A DNA stretch of 40,825 bases from Escherichia phage vB_EcoS_fKuEco01, in sequence record MT711525.1; one strand, given 5' to 3'. The notes under the pieces were generated by a model that was not told the DNA's origin, ran no database searches, and was given only the letters and a program-made list of their open reading frames with translations. This document shows, one piece after another, positions 1 through 40,825 of the stretch. The position numbers were made by a program, and so were the translations under genes. Every line of letters begins with the position of its first letter. Positions within the stretch are counted from its first letter, which is position 1.

Positions 1-1251
1 ATGAGTATTCAGCTATCCGCACCGCAGGCACTGTTCCTGAATTGCGATAACAAATACAAAGCCTATGTCGGCGGCTTCGGCAGCGGAAAGACATTTGTTG
101 GCTGCCTTGACCTGCTTACGTTTATGCTCAAGCATCCAGGTACGCGCCTGGGTTACTTCGGCCCGACATACCCGGCTATCCGTGACATCTTCTACCCGAC
201 ATTTGAGGAAGCCGCTAACCTGCTCGGCCTCGATGTGCTGGTTAAATCTGGCGACAAAGAAGTCGTGGTTACTCGCGGTAAGACGGTGCTAGGTACAGTT
301 ATCTGCCGTTCTATGGATAACCCAGGCTCGATAGTCGGCTTCAAAATCGCCGCGGCGGTCGTGGATGAGCTTGATGTATTGAGCCGTGAGAAAGCTGAGC
401 TGGCGTGGAACAAAATTGTCGCCCGTATGCGTCTTGTTATTCCTGGTGTAATTAACCACATCTCTGTCACCACGACACCGGAAGGGTTCAAGTTCGTCTA
501 CGCCAAGTTCAAAGAGAACCCGACGCCGAGTTACTCGATGGTGCAGGCTTCTACACACGAGAACGCGCGATTCCTGCCGCCTGACTACATTAGCTCACTG
601 ACCGAGACTTACCCCGCGCAACTGATTAACGCGTACCTGAACGGTGAGTTCGTTAACCTGACATCCGGCAGCGTGTATTATGCGTATGACCGTCGCAAGC
701 ACCGCAGCAAAGAGACAATTCAACCGGGCGATACACTGTACATCGGGCAGGACTTCAACGTTACGAAGAACGCCAGCGCCGTGTATGTGCAACGTAAAGA
801 CGGCTGGCACGCGGTGGCAGAACTGAAAGGTCTGTTTGATACGCCGGACACCGTGCGTGTAATTACTGAGAAGTGGAAGTCGCAGGGCCACCGCATAGTC
901 GTTTACCCGGACGCCAGCGGCAAGAACCGCAAGACCAACTCGGCGTCAATCTCAGATATTGCGTTACTCCAGCAGGCCGGTTTCGATGTTCGCGCTAAAT
1001 CCGCCAACCCTCCGGTTAAAGACCGTGTTTTAGCCGTGAATACCGCACTGGAAAAAGGTAAGCTGTGGGTTAATGACCACTTATGCCCCGAGATAGCGAA
1101 GACGCTGGAGCAGCAGGCATACGATGATAACGGAGAGCCAGCTAAAGACGGCATCATTGACCATATGGCGGATGCTCTCGGCTATCCTGTAGTTTACGAG
1201 ATGCCGGTGGTTAAACCAGTAATCAACATCCCGGTGACTTTCGCACTTTAA
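1..1251 (+). CDS. terL: terminase large subunit
   Basis: 416-aa ORF with N-terminal Walker A (GGFGSGKT); lies immediately upstream of the portal gene. Confidence 0.85.
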   Translation: MSIQLSAPQALFLNCDNKYKAYVGGFGSGKTFVGCLDLLTFMLKHPGTRLGYFGPTYPAIRDIFYPTFEEAANLLGLDVLVKSGDKEVVVTRGKTVLGTVICRSMDNPGSIVGFKIAAAVVDELDVLSREKAELAWNKIVARMRLVIPGVINHISVTTTPEGFKFVYAKFKENPTPSYSMVQASTHENARFLPPDYISSLTETYPAQLINAYLNGEFVNLTSGSVYYAYDRRKHRSKETIQPGDTLYIGQDFNVTKNASAVYVQRKDGWHAVAELKGLFDTPDTVRVITEKWKSQGHRIVVYPDASGKNRKTNSASISDIALLQQAGFDVRAKSANPPVKDRVLAVNTALEKGKLWVNDHLCPEIAKTLEQQAYDDNGEPAKDGIIDHMADALGYPVVYEMPVVKPVINIPVTFAL

Positions 1252-1262
1252 GAGGACAACAA

Positions 1263-2756
1263 ATGGTTTCCGCAAACATTAACGCAGGGCAAGGGCAGAA
1301 CGTTAAAACCCGCCACCGCCAGTACGAAGAGTATTTCCCTAAGTGGCAGAAGGTGCGACATGCGCTTTCTGGCGACCTGACATCGTATCTACGTGACGTC
1401 AGTAAGAACGAGCCGGACCCGGTTTACGGTCGCCAGCGTCAGGCTGAATACGAAGCGGGGGCAATTTGCTACAACTTCACCAAGCGAACGCTTTCAGGCA
1501 TGGTCGGCAGCGTAATGCGCAAAGACCCCGAGATGATTATTCCGTCTCAGATGGAATACCTGACCACTAACTGTGACGGGTCGGGCGTTGGCCTGTGGCA
1601 GCACGCACAGGATACTCTGTATGAGATTGATGCTGTTGGTCGCGGTGGCTTGCTGGTTGACGCCCCCGCGGTAGAAGTAGCTACCATGGCAGAGCAAAAC
1701 GAGGGTTTACTAAATCCAACAATCGCTTTCTACACCGCAGAGAATATCATCAACTGGCGTCTCCAGCGCGTCGGGTCTGTTAATCGTGTGGTTATGGTTG
1801 TATTGCGTGAGGAATACGAGTACACCGATGGCGCGGATGAGTTCAGCCCCAACTACGGCGAGCAATACCGCGTCCTTGATATTTTCGAAGGCCAGTATCG
1901 CCAGCGTCTGTACCGCTTTAACCAGAAAGGTGCACTGATGGAAGGTGGCTATATCGAAATATTCCCGAAACTCGGTAATATTCCGGTCGGGGTGATTCCG
2001 TTCACGTTCATCGGCGCGGGAAATAACGACTCAACCCCTGACGATGCACCTTTGCTGCCGTTGGCTGAACTTAATATCGGGCACTTCCGCAACAGCGCGG
2101 ACAATGAGGAGTCCAGCTTCGTCGTAGGCCAGCCTACTCTGTTCATCGCCCCCGGTGAGAACATGAGCATGGGACAATGGAAAGAAGCCAACCCTCACGG
2201 AGTGCGTATGGGGTCACGTTCTGGCCATAACATCGGTTACGGCGGCAATGCGTTTCTGGTCCAGGCCAGTGAGAACAACCTAGCCAAGCAGAACATGTTG
2301 GATAAAGAGAACCAGGCAATCCAGATTGGTGCACAGCTTATTACCCCGACGCAGCAAATCACCGCGGAATCGGCACGCCTGCAACGCGGCGCTGATACGT
2401 CCGTTATGGCAACAATCGCACGTAACGTAAGCATGGCGTATACCGATGCGTTGCGCTGGGTCGCGGGTATGCTTGGGATTAGCGACAGCACTGAAATTGA
2501 GTTCAAACTGAACATGGAGTTCTTCCTGCAACCAATGACCGCTCAGGACCGCGCGCAGTGGATGGCGGATATTAACGCGGGCCTGTTACCGGCTACCGCT
2601 TACTATGCTGCGTTGCGTAAGGCGGGGGTAACTGACTGGACAGACGAGGACATTCAGAACGCTATCGAGGATGCGCCTCTGCCATTAGGTGCTGTTGCTC
2701 AGGTGGCTGGGGAGATTCCGCAGTCGGCGCAGCAAAAAGACCCCACCCAGCAGTAA
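1263..2756 (+). CDS. portal protein
   Basis: 497-aa ORF directly after terL with AAGAGG ribosome-binding site; size and position typical of portal. Confidence 0.75.
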   Translation: MVSANINAGQGQNVKTRHRQYEEYFPKWQKVRHALSGDLTSYLRDVSKNEPDPVYGRQRQAEYEAGAICYNFTKRTLSGMVGSVMRKDPEMIIPSQMEYLTTNCDGSGVGLWQHAQDTLYEIDAVGRGGLLVDAPAVEVATMAEQNEGLLNPTIAFYTAENIINWRLQRVGSVNRVVMVVLREEYEYTDGADEFSPNYGEQYRVLDIFEGQYRQRLYRFNQKGALMEGGYIEIFPKLGNIPVGVIPFTFIGAGNNDSTPDDAPLLPLAELNIGHFRNSADNEESSFVVGQPTLFIAPGENMSMGQWKEANPHGVRMGSRSGHNIGYGGNAFLVQASENNLAKQNMLDKENQAIQIGAQLITPTQQITAESARLQRGADTSVMATIARNVSMAYTDALRWVAGMLGISDSTEIEFKLNMEFFLQPMTAQDRAQWMADINAGLLPATAYYAALRKAGVTDWTDEDIQNAIEDAPLPLGAVAQVAGEIPQSAQQKDPTQQ

Positions 2757-2766
2757 GTTCACATAT

Positions 2767-2788
2767 AGCCCCGAAAGGGGCTTTCTTA
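2767..2788 (+). terminator. GC-rich hairpin (GCCCC-GAAA-GGGGC) with U-rich tail after portal
   Basis: agccccgaaaggggct followed by ttcttat; same hairpin sequence recurs at 4335-4356. Confidence 0.5.
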
Positions 2789-2792
2789 TAGT

Positions 2793-3869
2793 ATGCTATT
2801 AACTTTAGCGCCACAGGGTTTATCTATGAGCTTACTTACATCACTAATCAGCCACCAGATATGGCTGCAACGCACCGCATCCGGTGAGGTGAAAGACCTC
2901 GCGCCGTTCATTAAGGAGATGCGGGACGAAATCAAACGGCAGGTGCTGCTATTCGGCGACGACGGTCGCAGCACTGCGCGACTGAATAAACTGTTACGTG
3001 ACCTTGAAGAAGTACTGACAGGACTTACTGGTGACTGGCAAACAAAGCTGGCAGAAGACCTCAAGGAACTGGCGGTGTATGAAGCTGAGTGGAACGTAAA
3101 GACCCTGTCCGCCAACGTAGATGCGGAATTTGTTACGCCCACCGCCGAACAGGTGTGGGCCGCTGCTGAGTTTCAGCCATTATCATTGAGTGGCAAGCCA
3201 GTTGATTTCACTAAACTGATGTCAGGTTGGGGTGAAACGGAAGTAGCACGTCTTGTAACCGGCGTTAAGATGGGCTTTGTACAAGGTCAAACAACACGGC
3301 AGATTGTTAAGAATGTAGTAGGCGCCGGTGGGCTGGCTGACATCTCTGAGCGTAACGCCGCTACCGTCATCCGCACCGCGCTGTCTCACGTGTCCAACGA
3401 AGCCCGTAACGAGACGTACCGCCAGAACGACGACATCATCGAGAAGTACGAGTGGGTGTCAACGCTTGACAGCCGCACCAGTACGATTTGCAGGGTAAGA
3501 GACGGGATGACGTGGGAAATTGGTAAGGGGCCGATGCCCCCTGCCCATCCGAACTGCCGGTCGTGCACGGCTCCGGTAATCAGTTCCGAGTTCGACTTCC
3601 TCGATAAAGGCGCAAAACGCGCGGCTAAAGGCGCGGAAGGTGGCACTCAGGTAAGCGTAGACACCACTTACTACGAGTTCCTTAAACAACAACCGGCGTG
3701 GTTTCAGGACCAGGCGCTCGGCCCGGTGCGAGGTAAGATTTTCCGTAACAGCGGTATACCGCCGGAAGAGTTTCGCGTAATATCTGTAGATGGTTTCGGG
3801 AATCCGCTCACGCTTAAGCAGATGGCGGAACTCGATAAACGTGTTGCTGATTATCTGAAAGGGGAATAA
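2793..3869 (+). CDS. head morphogenesis protein (Mu gpF / SPP1 gp7-like)
   Basis: 358-aa ORF; C-terminal AHPNCRSCT motif typical of the Mu-F family; alternative in-frame start at 2826. Confidence 0.7.
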   Translation: MLLTLAPQGLSMSLLTSLISHQIWLQRTASGEVKDLAPFIKEMRDEIKRQVLLFGDDGRSTARLNKLLRDLEEVLTGLTGDWQTKLAEDLKELAVYEAEWNVKTLSANVDAEFVTPTAEQVWAAAEFQPLSLSGKPVDFTKLMSGWGETEVARLVTGVKMGFVQGQTTRQIVKNVVGAGGLADISERNAATVIRTALSHVSNEARNETYRQNDDIIEKYEWVSTLDSRTSTICRVRDGMTWEIGKGPMPPAHPNCRSCTAPVISSEFDFLDKGAKRAAKGAEGGTQVSVDTTYYEFLKQQPAWFQDQALGPVRGKIFRNSGIPPEEFRVISVDGFGNPLTLKQMAELDKRVADYLKGE

Positions 3870-4330
3870 TGATGGGCTTTTTCAAAGTAACTGACGTACC
3901 GTCTCGTCGCGTAGTCCAGTACGCCCGCGTGTCTGGCTCTGGCGAGAACGTGGTGTTTATTGAAGACGAAAGTGTACTCGGAACACCAGTGGACGATATG
4001 CCGTTTGCGGACAAGACCGGTATTGCGCTGCCAGCGGCAGGTATGCTTTATGAGATTCAGTACCTGGCGGATGCTGGTGATGTGTATTTCTCCGTACAAC
4101 CGCAGGACGCTGAACTGGCAGACGGCAGCGCAAATATCGCTGTCGAAGTTAAGGCGGGCAAAGCACCATATGCGCTGACCTGGTACAAAGACGGGAAGGA
4201 AGTGGTAAACGCCCCGGAAGAGGCTCTGTCTCTGACGGTTAACGCAGTTGGTGAATACTTCGTTAAAGTCACTGATGCCGACGGTATAGAGGCCGTAAGT
4301 AAAGCAGCGAAGGTTACTAAGCCAGAATAA
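3869..4330 (+). CDS. hypothetical virion-associated protein, possible Ig-like domain
   Basis: 153-aa ORF, start overlaps upstream stop (TAATG); beta-rich C-terminal segment. Confidence 0.45.
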   Translation: MMGFFKVTDVPSRRVVQYARVSGSGENVVFIEDESVLGTPVDDMPFADKTGIALPAAGMLYEIQYLADAGDVYFSVQPQDAELADGSANIAVEVKAGKAPYALTWYKDGKEVVNAPEEALSLTVNAVGEYFVKVTDADGIEAVSKAAKVTKPE

Positions 4331-4334
4331 ACTG

Positions 4335-4356
4335 AAGCCCCGAAAGGGGCTTTTTA
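4335..4356 (+). terminator. rho-independent terminator
   Basis: agccccgaaaggggc hairpin followed by TTTTT. Confidence 0.7.
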
Positions 4357-4405
4357 GTGCCTGTGATTATTCCAGTTATTCCACTCAATTGTAAATGTTG
4401 GAATA

Positions 4406-4421
4406 AACTATTCGAATAGTT
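4406..4421. promoter_or_regulatory. perfect 16-bp palindrome AACTATTCGAATAGTT (operator-like), overlapping the -35 of the downstream promoter
   Basis: exact reverse-complement symmetry read from the sequence; flanked by TTATTCC/GGAATAA repeats at 4367-4406. Confidence 0.55.
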
Positions 4422-4448
4422 GACTTTTCACCAAAAATGTGCTAAGCT
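4420..4448 (+). promoter_or_regulatory. sigma70-type promoter (TTGACT-17 bp-TGcTAAGCT)
   Basis: -35 TTGACT at 4420-4425, 17-bp spacer, extended -10 TGc-TAAGCT at 4443-4448. Confidence 0.6.
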
Positions 4449-4451
4449 CCA

Positions 4452-4562
4452 CCTGAGCTTGTGAAGTATGAACAAGCGACCGCGGCGCGGGCAGGTAACG
4501 GAGCGGGACGTAAGTCCTGAGTGTAGTTACGCTGACGCGTTCGGAAGGGCCATACTCTATTG
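4452..4562 (+). ncRNA. conserved promoter-proximal RNA element, copy 1 (function unknown; candidate cis-acting leader or small RNA)
   Basis: two conserved blocks identical or near-identical to 34316-34428, separated by a divergent ~35-nt centre; 1-nt indel between copies breaks any shared reading frame. Confidence 0.5.
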
Positions 4563-4628
4563 CTTGTGTAAAAAGTAACTGGTTTACTGAGATTACGCCG
4601 TTTCTATGTTTAAATGATAAGGACTAGC

Positions 4629-4655
4629 GCCCCGCTTTAAGGCGGGGCTTTACTT
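4629..4655 (+). terminator. terminator-like hairpin (GCCCCGC-N6-GCGGGGC) with TTTACTT tail
   Basis: 7-bp GC stem followed by a U-rich tract, between the RNA element and Rz. Confidence 0.45.
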
Positions 4656-4672
4656 ATCGAGAAAGGGGAAAC

Positions 4673-5059
4673 ATGAATCTTAAAGCAACTGTCGTAGCGG
4701 GAGCATGTTTCATCATCCTGGCTTACGCACACGGCATCTACCAGTATCGCAGCGGCTGGAACGGAGGCCGGGCGAATCTCGTTTCGCAGCAACAGCAGAA
4801 AGCACAGGCTGAGTTAGCTAAGAAAACACAACGGCAGCAGCAGGATGAATCGAAGGCCGCCGCCGCTGATAACGAAGGCAAGACGAAATCAGAGGTAATC
4901 ACCCGTGAAGTCGTTAAGTACATTAAAACGCCTGGCCGCAGCGTGTGCACTTTTGACCCTGAGCGCGTGCAGCTCAAGTCCCGCGCCGTCGCAAACGCCA
5001 ATTCCATCCCCGGATACGACGATGATGCAGCCGCCGTGCAAACTGGCACTGCCAAGTAA
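4673..5059 (+). CDS. Rz: i-spanin (Rz-like)
   Basis: 128 aa; N-terminal transmembrane helix then a charged, Gln/Ala-rich periplasmic domain; overlaps Rz1 in the +1 frame. Confidence 0.6.
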   Translation: MNLKATVVAGACFIILAYAHGIYQYRSGWNGGRANLVSQQQQKAQAELAKKTQRQQQDESKAAAADNEGKTKSEVITREVVKYIKTPGRSVCTFDPERVQLKSRAVANANSIPGYDDDAAAVQTGTAK

Positions 5060-5168
5060 CGACGCGGACGAGGATTTAGCTATTGACGTCCAGAACGCAG
5101 AATGTGTACGGCAACTGAGACTTAAAGTGTTCATGTTGCAGGATTACGTGAGGAATATTCTGGAATAG
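4905..5168 (+). CDS. Rz1: o-spanin (Rz1-like lipoprotein)
   Basis: 87 aa; signal peptide with lipobox LTLSAC; Pro-rich mature part; starts inside Rz in the +1 frame. Confidence 0.6.
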   Translation: MKSLSTLKRLAAACALLTLSACSSSPAPSQTPIPSPDTTMMQPPCKLALPSNDADEDLAIDVQNAECVRQLRLKVFMLQDYVRNILE

Positions 5169-5247
5169 TTGCCTTGTATGTTGGAATAATTTATTCTTGA
5201 CATGTAAATCCGGGTGGCCCGGATTCCAACGTCCAGGGGACCTACTG

Positions 5248-5874
5248 ATGAGCGAAGAAGTGAAAGACGAAACTATCGAACAACAAGAGACTAAGACCAC
5301 GTTTACCAAAGAAGAAGTTGACGCGCTGGTATCCGGTCTTAAAGCTAACAACGAGAAACTCTTGTCTGAAAAGAAAGCTGCCGCCGCTGCCGCGAAAGAA
5401 GCCGCAGATGCGAAGCTGAAAGCCGAACAGGAACGCGCAAAACAGAACGGCGAACTTGAGGCATTCGAGAAAACGTTGCGCAGTCAGTATGAGCCAGTAC
5501 TCGCCGAGAAAGACGGTAAGATTAGCAAAATGGCTGAGCGTATCCTCGGCGCAGAACGTAAATCAGTTATCAGCCAGTTGTCTGGCATGTTGATTGATGA
5601 GAGCGCAGCGGATATTATCGCTATGATGGTCAAGACCGAATTTGACGGCGATGACGTTGTGACCAAGTTCACAGGTGCGGACGGTAATGTCATCACCACC
5701 GACGCAGAGCAATTTAAAAAGTATCTGCGTGAGCACAAAGCATTCTCACATCTGATTAAAGCAGATGCAGCAACCGGCGGCGGGGCTTCCGGTAACAAAA
5801 ATTCTACTGGCGGGGCCGGTGGTACGGACGTAATTCAACAAAAACTTAACGCCAAATACGGCAAACGAGGATAA
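5248..5874 (+). CDS. scaffolding protein
   Basis: acidic, Ala/Lys/Glu-rich coiled-coil protein directly upstream of major capsid gene; ATG at 5248 preceded by CAGGGGA; track ORF starts at TTG 5197. Confidence 0.6.
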   Translation: MSEEVKDETIEQQETKTTFTKEEVDALVSGLKANNEKLLSEKKAAAAAAKEAADAKLKAEQERAKQNGELEAFEKTLRSQYEPVLAEKDGKISKMAERILGAERKSVISQLSGMLIDESAADIIAMMVKTEFDGDDVVTKFTGADGNVITTDAEQFKKYLREHKAFSHLIKADAATGGGASGNKNSTGGAGGTDVIQQKLNAKYGKRG

Positions 5875-5880
5875 GAGATT

Positions 5881-6849
5881 ATGGCTCTGTCAGATATGAA
5901 GGTTTATAACGACGATATCGTCGGTACCACTATCGAACTGCTTGGTCAGAAAACTGACCAGTTTAACGCGGCCTCCGGTGGTGCAATTGTACTGTCTACT
6001 GCCTCATGGCGCGGTGATTTCTCCCGTGAGTCTTTCTTTAACCAGATTGCCTCCGCTAAACGCCGCGTTGACCGTTACGCCGCTATCGCGTCTCAGGCAG
6101 CTACCGCGCTGACTCAGGGCGAGCATGTAGGCGTTAAAGTCGCTGGCGGCTTCGGACCGGTACTGTTCGAGCCTGCGCAAATGACCTGGCTGAACGAAGA
6201 CCCGGCAAGCGCGATTCGTGCTATTTCCGAAGGCTTCTCTGACGCACTGTTAGCGGACCAGCTCAACACCGCTGTTGGTGCCGCCGTTGCCGCGGTATCG
6301 GGTCAGACTGCACTGGTTAACGATGTATCCGCGACCGCTGGCTTGTCCCTGAACGTGCTGAACAACAGCCACGCTAAATTCGGCGACCAGTCTCAGTTGT
6401 TGGTCACTGACATCATGACCGGTGCTGCTTATCACACGCTGGTAGATAAAGCGCTGACTAACGCAAACCAGCTGTTCGTTGCCGGTAACGTTATGGTTGT
6501 CGATGTTCTCGGCAAGCGTTACGTAATTTCCGACATCCCTGCGCTGTACGAAGCTGGCACCCCGAACAAGACTAAGGTTCTGTCCGTAGTTGCGAACGGC
6601 ATCATCGTTGATAATGCTTCTGACATTATCAGCAACATTGACACCAGCAACGGTAACACCCGCATCCAGACCACCTGGCAGGCGGACTACAGCTTCGGCC
6701 TGAAACTGAAAGGCTACAGCTGGGACGTTACCAACGGCGGTAAATCTCCGCTGGACGCAGAACTGTTCACCGCGACTAACTGGGACAAAGCTGTTGCCGA
6801 GAACAAGCACACCCTCGGTACTCTGGCAATCGCCGACGCAGACCTGTAA
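5881..6849 (+). CDS. major capsid protein
   Basis: 322-aa ORF after scaffold, followed by a strong terminator; position typical. Confidence 0.75.
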   Translation: MALSDMKVYNDDIVGTTIELLGQKTDQFNAASGGAIVLSTASWRGDFSRESFFNQIASAKRRVDRYAAIASQAATALTQGEHVGVKVAGGFGPVLFEPAQMTWLNEDPASAIRAISEGFSDALLADQLNTAVGAAVAAVSGQTALVNDVSATAGLSLNVLNNSHAKFGDQSQLLVTDIMTGAAYHTLVDKALTNANQLFVAGNVMVVDVLGKRYVISDIPALYEAGTPNKTKVLSVVANGIIVDNASDIISNIDTSNGNTRIQTTWQADYSFGLKLKGYSWDVTNGGKSPLDAELFTATNWDKAVAENKHTLGTLAIADADL

Positions 6850-6867
6850 CACGGTTAGTAGTAAAAA

Positions 6868-6892
6868 CAAAGGGGCTTCGGCCCCTTTTTAC
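6868..6892 (+). terminator. rho-independent terminator after capsid gene
   Basis: aaaggggcttcggcccc hairpin followed by TTTTT. Confidence 0.75.
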
Positions 6893-6906
6893 TAGGAGAA
6901 ATTAAA

Positions 6907-7074
6907 GTGGAAATTAAATACGTACCAATGCCAATTACCATCGAGCAGAAGCGCGAGTATAACCGTCAGGGGTTCCGTGTGGTAGATGCTCGTTTCGCAC
7001 CAGAAGGCACCGTGGTAGAATCGGCTAAAGAAGAGACACCACGCCGCCAGCGCCGGGCGAAATCAGAGGAATAA
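6907..7074 (+). CDS. small hypothetical protein
   Basis: GTG start 9 nt after AGGAG, or ATG at 6928; about 55 aa; below the ORF-track length cutoff. Confidence 0.3.
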   Translation: MEIKYVPMPITIEQKREYNRQGFRVVDARFAPEGTVVESAKEETPRRQRRAKSEE

Positions 7075-7077
7075 TTT

Positions 7078-7590
7078 ATGCCGCTAATCGTGGAAGACGG
7101 GTCGATAGTACCTAACGCTGACAGTTACGTTAGTCTGGCTGACGCCCGCGCGTTAGCGGCTAATTACGGTCTTGGGTTACCGGCAGACGATACCGCCGCA
7201 GAGGTGGCCCTGCGCAACGGCGCTACTTATGTTGGGCTTGCGGAACCTCAGATGTGCGGGCGTCGCGTATCCGCTGAACAGTCTCTGGCGTACCCACGTA
7301 CAGGAACAACACTAAACGGCTTCACCGTAGCGGATAATGTTATCCCGTCGCAGTTAATCCGGGCACAAGTAATCGCTGCGATTACGTATGGTGCGGGTAC
7401 TGATGTTCGGGCTAACTCAGATGGGCGTTCCGTGCAGACTGAGCGTGTTGAGGGTGCGGTAACAGTGACATACTTCAACAACGGCAACAGTGGCGCCACA
7501 ACCGCTATTACCGCTGCGGACGACGCATTACGCCCGTTACTGTGTGGTGGTCTTAACAATGGCTTCTCGTTTAATGTGTACCGGGGTTAA
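7078..7590 (+). CDS. hypothetical head-tail region protein
   Basis: 170-aa ORF with RBS; position between capsid and tail genes. Confidence 0.5.
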   Translation: MPLIVEDGSIVPNADSYVSLADARALAANYGLGLPADDTAAEVALRNGATYVGLAEPQMCGRRVSAEQSLAYPRTGTTLNGFTVADNVIPSQLIRAQVIAAITYGAGTDVRANSDGRSVQTERVEGAVTVTYFNNGNSGATTAITAADDALRPLLCGGLNNGFSFNVYRG

Positions 7591-7592
7591 AA

Positions 7593-7769
7593 ATGGCGAA
7601 GACTAAATCTGAGATATTTACCCTTATAGGGCAGGAGTTACCCGACAACACGACGGGGCTTATCACTCCGGCCAAGCCGCGCGGCGTATATCCGCAAGTT
7701 GCTACCGTAACCGCATGGGGTACAGCACCATCCGCATTACTGGTTATTTCGAGACTGGAGGCCGCCTGA
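7593..7769 (+). CDS. hypothetical protein
   Basis: 58-aa ORF starting 3 nt after the upstream stop. Confidence 0.35.
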   Translation: MAKTKSEIFTLIGQELPDNTTGLITPAKPRGVYPQVATVTAWGTAPSALLVISRLEAA

Positions 7770-7863
7770 TGAATAAGTTCACATGTGGTGTAGTTTTTGG
7801 TTTTCTTACCGCGGTAGTCTTGCACAGTTACGGTGTTCTTTTGACGCTGCAAGAGGTGCTAAA

Positions 7864-8223
7864 ATGAGCACCGCTTTCAGTAAACGTATGCAAGGCGTGG
7901 GTACGCACCTGCTAACCAAATTCGGTAGCACGGTATCTCTGATTCGCGCTGGTTCAAAAGTATGGGATGAAGTTCTCGGTGAGTACGTCTGGTCTGCGGA
8001 TGAAGTGTTGCCGTTGAAGGCCGTTCCGGTTCCGGTAAACGCGGGACTGGTAAACGGTACGACGATTCAGGCTGGCGACATGATTGTTAAAGCCGATTAC
8101 AGCGTCGTTCCGAAGATGGAAGACAAGGTGCAATTCGGCGGCGAGCAATGGTCCATCGTAGCTATTGAGAAGAAGATGGTTAACGATGACGTCGTGGCGT
8201 ACTTTATTCAGGTGAGAAAATGA
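7864..8223 (+). CDS. hypothetical head-tail protein
   Basis: ATG at 7864 preceded by AAGAGGTG; track ORF 7783-8223 has a longer unsupported N-terminus. Confidence 0.5.
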   Translation: MSTAFSKRMQGVGTHLLTKFGSTVSLIRAGSKVWDEVLGEYVWSADEVLPLKAVPVPVNAGLVNGTTIQAGDMIVKADYSVVPKMEDKVQFGGEQWSIVAIEKKMVNDDVVAYFIQVRK

Positions 8224-8615
8224 GTTTCGCGCTCGATGTCTCTAAGTTCGTGGAAAAGGCGAAGAAGAACCCTGAGAAGGTGATGCGTCAGGTGTCTATC
8301 AAGCTGTTTTCCGCTATTATAAAGGCGAGTCCGGTAGACACGGGCCGCTTTCGTATGAACTGGATGGCATCTGGCGGTACTCCTGCTTCCGGGATTACGG
8401 ACGCTAAGGATAAATCAGGAAACACAGCAACCGGAAACGCTACGAGTTTCGTGCTGAAAGCCGCTGACTGGCATGAGTTCACGCTGACAAATAATCTGCC
8501 GTATGCGCAACGGCTGGAGTATGGTTGGTCGCAACAGGCGCCAGCCGGGGTTGTAAGGACTAATGTGTCTCGCTTCCAGCAACTCATTAACGAAGAAGCC
8601 AACAAGGTGAAATGA
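8220..8615 (+). CDS. hypothetical head-tail joining / tail completion protein
   Basis: 131-aa ORF translationally coupled to both neighbours (ATGA overlaps). Confidence 0.5.
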   Translation: MSFALDVSKFVEKAKKNPEKVMRQVSIKLFSAIIKASPVDTGRFRMNWMASGGTPASGITDAKDKSGNTATGNATSFVLKAADWHEFTLTNNLPYAQRLEYGWSQQAPAGVVRTNVSRFQQLINEEANKVK

Positions 8616-9028
8616 TGGGCTACTTTGAGGACTTAACAAAAGCGTTCGATGTTCCGCTGGTAGCCTTCGGAACCGCCAACGGCATCAAGGTCGCGCTTGA
8701 AAACATCGACGCGCCGACGTCAACCGATACGCCATATCTGGCAAGTTACATGTTACTGGCGGATACCGAGCAAGCAGATTTGTTCTTCACGGAACAACGC
8801 GCGGGTGTTTATCAGGTCGACATTAACTACGCATCGGTGAAAGGTAGCGCGCCAATCAATAAAATGGCAGACTTACTTAACACGGCATTCAAAGCAGGTA
8901 AGTCATTTTCTCGTAACGACATCTGCGCCGAGGTTCAATCGGTTAGCCTGGGGCCGCTGATTGTAGAAAACGGATGGGCCAAACGACCATTGTCAATTAA
9001 CTTTATTGCATTCACCAAGAGGCTGTGA
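8612..9028 (+). CDS. hypothetical tail protein (possible tail terminator)
   Basis: 138-aa ORF immediately upstream of the major tail protein. Confidence 0.45.
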   Translation: MMGYFEDLTKAFDVPLVAFGTANGIKVALENIDAPTSTDTPYLASYMLLADTEQADLFFTEQRAGVYQVDINYASVKGSAPINKMADLLNTAFKAGKSFSRNDICAEVQSVSLGPLIVENGWAKRPLSINFIAFTKRL

Positions 9029-10197
9029 ATATGGCTACAACTCCTTTTAAGGGCGCGAATACTGCGCAATTCTATGTGGCAGAAACTACCCCTGGCGTAA
9101 CACCGACTAACCCGGTCTGGTCGCCATTGCGTAACACAGGTGGCGTTCCTGCCATTACCCGCGACACGCTGACCTCCAACGAACTGGACGGCAGCCGTGA
9201 AACTACGTCAATCCGCACCGGTAACAAGCAGGTTAGCGGAGAATACGCTATTGAGCTTAGCTCGAAAAGCCAGGACGACTGGCTGGCGGGAGCTTTAGGC
9301 TCTACATGGCAATCCGGTAGTTCTCTGACCGGGCTATCAATTACCGTCGCGCCTGCAGGCAAGACCTTTACCCGTGCCGAAGGTAGCTTTATTTCTGACG
9401 GCGTTGAAGTGGGCGACCTGATTGCGTTTACCGGCTTAACCGGTGACAACGCAAAACCGTTTATCGTAACTGCAGTAGAGGCGCGGGTAGTGACCGGGGC
9501 GGGTATCCAGCATACCCTGACCACAGAGACAGTAACTACCGCCGCTAAGACAGGGGATAAACTGGAAACGGGAGGCCAGTGCAAGACGTTCTCTATTCTC
9601 ACCTGGTACAAAGGCCAGTGCGGCGGGACTGACGCGTACACACTAACCAAAGGCGTGGAAGTTTCTGGTTTTACCATCGAACAGGCTGTTAACGCTATGG
9701 TAACTGGCAGCTTCCCGTTCATCGGTCGCAGTCAGGAGATTCTCACCACGCAGCCGTCTGGTTCTGATTTCTCCTCTGTTACGTTTGGTGACGAGCCATT
9801 CTCCTCGGTCGATGTTTCTGTGTTCGACGGTTCTACGCCGTTGCGTTGCGACAGCCTGACCATCACCAACGACAACAGCGCGTCCGCACAGTTCGAACTC
9901 GGCAACACTAACGTAGCGTTTGTGGAGCGTAGCCGAGCAGCTAACACCTTCTCCATCTCCGGTAAGCTGTACGACATGGCGATGATTCAGAAGTTTATCA
10001 ACGAGCAGCAGGTGGAGATTAACTCTATTCTGGCTGGGGTAAACGGGGCTATGTCTTTCAGTTTGAAACGTGCAGAACTTACGGCGGTTACACCTGAGAT
10101 TGGAGGACCTGAGTCAATCACTCAGTCTATTGAAGGCCAGGCTACTGGCAACCAGTACCAGTCGTCTATTGTTATTCAGCGTATCACATACGCATAA
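9025..10197 (+). CDS. major tail protein
   Basis: 390-aa Thr/Ser/Gly-rich beta-type protein upstream of chaperone pair and tape measure. Confidence 0.6.
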   Translation: MNMATTPFKGANTAQFYVAETTPGVTPTNPVWSPLRNTGGVPAITRDTLTSNELDGSRETTSIRTGNKQVSGEYAIELSSKSQDDWLAGALGSTWQSGSSLTGLSITVAPAGKTFTRAEGSFISDGVEVGDLIAFTGLTGDNAKPFIVTAVEARVVTGAGIQHTLTTETVTTAAKTGDKLETGGQCKTFSILTWYKGQCGGTDAYTLTKGVEVSGFTIEQAVNAMVTGSFPFIGRSQEILTTQPSGSDFSSVTFGDEPFSSVDVSVFDGSTPLRCDSLTITNDNSASAQFELGNTNVAFVERSRAANTFSISGKLYDMAMIQKFINEQQVEINSILAGVNGAMSFSLKRAELTAVTPEIGGPESITQSIEGQATGNQYQSSIVIQRITYA

Positions 10198-10201
10198 AAC
10201 T

Positions 10202-10224
10202 AAGGCCCCGTTTGGGGCCTTTTT
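10202..10224. terminator. bidirectional terminator hairpin AAGGCCCC-GTTT-GGGGCCTT
   Basis: 8-bp GC stem with T-runs on both strands at a convergent gene junction; exact reverse complement recurs at 22728-22747. Confidence 0.7.
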
Positions 10225-10225
10225 C

Positions 10226-10780
10226 TTACAAACCTAATCTTAAAGCAATGCCTATAGCGTTCGATTTAACGTAACCCGGTATGATGTAGGTGTCATAATC
10301 TTTTACACCATCAATATCGTACAGGTAACCGCGGCTGTCCCCTTCAAACGTATGGCCGTCTCTGTGCAAGCGGACGATTCTCACATCATGCCCCGCGGCA
10401 ACGATAGGGGCTACTTCGCTGGCGAACCCGCCATCAGACACCACAAAAACTTCGTCGCCGTCGGGCAAGTTTCCGGCAAGATACTTACCGAAATAATCAT
10501 CACCGAATACCGGTTTAATGAATTGCTCGGAAATGGCAATCATGAACTGACGCCGAGACAACCCGTTAAGGAAACCCTCTGGCTTTTCTTTCCGCGCCCG
10601 GTCGTCGTAGCCGTCGAGAAACTCGCGGTAAGCATCCTGGCCTAACGCAGCCATAGCAATATTGAACATCGGATTCTTGAAACTGGCGACACCCTTCGCA
10701 AAGCCCATTTCTACCAGCGCCCTAGCAAGTGTGTCTTTCCCGCAGCCCGCAGGACCATTAAGAATAATTACCTTAGCCAT
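10226..10780 (-). CDS. P-loop kinase, dNMP-kinase-like
   Basis: 184 aa; N-terminal Walker A GPAGCGKDT resembling T4 gp1-type nucleotide kinases. Confidence 0.65.
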   Translation of the reverse strand: MAKVIILNGPAGCGKDTLARALVEMGFAKGVASFKNPMFNIAMAALGQDAYREFLDGYDDRARKEKPEGFLNGLSRRQFMIAISEQFIKPVFGDDYFGKYLAGNLPDGDEVFVVSDGGFASEVAPIVAAGHDVRIVRLHRDGHTFEGDSRGYLYDIDGVKDYDTYIIPGYVKSNAIGIALRLGL

Positions 10781-11265
10781 TATTTATCACTCCCATGTGG
10801 TTTTAAGTGTGTAGAGTTCCCGTTACAGTCGTATTCAGTAACTGCGTGAGTGGTTATGCCGAGTTCGCGGAAATGCTTTATTACCGCTGGAGAGTCGTCG
10901 AATGCACACAAGATTCTCTCCGGCCCAATAGCACGCAACACCTCTTCTTTAATTACGATGTCTTTTCTGTTGTCGTGTTTGCTGCGCATGATTAACTGAT
11001 AAAATTCGACGCGGTGGCGCTGCAACCACATTCTGGTTTCTTTTTCCGCGTCATCACTACGGCCTGTTAAGATAATAACGGCATAGCGACGATTAAGGGC
11101 GTTACACAGTTCGATGTTATCTTTAATGGGTGCATCGTCTTTGCACGCCATGTTAAATGGTTTCCACGCCCAGGTTTCGCCGTAGTTATCTTTCGGCAGC
11201 AGGTGTAAACGATGAGTACCATCTGCCAATGTCCCGTCTAAATCGAAAATCACAATATCTTTCAT
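10780..11265 (-). CDS. HAD-family phosphatase resembling the T4 Pnkp 3'-phosphatase domain
   Basis: 161 aa; N-terminal DLDGT motif and a C-terminal segment matching the T4 polynucleotide kinase/phosphatase domain as recalled. Confidence 0.65.
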   Translation of the reverse strand: MKDIVIFDLDGTLADGTHRLHLLPKDNYGETWAWKPFNMACKDDAPIKDNIELCNALNRRYAVIILTGRSDDAEKETRMWLQRHRVEFYQLIMRSKHDNRKDIVIKEEVLRAIGPERILCAFDDSPAVIKHFRELGITTHAVTEYDCNGNSTHLKPHGSDK

Positions 11266-12392
11266 CCAAGCATCTCCGGTGAAATAGTTAAACGTGCGAC
11301 CTCGCCATATTCGGCGCTATAAGTAATTACGTTTGCACTGCGGCCCGACATCCACCCACCGCGGGAGGCATATGCATCTTTAGCCGCGAGAGTGCGGTGT
11401 TGCTCAACAATCATGTTACGGCTTTCTACAATCTTTTGGTGGTGCAGGTGACCCACGTGGGCGTAGCTGTAAACACTCTCGCCGAACGCTTTGCGGAACT
11501 TGGCAATCATAACCGGTTCGATAGCGTCGAATCGTGCTTTATGCCCATGATGGAAGAACAGCGTCGTTTTGCCGTGTTGCACCATCTTGTAAACATCCGG
11601 CGACGTATCGACGAACACACGCGGTTCATTGTCGTACAGCGTACTAAACATCTCAGCTAACCAAATCATTCCGCTTTCGTCGTGGTTACCTTGCACGATA
11701 AGCAAGCGAACATTTTTATGTTTAACGAGAGCCATATCAATGACACGGCGGACCATACGAATCATGTAGCGTACAAGTTTCTGATAGCGGGCGTCAGCGT
11801 CAAGAACATGACCACTGGCAGGTGTAACGGCGTCCAGACTATCGAAATGCGCAAGGTCGCCCAGCAGATTAATAACTCCTGTTCCGGCATCCGGTGCTTT
11901 CTGGAACGCTGCGTCGAACCAGCGGGAGAACAGGTCTTCCGCAATCTTCATGTCCCAGTCGTCGCCGCTCTCGTCAGCCCAGGCCAGCATACCGAGATGG
12001 AAATCAGACACAGTGTAAAGGTTGAGTAGCTTGTCGTCTCGTTTGGCGCGAACGGCTTTAACAGGTGCAACTGGTGTAATCTCCGACTTCATGCCTTCGA
12101 TTACGGCTTTCATCAATTCAACCTGACGTTCGGCATCGGTGTCGGTCTTAACCCATTGCAACTTGGTGTTGCCAAACTCATCCACCAGTGATGATGTTCC
12201 TTTAATCTTGTAGCCGTCCGGTACAAGGTAACTAACGTCACGCCCGTGGCCTACACCTTTCTTAGCCAGCTTCGCTTTACGTATACGAATAACGCGGTCG
12301 GAGATGCCGTATTTACGGGCGATGTCGATATTCTTCATACCGGCGTTCAATTCTTCCTGTAACTGTTCGTCGGTTATTTTCTTCCTGGCCAT
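11262..12392 (-). CDS. HTH domain fused to calcineurin-like metallophosphoesterase (SbcD/Mre11-like motifs)
   Basis: 376 aa; motifs DFHLG, GDLAHFD, GNHDE, HHGH, GHLHH; basic N-terminal helix-turn-helix-like region. Confidence 0.7.
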   Translation of the reverse strand: MARKKITDEQLQEELNAGMKNIDIARKYGISDRVIRIRKAKLAKKGVGHGRDVSYLVPDGYKIKGTSSLVDEFGNTKLQWVKTDTDAERQVELMKAVIEGMKSEITPVAPVKAVRAKRDDKLLNLYTVSDFHLGMLAWADESGDDWDMKIAEDLFSRWFDAAFQKAPDAGTGVINLLGDLAHFDSLDAVTPASGHVLDADARYQKLVRYMIRMVRRVIDMALVKHKNVRLLIVQGNHDESGMIWLAEMFSTLYDNEPRVFVDTSPDVYKMVQHGKTTLFFHHGHKARFDAIEPVMIAKFRKAFGESVYSYAHVGHLHHQKIVESRNMIVEQHRTLAAKDAYASRGGWMSGRSANVITYSAEYGEVARLTISPEMLG

Positions 12393-12429
12393 GCTTATTC
12401 CTCGTGTTTAGGATTTGTCCTATACTAGC

Positions 12430-12636
12430 TCACTTCTCTTTGACATTCGAGTTGCACGCCCAGATTAAGATAAATACCCACGGCAGCAGAACCCAACCAA
12501 GAAACAGATTAGCCATGAATATCGCTAACTTCGCTTTATGGCTACGGAAGTACGCAACCAGGAAAGGCGCGAAATAAGCTAGCAGTGCAAACAGAATTAA
12601 GGAAACTGGTAAACTTGACATTTTAAACCCCTTCAT
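12430..12636 (-). CDS. small two-TM membrane protein, resembles superinfection-immunity (Imm-type) proteins
   Basis: 68 aa (63 from second ATG at 12621); hydrophobic helices with LGWxxxPW-ILIWA-like motif; first gene after the island promoter. Confidence 0.5.
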   Translation of the reverse strand: MKGFKMSSLPVSLILFALLAYFAPFLVAYFRSHKAKLAIFMANLFLGWVLLPWVFILIWACNSNVKEK

Positions 12637-12651
12637 TGTTGGTGTAAGTGA

Positions 12652-12680
12652 ATAGTACCCTATTATATTGGGGTGTGCAA
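12652..12680 (-). promoter_or_regulatory. early-type promoter TTGCACAC-17-TACTATTCACTTA driving the minus-strand island
   Basis: reverse complement of 12645-12690 matches the promoter units at 34582-34610 and 35875-35903. Confidence 0.55.
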
Positions 12681-12788
12681 GTAATGTGATAGAATAAGTT
12701 TGCGCCTAGTGTCGCACACGAAAAGCGGGTGGTTCCCGTCTGGCGCATTTATCGTTAACCTGTAACCTCTTAACCAAAGGATTAAAGA

Positions 12789-13205
12789 ATGAAACTTTCT
12801 GATTTTTATTTCGAAGAGAAAGCACTGGTAGGCAAGAAGATGCCCATTCTGCTGCCAAACGGCGAAGACTCCGGTGAATGGCTTAACGTTGTAAGTCCCG
12901 ATGCGGATGTCGCCGTTAAAGCGGGGCGTGCTTTCATTATTGCGTACCGTCGCGGGTTGGCGCGTTTCGAAGAACTGGAAAAAGCCGCCAAAGAATCCGG
13001 CGACTATACTGAATATAACCTGGCTATTAACGAACTGGCGGAAGACCTCAACCGGCAACTCGCGGCAGAAGTCGTAAACGGCTGGAGCTTTGATGAGCCT
13101 TTCTCTAAAGAAGCATTTAACAAATTGCTGGACCAGTTCAAGGCATTAGGCACACAGGTAGCAGCGTTCCATAACGCTGAGCGCAAAGCATTACAGGAAA
13201 AGTAG
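12789..13205 (+). CDS. tail assembly chaperone (G-like)
   Basis: 138-aa acidic protein immediately upstream of tape measure; ends at a shifty AAG-TAG context. Confidence 0.6.
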   Translation: MKLSDFYFEEKALVGKKMPILLPNGEDSGEWLNVVSPDADVAVKAGRAFIIAYRRGLARFEELEKAAKESGDYTEYNLAINELAEDLNRQLAAEVVNGWSFDEPFSKEAFNKLLDQFKALGTQVAAFHNAERKALQEK

Positions 13206-13237
13206 ACGCGCTGTACAGGTTCGCCACCTATGAGTTT

Positions 13238-13570
13238 GTGGATAAGCATAAAATCAGAGAGTTTGATTCTATAGCCGACGGACACGAACAGGCGCTTATC
13301 GCGATGGGTGTAATCGATAAGAAAAAACGTGCAGCGCGACGGGGTGGGCCAGAATGCCCGCCCCTTTTTATATCCACCTTCGAGACGTACTGCGACATTA
13401 AGTTTACGCGACACGTGCGCGAGGACGCTGTAGTATTGTTCGCAAGAGAATCCGTTACGTGGCAAGACCTGAAAGCCTATCTCGATGTTACGCAAAAACA
13501 GCTTAGCCTGTTCGAGATAGACATTATCATGGGCTTAGAAGCAATCTTTGAAGGTAGAAATCATGGCTGA
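13238..13570 (+). CDS. tail assembly chaperone frameshift extension (GT-like)
   Basis: -1 frame relative to 12789-13205, open from 13181; overlaps the upstream ORF by 25 nt; ends overlapping tape-measure start. Confidence 0.5.
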   Translation: MDKHKIREFDSIADGHEQALIAMGVIDKKKRAARRGGPECPPLFISTFETYCDIKFTRHVREDAVVLFARESVTWQDLKAYLDVTQKQLSLFEIDIIMGLEAIFEGRNHG

Positions 13571-15836
13571 TACCGCTAGCTTGATCGTACGAGTATCATC
13601 GACCGGCGTCGATAAAACCACATCACAACTGAACGGGCTTACCAAAGCCGCGGGGGCCGCCGCCGCTGCCGTTGTCAGTCTGGAAACTGCCAAACAGGTG
13701 TTCAGTGCGCTGGTGGACTCCCAGCGCAACTTCGATAAGCTGAACTCCGGCCTCATCACAATGACCGGGAGCGCTGAGAACGCGGCTAAGGCTTTCAGCG
13801 TCCTGCAACAGTTCGCAAAAGAAACCCCATATGGCCTTAACCAGGCGGTGGAAGGCTTTACTAAGCTGGTGGCCCTCGGCCTGAACCCAAGCAAAGAGGC
13901 GTTAATCTCCTACGGCAACACCGCCGCTGCGATGGGTAAAGACCTTAATCAGATGATTGAGGCTGTGGCGGACGCCAGTACATTTGAGTTTGAGCGACTG
14001 AAAGAGTTCGGTATCAAGTCTTCCCAACAGGCAGATACCGTTTCGTTCACGTTCCGCGGCGTCACCACCACGGTTAAAAAGAACTCCGAAGAGATTCAGA
14101 AATACCTGCTAAACATCGGCAACACCGATTTCGCCGGGGCGATGGAGACGCGCTCTAAGACGATAGACGGTCAGTTGTCGAGCCTGGCGGACTCCTTTGA
14201 TGGCCTTGTACTTGCGGTAGCGCAATCCGGTTTCGGCGACGCCGTAGGTGAGCAAGCCGCGAAGGCAGAAGACGCTATTTCGGCACTCACCGACGCCATT
14301 GCGTCTAATGAGATAGCCGCCACGCTCCAGGATTGGGTGACACTGTTCAATGAATCATTCAAGTTTATTTCTGATGCCTTAAACGACCTGGCATACGATA
14401 CCGAGGACAAATCCGCGGATATGTCAGACTCGCTGGGTACTATACCGGATGCTATCCGTGAATGGTTGCCTGACATCCAGCAGACGTTTCACGAGGTTAT
14501 TGCGTGGTTCCAGCGCATTGACGATTACGCCGTAGCGTTAGGTCAGACCCTCGCAGACGTGTTTGATCCGAGCAAAACGGCAGCACTCACATTTAAAAAC
14601 CTGACCGCAGAAGCTGACGCCGCATACGCCGCCAGCATAAAACGCGCCGAGGCCGAATCACAGGCCATCACCAACAGGTCTAAGCAGCGTAAGAAAGAAA
14701 TTGAGGAACAGCGCAAGCAGTACAACGAGCGTAAGAAGCAAGAAATAGACTTAGCCAGCCTTGTTAATAAAAAGGGCGGAACTGGTGGGGTGGGGACAAC
14801 CGACGATAAAGCAGCAAAAGCCGCCGCCAAGAAAGCAGAGCAATTGCGGAATCAGGCGCAAGATTACCTCGACACTTTGGCCCGTCAGAACAACGACGAG
14901 TTAAAGGCTATCGACGCGCAGGAACAGCAGAAACTGGCTAAGGCAAAAGAGTTCTACAGCCAGGGCGCGTTGTCCCTGAAAGAATATGAACAAGCTAAAA
15001 CAGCTATCGTCCTCGAAGCCGGGCAAAAACGACAAGATGAACTGGATAAACGCCAGAAAGAAGCCCAGGAAAAGCAGCAGAAAGGTGACGACTTCATGGC
15101 TCAGATTATGGGTCAGAACGCTACTGAGCTTGAGCTTCTCGACATCCAGGAACAGCAGAAGTTGGCGGTCGCAGATAAGTACCGCGAACAGGGTCTGATT
15201 AGCGAGAAGCAGTATCAGGCCGCGCTTAACGCCATCAACGAGCAGTACGCCACGAAACGTGCCGATGCAACGGCAACGGCCTTTGGTAACATGGCCTCAA
15301 ACATCGGGTCTGCGTTGGGTGAGGCTTCTGGCGCGTACAAGGCATTCGCTATCGTACAGGCCACTATCGCCACGTACACCGCAGCTATTGAGGCGTACAA
15401 GTCAACGGCAGCTATCCCTGTAGTTGGCCCGTTCCTGGCCCCTGTAGCCGCTGCCGCTGCCGTTGGTGCAGGTATGGCGCAGGTTTCCGCTATCCGGTCC
15501 GCGCGTGAACAGGGCGGACAGTTATCCGCAGGGCAGGCTTCCACCATCGCAGAACGCGGTAAACCAGAAGTTATTATGCCGGCTGGCGCATCTCGTGTTC
15601 GCACAGCACAGCAGATGAAAGAAATTATGGGGCAAAACGGGTCTTCTTCCGGCCCGTCTAATGTTACTATCGTAAACAACACGAGTTCTCAAATCGGCAA
15701 CGTATCCACTGAGCAAGATGATGAAGGCCGTTTGCGAATCATCATCGAGGAGCAGGTGGCTGCCTCTTTGCAGAACAGCAACAGCAAGATTAGCAAGGCC
15801 CGCAAAGCCACAAGAAATGCGCCGGGGTTTAAATAA
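13563..15836 (+). CDS. tape measure protein
   Basis: about 757 aa, Ala/Gln/Lys-rich with long coiled-coil segments; ATG 13563 after GAAGGTAG; track start is TTG 13548. Confidence 0.8.
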   Translation: MADTASLIVRVSSTGVDKTTSQLNGLTKAAGAAAAAVVSLETAKQVFSALVDSQRNFDKLNSGLITMTGSAENAAKAFSVLQQFAKETPYGLNQAVEGFTKLVALGLNPSKEALISYGNTAAAMGKDLNQMIEAVADASTFEFERLKEFGIKSSQQADTVSFTFRGVTTTVKKNSEEIQKYLLNIGNTDFAGAMETRSKTIDGQLSSLADSFDGLVLAVAQSGFGDAVGEQAAKAEDAISALTDAIASNEIAATLQDWVTLFNESFKFISDALNDLAYDTEDKSADMSDSLGTIPDAIREWLPDIQQTFHEVIAWFQRIDDYAVALGQTLADVFDPSKTAALTFKNLTAEADAAYAASIKRAEAESQAITNRSKQRKKEIEEQRKQYNERKKQEIDLASLVNKKGGTGGVGTTDDKAAKAAAKKAEQLRNQAQDYLDTLARQNNDELKAIDAQEQQKLAKAKEFYSQGALSLKEYEQAKTAIVLEAGQKRQDELDKRQKEAQEKQQKGDDFMAQIMGQNATELELLDIQEQQKLAVADKYREQGLISEKQYQAALNAINEQYATKRADATATAFGNMASNIGSALGEASGAYKAFAIVQATIATYTAAIEAYKSTAAIPVVGPFLAPVAAAAAVGAGMAQVSAIRSAREQGGQLSAGQASTIAERGKPEVIMPAGASRVRTAQQMKEIMGQNGSSSGPSNVTIVNNTSSQIGNVSTEQDDEGRLRIIIEEQVAASLQNSNSKISKARKATRNAPGFK

Positions 15837-16336
15837 TGAGCGACTTATATTTCCCACGTAGCCTTAAGCCAATTGTATCGAAAGGTTACTCAATGACCAG
15901 ACGTAACAACGTCTGGAGTGTAGATTTAGCCGGTGGCGGGGTGCGTCAGGGCCGTGACACGTATTACGACGTGTTCCCTGTTAGCGTAACCCTGATTACA
16001 TCCGCAATGGGGCGACAGGCGTTTCTGTCGTTCCTCGAAAAAGTAGACGGCGGTGCGTCAAGTTTCTGGATGGCGCACGACTTTGGCATGGGTATCGAGG
16101 ATTATCAGGTAACCATTACGTCCACTATCGCCGAGTCCACCGAAGACGGGATTAACTGGACAATCACCTTCACGGCAACCGCCGAGAAATCACCGTTCCA
16201 GGACCTTGAGAACCAATGCCTGATTAACAATCTTCCGGATTTGTACGGTTGCTATGGTGACGGGCTGGGGTGTTTCCTTAAAGCCTACGGAACCGCGCAA
16301 TCAACGTTTCCACGAATTTGGGACCCGATGCAATGA
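15836..16336 (+). CDS. minor tail protein (gpM-like position)
   Basis: 166-aa ORF, start overlaps tape-measure stop. Confidence 0.55.
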   Translation: MSDLYFPRSLKPIVSKGYSMTRRNNVWSVDLAGGGVRQGRDTYYDVFPVSVTLITSAMGRQAFLSFLEKVDGGASSFWMAHDFGMGIEDYQVTITSTIAESTEDGINWTITFTATAEKSPFQDLENQCLINNLPDLYGCYGDGLGCFLKAYGTAQSTFPRIWDPMQ

Positions 16337-16848
16337 GTCAGGAATCAGTAGAAGCAGCCTACCGCCGTAAGCTGGCGTCGAACCCAGATGGTGAGATGGA
16401 CTACATCACGTTGCAAATCAGCCACCCGTTGCTGTCGAAGACGTACTATCTTGTGCGCGGGCTGCAGGAACTTACGGCGACACTGGAAACCGGCGAAACT
16501 ATCACATTCGAACCCACCCCGATGGAAGCGTCGGGGGCTGCTAACAACAGTGATATGGACCAGACGACGACGTTTACTCTACCGGATATTCTCAATCAAC
16601 TGGACGATGAGATGGATAAAATCCCGATGAGTAACACCGAGTTGCCGAAATTCGTCTTCCGCCGTTATGTCAGTACCGACCTGTCTTATCCGGCGGACGG
16701 CCCGGTCGTGTACGAGTTACAGGCTATCAACCAGGAGAAAGGCGAGTTCTCCGCAGATGTCGGTACACCTATGCTGAACCAACGAAGCACTGGTATACTG
16801 ATGACACCTAAAGAGATACCGTTATTACGCGGCCTGTTGACCACATGA
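16333..16848 (+). CDS. minor tail protein (gpL-like position)
   Basis: ATG 16333 overlaps upstream stop (ATGA); track start is TTG 16318. Confidence 0.5.
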   Translation: MSQESVEAAYRRKLASNPDGEMDYITLQISHPLLSKTYYLVRGLQELTATLETGETITFEPTPMEASGAANNSDMDQTTTFTLPDILNQLDDEMDKIPMSNTELPKFVFRRYVSTDLSYPADGPVVYELQAINQEKGEFSADVGTPMLNQRSTGILMTPKEIPLLRGLLTT

Positions 16849-17210
16849 ATATTAACGACTACACGGGCATACCTTACGACTTTCGCAAACGCAATTGCTG
16901 GCATCACGTGCGCATTGTCCGCGCGGATGCAGGGTTAGAAACCCCTGCGTTCGACGTTACAAGCCCTACGGCAATTAACGAAGCGTTTGACGAAGGCCAC
17001 CGTGACACGAAGGGGCTTACAAAAATTGATAAGCCTGAAAACTTCTGCGCGGTGCTTATGGGTTATCGCCGTGGTGGTCGTATCGTGTGGCACGCAGGAG
17101 TATACTTCGACGGGATGGTTAGCCATTGCGAGCTTGCTTCTCGTCAGGTACGGCTTGACAGGCTGGCGGACCTCAGAGACACGTACACGGAGATTGAATT
17201 TTGGCGATAA
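16845..17210 (+). CDS. tail assembly protein with NlpC/P60-like Cys/His motif (gpK-like)
   Basis: 121 aa with NCWHH ... VWHAG ... SHCE arrangement. Confidence 0.5.
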   Translation: MNINDYTGIPYDFRKRNCWHHVRIVRADAGLETPAFDVTSPTAINEAFDEGHRDTKGLTKIDKPENFCAVLMGYRRGGRIVWHAGVYFDGMVSHCELASRQVRLDRLADLRDTYTEIEFWR

Positions 17211-19714
17211 TCCTGCACTACACGCGAAACGCTGATGGCGCTTTCGACCGTACAAAACACGTCGGGATGCCGATGGAGTTTGTCGTTAACCGTATCCCGG
17301 ACGGCGTGCCGGTGCGCGTCTACCTCGGCGAAATTGGTGATGATACCGACGTAACTGACGACTTCGACGCACTCAAAGACGAAGACGCCGTGTACCACAT
17401 TATAGAGGGTGCTGGTAGCGGGGCGCTTGGTGCCGTTAGTAAGGTGTTCGGTTTTATCCTTAAGCCAATCGCTAAGTTGTTTGGTCTGAACATGTCCGCA
17501 AACGCCAACTATACGGCGACTAACAACCAGACAACATCACCAAATAACAGCCTCACAGACCGCTCAAACAAACCACGCCCTTACGAGCGCTCCTATGACA
17601 TCTGCGGGACTGTGCAGACAATCCCTAACGACCTGATGCAGACGTATAAAGCGTTCAACTCCACGGGTGCTTTGCTGGAGTATTCGTATTATGACGCGGG
17701 GCGTGGGCATCTGCATATTGAGGCTGATGGCGTAACGGAAGGCGACACCCTGATAAGCGACATCACAGGTTCTTCTGTTGCCGTATACGCGCCGTATACC
17801 TCCCCGAACAACACCACATCGCCGCAACTACAAATCGGCGACGTCATTGATCAGAAACTCTATGTGACATACTCCAACGACGACGTTGACGGTATTGTGC
17901 TGAAAGCGCCAAACGACATCGGAGCTAACCCAAGCTCCGACGGCACCGCCAAACGTATTTCAAACACCGGCTACATTTATGACCCGTCGGGTGATTCTGC
18001 TTTTTCTGAGTTTCTTAGCGTCGGAGATGTCGCGGTGCTGAGCAACTTTGACGTTGCTGATGTCACTAACCTGAACGGCTCGTTTGAGGTTTTATACGTT
18101 GACGACTTCGAAGTAAGATTAGCGGTAAACGGTGCGTCTAACTGGGCGGCGTTGACCAGCGGGCAGACGTACACGTTAACAGAGCGTTCAGATACGTTTA
18201 TGGGCCCGAGCAACACCTATGACGTATCCCTTACCGACTGGTATTACATGGTGCGCGGAGAAGTTGACCGAGTACTTGCTAACGTTGCCGGGCAGAACGG
18301 CCTCTACAAATACGACGGTGGCTATAATCGCACCAGCGTAACGGTAGAACTCCAGTACCAGATGATTGACTCTCGGCGCAACCCATTGAGCGATATTTAC
18401 ACAGTACAGGCTACAATTACCGGTAATAGCACGGATTACGTCGGTACGTCTATCTACGGGCAATTGCCTACTGCATCGCGTTTCCGCGCCCGTATGCGCC
18501 GTATAACGAATTTTGATAAGGACTACAACGGTACAGTAAGCGACGAGATAACCTTCATCAACCTGTACGGGCAGTCGCTGGACACAACCCCACACTACGG
18601 CAACCGAACTACCGTGCATTGCGCACGTAAACAGACGCCGCGTGCCGCCAGTATCGACAACCCAGAACTGCGCATGATTGCGACCGAGATGTGCTACAAA
18701 TATCTGGGTAATGGGGTATTCGACCCAGTAATGACGCCTAATACACAGGCGGTGCAGTCGCTAATCAGACTGGCGCGTGACCCGGCGGTTGGTAATCTGG
18801 AGCTGACAACGGCAAACATGGACAAGTTACTCGCCGTGCAGGAAGAGATTGAATCTTATTTTGGCAGCGAATTAGCCGGGCAATTCTGCTACACGTTCGA
18901 CGACTACGACACGACTATGCAGGACATTGTTCAGACCATAGCTGAAGCCGTGTTCTGTACTGCGTACCGTAAAGGCGCGGACATTATGCTGCGTTTCGAC
19001 CGTCCGGTTGCAGGGCCTGAAATGGTGTTCACCCACCGTAGTAAGACGACCGGTACGGAGAAATGGACACGCACGTTCAACGATTCGACAACCTACGATA
19101 GCCTGTCGTTCTCATACATCGACCCGGATATTAACGTACAGGAAACGATTTACATCCCGGAAGAACTGGGTGCAAACACCGAGGAATACGAATCGAAGGG
19201 CGTGCGCAACTATCAGCAGGCGTACTGGCTGGCGTGGCGTCGCTATCAGCGCAATGCGTTAAGTAAAGTTGTCGTAGAGTTCGAAGCTACTGAAGAAGGT
19301 GCGCTCGCTACCCCCGGCGGCGTAATCAGCGTGGTTAAAGGCTCGCGTATTGCGCCACAAGACGGCTATGTTGTTGCCGTTAATGGGCTTACGCTGACGC
19401 TGTCGCAGCCTGTTACGTTTACCGCGGGCGATGACCACTCCATCATCCTCAAGAAGCGCGACGGCTCTGTACAGAGTATCTCCGTTATAAAAGGAGGCCA
19501 CGACCGCGAGGTGATTATGCTATCGGCGCCGGAGGAAGCAATCTACACGGGGAATAGCGCGCTAAAAACTGAGTTTTCATTCGGCAACGAAGCAAGGCAT
19601 AATGCTCAGAAGATAGTTGTTTCTTCAATCGACCCGGGCGACGACCGCACGGTCAAGATTACTGGCTACAACTATGACGACGGATTCTATAAATACGACG
19701 GCGTCGCGCCATAA
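17201..19714 (+). CDS. tail tip / central fibre protein (gpJ-like)
   Basis: 837-aa ORF after K-like gene; track start is TTG 17201, in-frame ATG at 17267. Confidence 0.6.
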   Translation: MAIILHYTRNADGAFDRTKHVGMPMEFVVNRIPDGVPVRVYLGEIGDDTDVTDDFDALKDEDAVYHIIEGAGSGALGAVSKVFGFILKPIAKLFGLNMSANANYTATNNQTTSPNNSLTDRSNKPRPYERSYDICGTVQTIPNDLMQTYKAFNSTGALLEYSYYDAGRGHLHIEADGVTEGDTLISDITGSSVAVYAPYTSPNNTTSPQLQIGDVIDQKLYVTYSNDDVDGIVLKAPNDIGANPSSDGTAKRISNTGYIYDPSGDSAFSEFLSVGDVAVLSNFDVADVTNLNGSFEVLYVDDFEVRLAVNGASNWAALTSGQTYTLTERSDTFMGPSNTYDVSLTDWYYMVRGEVDRVLANVAGQNGLYKYDGGYNRTSVTVELQYQMIDSRRNPLSDIYTVQATITGNSTDYVGTSIYGQLPTASRFRARMRRITNFDKDYNGTVSDEITFINLYGQSLDTTPHYGNRTTVHCARKQTPRAASIDNPELRMIATEMCYKYLGNGVFDPVMTPNTQAVQSLIRLARDPAVGNLELTTANMDKLLAVQEEIESYFGSELAGQFCYTFDDYDTTMQDIVQTIAEAVFCTAYRKGADIMLRFDRPVAGPEMVFTHRSKTTGTEKWTRTFNDSTTYDSLSFSYIDPDINVQETIYIPEELGANTEEYESKGVRNYQQAYWLAWRRYQRNALSKVVVEFEATEEGALATPGGVISVVKGSRIAPQDGYVVAVNGLTLTLSQPVTFTAGDDHSIILKKRDGSVQSISVIKGGHDREVIMLSAPEEAIYTGNSALKTEFSFGNEARHNAQKIVVSSIDPGDDRTVKITGYNYDDGFYKYDGVAP

Positions 19715-19768
19715 GGCAGCGGTTTCTCCGATGGATTCAGCAATGGTTTTAATTAAAGAGGACTCTAT

Positions 19769-22723
19769 ATGTCAAGCGGATGTGGTGACGTTTTAAGCCT
19801 GGCGGATTTACAGACCGCCAAGAAGCACCAGATTTTTGAAGCCGAGGTTATCACGGGTAAATCCGGCGGAGTAGCCGGGGGTGCAGATATTGATTACGCG
19901 ACAAACCAGGTTACAGGGCAGACCCAGAAGACACTACCTGCCGTGTTGCGTGATGCTGGTTTTAAACTGGCAGATTTTGATTTCACGTCAGGCGGTACAC
20001 TATCCGCTAACGACCGAAACACCGCAGTTTTGTGGCCGTCGTCCTCTGGTGGCGATGGGGATTGGTACCATTGGTTGGGCGCTCTGCCAAAAACTATCCC
20101 GGCGTCATCTTCTCCGCAGTCCACCGGTGGCGTGGCAGATGGGGCGTGGCAGCCTGTCGGGTCGGTCATACTGCGGCAGCAAATATCTGATGTAAACGGT
20201 GCAATTCTGTACCCAGATTTACATGTGGCGCGATGGAAGGACGAATACGACCCGCGCGCATGGGGCGCCGTGGGCGACGGCGTAACTGATGATACTCAAT
20301 CTATTTTTAATGTATTAGCAGCTTCCCACAACAATTGGATTATAGACGGCAGGGGCTTGACTTATAAAGTTTCCCAATTACCTGACATTAGTAAATTTAA
20401 GAATGCTGCATTCGTTTACGAGCGCGTAGCTGGGCAACCGCTTACTTATGTAGCTGATGGCTTCTTTAACAGCTCACTAACTAAGGTGACGGATACTCCG
20501 TTCTACAACGCATGGACGCAGGATAAAACTTTCGTCTACGACAATGTTATTTACGCTCCCTTTATGGCAGGCGAACGACATGGCGTTCAAAACTTACATG
20601 TAGCTTGGGTTCGCTCTGGTGACGACGGGCAGACTTGGTCAATGCCTGAGTGGTTGACCCCAATCCATGCTGACTATAATGCTAGTGTTTCCGCGGACAG
20701 AGTTAACTACCACTGCATGAGCATGGGTACGTGCGGCAACCGATTATATGCAGTTATAGAAACCCGCTACTTATCTAATATGCGGATGAAGAAGGCAGAA
20801 CTTTGGTCACGCCCAATGCCGTATTTTAGACACCCAACCGGCGGAATAACTATTAGTTCTGGTTCCACTACTGCTACCATTGTTATAGAAAATCACGGCC
20901 TAAAAGCAGGAGATGCGGTTAACTTCTCTAATACATCGGCAACTGGCGTATCGGGTAATATGACGGTTGCGTCTATAATTAACCGAAATACGTTCACTGT
21001 TACGCTCTCAAGCCCGGCGAGTTCCACCATAAACAATGCGGGTGTTACCTGGAACTTCGCAACGCGATTCTGGGACAGCCCGTGGGAAATTACCGAATTG
21101 CCTGAGGTAGCATACTCCACTAACGCTGATTTGTGTGTCACGGAGACACATAGTTTTGCGGTTATAGACGATGTTAACTACACTATCGCTGTCGGCTATC
21201 ACAACGGCGATGTGTCCCCTAGGCGTCTCGGTGTCTTGTATTTTAGTAACGTGTATGACAATCCTGGCGTATTCGTTCGTCGCACTGTCGCTCAGGCATA
21301 CGCTGATAACGCTTCTGAGCCGTGCGTGAAAAGTTATGGTGGTGTGTTATACCTTACCACACGCGGCACATTACCTACTTCCCCTGGCTCTACACTGGCG
21401 ATGAGCACCGATTCTGGGCAAAACTGGAGCTACTTGCGATTTCCGAACAATGTACATCACTCCAATCTTCCGTTCGCTAAAGTAGGTGACTATCTCTACA
21501 TCTTTGGTACAGAACGTGCCTTTGGTGAGTGGGAAGGTGGTGAGCAGGACAGCCGCTATGAAGGTTCGTATCCGAGGACCTTTATGTGCAAAGTTAATGT
21601 GTCGTCCTGGCCTTCATCTTTAGATGATGTTCAGTGGTTTAATATTACCGACCAAATATACCAGGGTCATATCGTTAACTCTGCTGTCGGCGTCGGCTCG
21701 GTCTGTGTTAAAGATGGCTGGTTGTACTATATCTTTGGTGGGGAAGACTTCTTCTCTCCCTGGAGCATAGGGGATAACAGTGCGAAGTTATGGTACAAAC
21801 ATGATGGGCATCCGGCTGACTTATATAGCTACCGGATAAAGATTGAAGACCACCCGTATGTATCCCGTGATTTCAAATACGGAGCAACTCCTAACCGTAC
21901 ACTACCTGTCGCCATGGGGGTAGATGGTGTACGTCATGTAGGGGCACCTTTAACATTTGATAATGATGTAAGCGTGTACTCACTGCATGTAACGGGGCTG
22001 AAATACGATGGTACACAACAGTCCGCCGTGCGTGCACAGTTTGATGGTGATTACGGGCTGATTTCAAAAACAGTCCCCACTAAAAACCCATCGGGTCAAA
22101 GACTGATAGTTAGCGGTGGTGATGGTGCATCCCGTTCCGATGGTGCGTTGCTGCAACTGTACGGGGCAAACCATGCAAAGCCTAACAGGGCTATTATGTA
22201 TGCGTCAGGAGGCTTCTACTCATACAACAATTTTCTTCCTTACTTAGACTCGCGAGTGTCTTTAGGTTCGGCAGGTAATAGGTGGACTACGGTGTACGCG
22301 ACCACCGGTACGATAAATACGTCTGATGGTACACTTAAGACGAATAAAGAGGAAATTGAGGGACAACTCCTTACCGCATGGGAAGATATACATGTAATAT
22401 CTTTTAAGTGGCTTGAAAGCCTAGCAATCAAGGGTGACACTGCAAGGATACACTTCGGTGTGATAGCCCAAGATGTGCGAGACATCTTGGTCAACCATGG
22501 GCTTATGGAGAAAGATTCTACCGATTGTAAATATGCTTTCTTGTGCTACGACCCAATTGAAGCTGCGTATGATATTGATGAAGATGGCCAGACTGTACAA
22601 GTATCCCCTCCCGGCGGCAGATGGGGGGTTAGGGCGGACCAGATGTTCTTCATAGAGATTGCCTATCAGCGTAAGAAGATGCGCGAGTTCGAGAAGAGGC
22701 TGGCAGCACTAGAAGATAAATAA
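19769..22723 (+). CDS. tailspike with sialidase (endosialidase-like) catalytic region and C-terminal intramolecular chaperone domain
   Basis: 984 aa; two Asp-box motifs SGDDGQTW and STDSGQNW; C-terminal segment resembles peptidase-S74-type chaperone domains; strong RBS. Confidence 0.7.
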   Translation: MSSGCGDVLSLADLQTAKKHQIFEAEVITGKSGGVAGGADIDYATNQVTGQTQKTLPAVLRDAGFKLADFDFTSGGTLSANDRNTAVLWPSSSGGDGDWYHWLGALPKTIPASSSPQSTGGVADGAWQPVGSVILRQQISDVNGAILYPDLHVARWKDEYDPRAWGAVGDGVTDDTQSIFNVLAASHNNWIIDGRGLTYKVSQLPDISKFKNAAFVYERVAGQPLTYVADGFFNSSLTKVTDTPFYNAWTQDKTFVYDNVIYAPFMAGERHGVQNLHVAWVRSGDDGQTWSMPEWLTPIHADYNASVSADRVNYHCMSMGTCGNRLYAVIETRYLSNMRMKKAELWSRPMPYFRHPTGGITISSGSTTATIVIENHGLKAGDAVNFSNTSATGVSGNMTVASIINRNTFTVTLSSPASSTINNAGVTWNFATRFWDSPWEITELPEVAYSTNADLCVTETHSFAVIDDVNYTIAVGYHNGDVSPRRLGVLYFSNVYDNPGVFVRRTVAQAYADNASEPCVKSYGGVLYLTTRGTLPTSPGSTLAMSTDSGQNWSYLRFPNNVHHSNLPFAKVGDYLYIFGTERAFGEWEGGEQDSRYEGSYPRTFMCKVNVSSWPSSLDDVQWFNITDQIYQGHIVNSAVGVGSVCVKDGWLYYIFGGEDFFSPWSIGDNSAKLWYKHDGHPADLYSYRIKIEDHPYVSRDFKYGATPNRTLPVAMGVDGVRHVGAPLTFDNDVSVYSLHVTGLKYDGTQQSAVRAQFDGDYGLISKTVPTKNPSGQRLIVSGGDGASRSDGALLQLYGANHAKPNRAIMYASGGFYSYNNFLPYLDSRVSLGSAGNRWTTVYATTGTINTSDGTLKTNKEEIEGQLLTAWEDIHVISFKWLESLAIKGDTARIHFGVIAQDVRDILVNHGLMEKDSTDCKYAFLCYDPIEAAYDIDEDGQTVQVSPPGGRWGVRADQMFFIEIAYQRKKMREFEKRLAALEDK

Positions 22724-22727
22724 AACT

Positions 22728-22750
22728 AAGGCCCCAAACGGGGCCTTTTC
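22728..22750. terminator. bidirectional terminator hairpin AAGGCCCC-AAAC-GGGGCCTT
   Basis: exact reverse complement of the hairpin at 10202-10221; sits at the convergent junction of tailspike and replication module. Confidence 0.7.
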
Positions 22751-22751
22751 T

Positions 22752-22889
22752 CTACTCTTCTGATAACTTCTCCAGTACAAACGCCAGTTGCGCATTAGCG
22801 GCGTCTCTCTGCTGCCGTAGCCGTAGAACCTCCTCCTCAAGTTCCTTGATACGTTTTTGCAATGCCGGAATCGGGGCTATGATGTTCAT
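22752..22889 (-). CDS. small coiled-coil protein
   Basis: 45-aa ORF whose ATG overlaps the SNF2 helicase stop (ATGA); leucine-heptad content. Confidence 0.3.
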   Translation of the reverse strand: MNIIAPIPALQKRIKELEEEVLRLRQQRDAANAQLAFVLEKLSEE

Positions 22890-24310
22890 TTCTTACCTCG
22901 TCTCTTCATGTAATTAAGCAACTCTTCCTGGACCGATTTCTTCTCGTCAGTACGCGAGGCAACAACCTCGTCCAGCGTGTCTTTAGCAACGATGTGATAG
23001 AGGAACACTGGTCGCTCATGGCCCGCCTGCTTCTGGCGCACCGGGCCTATACGCTCGACAACCTGCAAATAGTGCTCAAGGTTCCAGCCTTGCGAAATAA
23101 ACGCCAGATGATGTCCGCCGTCCTGTAAATTCAAACCATGGCCGGCTGACGCGGGGTGAACGCACAAAATCTCGATTTCACCCCGATTCCACGCTTCCAT
23201 CTGCTTATTACCTTTCGCACCTTTGGCAAACGCCTGCGCCTGTGGGAATCGCTTAAGGATGCGCTCCAGTTCGTGCTTGAACTGATAAGCCACAAGTAAC
23301 GGTGCGCCCTGTAGCTCCTCAACAATCGACTCAAGCGCGTCCAGTTTCGTATCGTGTACTTTCTCCCAGTCTTTGGTTGCCTCACCGTCTGGCCCCGACA
23401 CATATACGGCACCGGAGGCAATCTGCAAACACTTTGACGTCTTCGCCGCCGCGTTAGCCGCTTCAACTTCTCCGCTCTCCAGTTCCGCGAATAACTTCTC
23501 CTCCATATCTAGGTACGCCTGACGTGCCTTCTTCGGCAGGTCGATTTCAACCGGCACTATAATAGGTGCTTCACACCCAAACCACTCAGCGGCGTCAATA
23601 GTGAGACTAATGTCCTTCATCTTCTGGTGGATCTCATTATCTGCACCAGGACGCGCATGATACTCCCGCGCCATCGCCGACTTACCTTTCTGTACCGAGT
23701 TAAACCATCGGTAGGTGAATGCCGTATATGAGGACCCCAGGCGCTCGCCGGCGTCGATAAACCAGTTCTGACCCCACAGGTCCTTGAGGCCGTTTGGTGA
23801 GGGCGTGCCGGTAAGGTTTATAAAACGCTTAACCTTTCCAAACGCCACCTTACTGAGCGCCTTTGCCCGCTTGCTACCACCTGAACGGCTGCGGAATGAT
23901 TTCAGCTTCGTGCTTTCGTCGGCGACGATAACGGTAAAAGGCCAGTCGTCTTTGCCGTAGTAGTCAATCAGCCATTCGATAACTTCGTAGTTTGTACACA
24001 CCACGTTAGCGTCTGATTCCAGCGCCGCGATGCGGCGCTTCTCTGAACCTGTCGCGTCTACGACACGCAGACATGGGAAATTCCATTTCTCTTGCTCTGC
24101 CGGCCATGTGCCGGACGCAACACGTAAAGGAGCCAGAATTAACACGCGGTCGTCGTCCGTAAGTTGCCCGTTGCGGAACAGGCGGTTTAAAGTCCACAGG
24201 ACGCTGCCAGTCTTCCCGGCGCCCATGCTCGCCCAAATATTACAGCGATGGTGCTGCAACATGAACGAGGTCATGAGCTTCTGGTATTCGCGCCTTTGAA
24301 ACTTACTCAT
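22886..24310 (-). CDS. SNF2/DEAD-like helicase
   Basis: 474 aa; Walker A MGAGKTG and DEST box (VADEST). Confidence 0.75.
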   Translation of the reverse strand: MSKFQRREYQKLMTSFMLQHHRCNIWASMGAGKTGSVLWTLNRLFRNGQLTDDDRVLILAPLRVASGTWPAEQEKWNFPCLRVVDATGSEKRRIAALESDANVVCTNYEVIEWLIDYYGKDDWPFTVIVADESTKLKSFRSRSGGSKRAKALSKVAFGKVKRFINLTGTPSPNGLKDLWGQNWFIDAGERLGSSYTAFTYRWFNSVQKGKSAMAREYHARPGADNEIHQKMKDISLTIDAAEWFGCEAPIIVPVEIDLPKKARQAYLDMEEKLFAELESGEVEAANAAAKTSKCLQIASGAVYVSGPDGEATKDWEKVHDTKLDALESIVEELQGAPLLVAYQFKHELERILKRFPQAQAFAKGAKGNKQMEAWNRGEIEILCVHPASAGHGLNLQDGGHHLAFISQGWNLEHYLQVVERIGPVRQKQAGHERPVFLYHIVAKDTLDEVVASRTDEKKSVQEELLNYMKRRGKK

Positions 24311-25127
24311 TTACGGCCCCCATAAACGCCTTTATAAATTCGGCGGCTACTTGCGGGACGATGGCATTGCCGTAACCGCGCAATCGTCCCACTCTTGCGG
24401 GTATCCCATTAGCCAGCGGGAATGCGCCGGGTTCAACCGGCCGGAACTTTCCATCACGGCATCCGAGCCAGTCAGCATCTGACCAGAAGCCGTGGTGCGG
24501 GTTGGTTGACTCGCTTTCAATCCCTGCTCTGTTGAGTAGTCCAGCCTGTCGAATGTTCTGTCCCTCCCGCCCGTGCGAATCACTGTCTCTCCGCTCCCTC
24601 TGAAGTCGTTCGCACACGGTGTTGGCCAGTTGCTGCGCTCCGAAGAACAATCGATTCCTTTTGTGCGGTGCGCCGACGCTACAAGCTGGGAGTACGGCAA
24701 ACCCGACGGCGTAGTCTTCTCTTTCCAGGTGAGTTTGTAAATCGCACATCCACGATTTTGCAATTGCTGCCGCAACCTGCTCCCCAAAGATAACTGGAGG
24801 GCGGCACTCGCTGATGAGGTCGAGGAACACAGGTGCGAGGTGTCTCTGGTCGAACTGTCCGAGTTGCTTTCCTGCCGTGCTAAACGGTTGGCAAGGCGGG
24901 CTTCCCGTCCAGAGAGGCGCATCTTCCGGAACTCCCGCAAGTCTGAGCGCGAGAGGCCAGCCGCCGATACCAGCGAAAAAATGACACTGGGTGAACCCGT
25001 CAAGGTCTTCTGGTCTAACTTCGGTAATGCTTCTTTCATCTACAACTCCAAAAGGTATGTGACCCTGTTTTATTAATTCACGCAGCCACGCGGCTGCGCC
25101 TTTATCCCATTCGTTGTAATAGTTCAT
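24303..25127 (-). CDS. DNA (cytosine-5) methyltransferase
   Basis: 274 aa; motif I FAGIGGW, motif [12 protein letters not shown]-terminal GNAIVPQV. Confidence 0.75.
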
Positions 25128-25315
25128 TTCGCCACCAGAACCAGTTCCTTACGCCCGAACGCCGTAACGTTTCCTGTTACATCTTCGATAACCAGTTTAC
25201 CGTTCGACTCGACGAACACCGTATCAACGGCAACAGGGTGGCGGGTCTTAACGTTGAAAATCATATCGCCAGGTACGATGTCACGTGCTGGTTTACGGTC
25301 ATATTCGTGTTTCAT
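25124..25315 (-). CDS. hypothetical protein
   Basis: 63-aa ORF, first gene downstream of the minus-strand promoter at 25349-25377. Confidence 0.45.
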   Translation of the reverse strand: MKHEYDRKPARDIVPGDMIFNVKTRHPVAVDTVFVESNGKLVIEDVTGNVTAFGRKELVLVAK

Positions 25316-25345
25316 TTCTCAATTCCTTATATTGTTGGTGTGTGA

Positions 25346-25645
25346 TTAACTATAATAGCTCGCTATTAGGTCGTCAACCTGTTTAAACGAACCAACGATA
25401 AAAACATTTGCACCGCGTTTACGCATCCGCTCGTGCTCACGTATCTGGTGCGGGTCTGGCTTCGTGTTTTCGTCTTTCTTAACCTCGACGAACCATATGA
25501 CGCCGCCAGGGAGAATTACCAGCAGGTCGGGAGCGCCGGAGCGCCCCTCGTAGGAGAGCTTACGAACGAGGCCGCCGATGGCCTCGAATCGCTCTTTTGC
25601 GTATTTCTGTATTTTGCCTTCCGGTGTCATGAGCGCGGAATCCAA
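25346..25645 (-). CDS. VRR-NUC domain nuclease
   Basis: PD-(D/E)XK-like PDLLVIL ... FVEVKKDE arrangement; likely true start ATG at 25630. Confidence 0.65.
   Translation of the reverse strand: MDSALMTPEGKIQKYAKERFEAIGGLVRKLSYEGRSGAPDLLVILPGGVIWFVEVKKDENTKPDPHQIREHERMRKRGANVFIVGSFKQVDDLIASYYS
25349..25377 (-). promoter_or_regulatory. sigma70 promoter TTGACG-17-TATAGT
   Basis: near-consensus hexamers; lies within the 3' end of the VRR-NUC gene. Confidence 0.5.
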
Positions 25646-25982
25646 GTAAGGAAAGCCCCGCCTAGAACGGCAACGCCAACAAACTTAAAGAACAGGCCGT
25701 AACAGAACATCGCGGCTATTCCCGCACCGAGTAACAGCGCGAGCATGGTTACTATCGTCCAAAATACAAACATTGTCATAATACGCACCCCTCACGTTTC
25801 GTATGTTCAATACCACAGCGCGGGCAGATTCGACAGTCTTCTTCATAAAACCAGTAAATTTTCATTCCAGCACCCACAGATAAATTGCGATGAACATGCC
25901 CAATATGGCAACCATCATGCCGTATTGACCCTCGTGACAGTAGACACCGGCAGCAAATCCCGCCAGTACCGCGATAATCAGT

Positions 25983-28163
25983 TTACTTGGCATAACGCTT
26001 CATCTCCGCGCCTTCTGCTACAAGAGGGAACCCCTCGGCCCACTCTGGTAATTCGCACATCAATCGTTCCAGTTCTGCGACATTGTATTCTGGTAAATCT
26101 GGTGTCTCGCAGATAATCTCATCGTGAACATGAAGCACAATCGGGTAGCCGTTTGCTTCGACGTTCAGCAGTGCATTAGCCAACAAATCACGGCACAGCG
26201 CCTGAGTGCAGTTTTCCACCAGTTTACCAGAGTAGGTGTACTGGAAGCCCCACTGACGGGTTAACTGGTTTTCGCCCTGGTACTTGATGCGCACGTTGGT
26301 AGACACCTTCCCGTCTTCGTCTGTCTCTTTCGACACGCTTAACCCGACGCCAGGGTATGACATAACTCGACCAGACGGCAACGTCATACGCAACCACCAA
26401 CCGGCGACTTTGTTGCCGTTGTTGTCCGTTTCTACGTTGCGCGAAAACTTAACTCCCCGCGGCCCTGCGGTGAACTCTTTGCCCGGATTGCGGATAGCTG
26501 CCATAGCTGCGTCTTCAATATCCCGCCAGAAAGCTACTGTTTCCGGGTGTGACTCACGCCACATACGCTTGATAGCGTCGCAGGTACGCCACACTTTCTT
26601 ATCAAGAATATAAGATGGTCGGTCATCATTTTCACCTGGACGTGGTGGTCGCTTGGCTTCCTGAATACGCGCCCACTCATATCCACGTGCGGTAGCAGCC
26701 CAGATGTGGTCGGGGAAAGTCCCGTCCATTGTTTTTGCCATATCAACAAGGTCAAGGCCGAGGTTCTTGGCGAACTGTACGAATGCGCCGACACCACCCG
26801 CGTAGCCAAGTCCAAGTTCGCATGCCTTACCAATCTGGCGTAAGTCTTTACGTTCTTTCTTAATGTAATCCGGCTCCATGCCGAACATCTTGCCTGCGGT
26901 TACGCAGTAAATATCCAGCCCGGCACGGAACGTATCAAGCGCGGTTTCTTCGCCAGCCAGCCACGCCAAACCGCGGCCTTCAACGTTCGAGTAGTCGGCG
27001 ACGACAAACTTATACCCGGCTTCCGGGATAATGCAGCTGCGAACCGTAGATGCCGTTAGCTTGGCTACATCAAAACGGCGATGTGCTCGGCCCTTAAGTA
27101 ATGCTGAAATACCTTTATCCAGTTCATCATCGTGATAGTACCCACGCGCCAGGTTCTGCGGCTGGAAGCCTTTACCCGCAAATCGTAACGTACGTTTAGC
27201 TCCACCATACTGGATGCAACCGCGACGGCGGTCGTCAGACGAGCGGCCTAACAGCAGCGGGTTATATTTCGTTGATGCAGTGGATGCCGCCCCGAGGCGC
27301 ATTTCTATAATCGTGCGGGCGTCGTCCGGTAAATCATCGTCAGCAAGCAGGTCGTTAAGCGTAGACTTCTGCGCGTTGTGGATGCGATGCGCAGGCGCCA
27401 GTTCACGCAGAATCGGCAGGAAGTCCTTACCTGTAAGCGAGCCGCCGTATTTACGTTGGGCTTCTTCCTGTAACTGTGCCTTGTGTTTCTCCACAGCTTC
27501 AATTGCGGCTTCCGCCAGCGCAACGTCGACCTTAAACCCGCGGTCGTTAATTAACTGGTCCAGTTCCAGTACACGGTCTTCGAACTCGGAGTTACCCCAA
27601 CGCGGCAACTTATGGAACACTTCACGCATCGCGGTGATGTCGCTAACGGCGTACTTGATGAACAGCGCCCACTCATCCGGGTGCGTTTCAGCAGTGTAGC
27701 GGCGAATTTTGTAGTTCTTCGGCGTCGGTTTAGAGAAACGCTGAATAAGCGCTTTGCCTCGTTTGTCTTTCGCGTTGTCTGCAGACACGCCAAGCACTTC
27801 GCACAATGCGTCGAGTGAACCCGGCAGCGCGTGACGAAACGCCCAAATCATCGTATCAATGGTGTTGCTTACGGGAATATCAAAACCCCAGCAGTGCTTC
27901 ATGATGAGTCTGTCGAACATTGAGCCGTTGTGCCACACCATCTTAATACGGCTGTTTGGTTTCACCAGACGGCGTAACGCGCGGTGCAAATCACCCGGCA
28001 TGTCGCTGCCGTTGGTGCAATCCCATACCTGCACAGGCTCGTCGTCAAAAGCATATGTGCAGATTAGAACTTCGGTGGTTGGATGTTCGGCGTAAGCGTA
28101 GGAGCCGACTTTCTTCAAATCGGCTTCTGAGAATGTTTCAAAGTCTAAGAACAGGTAACTCAT
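25983..28163 (-). CDS. DNA polymerase, family A, with 3'-5' exonuclease domain
   Basis: 726 aa; exo motif DFETFS; polymerase motifs DYSNVEGR, K-x-Y-G block and HVHDEI. Confidence 0.85.
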   Translation of the reverse strand: MSYLFLDFETFSEADLKKVGSYAYAEHPTTEVLICTYAFDDEPVQVWDCTNGSDMPGDLHRALRRLVKPNSRIKMVWHNGSMFDRLIMKHCWGFDIPVSNTIDTMIWAFRHALPGSLDALCEVLGVSADNAKDKRGKALIQRFSKPTPKNYKIRRYTAETHPDEWALFIKYAVSDITAMREVFHKLPRWGNSEFEDRVLELDQLINDRGFKVDVALAEAAIEAVEKHKAQLQEEAQRKYGGSLTGKDFLPILRELAPAHRIHNAQKSTLNDLLADDDLPDDARTIIEMRLGAASTASTKYNPLLLGRSSDDRRRGCIQYGGAKRTLRFAGKGFQPQNLARGYYHDDELDKGISALLKGRAHRRFDVAKLTASTVRSCIIPEAGYKFVVADYSNVEGRGLAWLAGEETALDTFRAGLDIYCVTAGKMFGMEPDYIKKERKDLRQIGKACELGLGYAGGVGAFVQFAKNLGLDLVDMAKTMDGTFPDHIWAATARGYEWARIQEAKRPPRPGENDDRPSYILDKKVWRTCDAIKRMWRESHPETVAFWRDIEDAAMAAIRNPGKEFTAGPRGVKFSRNVETDNNGNKVAGWWLRMTLPSGRVMSYPGVGLSVSKETDEDGKVSTNVRIKYQGENQLTRQWGFQYTYSGKLVENCTQALCRDLLANALLNVEANGYPIVLHVHDEIICETPDLPEYNVAELERLMCELPEWAEGFPLVAEGAEMKRYAK

Positions 28164-28178
28164 TATTTTTGACCCTTA

Positions 28179-28203
28179 GTAAAAAGGCCCAATGAAGGGC
28201 CTT
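28179..28203 (-). terminator. hairpin with U-run between SSB-like gene and polymerase gene (attenuator-like)
   Basis: AGGCCC-N6-GGGCCT stem followed on the minus strand by TTTTT. Confidence 0.45.
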
Positions 28204-28222
28204 AGTTAAATTGATTCAGATA

Positions 28223-28849
28223 TTAGCGACGACGACGCTCGCGGCGCGGTGCTTCATCTTCTTCGTCGTCTTCCAGGTCATTTACGCTGGCAGCGACTTT
28301 AGAACCGCCAAACGCTTTGCCTTCGCCAATGTATTTAATCGCCAGCAGGTTAACGCCGAGGACTTTATATTTCTGACTGAACCAGATTTCAACGCTTACG
28401 TTAGCGACGCAGCCGCTGTAAACCTGTTCACCTTCAATCTGTTCGCCGTCTACATTGAAGTCCTGTTCTACCTGAGTCTCGCCTTTTTTAGAGGTTACAA
28501 TCAGTGGCTGTTTCTGTGCCTTCGCCTTGAAGTAGAAGCCTTCCGGGAAGTCTTCAAACGGATTGTCGCGCTCGGCAATGTCTTTAATCGCACATTTATC
28601 CATGTGCTTACCTTCGCCGTAGTTGGACTTCATCCACTTCTCAGCGGCAGCTGCGCCCAACGCTTCTTCAACCACAGCGTAAACGGTGTCGTAGAGCGCG
28701 TCGATTTGTGCGTGGTCAGACGGCAGGATGATAGTCGCGCTGTACTGGCCTTTAGTGATTGAGCCATCATCGTTTTCACGGTCTTTTTCGCGTTCGAATA
28801 CGTTAACCCATGCAGTGTTTACTTTACGCAGATTCAGTTTAATACCCAT
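28223..28849 (-). CDS. putative ssDNA-binding protein (DUF2815-like) with acidic C-terminal tail
   Basis: 208 aa; C-terminal DDEEDE tail; position next to polymerase. Confidence 0.45.
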   Translation of the reverse strand: MGIKLNLRKVNTAWVNVFEREKDRENDDGSITKGQYSATIILPSDHAQIDALYDTVYAVVEEALGAAAAEKWMKSNYGEGKHMDKCAIKDIAERDNPFEDFPEGFYFKAKAQKQPLIVTSKKGETQVEQDFNVDGEQIEGEQVYSGCVANVSVEIWFSQKYKVLGVNLLAIKYIGEGKAFGGSKVAASVNDLEDDEEDEAPRRERRRR

Positions 28850-28902
28850 CGTGATTTCTCGCTTTTCAGTTTACTCCGGGAACTGCCCGGCCAGTGATTA
28901 GA

Positions 28903-28931
28903 ACTATAATAGCTAACTATTCAGGTGTCAA
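28903..28931 (-). promoter_or_regulatory. sigma70 promoter TTGACA-17-TATAGT with GAATAGTTAGCTAT in spacer
   Basis: consensus -35 and near-consensus -10 read on the minus strand. Confidence 0.6.
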
Positions 28932-28935
28932 CACT

Positions 28936-30201
28936 TTATTCCAAATCTTCTTCACTAACCTGATTCCACTCAGGACGTTTGTCGTCTGCCGTTGCGAGAC
29001 ATGGTGCGCCTGGCTTACGGGTAATAAACGGCTCAAGCGCTGCCATCTCATCCGCCGAAAGAACTTTTGCTGCCTCCGTAGGGGTCATCAATACCTCTTT
29101 TTTGAGAATGTCGCCGTGTGACACTTCAATCGCATCGGCATCTTTCCACGCACGGCTGCCCATCTTACCTTCAACCAGCTTGTACCCAGGAACTTTCTTA
29201 CCGGAATGCAATGCGGCGGTCATCGCTTTCTCAACCTTGTCGATGTGCTGGCGTAACAGCGGCAACTTCTCATACTCAACTACGAGTTGCTCCGTCGTCA
29301 GTTCCAGCACAAAGTCGTCTTCAAGTTCTTCCGCCAGTACAGAATTAACCGTCTTTGTACGCGCGGCACACTGTTCAGAGAACCGGCACCACTGGCAACC
29401 ATCTACTGACGGCTTAAAGTCTGACGCTTTCAGGTTCTTCTTACCGCGGAAATATGCATCAAGTGCTAACAGTGCTCGTTTTTGTGCGAACTTAGCGAAC
29501 AGTTCCAGGCCTTCAACCGAGATATCCCACTCCGACGCACCCCCAGCGTACGGCTGGAAGATGACCAGGCGCACTGCTGTGATGTTATAACGTCTCTTGA
29601 GTCGGCGATAAACACCGAGAGCGTAAAGCATAAGCTGCTTGTTTTCTTTCGCTTCAACACGATGCCGTCCAGTTTTAAGGTCGCCAATAATGAGCATGTG
29701 CTCGTCGGTGTTCGCCAGTTCCTGGACAGCAACGAGGTCAGCCGTTCCGAACGTCTCGACACCTTCATACCCAGGATGCAATACCTCAGTAAGATTGACT
29801 CGCATTTCCAGCTTGGCGTAAGTCGCTACGTCGATAATCGCTTTGCAGTAGTCGGTGTACTTGCGCACCTGCTCGATCATGTCCGCCGTAATCAGTACCG
29901 CGCCTTTCATCGGGCTGATTAGCGCCTTAATCTGGCCTTTACCCTCATCCAGCACATAAGCGCCAACTTCACGCTCTAATGGCAGAGCAGTGCCTTTGAT
30001 GTACTGGTTAAGATGCATCTCGGCTATGGTGTGCATAGCTGTGCCTAATACCGCGGCTTTACCGGACGTGTTAGGAATATCTTTTTCACAGGCCAGAGAA
30101 GCCGGGCAGGTTAGCCACTTTTTAGCGCCTGACGGTGATAGTAAGGCGTGTACATCGTTATTGCCGCCGCGTTCCTTTAAAATCATACCCTGCTCTCCCA
30201 C
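28936..30201 (-). CDS. PD-(D/E)XK nuclease, Cas4/RecB-like, with cysteine cluster
   Basis: IIGDLKTG-type nuclease motif; N-terminal CPASLAC and C-terminal CQWCRFSEQC cysteines; probable ATG start at 30186. Confidence 0.55.
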   Translation of the reverse strand: MGEQGMILKERGGNNDVHALLSPSGAKKWLTCPASLACEKDIPNTSGKAAVLGTAMHTIAEMHLNQYIKGTALPLEREVGAYVLDEGKGQIKALISPMKGAVLITADMIEQVRKYTDYCKAIIDVATYAKLEMRVNLTEVLHPGYEGVETFGTADLVAVQELANTDEHMLIIGDLKTGRHRVEAKENKQLMLYALGVYRRLKRRYNITAVRLVIFQPYAGGASEWDISVEGLELFAKFAQKRALLALDAYFRGKKNLKASDFKPSVDGCQWCRFSEQCAARTKTVNSVLAEELEDDFVLELTTEQLVVEYEKLPLLRQHIDKVEKAMTAALHSGKKVPGYKLVEGKMGSRAWKDADAIEVSHGDILKKEVLMTPTEAAKVLSADEMAALEPFITRKPGAPCLATADDKRPEWNQVSEEDLE

Positions 30202-30455
30202 TGGTCAATTAAATGTCGTGTCTTATGGTCGCAGTGCATAGCCCAGCCATACATCGACTCGAAGACGTAAAAGTCCGGTTTGGCGAAAGTCGTGCGCTTA
30301 ATCTGCGACACGTGGCGGCCTATATCTTTAGGCCGTGGTACTTTGCCTAAGTACGCCATCTCTTCCATCTGGTGTGCCCCGGACGGCGCACGCAATAACC
30401 ATAGCGCATCTGTGTTATCCCGCCTGTCCACGGCGCGGTAGAGTTGGTAAATCAT
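30183..30455 (-). CDS. hypothetical protein
   Basis: 90-aa ORF. Confidence 0.45.
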   Translation of the reverse strand: MIYQLYRAVDRRDNTDALWLLRAPSGAHQMEEMAYLGKVPRPKDIGRHVSQIKRTTFAKPDFYVFESMYGWAMHCDHKTRHLIDQWESRV

Positions 30456-30498
30456 AATCCCGACCCTCAGTTAAAGCGGCCCGAAGGCCGCGGGATAG

Positions 30499-30969
30499 TT
30501 ATTCTTCTTCGAAATACTTGTTCTTGATTGCTGTCAGGCGCTCCAGATACTCAGCCAGGTCTTCGTCTTTAATCGCTGCAATCTTCATCTTCTTACCGGT
30601 AAACTCTTCCAGCAGTTCGTCAGAATCGTCGCACGCGGCATCGCTTGGGCCTTCGTTAATCGCATCGTCGATAGCCTGAATCTGGTCGCGCAGAGACTGG
30701 TAATCGACTTCTTCTTTCTCTTCTTCCGGCTCTGGCGTTGGCTCCTCTACTTTAGCTTTACGCGGCTTGCGCTTCGGCTTCTCTTCTTCTGCTGGTTTAG
30801 TGTCAATGGTGTCTTCACCTTCTACCGGGATTTCTTTCGTTACTTCTTTCACAACAGTAGGCTCTATTGTTGCAGTTTCGGCAACGACAACTTGTTTCGC
30901 ACTGTTCGCAGCAATCAGTTCATGTGCAACTACGAAACGTTCCAGTAATACTAAGAATTTCTCTAACAT
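30499..30969 (-). CDS. highly acidic protein of unknown function
   Basis: 156 aa, Glu/Asp-rich with a short basic patch; first gene after promoter 31001-31030. Confidence 0.5.
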   Translation of the reverse strand: MLEKFLVLLERFVVAHELIAANSAKQVVVAETATIEPTVVKEVTKEIPVEGEDTIDTKPAEEEKPKRKPRKAKVEEPTPEPEEEKEEVDYQSLRDQIQAIDDAINEGPSDAACDDSDELLEEFTGKKMKIAAIKDEDLAEYLERLTAIKNKYFEEE

Positions 30970-31000
30970 TTGTTTCTCTCCTCTCGTTTGGTATGGGCTA

Positions 31001-31030
31001 ACTATAATAGCTAACTATTCATGTTGTCAA
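31001..31030 (-). promoter_or_regulatory. sigma70 promoter TTGACA-18-TATAGT with GAATAGTTAGCTAT in spacer
   Basis: consensus hexamers; divergent from the HTH gene at 31095. Confidence 0.6.
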
Positions 31031-31094
31031 TGGGCTTTTCTAAAATAATTAATATGGTACTATTCACATATCAACTGACTAAGGAGTAATTGGC

Positions 31095-31310
31095 ATGCAA
31101 CCATCTGAACTAGGTATCCGTGTAGAGCAACGCCGTAAAGAACTCGGTATCTCCCAGCGCCATCTGGCTGTCCTGGCCGGTGTTTCCCAAGGCGCGATTA
31201 ACCAGCTGGCACTTGGGGTAACTCAGGACGTCCGCCCAGCGACGCTGTTTAAACTGGCGGAAGTGCTGCAAGTAGACGCCAAGTGGCTGGCGTTGGGTGA
31301 AGGGGCTTAA
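31095..31310 (+). CDS. XRE-family helix-turn-helix transcriptional regulator (Cro/CI-like)
   Basis: 71 aa; ISQRHLAVLAGVSQGAINQL HTH; AGGAG RBS; transcribed divergently from the replication genes. Confidence 0.7.
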   Translation: MQPSELGIRVEQRRKELGISQRHLAVLAGVSQGAINQLALGVTQDVRPATLFKLAEVLQVDAKWLALGEGA

Positions 31311-31326
31311 CGCCCTTTATTTTTAC

Positions 31327-33588
31327 CTATTCCAAATCCTCCTCTGTCACTGTCAGCATTTCATTCGGTTCGTATATCGTCTTCGGAATCTTGTTGTCGT
31401 TTATGCCCCACGGCAGCCGGTACTGCTTAGGTATGGGCCTGTTGTTGTTATCCAGACCCGAGACGATAATCCCGGCCTCATGCATCTCTTCCAGTTTCTT
31501 TCGAAGGTCGTTATTAGCGTTAATCGGTACGCCGTAACTATCTTCTTTCGCCGCTTTGACGATAGCTGACATAGAGAACCCTCGCTTGTCGTCGCCTTGC
31601 TCCTGCAATTTACCTAATGCGTAAATAACCGTAGCCTCTTTGGAATCCAGTTTCTCGAACTGGCCTACCTTTTCTTTAACGGCTTCCTTCTGTTCGTCAG
31701 TCATACCTTCTACTTTCTTCACAAAGACAGAGAAGGCGTTGAAGTTGACAAAGACATCAATATGCGGATTTCCCGCGTCAAAATCGCGCACATCATCACT
31801 GCTATACCCTTCCGGAAGCCCCATGAAGTTGTGAGTTGGTTCTTTCTTTTCCGGCGGCTCCGCTATCTGAATCTTCTGTATTACGAATCCTCTGGCTTTC
31901 TGCCGTTCTCCATTTCGGTTCTTTATGTGATACAGGTTTATCTCTAAGTTATTGTCGTTGTCTGGTTTATGCAGGAACATCCCGTTATCGATGGAGTTGT
32001 GAAAATCACTTCCACCCTTCGGCATCATGCCGTTTTCAGACGGAACAGTTTCGTCGATGTTTTTAGTCGGGTGCACCATAGCGCCTACCGCAGCGTTAAG
32101 CGTCGACGCTATTTCGTTAAGCGCCTGCGCCGCTTCTTTCATAGACCGGTTGTCGTTCTCGTCGAAGCCCGGTATGCAAGTTTGTAGAGTATCAAACGTA
32201 ACCTTTACAATTTTCTCTTCACCGGCGACACGGCGCATCATTCTCACCGCCTGGCGACGCCATGCTTCGTCGAGGAGGTTACACCCATCTGCAACACAAT
32301 CGATAATGTGTAAGCGGTCGAGGCTATCGCCAAGTGCAATCTGCAAAGATTTTTTATGTCTCTCGAACGACTGCGCACCTTCGCCCGCGAAGATAAATGC
32401 GTGACCTTCTGCGACCTCAGCACCACCGAACGCATATCTTTTTTCGGCGGCGATAGCAGCGTCAATCGCCATACTAAATGTTGACTTACCAGTGTGGGAC
32501 TTTGCGCAAATGTAGAACGATTCGTTGGTCTGCATAAGGCCGTCTACTACGGGGTAAGCAGGTTCTTTTTCTACTTCCGGCTCGTCTTCGAGGTCTTCAA
32601 GCGTACAAGTTACAGGCTCCTCGTTCTCTGTGCGGTGCAGTTCTTCAATCTCTTCGTCCGGTAAGTCAGGCAAAGCCGCACGAATGCTGTTAATACTGAT
32701 AGGTTGCTTGTCTACGTTAAGCTCGTCGGGCAGGCCGCACATACGCAAGGCCAAATGTTGCCGACGGTTAAGCTCGGTACAAGCGCCGTTGTTTGTGTGC
32801 TGGCACACGAAGCGCACCTCTTTACCGTCAAGCATGATGCTGGTGGAGCCTTTGCCTGTATGCAGATGTTCGTTCGGACATGGCACTTCATACCCTCGGC
32901 CGGAAGATAAAGCGTCAAGGCCCAGCTCGGCTTCGCAGAAATGAGCTATATCTGCGTTAAGCCCGTGCTCATCGGCGGCAAGTGTCTTAGCCTCGCGTTT
33001 ACGCAGCCCCATCTCTTCGGCTTTCTTGATGTACCGCTCCGCACGGATAACACGCCCTTCTGTAACCGTTATCTTAGACTCTTTATGCGGCAGGTAGATG
33101 AGGCGGTTGCCGTCTTCCGTGCAGTGGTCGCGCAGCGATTCATCTATTTCTAACTCGGCACAAATAGCACGTTGCACCATCCACGCGTCGTTAGAGTTAA
33201 ACGGCGTGCGAGCTGGAACCAGAACGCGGAATGCGTAATCCCCGTTTTTACACGCGTGCTGGTGTGACGCCGTTGTATGCAGAATGTTGAAGAACGGCGC
33301 ATTCTTAAATTTGCGTGTCAGGTTGCGGTACTGAGTACGGTTGAGATGGTCAAAGTCGAACTTAACCACACTGTCTTCCAGAATCGCGTTCTTACGGCGA
33401 CCACCAACAGGTGCGATAGCTTTCTGTTTAATCTTGGCGGCGTCGTACTCTTCCTTAGTCCACGACGGGTCCACGGATAAACGCTTCGATGTATCACAGA
33501 CATACTCCACAAACTGCTCCAGCGGCATTTCACGCGCTACAGGGTTTTTATCGAATGTGTTACGCAGCGTCGCAAAAACAATATTCAT
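31327..33588 (-). CDS. primase-helicase
   Basis: 753 aa; Cys/His zinc-binding segment; P-loop AKSHTGKST. Confidence 0.65.
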   Translation of the reverse strand: MNIVFATLRNTFDKNPVAREMPLEQFVEYVCDTSKRLSVDPSWTKEEYDAAKIKQKAIAPVGGRRKNAILEDSVVKFDFDHLNRTQYRNLTRKFKNAPFFNILHTTASHQHACKNGDYAFRVLVPARTPFNSNDAWMVQRAICAELEIDESLRDHCTEDGNRLIYLPHKESKITVTEGRVIRAERYIKKAEEMGLRKREAKTLAADEHGLNADIAHFCEAELGLDALSSGRGYEVPCPNEHLHTGKGSTSIMLDGKEVRFVCQHTNNGACTELNRRQHLALRMCGLPDELNVDKQPISINSIRAALPDLPDEEIEELHRTENEEPVTCTLEDLEDEPEVEKEPAYPVVDGLMQTNESFYICAKSHTGKSTFSMAIDAAIAAEKRYAFGGAEVAEGHAFIFAGEGAQSFERHKKSLQIALGDSLDRLHIIDCVADGCNLLDEAWRRQAVRMMRRVAGEEKIVKVTFDTLQTCIPGFDENDNRSMKEAAQALNEIASTLNAAVGAMVHPTKNIDETVPSENGMMPKGGSDFHNSIDNGMFLHKPDNDNNLEINLYHIKNRNGERQKARGFVIQKIQIAEPPEKKEPTHNFMGLPEGYSSDDVRDFDAGNPHIDVFVNFNAFSVFVKKVEGMTDEQKEAVKEKVGQFEKLDSKEATVIYALGKLQEQGDDKRGFSMSAIVKAAKEDSYGVPINANNDLRKKLEEMHEAGIIVSGLDNNNRPIPKQYRLPWGINDNKIPKTIYEPNEMLTVTEEDLE

Positions 33589-33713
33589 TTCTTTTTCTCC
33601 GCACGTTCTAAGGCTTCCTGCATACGGCGCATTGCGCGGTTCATCTTTACTGGTGCGAAGAAATCAGCGCCGTGTTTCTGGCGGCGTAGCTGTGGAACTA
33701 TTAACTTCGTCAT
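33585..33713 (-). CDS. small basic protein
   Basis: 42-aa ORF whose stop overlaps the primase start (ATGA). Confidence 0.3.
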   Translation of the reverse strand: MTKLIVPQLRRQKHGADFFAPVKMNRAMRRMQEALERAEKKK

Positions 33714-33763
33714 TGTATAATCCTTGTGCTTACTTTGATGATTTATGCTTCGGCCCCGACGTT

Positions 33764-33997
33764 CTAGCGTTGGGGTTTCTTTTGTCTACGCACCGCATTA
33801 ACCCACTCTCCTTCGCTACGGTAAAAACTGCAATCAAGGATATCCTCTATAGAAAATTTAACTATTTTAGTGGGTCCACAAAAGTTATAAGGGAAAAGTT
33901 CTACATAACACCCATCGTCGGTTATATTTGACGCAATCTTGAAATAATATTTAATGCTGCCGTCTTCGCGGAAGCTACAACCCATACGCCCAATCAT
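33764..33997 (-). CDS. hypothetical protein (AT-rich gene)
   Basis: 77-aa ORF with lower GC than its neighbours. Confidence 0.4.
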   Translation of the reverse strand: MIGRMGCSFREDGSIKYYFKIASNITDDGCYVELFPYNFCGPTKIVKFSIEDILDCSFYRSEGEWVNAVRRQKKPQR

Positions 33998-34176
33998 TTC
34001 ACGTTCTCCTTAATCCATGCTTCAACTTTATTACGGTCAAATGTTCCAGGCAAACGGCGACCCATAACCTTAATACAACAATCCGGGAATTTACCACTGC
34101 GTAACCAGTTATTAATTGTCTGACGTGTCACCCCAATACGCTCGGCTACTTCATTCTGGGTCATGTAATGTTGCAT
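33994..34176 (-). CDS. small HTH DNA-binding protein (AlpA/excisionase-like fold)
   Basis: ATG 34176 preceded by AGGAG; MTQNEVAERIGVTRQTINNW motif; track ORF extends to GTG 34248. Confidence 0.55.
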   Translation of the reverse strand: MQHYMTQNEVAERIGVTRQTINNWLRSGKFPDCCIKVMGRRLPGTFDRNKVEAWIKENVK

Positions 34177-34207
34177 TTTTAAATCTCCTGTTTGTTTGGT
34201 GAAGCCA

Positions 34208-34236
34208 AGTATAGGATAGCGGGAATGTAAAAGCAA
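34208..34236 (-). promoter_or_regulatory. promoter TTGCTT-17-TATACT for the HTH gene
   Basis: hexamers read on the minus strand; divergent from the promoter at 34284. Confidence 0.4.
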
Positions 34237-34283
34237 CCAAAACACCACACAAAGTTACTAAGATGCAAAAGATGCTACTGGTA

Positions 34284-34312
34284 TTGACTTTTACTGAGAA
34301 ATATGGTAAGCT
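34284..34312 (+). promoter_or_regulatory. sigma70-type promoter (TTGACT-17 bp-TGgTAAGCT)
   Basis: same architecture and -10 as the promoter at 4420-4448. Confidence 0.6.
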
Positions 34313-34315
34313 CGT

Positions 34316-34428
34316 CCTGAGCTTGTGAAGTATGAACAAGCGACCGCGGTGCGCGGCAGGCGAAACGAGCACGTCTCGACGTGTGGAGTGAGTCTCGCTG
34401 ACGCATTCGGAAGGGCCAAAGTCTATTG
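34316..34428 (+). ncRNA. conserved promoter-proximal RNA element, copy 2
   Basis: shares conserved 5' and 3' blocks with 4452-4562; central segment differs. Confidence 0.5.
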
Positions 34429-34499
34429 TAATTCCCGCCTAATTATCTAAGTTACTGATTTGCCGTAGGTTAGAACCGCCAGCTCACTCACTCACTCTT

Positions 34500-34530
34500 G
34501 GTGCCTTCGGCACCACGTTCGTTTCGTTTC
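34500..34530 (+). terminator. terminator-like hairpin GGTGCC-UUCG-GCACC with U-rich tail
   Basis: tetraloop hairpin followed by acgttcgtttcgtttcg. Confidence 0.4.
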
Positions 34531-34581
34531 GCTCGCTACCCCCTTAAACGAAAGAATCACAACGGCAACGTAACTAATCTC

Positions 34582-34610
34582 TTGCACACCCCAACATAAT
34601 AGGATACTAT
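34582..34610 (+). promoter_or_regulatory. early-type promoter TTGCAC-17-TACTAT with conserved leader
   Basis: near-identical unit at 35875-35903 and, on the minus strand, 12652-12680. Confidence 0.55.
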
Positions 34611-34644
34611 TCACTTATCGAAACGAGACAGAGGAGTGAGGGTT

Positions 34645-34830
34645 ATGTTTAAACGTGGTCAGTTGGTTAAATGCGCCGACGATAAACACGGCATAATTGA
34701 ATTAAAATCTGCTTTATTTCCAGGAAAGTACGTAGTTACCGTGCAAAATGTGAGAGGAGTAAATTCACAAATATACGTAGCGGAGGAGAACTTAAAACTC
34801 ATCGGCAACAATTTTAAATTTAAAGGGTGA
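34645..34830 (+). CDS. hypothetical early protein (AT-rich)
   Basis: ATG 34645 after GAGGAG; track ORF starts at GTG 34636. Confidence 0.45.
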   Translation: MFKRGQLVKCADDKHGIIELKSALFPGKYVVTVQNVRGVNSQIYVAEENLKLIGNNFKFKG

Positions 34831-34834
34831 AGTG

Positions 34835-35035
34835 ATGGAAGAATTATTTGAAGAACTGAAACATCATGATTTCGAGGAAATATATTTCGTAGCTGAACGC
34901 TACGAGGTGCATCTGGCGGACGGTATAACGGTTATTACATCTACCAGCGAGCGAATGTTAAATAGCTTACGAGCAATACGAACGGCATCGAATCATGATG
35001 CTTGTGCCGACGACTCTGAGGGAGGTTGCCGTTAA
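34835..35035 (+). CDS. hypothetical early protein
   Basis: 66-aa ORF with RBS. Confidence 0.45.
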   Translation: MEELFEELKHHDFEEIYFVAERYEVHLADGITVITSTSERMLNSLRAIRTASNHDACADDSEGGCR

Positions 35036-35214
35036 TGCGAATCCGTATAACTGACCGCAGGCTTATCCGTATAACTGACCGCAGGCTTATAGATTTCTGT
35101 ATCTCGGTAGGTGATGTTTTTCCGGCGTTCAGCATCAACCATTATGGTTTTATGATTGAGTACAAAGGGTCGTTATTGTTCGTGTATCGGGATGAATGTG
35201 AGGTTCTGGTATGA
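35035..35214 (+). CDS. hypothetical protein containing an in-frame 24-bp tandem duplication
   Basis: ATG overlaps upstream stop (TAATG); repeat encodes IRITDRRL twice. Confidence 0.35.
   Translation: MRIRITDRRLIRITDRRLIDFCISVGDVFPAFSINHYGFMIEYKGSLLFVYRDECEVLV
35043..35090. repeat. exact 24-bp tandem duplication (CCGTATAACTGACCGCAGGCTTAT x2)
   Basis: two perfect adjacent copies read from the sequence. Confidence 0.9.
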
Positions 35215-35366
35215 GAGAAGCATTTGAACGGTGGGCTGTGGTCGAGGGTCTGCCGGTTAACAAGGGTTCAAAGAAAGAGTACCTGAACGTTAAGACGCGT
35301 CTCGCGTGGCGGGCGTGGAAAGCTGGTGTGCAATCCTTGATTGAAAGAGGTGTGAGGTATGGGTGA
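35211..35366 (+). CDS. hypothetical protein
   Basis: 51-aa ORF coupled to neighbours by overlapping stop/start. Confidence 0.35.
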   Translation: MREAFERWAVVEGLPVNKGSKKEYLNVKTRLAWRAWKAGVQSLIERGVRYG

Positions 35367-35559
35367 GTGGATTAAGTGTAGTGAGATGCTGCCGGGTAAT
35401 GGGTATACGGATAAAGAGTTCCTGGTGTATGAAACGTTAAATAACGCAGTTCAGCACGATTATTACATAGTTCCTGATGACGGGAGAAAGCCTTTCTGGA
35501 ATCACTACGATAAGTACGTGACGCACTGGATGCCGTTACCCGAGCCGCCAGAAGTGTGA
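35359..35559 (+). CDS. hypothetical protein (possibly DUF551-like)
   Basis: 66 aa; C-terminal HWMPLPEPP motif. Confidence 0.45.
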   Translation: MGEWIKCSEMLPGNGYTDKEFLVYETLNNAVQHDYYIVPDDGRKPFWNHYDKYVTHWMPLPEPPEV

Positions 35560-35693
35560 TGTTCAATAGTTTGGGATTTTACTGAGTGACTTACGCTGCT
35601 ACACAGCAGCGTACAACTTTAACTTAGTGTCGTCAAAAGGCGACACTTTCATCAAACGCAACAATCGAAGCGACTATTGCAGGAGATGCAACA

Positions 35694-35867
35694 ATGATTA
35701 CTAAAGAACAGGCTGAACGACTAATCACGTTAATCGACACGATGGTTGATGCTAAAACCGATTTAGCAACGGCGACAGAGGAATCCGCTACCTGGTCGCT
35801 TGAAGAAAGAGAAGCAGAAGCGGAAAGGGAGTTACTGGCGTTCATCGACTCTATAACACACCAATAA
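35694..35867 (+). CDS. hypothetical protein
   Basis: 57-aa ORF with AGGAG RBS; below the ORF-track cutoff. Confidence 0.4.
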   Translation: MITKEQAERLITLIDTMVDAKTDLATATEESATWSLEEREAEAERELLAFIDSITHQ

Positions 35868-35874
35868 AATTTAC

Positions 35875-35903
35875 TTGCACACTGGGATAGAATAGGCTAC
35901 TAT
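35875..35903 (+). promoter_or_regulatory. early-type promoter TTGCAC-17-TACTAT with conserved leader
   Basis: matches the unit at 34582-34610 including the AACGAGAGGAG leader. Confidence 0.55.
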
Positions 35904-35933
35904 TCATTTACACAAACGAGAGGAGAGACAGAG

Positions 35934-36071
35934 ATGGGCTGGTACGGTAGCTGTACTTTAGGCGAACTGTTAGATGCTTACGAAATAATGGGTAGCACTT
36001 CGGTGTGTGACGGCGACACTAAATCGCTGCTAGTCGGGGTGGATGAGAAAAGGGGTGAAGCTGATGAGTAA
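35934..36071 (+). CDS. hypothetical protein
   Basis: 45-aa ORF with GAGGAG RBS. Confidence 0.3.
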   Translation: MGWYGSCTLGELLDAYEIMGSTSVCDGDTKSLLVGVDEKRGEADE

Positions 36072-36609
36072 CAAAAACGAAATATTTGAGTACCTGATCG
36101 ACCAGCTACGGCAGCAGGTAAATAACAGCCGGAGCGAAGACCTGGCGCATGAGGTGCAGTCACTTAAGAATCAGTTACGTGATGCGTCGGCGCAGATTAA
36201 GGAGTTGCGGGAAGACAACATTAAGAAATCTGAGCACATATCGCACCTGACAGGGCAAGTTAAGGAGTTGCATCTGGCATTGGTCGAGGCTACTGGTGAC
36301 GTGGAGGCATACAAACTTATCCGCAAAGGTGCGTACGGTTCGGAGCAATCTGGTTGCCGAAAAGAAGATACGCAGGAATGTGACCACAATTGGATTATCG
36401 CTCCAGGATTGTTTATTGCCGAAGGCCACAAGGACAACGTGCCCGGTAGCCGGTTTTGCTGCGAATGCGGCAAGCGTGAGTGGGACGGACTTGAGTATGG
36501 GCCAACAGCCTGTACACGGGAGTGCAAACACAGTTTCTATTATGTAATAACAGATGGCTCCGCGCCGTTCGGTACGAAAGTATGTAAAACGTGCGGGGAA
36601 TACTTCTGA
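36064..36609 (+). CDS. coiled-coil protein with C-terminal Cys-rich zinc-ribbon-like region
   Basis: N-terminal heptad-rich half; C-terminal CDHNW, CCECG, CTRECKH and CKTCG cysteine groups. Confidence 0.5.
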   Translation: MSNKNEIFEYLIDQLRQQVNNSRSEDLAHEVQSLKNQLRDASAQIKELREDNIKKSEHISHLTGQVKELHLALVEATGDVEAYKLIRKGAYGSEQSGCRKEDTQECDHNWIIAPGLFIAEGHKDNVPGSRFCCECGKREWDGLEYGPTACTRECKHSFYYVITDGSAPFGTKVCKTCGEYF

Positions 36610-36812
36610 TGACCAGCATCTTATTTATCTGGGTACTGTCGGCGGGCCAGATGCAACTAGCGGCATCGGAAACGTTTTATTCGATGGAGGCGTGCCAGTC
36701 CGCGGCACGCGCCGCAGAGAACGCACACTTCCTGTTTCAGGGTGACAAGCCCAACGATTCAGAGGTACGCGCTATCTGCTCACCTAAGCGACTTGGGAAA
36801 CAGGAGAAGTGA
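36609..36812 (+). CDS. small secreted or membrane-anchored protein
   Basis: 67 aa with hydrophobic N-terminal signal-like segment and two Cys. Confidence 0.4.
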   Translation: MTSILFIWVLSAGQMQLAASETFYSMEACQSAARAAENAHFLFQGDKPNDSEVRAICSPKRLGKQEK

Positions 36813-36814
36813 TT

Positions 36815-37021
36815 ATGGTACAGAGATATGATTTAACAGAAGACTGCGTGAGTGGCACGGTAGATATAACGCCTGTCCCGGACTCGCATGAAGGGCGTTA
36901 TGTGGCCTACGAAGATTACGCGAAACTGGAGCGCAAACTGCGTGAGCTTGCTAAGCAGGTAGTAAACAGTCCGTGCGACTGGAAGACGGATGAATTGGCG
37001 CGCGAGATTCTCGGAATATGA
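36815..37021 (+). CDS. hypothetical protein
   Basis: ATG 36815 after CAGGAG. Confidence 0.45.
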   Translation: MVQRYDLTEDCVSGTVDITPVPDSHEGRYVAYEDYAKLERKLRELAKQVVNSPCDWKTDELAREILGI

Positions 37022-37311
37022 GCCTGGCAACTGACATCCTGAAACGAAGCGGCCTTGCGCCGCTGTCGCCGAGAGCTAAAACACAGATATACAAGCGCCG
37101 CCGTAACGCGCTGTACCCTGAGATTCAGGCCCGACGCAAAGCTATCCGCGCCTGTGGCTTCCAGAACGGGAAGGCCGTGAATCTCGGTGAGTTCAAAACA
37201 CAGGAACGTGCAGCTATAGCTAATCGGTTATTTAATTACTGGAAATCGCTTGGATACGATGATATTCCGACGAAACCACAGAGACGACAATACATCTGGA
37301 GACATAAATAA
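37018..37311 (+). CDS. hypothetical basic protein
   Basis: 97-aa ORF. Confidence 0.45.
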   Translation: MSLATDILKRSGLAPLSPRAKTQIYKRRRNALYPEIQARRKAIRACGFQNGKAVNLGEFKTQERAAIANRLFNYWKSLGYDDIPTKPQRRQYIWRHK

Positions 37312-37341
37312 ACCGTTATTAAGATAATTCCTAACCGTGCT

Positions 37342-37381
37342 ATCCTCCAGTTACTGCATACTTAATACGCACCTGGAGGAT
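37342..37381 (+). promoter_or_regulatory. RNA hairpin predicted to sequester the holin ribosome-binding site
   Basis: 9-bp inverted repeat ATCCTCCAG / CTGGAGGAT; right arm contains the GGAGGA Shine-Dalgarno of the TTG-start holin gene. Confidence 0.45.
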
Positions 37382-37386
37382 TCATC

Positions 37387-37695
37387 TTGGATAAATTTAC
37401 TGAAACAGTGACAGGCTGGCTTCTCGCTGCCGCACTAGCCGGAGGGGTTATCGGACTACGACAACATAAGTCCGTTATTTCCGGCCCTATCGACGGCTTC
37501 TGCTTCATTGCAACTGGCTTCACTTGCGCCGTATTTGGTGCGCCTCTCGCGGCTCAATGGTTCGGTATTACCGGTGAGCGCGAGATAGCTGGCCTTGGCT
37601 TCATCATCGCTATTCTCTGGATGCCTATCTATTCCCGTCTCTCCAGTATCGTCGCTGGAGAATACATCGCGCGTCGAGGAGGCACAGATGAATGA
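37387..37695 (+). CDS. holin-like membrane protein
   Basis: 102 aa with three hydrophobic segments; TTG start; directly upstream of second membrane protein and endolysin. Confidence 0.5.
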   Translation: MDKFTETVTGWLLAAALAGGVIGLRQHKSVISGPIDGFCFIATGFTCAVFGAPLAAQWFGITGEREIAGLGFIIAILWMPIYSRLSSIVAGEYIARRGGTDE

Positions 37696-37960
37696 GTTAT
37701 TCTGGTTCGGCGGTATGCTGGCAATCGGCGGCACATCGCTGTTTAATGTATACCCTCCGAGCGTGGATGACGGGCTGTTTGGTCGGGTGCTCTATATCCT
37801 GACTGCTATCGTCTGCGCTGCCGGATGTATCCACCTGTTACAGGGCAGCATGTCACCAACGCTGCCTGAGACATTAATCACATTAGTTGCGCTGCGCCAG
37901 ATTCGTCAGGCGTGGTTGTCATACGGAGGATATAAGCGTGTCTCGAAATATTTCAGATAA
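37688..37960 (+). CDS. second small membrane protein of the lysis cassette (holin or antiholin candidate)
   Basis: 90 aa, two hydrophobic segments; GAGGAGG RBS. Confidence 0.45.
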   Translation: MNELFWFGGMLAIGGTSLFNVYPPSVDDGLFGRVLYILTAIVCAAGCIHLLQGSMSPTLPETLITLVALRQIRQAWLSYGGYKRVSKYFR

Positions 37961-38426
37961 TGGATTGCATTTTACCGCTGCATTTGAGGGATTCCGCGGA
38001 ACTGCGTATCGTGCTACGCCGAACGAGAAGTACCTGACTATAGGCTATGGTCACTATGGGCCGGACGTAACACCCGGCAAGACCATCACCCCCGGACAAG
38101 GCCTCCTGTTACTGAATCGCGATATGGCTAAGGCCGTAGCTGCGGTCGATGCAGCAGCACACCATTCGCTGACACAGGCACAGTTCGACGCTGTGTGCGA
38201 CCTGGTCTATAACGCAGGTGCTGGTGTGATAGCAGCTACTACCGGAACCGGTAAGGCGCTGCGTTCGGGTGATATTACGACGCTGCGGGCTAAGCTGGCG
38301 CTGTTCATCAACCAGAACGGCAAACCGTTACTTGGCCTGCGTCGCCGTACCGCAGGACGTCTGGCATTGTTCGACGGTAAACCGTGGCAGGAGGCTGAGG
38401 CAATCGGGCGTGCGGTGAAAGGTTGA
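37938..38426 (+). CDS. endolysin, lysozyme (glycoside hydrolase family 24-like)
   Basis: resembles P22 gp19-type lysozymes as recalled; GTG start 37938 after GGAGGA; track ORF starts upstream at 37887. Confidence 0.75.
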   Translation: MSRNISDNGLHFTAAFEGFRGTAYRATPNEKYLTIGYGHYGPDVTPGKTITPGQGLLLLNRDMAKAVAAVDAAAHHSLTQAQFDAVCDLVYNAGAGVIAATTGTGKALRSGDITTLRAKLALFINQNGKPLLGLRRRTAGRLALFDGKPWQEAEAIGRAVKG

Positions 38427-38490
38427 CACCTAAGACCAATCAGACGATACTTAAATCACCTCCTGTTCCATCCCTCTGCTCTCCAGTTTT

Positions 38491-38522
38491 ATCCCGGCCC
38501 TGACCCAGCCGGGATTTTTTTT
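38491..38522 (+). terminator. strong rho-independent terminator after lysis cassette
   Basis: ATCCCGGC ... GCCGGGAT hairpin followed by eight T. Confidence 0.8.
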
Positions 38523-38544
38523 ATCTGTCTTCTGTAATGGCTAG

Positions 38545-38573
38545 TTGACTATTACCTTAGACCCTATTATATT
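38545..38573 (+). promoter_or_regulatory. sigma70 promoter TTGACT-17-TATATT
   Basis: near-consensus hexamers upstream of the ORF at 38607. Confidence 0.55.
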
Positions 38574-38606
38574 TACTCCATCGACAACGAGAACGGAGTA
38601 GAGAAA

Positions 38607-38756
38607 ATGAAAATCACAGACATCGAAGCATTCAAAGACGCACAACTGATGGCACGCATCGCCGTTAGTAACCTGAGCAACAGCATTCCAGCGGACGCGT
38701 TCTGGTTCGCTGCGATGCAGACACTTAAAGCAGCTTACGCAGGAGAGAAGAAATGA
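38607..38756 (+). CDS. hypothetical protein
   Basis: 49-aa ORF. Confidence 0.4.
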   Translation: MKITDIEAFKDAQLMARIAVSNLSNSIPADAFWFAAMQTLKAAYAGEKK

Positions 38757-38911
38757 GCGAGTCAGAAGGAAATATCACGACACCATCCGCCGGGAAGAAA
38801 GTCAACCGCACCCCGTTCCCGACACGAGAGGAACTGATGAAACGTAACAGTTTCCCTGGGCCGGACAAGAACAAGTATCTTAATCGCATGTGGGGAGAGC
38901 GTAAAGAATGA
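38753..38911 (+). CDS. hypothetical protein
   Basis: 52-aa ORF, overlapping ATGA junctions with both neighbours. Confidence 0.4.
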   Translation: MSESEGNITTPSAGKKVNRTPFPTREELMKRNSFPGPDKNKYLNRMWGERKE

Positions 38912-39093
38912 CTGACCGCGAATACGAAAAGATGATGGTAGAGGCTGTTAACGGCGGCGTAGACATCGGACACGTGATGCACGTCCTGAATACTAAAATC
39001 GCGGTAGCTGAGCAAATGGTTGAGTCGCTTTATGAGACGCGCCGTGAACTGATTAACCGCTTCAACCTGAACAAAGGTGACACCAATGCCTAA
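38908..39093 (+). CDS. hypothetical protein
   Basis: 61-aa ORF. Confidence 0.45.
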   Translation: MTDREYEKMMVEAVNGGVDIGHVMHVLNTKIAVAEQMVESLYETRRELINRFNLNKGDTNA

Positions 39094-39334
39094 AATCACA
39101 ATCGCATCGCTCGAGCGCCGTATTCTGGTGCTTGAGTCGGAGAAACAGACGTTAGGCGGGCAACTGTCAATTAACGGTGAGTACCAGTTAGCCGCATTTA
39201 AGGTTCTTCTCATGTTGTTGAGAGGAGAAGAGGAAAAGATGAACGCCTGCGAGCATGATTACCGCCTGCATTTAGTTGATGGGGTGCATCGAGCCACATG
39301 CTTAAAATGCGGTAAAGCGTATGAAAGCGCCTGA
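39086..39334 (+). CDS. hypothetical protein with Cys/His zinc-finger-like motif
   Basis: ATG 39086; CEHDY ... CLKCG motif; track start is GTG 39077. Confidence 0.45.
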   Translation: MPKITIASLERRILVLESEKQTLGGQLSINGEYQLAAFKVLLMLLRGEEEKMNACEHDYRLHLVDGVHRATCLKCGKAYESA

Positions 39335-39503
39335 ACCCGTAGTTATCGATGGCGTCCTGTGGAAACCATACTCGGTTAACCACATCGACGCCGACGGGAA
39401 GAAGTTCAGCTTCTACATTTTTGCAATTAGCCGTGAGCACGCCGCCTGTGTGGTCGATGATATACGAGAAACGGCGTGGCTCGGTGATGAGATAGTGGGG
39501 TGA
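39321..39503 (+). CDS. hypothetical protein
   Basis: 60-aa ORF. Confidence 0.45.
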   Translation: MKAPEPVVIDGVLWKPYSVNHIDADGKKFSFYIFAISREHAACVVDDIRETAWLGDEIVG

Positions 39504-39505
39504 AT

Positions 39506-39676
39506 ATGTTCAGTGACATCAACGCAGCAATCGAAGAGGCAATCTGGCGTCGTTACAACGGCGAGCAACAACGGCACTTTTGCCTGGTGCAACGCGGTAA
39601 CATGGTTGCCGTAGTGCAGGACCGCGATAACAAATATCCGAATGCGATGTGGACAACGAGGAATTTCTTAGGATGA
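39506..39676 (+). CDS. hypothetical protein
   Basis: 56-aa ORF. Confidence 0.35.
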   Translation: MFSDINAAIEEAIWRRYNGEQQRHFCLVQRGNMVAVVQDRDNKYPNAMWTTRNFLG

Positions 39677-39909
39677 TTACCAGCATTCCAAACCTGATTA
39701 AAGAATACGGCACGATGGCTGAGACATGCCGACAAACCGGCATCAACGAAATGACGGTTGCCAAGTACAGCAAAGACGTTAACTGCGAGCGCCATGTAAT
39801 TTATAACAATCGTCTGATGACGCACGTTAAGACAAGCCCGGTGTTATTCACGCGCAGGGGTATTACTAAAACAGAGCAACGTATTGCTAAAGAGGGGAGT
39901 GGGGAATGA
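39673..39909 (+). CDS. hypothetical protein
   Basis: ATG overlapping upstream stop; track ORF starts at GTG 39649. Confidence 0.45.
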   Translation: MITSIPNLIKEYGTMAETCRQTGINEMTVAKYSKDVNCERHVIYNNRLMTHVKTSPVLFTRRGITKTEQRIAKEGSGE

Positions 39910-40064
39910 TTAGTATTCTGGAGTTCATCGACAACCAAGTTTGGTACGAGCCAGAGTTAAATAAGTATTCAGTTAATGGGAAAATATTTCGGCGCAAAGG
40001 CCAGGCAGAGCGTTACGCAGCTAAACTATACCGTCAGCTTGTCAAGGATGGTTTCTTCAAATGA
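39906..40064 (+). CDS. hypothetical protein
   Basis: 52-aa ORF. Confidence 0.4.
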   Translation: MISILEFIDNQVWYEPELNKYSVNGKIFRRKGQAERYAAKLYRQLVKDGFFK

Positions 40065-40165
40065 GACTACTAATCATCCCTAACGCCCGGGCCATTCCCG
40101 TAGCTAACGACCATTACGGCGGCGACGGTAAAAGAGCACCACGCCACGGCCTATACAACTGATAC

Positions 40166-40188
40166 AAGCCCTCTACCGAGGGCTTTTC
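40166..40188 (+). terminator. terminator hairpin AAGCCCTC-TACC-GAGGGCTT with T-run
   Basis: 8-bp stem followed by TTTT. Confidence 0.6.
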
Positions 40189-40283
40189 TGTACATCCTGC
40201 CCAATCACCCTATATAATCCCTTTAGACGCGTAGGGCGCGTCTGGTGCGCTCTGATGGTCAGACGCATATGCAAGGGGATTAT

Positions 40284-40825
40284 ATGAAGCTGAAACTCAA
40301 GCAGCCATCGCCAGAGGTGATGCAAGCTGCACATGAAGAAGCTGTTAGCGCAAACCGCCGACGTAAACGACAGCGTGGGAAACAGAGCCTTTATCAATCG
40401 TCCCGTAATTCCGCCGCGTTGTGGGACCCGGACTATTGCGACGCGTTAATCGAGTTCTTCGACCGTACGTCGTGGGAACTTGTGCCTACGTCCAAGGGTG
40501 ACGAACGTCCGCTGATTCAGGATAAACCGCCGTCACTGGCCCGCTTCGCCTCACACATCGGCGTAACTATCCCGATTATTAAGCTGTGGCTGCGTGAGAT
40601 TCCCGCATTTGCAGAAGCCTATGAAACAGCACAGGCGCTGGAAGAGGCATATTTCACTGAGACAGGGGCCGCGGGCATCTCTGCTACGTTCGCCGCAGCT
40701 AAACTGGGCCTCGGTAAAGAGAAACCAGTCGAATCCACCGAAGAAACGGCACCGACTGAGATTATTTTTAGTGTTGCAGAGCCTGTAGGTAAAATTGTAA
40801 CAACGAATATGGGTGAGGTAGAGGA
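40284..40825 (+). CDS. terS: terminase small subunit (3'-truncated by window end)
   Basis: ORF open to the last base; helix-rich protein with HTH-like segment; immediately upstream of terL in the permuted map; alternative ATG at 40269. Confidence 0.5.
   Translation, partial: MKLKLKQPSPEVMQAAHEEAVSANRRRKRQRGKQSLYQSSRNSAALWDPDYCDALIEFFDRTSWELVPTSKGDERPLIQDKPPSLARFASHIGVTIPIIKLWLREIPAFAEAYETAQALEEAYFTETGAAGISATFAAAKLGLGKEKPVESTEETAPTEIIFSVAEPVGKIVTTNMGEVE

Follow-up and report, generated by a model that had tools for sequence, protein, structure and literature searches.

Why does one promoter-leader sequence recur in front of separate transcription units of a phage genome, one of which runs antisense within the tail module? 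A sequence-only reading of this DNA had described a repeated cassette at 34582 and 35875 on the plus strand, with its promoter part recurring on the minus strand at 12652-12680 in front of the tail-module island, and had assigned all three units to one early regulon. What do these sites share, and which protein could recognize it?

The window (the whole stretch of DNA that was analyzed, 40,825 nt, about 41 kb) is a near-complete genome of a Kagunavirus (Guernseyvirinae). The 3-kb region around the cassettes is 98.5% identical to Escherichia phage vB_EcoS_fTaEco03, and is related to K1G, K1H, K1ind, and further Kagunavirus genomes. According to the fTaEco03 annotation, the terminase/head/tail module lies on the plus strand, with an antisense island between the tail tube and tail chaperone genes; then follow a leftward replication block, a small XRE 'repressor' gene, a leftward primase operon, and finally rightward small ORFs, the lysis genes, and further small ORFs. 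The non-coding share of the genome is 5.6%. No tRNAs were found in the window, a whole-window Rfam search yielded no matches at the gathering thresholds, and a search of 34270-34560 at E < 5 returned noise only. A prophage or temperate origin was rejected because the XRE region is absent from 5,426 complete E. coli genomes, in which a CRISPR spacer was its single trace.

Three copies of a predicted promoter and their relatives

The pattern TTGCAC-N17-TACTAT, with 0 mismatches, occurs at exactly three sites in the window, 34582(+), 35875(+), and 12680(−), designated here as the class I promoters B, C, and A (Table 1). This exact search, together with our reading of the sequence, confirmed the minus-strand recurrence at 12652-12680, and reading and alignment of the two plus-strand cassettes showed that they are real and that their coordinates had been given correctly. 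The alignment of all three regions, which the sequence-only reading had proposed as a check, revealed TTGCAC-N17-TACTAT in every copy, with TCA(C/T)TTA (TCAYTTA) directly 3′ of the TACTAT. The copies are near-identical over about 38 nt, and the identity ends at the A predicted as +1, seven nt past the −10 hexamer. When up to three mismatches were allowed in the 18-mer core ATAATAGGNTACTATTCA, six matches were found in the window, compared with 0.03 expected. As the copy at 12652-12680 heads the tail-module island, the island is indeed tied by sequence to the regulatory set of B and C.

Several features indicate that A, B, and C are very probably host-type sigma-70 promoters. TTGCAC agrees with the −35 consensus at 3/6 positions (TTG kept) and TACTAT with the −10 consensus at 4/6 (A2 and T6 kept), the spacer measures 17 nt, and a start codon with its Shine-Dalgarno sequence follows each promoter at a distance of 30-34 nt. 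Promoter B is kept in 28 unique Kagunavirus orthologues. A, B, and C were not among the sites listed by a consensus promoter scanner. An alternative −10 element (yATAAT, 7 nt past TTGCAC) was rejected as a general promoter; at site A only, a plausible −35 element accompanies it. Promoter A overlaps a 41-codon ORF annotated in fTaEco03, which is probably spurious.

The description of the cassette as an element of three units stood with regard to the three exact copies, but the set turned out to comprise seven promoters, and the part common to them is a 14-bp palindrome, AATAG-N4-CTATT. This perfect dyad is present in all three class I cassettes, with the layout TTGCAC-N10-AATAGGnTACTATT-CA. The −10 hexamer TACTAT falls within its right arm, and the dyad, which extends from about −19 to −6, overlaps that hexamer. 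The class II promoters D, F, and G are built differently, as TTGAC(A/G)-N4/5-AATAG-N4-CTAT|TATAGT; here the dyad occupies the spacer, from about −25 to −12. Spacer length is 17 nt in F and G, as in class I, and 18 nt in D; D and F match the sigma-70 consensus (TTGACA/TATAGT) at 11/12 positions. Promoter F heads the DUF2815 and DNA polymerase genes, and promoter G a 63-aa ORF, a methyltransferase gene, and a helicase gene. Site E, in front of the XRE gene, has the register of the class I layout; its one-base defect is invariant in 30 unique orthologues. An intermediate register is found at the imm promoter of the Jerseyvirus Ent1 (TTGCAT-N7-AATAGTGTCCTATT-AT, −10 TATTAT). Two putative late promoters, at 4415 and 38540, have a weak dyad (one to two mismatches) over the −35 element, and a further weak dyad overlaps an extended −10 element at 2787.

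Table 1. Predicted promoters, dyads, and associated features, in coordinates of the window
Feature	Position	Strand	Details
Island end	10203-10225		GC-rich bidirectional hairpin
Island, predicted to be driven by promoter A	10226..12644	−	between tail tube gene and tail chaperone genes
Island genes		−	Imm_superinfect (ATG 12621), metallophosphoesterase, HAD/PNK-like phosphatase, dNMP kinase
Island leader		−	caccaacaatgaagggg; differs from leaders B and C; ATG 12621
Promoter A (class I)	12645..12680	−	−35 TTGCAC 12680-12675, −10 TACTAT 12657-12652, TCACTTA to 12645
Promoter A dyad	12651-12664	−	predicted +1 near 12645; heads antisense island
Promoter G (class II)	25349..25377	−	TTGACG 25377-25372, 17-nt spacer, TATAGT 25354-25349
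Promoter G dyad	25354-25367	−	AATAGCTCGCTATT; overlaps last codons of VRR-NUC gene
Promoter F (class II)	28903..28931	−	TTGACA 28931-28926, 17-nt spacer, TATAGT 28908-28903, dyad 28908-28921
Leader D		−	ccAAACGAGAGGAGAGAaacaa, as in cassette C; ATG 30969
Promoter D (class II)	31001..31030	−	TTGACA 31030-31025, 18-nt spacer, TATAGT 31006-31001
Promoter D dyad	31006-31019	−	AATAGCTAACTATT; in spacer
Site E	31051..31064	+	imperfect dyad AATATGGTACTATT (AATAT arm, 1 mismatch) over the XRE gene's own predicted promoter
Site E promoter		+	extended −10, no −35: TG 31055-31056, TACTAT 31058-31063 (TGgTACTAT)
XRE gene	31095-31310	+	71-aa XRE-family HTH_3 protein, Cro-like; proposed binder of the dyad
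Predicted promoter H	34208..34236	−	TTGCTT-N17-TATACT; would head the HTH_17-to-primase operon; without dyad
Promoter B (class I)	34582..34617	+	−35 TTGCAC 34582-34587, 17-nt spacer, −10 TACTAT 34605-34610, TCACTTA to 34617
Promoter B dyad	34598-34611	+	AATAGGATACTATT; predicted +1 near A34617
Leader B	34618..34647 (incl. ATG)	+	cgAAACGAGAcaGAGGAG, also written tcgAAACGAGAcaGAGGAGtgagggtt; ATG 34645
First ORF of unit B	34645-34830	+	61 aa, phrog_12538, function unknown
Promoter C (class I)	35875..35910	+	−35 TTGCAC 35875-35880, −10 TACTAT 35898-35903, TCATTTA to 35910
Promoter C dyad	35891-35904	+	AATAGGCTACTATT; predicted +1 near A35910
Leader C	35911..35936 (incl. ATG)	+	caAAACGAGAGGAGAG, also written cacAAACGAGAGGAGAGAcagag; ATG 35934 of 45-aa ORF

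Conservation of the palindrome

With at most one mismatch allowed, AATAG-N4-CTATT was found at nine sites in the window, compared with 0.96 expected. The dyads at promoter-like sites are those at 12651, 25354, 28908, 31006, 31051, 34598, and 35891; six are exact, and that at 31051 carries the single mismatch. Each of the seven is followed, after 30-59 nt, by a start codon in the matching orientation, and 5/7 are fully intergenic. In an unbiased enumeration of all 5+5 palindromes with spacers of 0-8 nt, AATAG-N4-CTATT ranked first, with six exact copies in the window, six in fTaEco03, and four in Ent1; the runners-up were GC-rich terminator stems.

For a comparison among relatives, 37 Kagunavirus loci were retrieved via the XRE protein. 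In these loci the arms of the dyad are invariant, and the central four bases vary: GCTAAC, GTGAAC, GCGAAC, GCTAGC, and GCAAAC were seen at D, and GCTCGC, GTTCGC, GTCTGC, and GCCCGC at G. The analysis was extended to alignments of the F and D/E promoters from five lineages (Kagunavirus, Jerseyvirus Ent1, Cornellvirus VSiP, SenTO17, and Hafnia phage TS33), in which the columns that never vary are the −35 and −10 elements, A.TA in the left arm, and TA in the right arm, the centre being free. In Kaguna-, Jersey-, Cornell-, SenTO17-, and TS33-type phages, each genome has 8-11 copies of a degenerate form, AWTAB-N4-VTAWT, compared with 1.1-1.8 expected, nearly always at promoter-like sites; Cornell-type phages favor ATTAG/ATTAC arms.

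Could this conservation reflect the promoters alone? In that case, A to G would be plain sigma-70 promoters without a dedicated repressor, and their identity would result from recent duplication or gene conversion of a single good promoter combined with selection on the spacer and −10 sequence for promoter strength. The near-identity of the class I copies over about 38 nt would be expected, as would the behavior of the cassette as a mobile unit, and the −10 element accounts for part of the palindrome, because the right arm CTAT overlaps −10-like hexamers (TACTAT, TATAGT). The left arm, however, is invariant even though it falls within the spacer, a part of the promoter in which sigma-70 RNA polymerase requires no particular bases. 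Furthermore, the dyad centre is at about −12.5 in A, B, C, and E, at about −18.5 in D, F, and G, and at about −15.5 at the Ent1 imm promoter, so that the dyad is displaced by 3 and 6 bp from one promoter class to another, and it occurs in both orientations relative to transcription. Such shifting and inversion are not what would be expected from RNA polymerase contacts. Likewise, the symmetry itself, with arms kept and centre free in the 37 loci and across genera with diverged flanks, would have no explanation. We therefore regard plain promoters as an unlikely account; the invariant left arm and the free centre argue that the dyad is more than promoter sequence, and it is most likely an operator-like element that unites the seven promoters.

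A Cro-like protein as candidate binder

The sequence of the dyad is not new. The program PHIRE listed the same 20-mer in three genome papers, those on Golestan, fBC-Eco01, and SGP-C. For Golestan, seven PHIRE sites are given, for example TAATAGGATACTATTCACTT (PMC7203180 Table S4), which is the same sequence as here, and for fBC-Eco01 seven sites with the consensus tgAATAGTa-ccTATTat-T, its reading on the other strand, under the heading 'phage RNAP promoter' (PMC9825357 Table S2). These papers only list the sites; the palindrome, the −35/−10 geometry, the existence of two architectures, and a connection with the XRE gene go unmentioned in them. Recognition by a phage-encoded RNA polymerase, for which that published heading speaks, is extremely improbable. 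No RNA polymerase gene is found among the 75 annotated genes of fTaEco03 or in the annotations of Ent1, VSiP, SenTO17, and TS33, the sites have normal −35/−10 geometry, and PHIRE finds repeated 20-mers without telling which polymerase uses them. Because no such gene is present, the RNAP label in the fBC-Eco01 paper (PMC9825357) is wrong.

The dyad is most likely recognized by the 71-aa XRE-family protein of the phage, as judged from the protein sequence and from the placement of the dyads. The protein matches Pfam HTH_3 (E=9.7e-12, 45 bits, cut-off 23) as well as PHROG 'transcriptional repressor' families, and its best match among solved structures in the PDB is phage 434 Cro, also 71 aa long (E=1.8e-6, residues 6-68). 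434 Cro binds 14-bp operators as a dimer. A single-sequence AlphaFold (AF2) model has five helices at a moderate pLDDT of 74; a fold search with it gave 2cro (434 Cro) as the top match with a weak E of 0.025, followed by the N-terminal domain of P22 c2 and 434 repressor. The likeness to Cro is based on the sequence-level PDB match and not on this moderate model. Dyads D and E, 45 bp apart, directly precede the XRE gene in the divergent region, the perfect D over the divergent leftward promoter and the imperfect E over the predicted promoter of the XRE gene itself. This arrangement is kept in all five lineages, and the XRE gene alone has a pair of dyads in its control region.

Alternatively, the dyad might be bound by another protein, such as the HTH_17/excisionase-like protein (33994-34176), another small early protein, or a host factor, maybe for activation or anti-repression. 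Further HTH proteins are indeed encoded in the genome, weak dyads also lie over the −35 elements of the putative late promoters at 4415 and 38540, and the XRE proteins of the different genera do not help to decide. Kagunavirus and Jerseyvirus XRE proteins are 49% identical and have different recognition helices (SQGAINQ versus SQSLITH), yet the AATAG half-site is common to both; conversely, Jersey- and Cornell-type proteins have similar helices, but their half-sites differ (AATAG versus ATTAG/ATTAC). Thus, helix and half-site change out of step, and there is no protein-operator covariation that points to the XRE protein. On the other hand, proteins of the HTH_17/Xis type, which are small monomers, usually recognize direct repeats, and the two dyads in one control region, in all five lineages, single out the XRE gene. 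In addition, dyad centres at −12 to −19 inside spacers of 17 or 18 nt fit steric occlusion and not activation of the class I, class II, or MerR type; MerR-type activation needs spacers of 19-20 nt. To our knowledge, no E. coli factor uses AATAG-N4-CTATT. The sites of the host factors OxyR (ATAG-N7-CTAT), ArgR (ArgR box), and LexA were rejected, as their spacing does not fit. Another binder consequently appears rather unlikely. The HTH_17/excisionase-like protein is a weaker candidate than the XRE protein, and its own predicted promoter H (34236-34208) is without a dyad.

Taken together, we favor, with a probability of roughly 0.6, the view that A, B, C, D, E, F, and G are sigma-70 promoters under the control of one Cro-like XRE repressor that would act via the 14-bp dyad. 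Upon entry of the phage, host E-sigma70 would fire all eight promoters (A-H). As the XRE protein accumulates, it would occupy the perfect operators as a dimer and occlude RNA polymerase. The accessory units would thereby be turned down, namely A (imm, phosphoesterase, PNK-like, dNMP kinase) and B and C (small ORFs of unknown function), as would the replication-gene units D, F, and G as the protein builds up; the XRE protein would throttle its own gene last, through the imperfect site E.

Some observations speak against this repressor model. TTGCAC matches TTGACA at only 3/6 positions, and full repression would be a problem if C is the sole promoter upstream of the lysis genes. Moreover, the one RNA-seq study of a Kagunavirus retrieved from the literature, on K1B4, found an HTH gene early, XRE and primase in the middle, and imm, methylase, and polymerase late, and this coarse data set thus puts imm, XRE, and polymerase into different peak classes (PMC12645636). 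Sampling was from 5 to 120 min, phage reads made up at most 8.9%, and the 'late' peaks are at 110-120 min compared with a latent period of 30 min (PMC12645636). As these data are too coarse and cover several infection cycles, they neither confirm nor credibly refute a common class for the units (PMC12645636). A literature search retrieved no mapped transcription start, footprint, or binding for any member of the Guernseyvirinae.

A more far-reaching proposal, which we put forward tentatively, is that the one Cro-like protein times the whole program by graded operators and that the cassette doubles as a recombination junction for the exchange of accessory genes. In this proposal, operator quality would fall from perfect, in front of the accessory and the replication units, through a single mismatch at the promoter of the XRE gene itself, to one or two mismatches at the −35 elements of the putative late promoters at 4415 and 38540; speculatively, the weak dyads at 4415, 38540, and 2787 would allow graded control. 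The phage is a virulent siphovirus without an RNA polymerase, a sigma factor, or a known late activator, and accessory genes swapped at the cassette would automatically come under XRE control.

The cassette as a proposed portable module, and known parallels

The leaders recur in a modular way. The leader AAACGAGA..GAGGAG is common to units B and C. The sequence AAACGAGAGGAGAGA is found 3′ of B, of C, and of the differently built promoter D at 31001-31030(−), whereas CACCAACAAT..AAGG is found 3′ of A and of G (25349-25377(−)), the leader of G, cacaccaacaatataagg, resembling leader A. The sharing of leaders B/C with D, and of A with G, had no place in the sequence-only reading. The leaders of A, B, and C are short and rich in purines, with a strong Shine-Dalgarno sequence. 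The leader RNAs fold no better than shuffled sequences (z +1.1 to +1.9, that is, less structured), which is consistent with efficient translation initiation.

In IMG/VR, the exact class I pattern occurs only in Kagunavirus-sized contigs, with 2-4 copies per genome; genomes with a fourth copy have it in front of an insert in the head module. In a set of 93 unique cassettes, the approximately 80 nt from −20 to the ATG have a pairwise identity of about 0.9, and in both flanks of cassette C the identity drops to about 0.3. The cassette is thus a conserved island of about 80 nt before highly variable accessory genes: relatives have no fewer than 19 different first ORFs behind cassette C, and several different first genes behind A (e.g., of the MKGFKM-, MRKLVL-, and MLSQIR-type). 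We propose that it serves as a portable regulatory module, with accessory genes behind it that differ from one relative to another, a second role that is compatible with repression.

This arrangement resembles the PeSL cassettes of T4-type phages, in which an early-promoter cassette is likewise repeated with about 90% identity while the neighboring ORFs are swapped, and the copies stand before small genes of unknown function within hyperplastic regions (PMC2839356, PMC4122927). However, a PeSL consists of a promoter and a stem-loop terminator, and cassettes A and C include no hairpin; directly upstream of these two none was found, and the hairpin nearest to B (34499-34515) is 65 nt upstream and belongs to another unit. 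Copies are also far fewer here (2-4/genome). The antisense island (10226-12680) is similar to the morons of lambdoid phages, which are inserts of promoter, gene, and terminator in late operons, in having its own predicted promoter, in ending at a bidirectional hairpin, in lying between the tail tube and tail chaperone genes, and in a content that varies between genera; unlike morons, it is antisense to the late operon of a virulent phage, and its promoter belongs to the phage's own putative regulon instead of being prophage-expressed.

A further parallel is the control of early promoters by Cro via its operators (OR/OL) in phages 434, lambda, and P22. Shared features are the small XRE-fold HTH protein (71 aa, best PDB match 434 Cro), the 14-bp dyad with arms kept and centre free, operators that overlap the core of sigma-70 early promoters (predicted ones in our case), and two operators, one of them imperfect, in the divergent region by the repressor gene, with more at distant promoters. 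The differences are that the present phage is a virulent siphovirus without a cI partner, an integrase, or prophage copies (5,426 E. coli genomes), that at least seven dispersed single operators take the place of two triple arrays, and that the half-site is AATAG and not ACAA, with binding that we infer.

Guernseyvirinae (Kagunavirus, Jerseyvirus, Cornellvirus) are among the phages most often isolated on E. coli and Salmonella for therapy and food biocontrol, and their gene regulation is essentially undescribed. The proposed regulon explains why the antisense island carries the control sequence of the accessory-gene units, and the analysis corrects the mislabeling of these sites in the literature as 'phage RNAP promoters'. 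General concepts remain unchanged, because Cro-type control of early promoters is textbook biology; the circuit is most likely an uncharacterized member of this type of control in a phage subfamily of practical importance. The model of seven promoters and one repressor names the targets, one small protein and one 14-bp site, and the compact cassette may offer a repressible promoter for phage engineering.

A candidate small RNA in the largest direct repeat

The largest direct repeat of the genome is a pair of paralogous elements, both of which start with TTGACT-N17-TAAGCT. The 3' end of the downstream copy is a hairpin (34499-34515) immediately upstream of cassette B, the promoter-leader unit that begins at 34582. 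Because of a 2-nt indel, the reading frame is broken between the copies, and the ORF lengths differ (36 aa vs. 19 aa). For 12 variants of the repeat, a common fold was obtained with 29 pairs, 8 of them with compensatory changes; 97.7% of the cells were paired, compared with 31-43% in slid controls. The element is absent from Rfam. It is a candidate for a new small RNA.

Coordinates of the features
Feature	Window	Strand	Other genomes	Remark
Paralogous element pair	4420-4640; 34284-34520	+		largest direct repeat
GGAATAA-N1-2-TTATTC	4400-4425; 5152-5202		L003 ~7706-7740; L004 395/648/1278; L005 22650/23473	
TE3_021, 41 codons	12623-12748	-	L001 13061-13186	annotated in fTaEco03
Decayed dyad	35565-35578			AATAGTTTGGGATT
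Terminator, then TTGACT-17-TATATT	38505-38573			3' of lysis cassette

Promoter-associated motifs

A second repeated motif, GGAATAA-N1-2-TTATTC with additional GGAATA repeats, adjoins the -35 element (TTGACT or TTGACA) of putative structural-module promoters and is kept across genera; possibly, it is a late-activator site. Behind the lysis cassette stands a terminator, cccggc...gccggg with a run of T, and directly after it the putative promoter, which has a weak dyad, GCTAGTTGACTATT, over its -35 element. The arrangement of terminator and promoter is conserved in the Jerseyvirus Ent1 (~40860-40920).

At the place of the decayed copy of the 14-bp operator-like dyad, other Kagunaviruses have an intact one, AATAG(G/C)TTACTATT. 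Two strong hairpins follow (35592-35647; z=-4.8), the first of which, ACGCTGCTacacAGCAGCGT, is conserved in Ent1. Separately, in the ORF at 35026-35214, a 24-nt unit, ATCCGTATAACTGACCGCAGGCTT, is exactly duplicated in tandem (35041-35088).

The TE3_021 ORF wholly overlaps promoter A, which heads the antisense island, together with its dyad; TE3_021 is probably not a gene. In the ORF translation of the island metallophosphoesterase (11262-12392, minus strand), an HTH-like N-terminal segment, ITDEQLQEELNAGMKNIDIARKYGISDRVIRIRKAKL, was spotted by eye.

A CRISPR spacer matching the putative operator region

In E. coli 2017.09.02CC (NZ_AP025214.2), a type I-E CRISPR spacer adjoining cas2e matches 33 nt (31026-31058) of the D/E operator region, where the two dyads upstream of the XRE gene lie, with 100% identity. 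Beyond this match, a search of 5,426 complete genomes of E. coli gave no hit to any other stretch of 30400-31400. This absence fits a strictly virulent lifestyle of the phage.

Follow-up and report, generated by a model that had tools for sequence, protein, structure and literature searches.

Hairpins that occlude the Shine-Dalgarno (SD) sequence of a lysis gene are textbook cases of translational control, the S gene of phage lambda and gene e of phage T4 being the familiar ones. Holin output sets lysis time, and hence burst size. For the coat gene of phage MS2, de Smit and van Duin reportedly found that initiation drops as the stability of the local hairpin containing the SD rises. Kagunavirus, within the Guernseyvirinae, comprises the K1G-like siphoviruses of E. 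coli, which are widely isolated with a view to therapy against K1 and uropathogenic E. coli.

In lambda S, the access of ribosomes to a near-consensus SD depends on an upstream stem-loop, which thereby adjusts the amount of holin made and the time of lysis (10.1101/2025.05.14.654169). In T4, the long transcripts of e (lysozyme), soc, 49 and I-TevI that come from upstream promoters hide the SD or the start codon in a hairpin, and a promoter located in the DNA encoding the 5' strand of that hairpin gives short, translatable transcripts (PMC3014915). As for transcription or holin regulation in Kagunavirus and Dhillonvirus, the literature that we found consists of genome reports only, in which the hairpin considered here is not described.

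We analysed a stretch of 40,825 nt from Escherichia phage vB_EcoS_fKuEco01 (MT711525.1), referred to as the window, in which a 9-bp inverted repeat just upstream of a holin gene had been predicted, from the letters alone, to fold over the ribosome-binding site of that gene. The hairpin is best placed with the SD-occluding leader hairpins of phage lysis genes, functionally like those of lambda S and T4 e and not homologous to either; it would be a known type of translational brake and opens no new category. In both this phage and lambda S, a short stem-loop immediately precedes a class I (three-TMD) holin gene, but the two share no sequence homology, the stem here is longer, at 9-13 bp, with a large loop, and UUG serves as the start codon. 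Moreover, the lambda S structure splits initiation between Met1 and Met3 together with a downstream stem-loop, whereas the window holds no credible second start and no conserved downstream hairpin, and its N-terminal extension (MDKFTET) is unlike the basic, Met-Lys-Met type extension of lambda S. The likeness to T4 e lies in the layout, which is fitted by a -10-like element on the 5' arm. T4, however, uses gp55-dependent late promoters (TATAAATA), whereas the element in the window would be of the putative host sigma70 extended -10 type; T4 e is a lysozyme (endolysin) gene, whereas the gene concerned here encodes a holin; and the hairpins of the relatives described below double as intrinsic terminators, which is not described for T4 e. 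Applied at -14 kcal/mol, the MS2-type rule would predict strong repression by the window hairpin. That rule is a general principle and not a family, whereas the element in the window belongs to a single gene and is kept throughout a phage genus.

The lysis cassette and its transcription

More than 120 GenBank phages, nearly all of them Kagunavirus, match the region at 85-97% identity. The features of the locus are listed in Table 1.

Table 1. Features of the holin leader and the lysis cassette (positions in the window).
Feature	Position	Strand	Remarks
Upstream promoter-like site, same palindromic class as the next	about 34582-34610	+	
Sigma70-type promoter, TTGCAC-17-TACTAT with palindromic motif	35875..35903	+	promoter-like sequence
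Candidate -35-like element, TTAAGA, 16 nt 5' of TATCCT	37319..37324	+	weak
Candidate extended -10-like element, TGcTATCCT	37338..37346	+	inferred; overlaps the base of the 5' arm
5' arm (anti-SD), ATCCTCCAG, as RNA AUCCUCCAG	37342..37350	+	perfect complement of the 3' arm
Loop, 22 nt	37351..37372	+	
3' arm, CTGGAGGAT, as RNA CUGGAGGAU	37373..37381	+	includes the SD GGAGG (37375-37379)
Holin gene, 102 aa, TTG start	37387..37695	+	phrog_2359, E = 1.6e-29
Second holin-like gene, 90 aa, own strong SD GAGGAGG	37688..37960	+	phrog_2508
Endolysin, GH24 phage lysozyme	37938..38426	+	PF00959, E = 7.8e-27
Intrinsic terminator closing the cassette, AUCCCGGC / GCCGGGAU, then U8	38491..38522	+	read from the sequence

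The gene behind the repeat had been called a holin gene with a TTG start, and both claims were confirmed. Besides the profile match given in Table 1, the orthologue in phage Sciku has three TMDs with the N-terminus out and the C-terminus in, according to the annotators of that phage, who also marked the same GGAGG as the holin RBS. TTG at 37387 is the earliest start codon in the 102-aa ORF, and it is confirmed by homology, as it aligns with the ATG of the Dhillonvirus orthologue (MDKF.. vs MDKL..). Such starts are rare, being found in 2 of the 69 genes of the fTaEco01 gene set. The holin CDS of EcoPhCCP1 is annotated 123 nt too long and extends through the leader.

The SD of the second holin-like gene forms a duplex of -11.8 kcal/mol. 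In a divergent Kagunavirus-like phage (L053; ENA ERZ28594344 scaffold_189, 1501-2313), the endolysin gene directly follows the holin gene and the second holin-like gene is lacking; the 90-aa protein is therefore dispensable in this cassette type. The endolysin would start at a GTG, judging from the 489-nt CDS annotated in fTaEco01. According to the annotation of the latter phage, the cassette lies within a long rightward run of small genes, ahead of the terminase and structural genes. The gene upstream of the holin is mosaic, coding for either a 97-aa protein or an HslV-like protease with its stop at 37325-37327.

The two upstream promoters of sigma70 type are predicted about 1.5 and 2.8 kb ahead of the holin, and the terminator scan gave no terminator-like site on the + strand between the nearer one and the holin gene, so that read-through transcripts carrying the whole hairpin are to be expected. 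We regard the holin, the second holin and the endolysin as the last segment of a rightward operon that ends at the terminator of Table 1, which is at least 95% conserved in 32 loci and is followed by a new promoter-like site at 38545-38573. Read-through onto the holin is the situation in which hiding its SD makes biological sense.

The end of the cassette (38423-38522) is itself conserved at 95% or above at most positions in the 32 loci. Directly after the endolysin stop it contains a promoter-like TTGACA-17-GATACT, and the approximately 65 nt that come next include AAUCACCUCCUG, which nearly repeats the 16S rRNA 3' end (anti-SD), as well as CCCUCUGCUCUCC, with the strong terminator following. 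On this sequence evidence the segment might represent either a small RNA or a 3' UTR of anti-SD character.

The hairpin over the holin Shine-Dalgarno sequence

The repeat was found exactly where it had been predicted, with perfectly complementary arms 22 nt apart, and the folding calculations agree with the prediction that the hairpin would bury the holin GGAGGA (37375-37380; GGAGG stands 7 nt ahead of the TTG). The isolated hairpin has a dG of -14.2 kcal/mol (z = -4.62), and none of 200 shuffles folded as well. In contexts up to -150/+60 the predicted pair probability of the stem was 0.88-0.99. Isolated extra pairs are possible in the loop (U37352-A37371 and C37354-G37369), which would then measure 14 nt. 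The SD is strong, its duplex with the 16S rRNA 3' end amounting to -9.3 kcal/mol. Opening it is predicted to cost 9.5-11.2 kcal/mol when both arms are present, as compared to 3.1-3.6 kcal/mol if the RNA begins at 37350-37353. The holin SD thus lies within one strand of a local helix, as in a cis-acting SD-sequestering leader hairpin, and the helix is predicted to be stable enough to compete with 30S binding in its native context. An Rfam search of 37000-38000 returned no family, as the sole match, STnc500 (minus strand), reached 13.7 bits where the gathering threshold is 44 (E = 0.32).

The window contains 6 perfect inverted repeats with arms of 9 bp or more and loops of 3-40 nt, as compared to 6.1 ± 3.2 in dinucleotide shuffles, and a 9-bp repeat is therefore by itself unremarkable in 40 kb. 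The 109-nt context is no better folded than its shuffles (z = -0.99). When opening energies were ranked genome-wide in fTaEco01, a near-identical phage, the initiation region of the holin gene came 8th among 69 genes with 9.9 kcal/mol (mean 6.3, sd 2.7). A perfect 9-mer complement of CTGGAGGAT arises in 3e-4 of mononucleotide shuffles of the 73 nt upstream, a figure per gene that becomes about 0.02 across 69 genes. Decisive support for a function of the hairpin comes from the comparative evidence given below.

Our preferred explanation, which we consider quite likely, is that this cis-acting hairpin and the UUG start together throttle holin translation on transcripts from upstream promoters. 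In RNA that contains both arms, AUCCUCCAG would pair with CUGGAGGAU and bury the GGAGG, after which 30S binding would cost about 10 kcal/mol; in combination with the UUG start, this would result in low holin synthesis. Unchecked translation of the holin from read-through RNA would lead to premature cell death, and the hairpin probably keeps the cell from being killed too early. In vivo, then, the hairpin would form, lower translation and delay lysis. The strength of such a brake would be set by the stability of the stem, the UUG start and the strong SD, the last of which partly offsets the effect of the structure. The original prediction had spoken of a translational timer, together with the weak start: the brake on translation is supported, whereas the word timer over-reads the data, as it implies a switch and the evidence favours a fixed brake, perhaps with a difference between transcript isoforms. 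If a conserved leader element held holin translation down, one would understand why the host is not killed early by a lysis cassette placed last in an operon of small upstream genes, and mutations in the hairpin arms would then offer a simple handle for engineering lysis time.

Conservation and variation within Kagunavirus

About 130 Kagunavirus leaders were gathered from IMG/VR, GenBank and metagenomes. Variable sites of the hairpin were counted in an alignment of 51 leaders, and 33 metagenome leaders were added afterwards. Mean pairwise identity is 96% in the 70-nt leader, as compared to 62% at the third positions of holin codons 9-102; 85 of the 94 third positions segregate in these codons, as compared to 2 of 8 in codons 1-8. 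Despite the mosaic nature of the upstream gene, the conserved block begins at about 37315 in every phage, and up to about 37412 it hardly varies. The 5' arm does not vary in the approximately 130 leaders apart from A37349G, a change that gives a G.U pair and occurs on four separate backgrounds.

In the 51-leader alignment nine sites vary within the hairpin. Five of them are in the central loop, and the four located in a potential 13-bp stem all retain or create pairs. Besides A37349G, these are T37351G, which forms a G-C pair with C37372 (L025, L048 and L049), and C37372A with C37370T, which form U-A and A-U pairs (Salmonella phages LSPA1 and TU03, our L029 and L050). The mismatch 37351/37372 has therefore been closed from opposite sides in two lineages. 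The extended stems reach 11 bp at -18.4 kcal/mol and, in LSPA1 and TU03, 13 bp at -21.1 kcal/mol. Over 12 haplotypes, 90% of the cells are paired, as compared to 19-45% with a slid partner column. One-sided changes to G.U number four, changes on both sides affect two pairs only, 7 of the 13 pairs never vary, and the covariation score was matched by 22 of 500 shuffles; covariation in these alignments would thus give real but thin support for the pairing. Searches for intermediate relatives yielded one extra Kagunavirus-like lineage only (L053), and the power of covariation therefore stays low. The metagenome leaders contributed two more variant sites. One of them, C37370G (L130), concerns a position that is already unpaired and stays so; the other, T37374C (L142), disrupts a pair, weakens the hairpin to -9.6 kcal/mol and is the one exception to the pair-preserving pattern.

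Invariance of the arms is not specific evidence of pairing, because the 3' arm is the SD and the 5' arm overlaps the -10-like element. Nor do hairpin and promoter fully account for the near-invariance of the 22-nt loop and of the synonymous sites in codons 1-8; within these codons (37387-37412) we found no conserved structure that would explain it.

A smaller hairpin, UUAGGA-UAAU-UCCUAA, lies upstream at 37319-37334; it is perfect in about half of the Kagunaviruses (G37322) and has an A.C mismatch in the window. In the G37322 variants, AGGAUA (37321-37326) could pair instead with UAUCCU (37341-37346), as a weak competitor of the SD-occluding stem. A comparable GAUACC/GGUAUC pairing exists in L053.

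Phage fTaEco03 (L042, 2012-2386) carries a tandem duplication of 299 bp, in which a second copy of the leader, hairpin included, and of holin codons 1-43 is joined to the upstream gene at its 3' end; GenBank labels the truncated copy 'putative antiholin/holin'. Some database labels look wrong: SHAK7693 is filed under Autographiviridae/Kayfunavirus and TU03 under Jerseyvirus, and both carry the Kagunavirus lysis leader (the records concerned, that of EcoPhCCP1 included, are L048, OR594180.1; L050, MZ560703.1; and L049, PQ384582.1).

Hairpins at orthologous holins of other lineages

The holin of L053 is 66% identical to that of the window. Both arms are kept in its leader, where five of the 13 pairs of the stem are G.U and the loop differs and is shorter; the 5' arm reads AUCCUCUGG and is still paired by means of two G.U. 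The tail is U-rich (UUAUUUUG), and the hairpin passes the terminator scan. Dhillonvirus orthologues (47% identity) have AGUCCCAGUGAG-N6-CUUACUGGGACU followed by U6 and AUG, and a divergent relative, L159, has the same hairpin with adjusted pairs. In KW1E-like phages (28-37% identity) we found UCCCCGGA-N7-UUCGGGGA with U8 and AUG, and in L160 AUCCCCAAA-N7-UUUGGGGAU with U7 and CAUCAUG, one G-C pair of KW1E being swapped for A-U. The hairpins of Dhillonvirus, L159, the KW1E-like phages and L160 are unrelated in sequence to that of Kagunavirus.

The energies in these relatives range from -12 to -20 kcal/mol (z from -1.9 to -6.0). In every lineage the hairpin ends 5-11 nt ahead of the holin start, and the sole SD-like purines are on the 3' arm. 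In Dhillonvirus, L159, the KW1E-like phages and L053 the hairpin is called by the terminator-like scan and its U-tract touches the start codon. On the strength of these comparisons, the Kagunavirus hairpin appears to be a version of a device found upstream of the orthologous holins of Dhillonvirus and KW1E-like phages, and the UCAUC spacer common to L160 and the window suggests shared descent.

Alternative explanations

Complementarity that arose by chance and has no function would agree with the abundance of 9-bp inverted repeats in shuffles and with an initiation region that is no genome-wide outlier; we consider it highly improbable in view of the placement over the SD (P about 3e-4 per gene), the extreme conservation, the changes that preserve pairs or extend the stem, and the analogous hairpins in five other lineages. 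Quite unlikely is also that the hairpin acts mainly as a transcription terminator or attenuator separating the upstream genes from the lysis cassette. The counterparts in Dhillonvirus, L159, KW1E-like phages and L053 do pass the scan, with tail scores of 3.2-5.4, and those of Dhillonvirus, KW1E-like phages and L053 have the GC-rich stem, short loop and U-tract of intrinsic terminators. The window hairpin does not fit: its loop has 22 nt instead of 3-8, its tail, UCAUCUUG, lacks a U-tract and scores 1.52, within the random range (95th percentile 1.92), and the scan does not call it; this degenerate tail is common to all mainstream Kagunaviruses. It is unlikely, too, that the repeat is an element of the DNA, either a promoter or a protein-binding palindrome, with incidental pairing in RNA. 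The near-invariance of the whole 100-nt block, including the loop and codons 1-8, which the hairpin alone need not cause, and the promoter-like elements that overlap the hairpin would suit such an element. The substitutions argue otherwise, as those compatible with G.U pairing on the + strand would be C.A mismatches in a DNA palindrome or in the - strand, and the opposite-side closures of the 37351/37372 mismatch count against it as well. G.U pairs work only in + strand RNA and not in DNA, so that the stem retained in L053 with five of them argues for an RNA structure over a DNA palindrome. A spacing of 31 bp between arm centres would be unusual in an operator, and the palindromic motif that the phage does use is absent here.

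The original prediction had also pointed to a second in-frame GTG. The codon is indeed there, at 37408-37410 (codon 8), and is conserved within Kagunavirus; as a start it finds no support. The corresponding model would be a dual start as in lambda S, in which the hairpin partitions initiation between TTG-1 (antiholin) and GTG-8 (holin). As in lambda S, a stem-loop covers the SD belonging to the first start, and the record of phage Sciku names the product 'antiholin/holin'. GTG-8, however, lacks an SD, the 20 nt upstream of it binding the 16S 3' end with -3.1 kcal/mol, which is at random level (mean -2.4); the codon is missing from the Dhillonvirus and KW1E-like orthologues; the two starts are seven codons apart and the extension MDKFTET carries no net positive charge; and the candidate downstream hairpin UACUG-AAA-CAGUG (37398-37410) is broken by the common A37407T and in L053. 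A dual start is accordingly very improbable. Pairing of GUUACUG in the loop (37350-37356) with CAGUGAC (37406-37412) was rejected, being broken by A37407T. CsrA-type GGA sites were discarded on inspection, since the upstream AGGAUAA, absent from the window, is found only in G37322 variants. Translational coupling to the upstream gene was also dismissed: the stop codon lies 31 nt before the stem (15 nt in relatives with the protease-type gene), which would be too far for a terminating ribosome to melt it.

A promoter-like element on the 5' arm

The SD-occluding brake could be refined, and is compatible, with a control by transcript isoforms of the T4 gene e kind, in which a promoter on the 5' arm yields a short leader that can be translated. 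The hairpin would silence read-through RNA, and in the relatives also terminate it, and so act as an insulator that makes the holin depend on its own promoter. Transcripts from upstream promoters are predicted to carry the inhibitory hairpin, as for T4 e. If transcription began about 7 nt past the -10, near A37353, the leader would lack the anti-SD arm and opening the SD would cost about 3.3 kcal/mol instead of about 10; precedents are T4 e, soc, 49 and I-TevI (PMC3014915).

In Kagunavirus the TG and TATCCT of the -10-like element are invariant, and only the position between them varies (37340, C or G); L053 has TGgTATCCT. The -35-like TTAAGA matches the consensus at 4 of 6 positions (3 of 6 in the TTAGGA variants) and is enclosed in a block, GTTATTAAGATA (37315-37326), which is kept 15-16 nt upstream in Kagunavirus and L053 across a divergent spacer. 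The corresponding element of Dhillonvirus is TGaTATAGT; in one variant the hexamer is a perfect TATAAT and a stem pair is lost. In three sublineages of KW1E-like phages, the promoter scan called TTGACC-17/18-TACTAT or TAACAT, with conserved hexamers and different spacers, and the end of the -10 coincides with the beginning of the terminator stem (1076/1077, 469/470 and 467/466).

Against such a promoter in the window stands the weakness of its hexamers (8 of 12 positions plus the TG, 7 of 12 in the TTAGGA variants), which the promoter scan did not call. Sites of like quality on the + strand occur at chance rate in the window (5, as compared to 6.0 ± 2.5 in shuffles), and of the four -10 positions that match, three are dictated by the anti-SD arm itself. 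The promoters of this phage that can be recognised are of a different, stronger type with a palindrome. We hold isoform control at the window holin for a serious possibility, somewhat less likely than not. A promoter-like element over the 5' arm in every lineage suggests a bypass like that of T4 gene e, which from the sequences would be likelier in the KW1E-like clade than in the window and is clear-cut only in the KW1E-like relatives. A sigma70-like GAGACA-18-GATAAT (37299-37328) also matched the scan and was judged less likely than TGnTATCCT, as its -35 falls in the mosaic, non-conserved part and its GATAAT is not kept (GATACC in L053, GATGAT in LSPA1).

More speculatively, and with some doubt, the arrangement might be extended to a family-wide insulator of Kagunavirus, Dhillonvirus and KW1E-like phages, in which the holin's own sigma70 -10 overlaps the 5' arm and read-through RNA is terminated (in the relatives) and/or has its RBS buried (in all). 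If this were true, lysis would be gated by promoter choice and not by a fixed brake, and the device would be a version of that of T4 gene e for the host RNA polymerase, fused with a terminator and placed at the holin. The pattern shared by the family, in which a hairpin or terminator abuts the holin start and its 5' arm carries a promoter element, provides a testable model of lysis-gene insulation in sigma70-dependent siphoviruses.

The palindromic promoter motif of the phage, AATAGTAnCCTATTAT, which is absent from the holin leader, occurs in nine copies in the window, as compared to 0.76 expected (positions 2787, 5164, 12651, 25352, 28906, 31004, 31049, 34596 and 35889). It occupies the spacer and the -10 of promoter-like sites of the form TTGACA/TTGCAC-17-TAnnAT and agrees with the 'phage promoter' consensus reported by PHIRE for fBC-Eco01 (PMC9825357). 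From its distribution, AATAGTAnCCTATTAT is likely an operator common to the main promoters of the phage.
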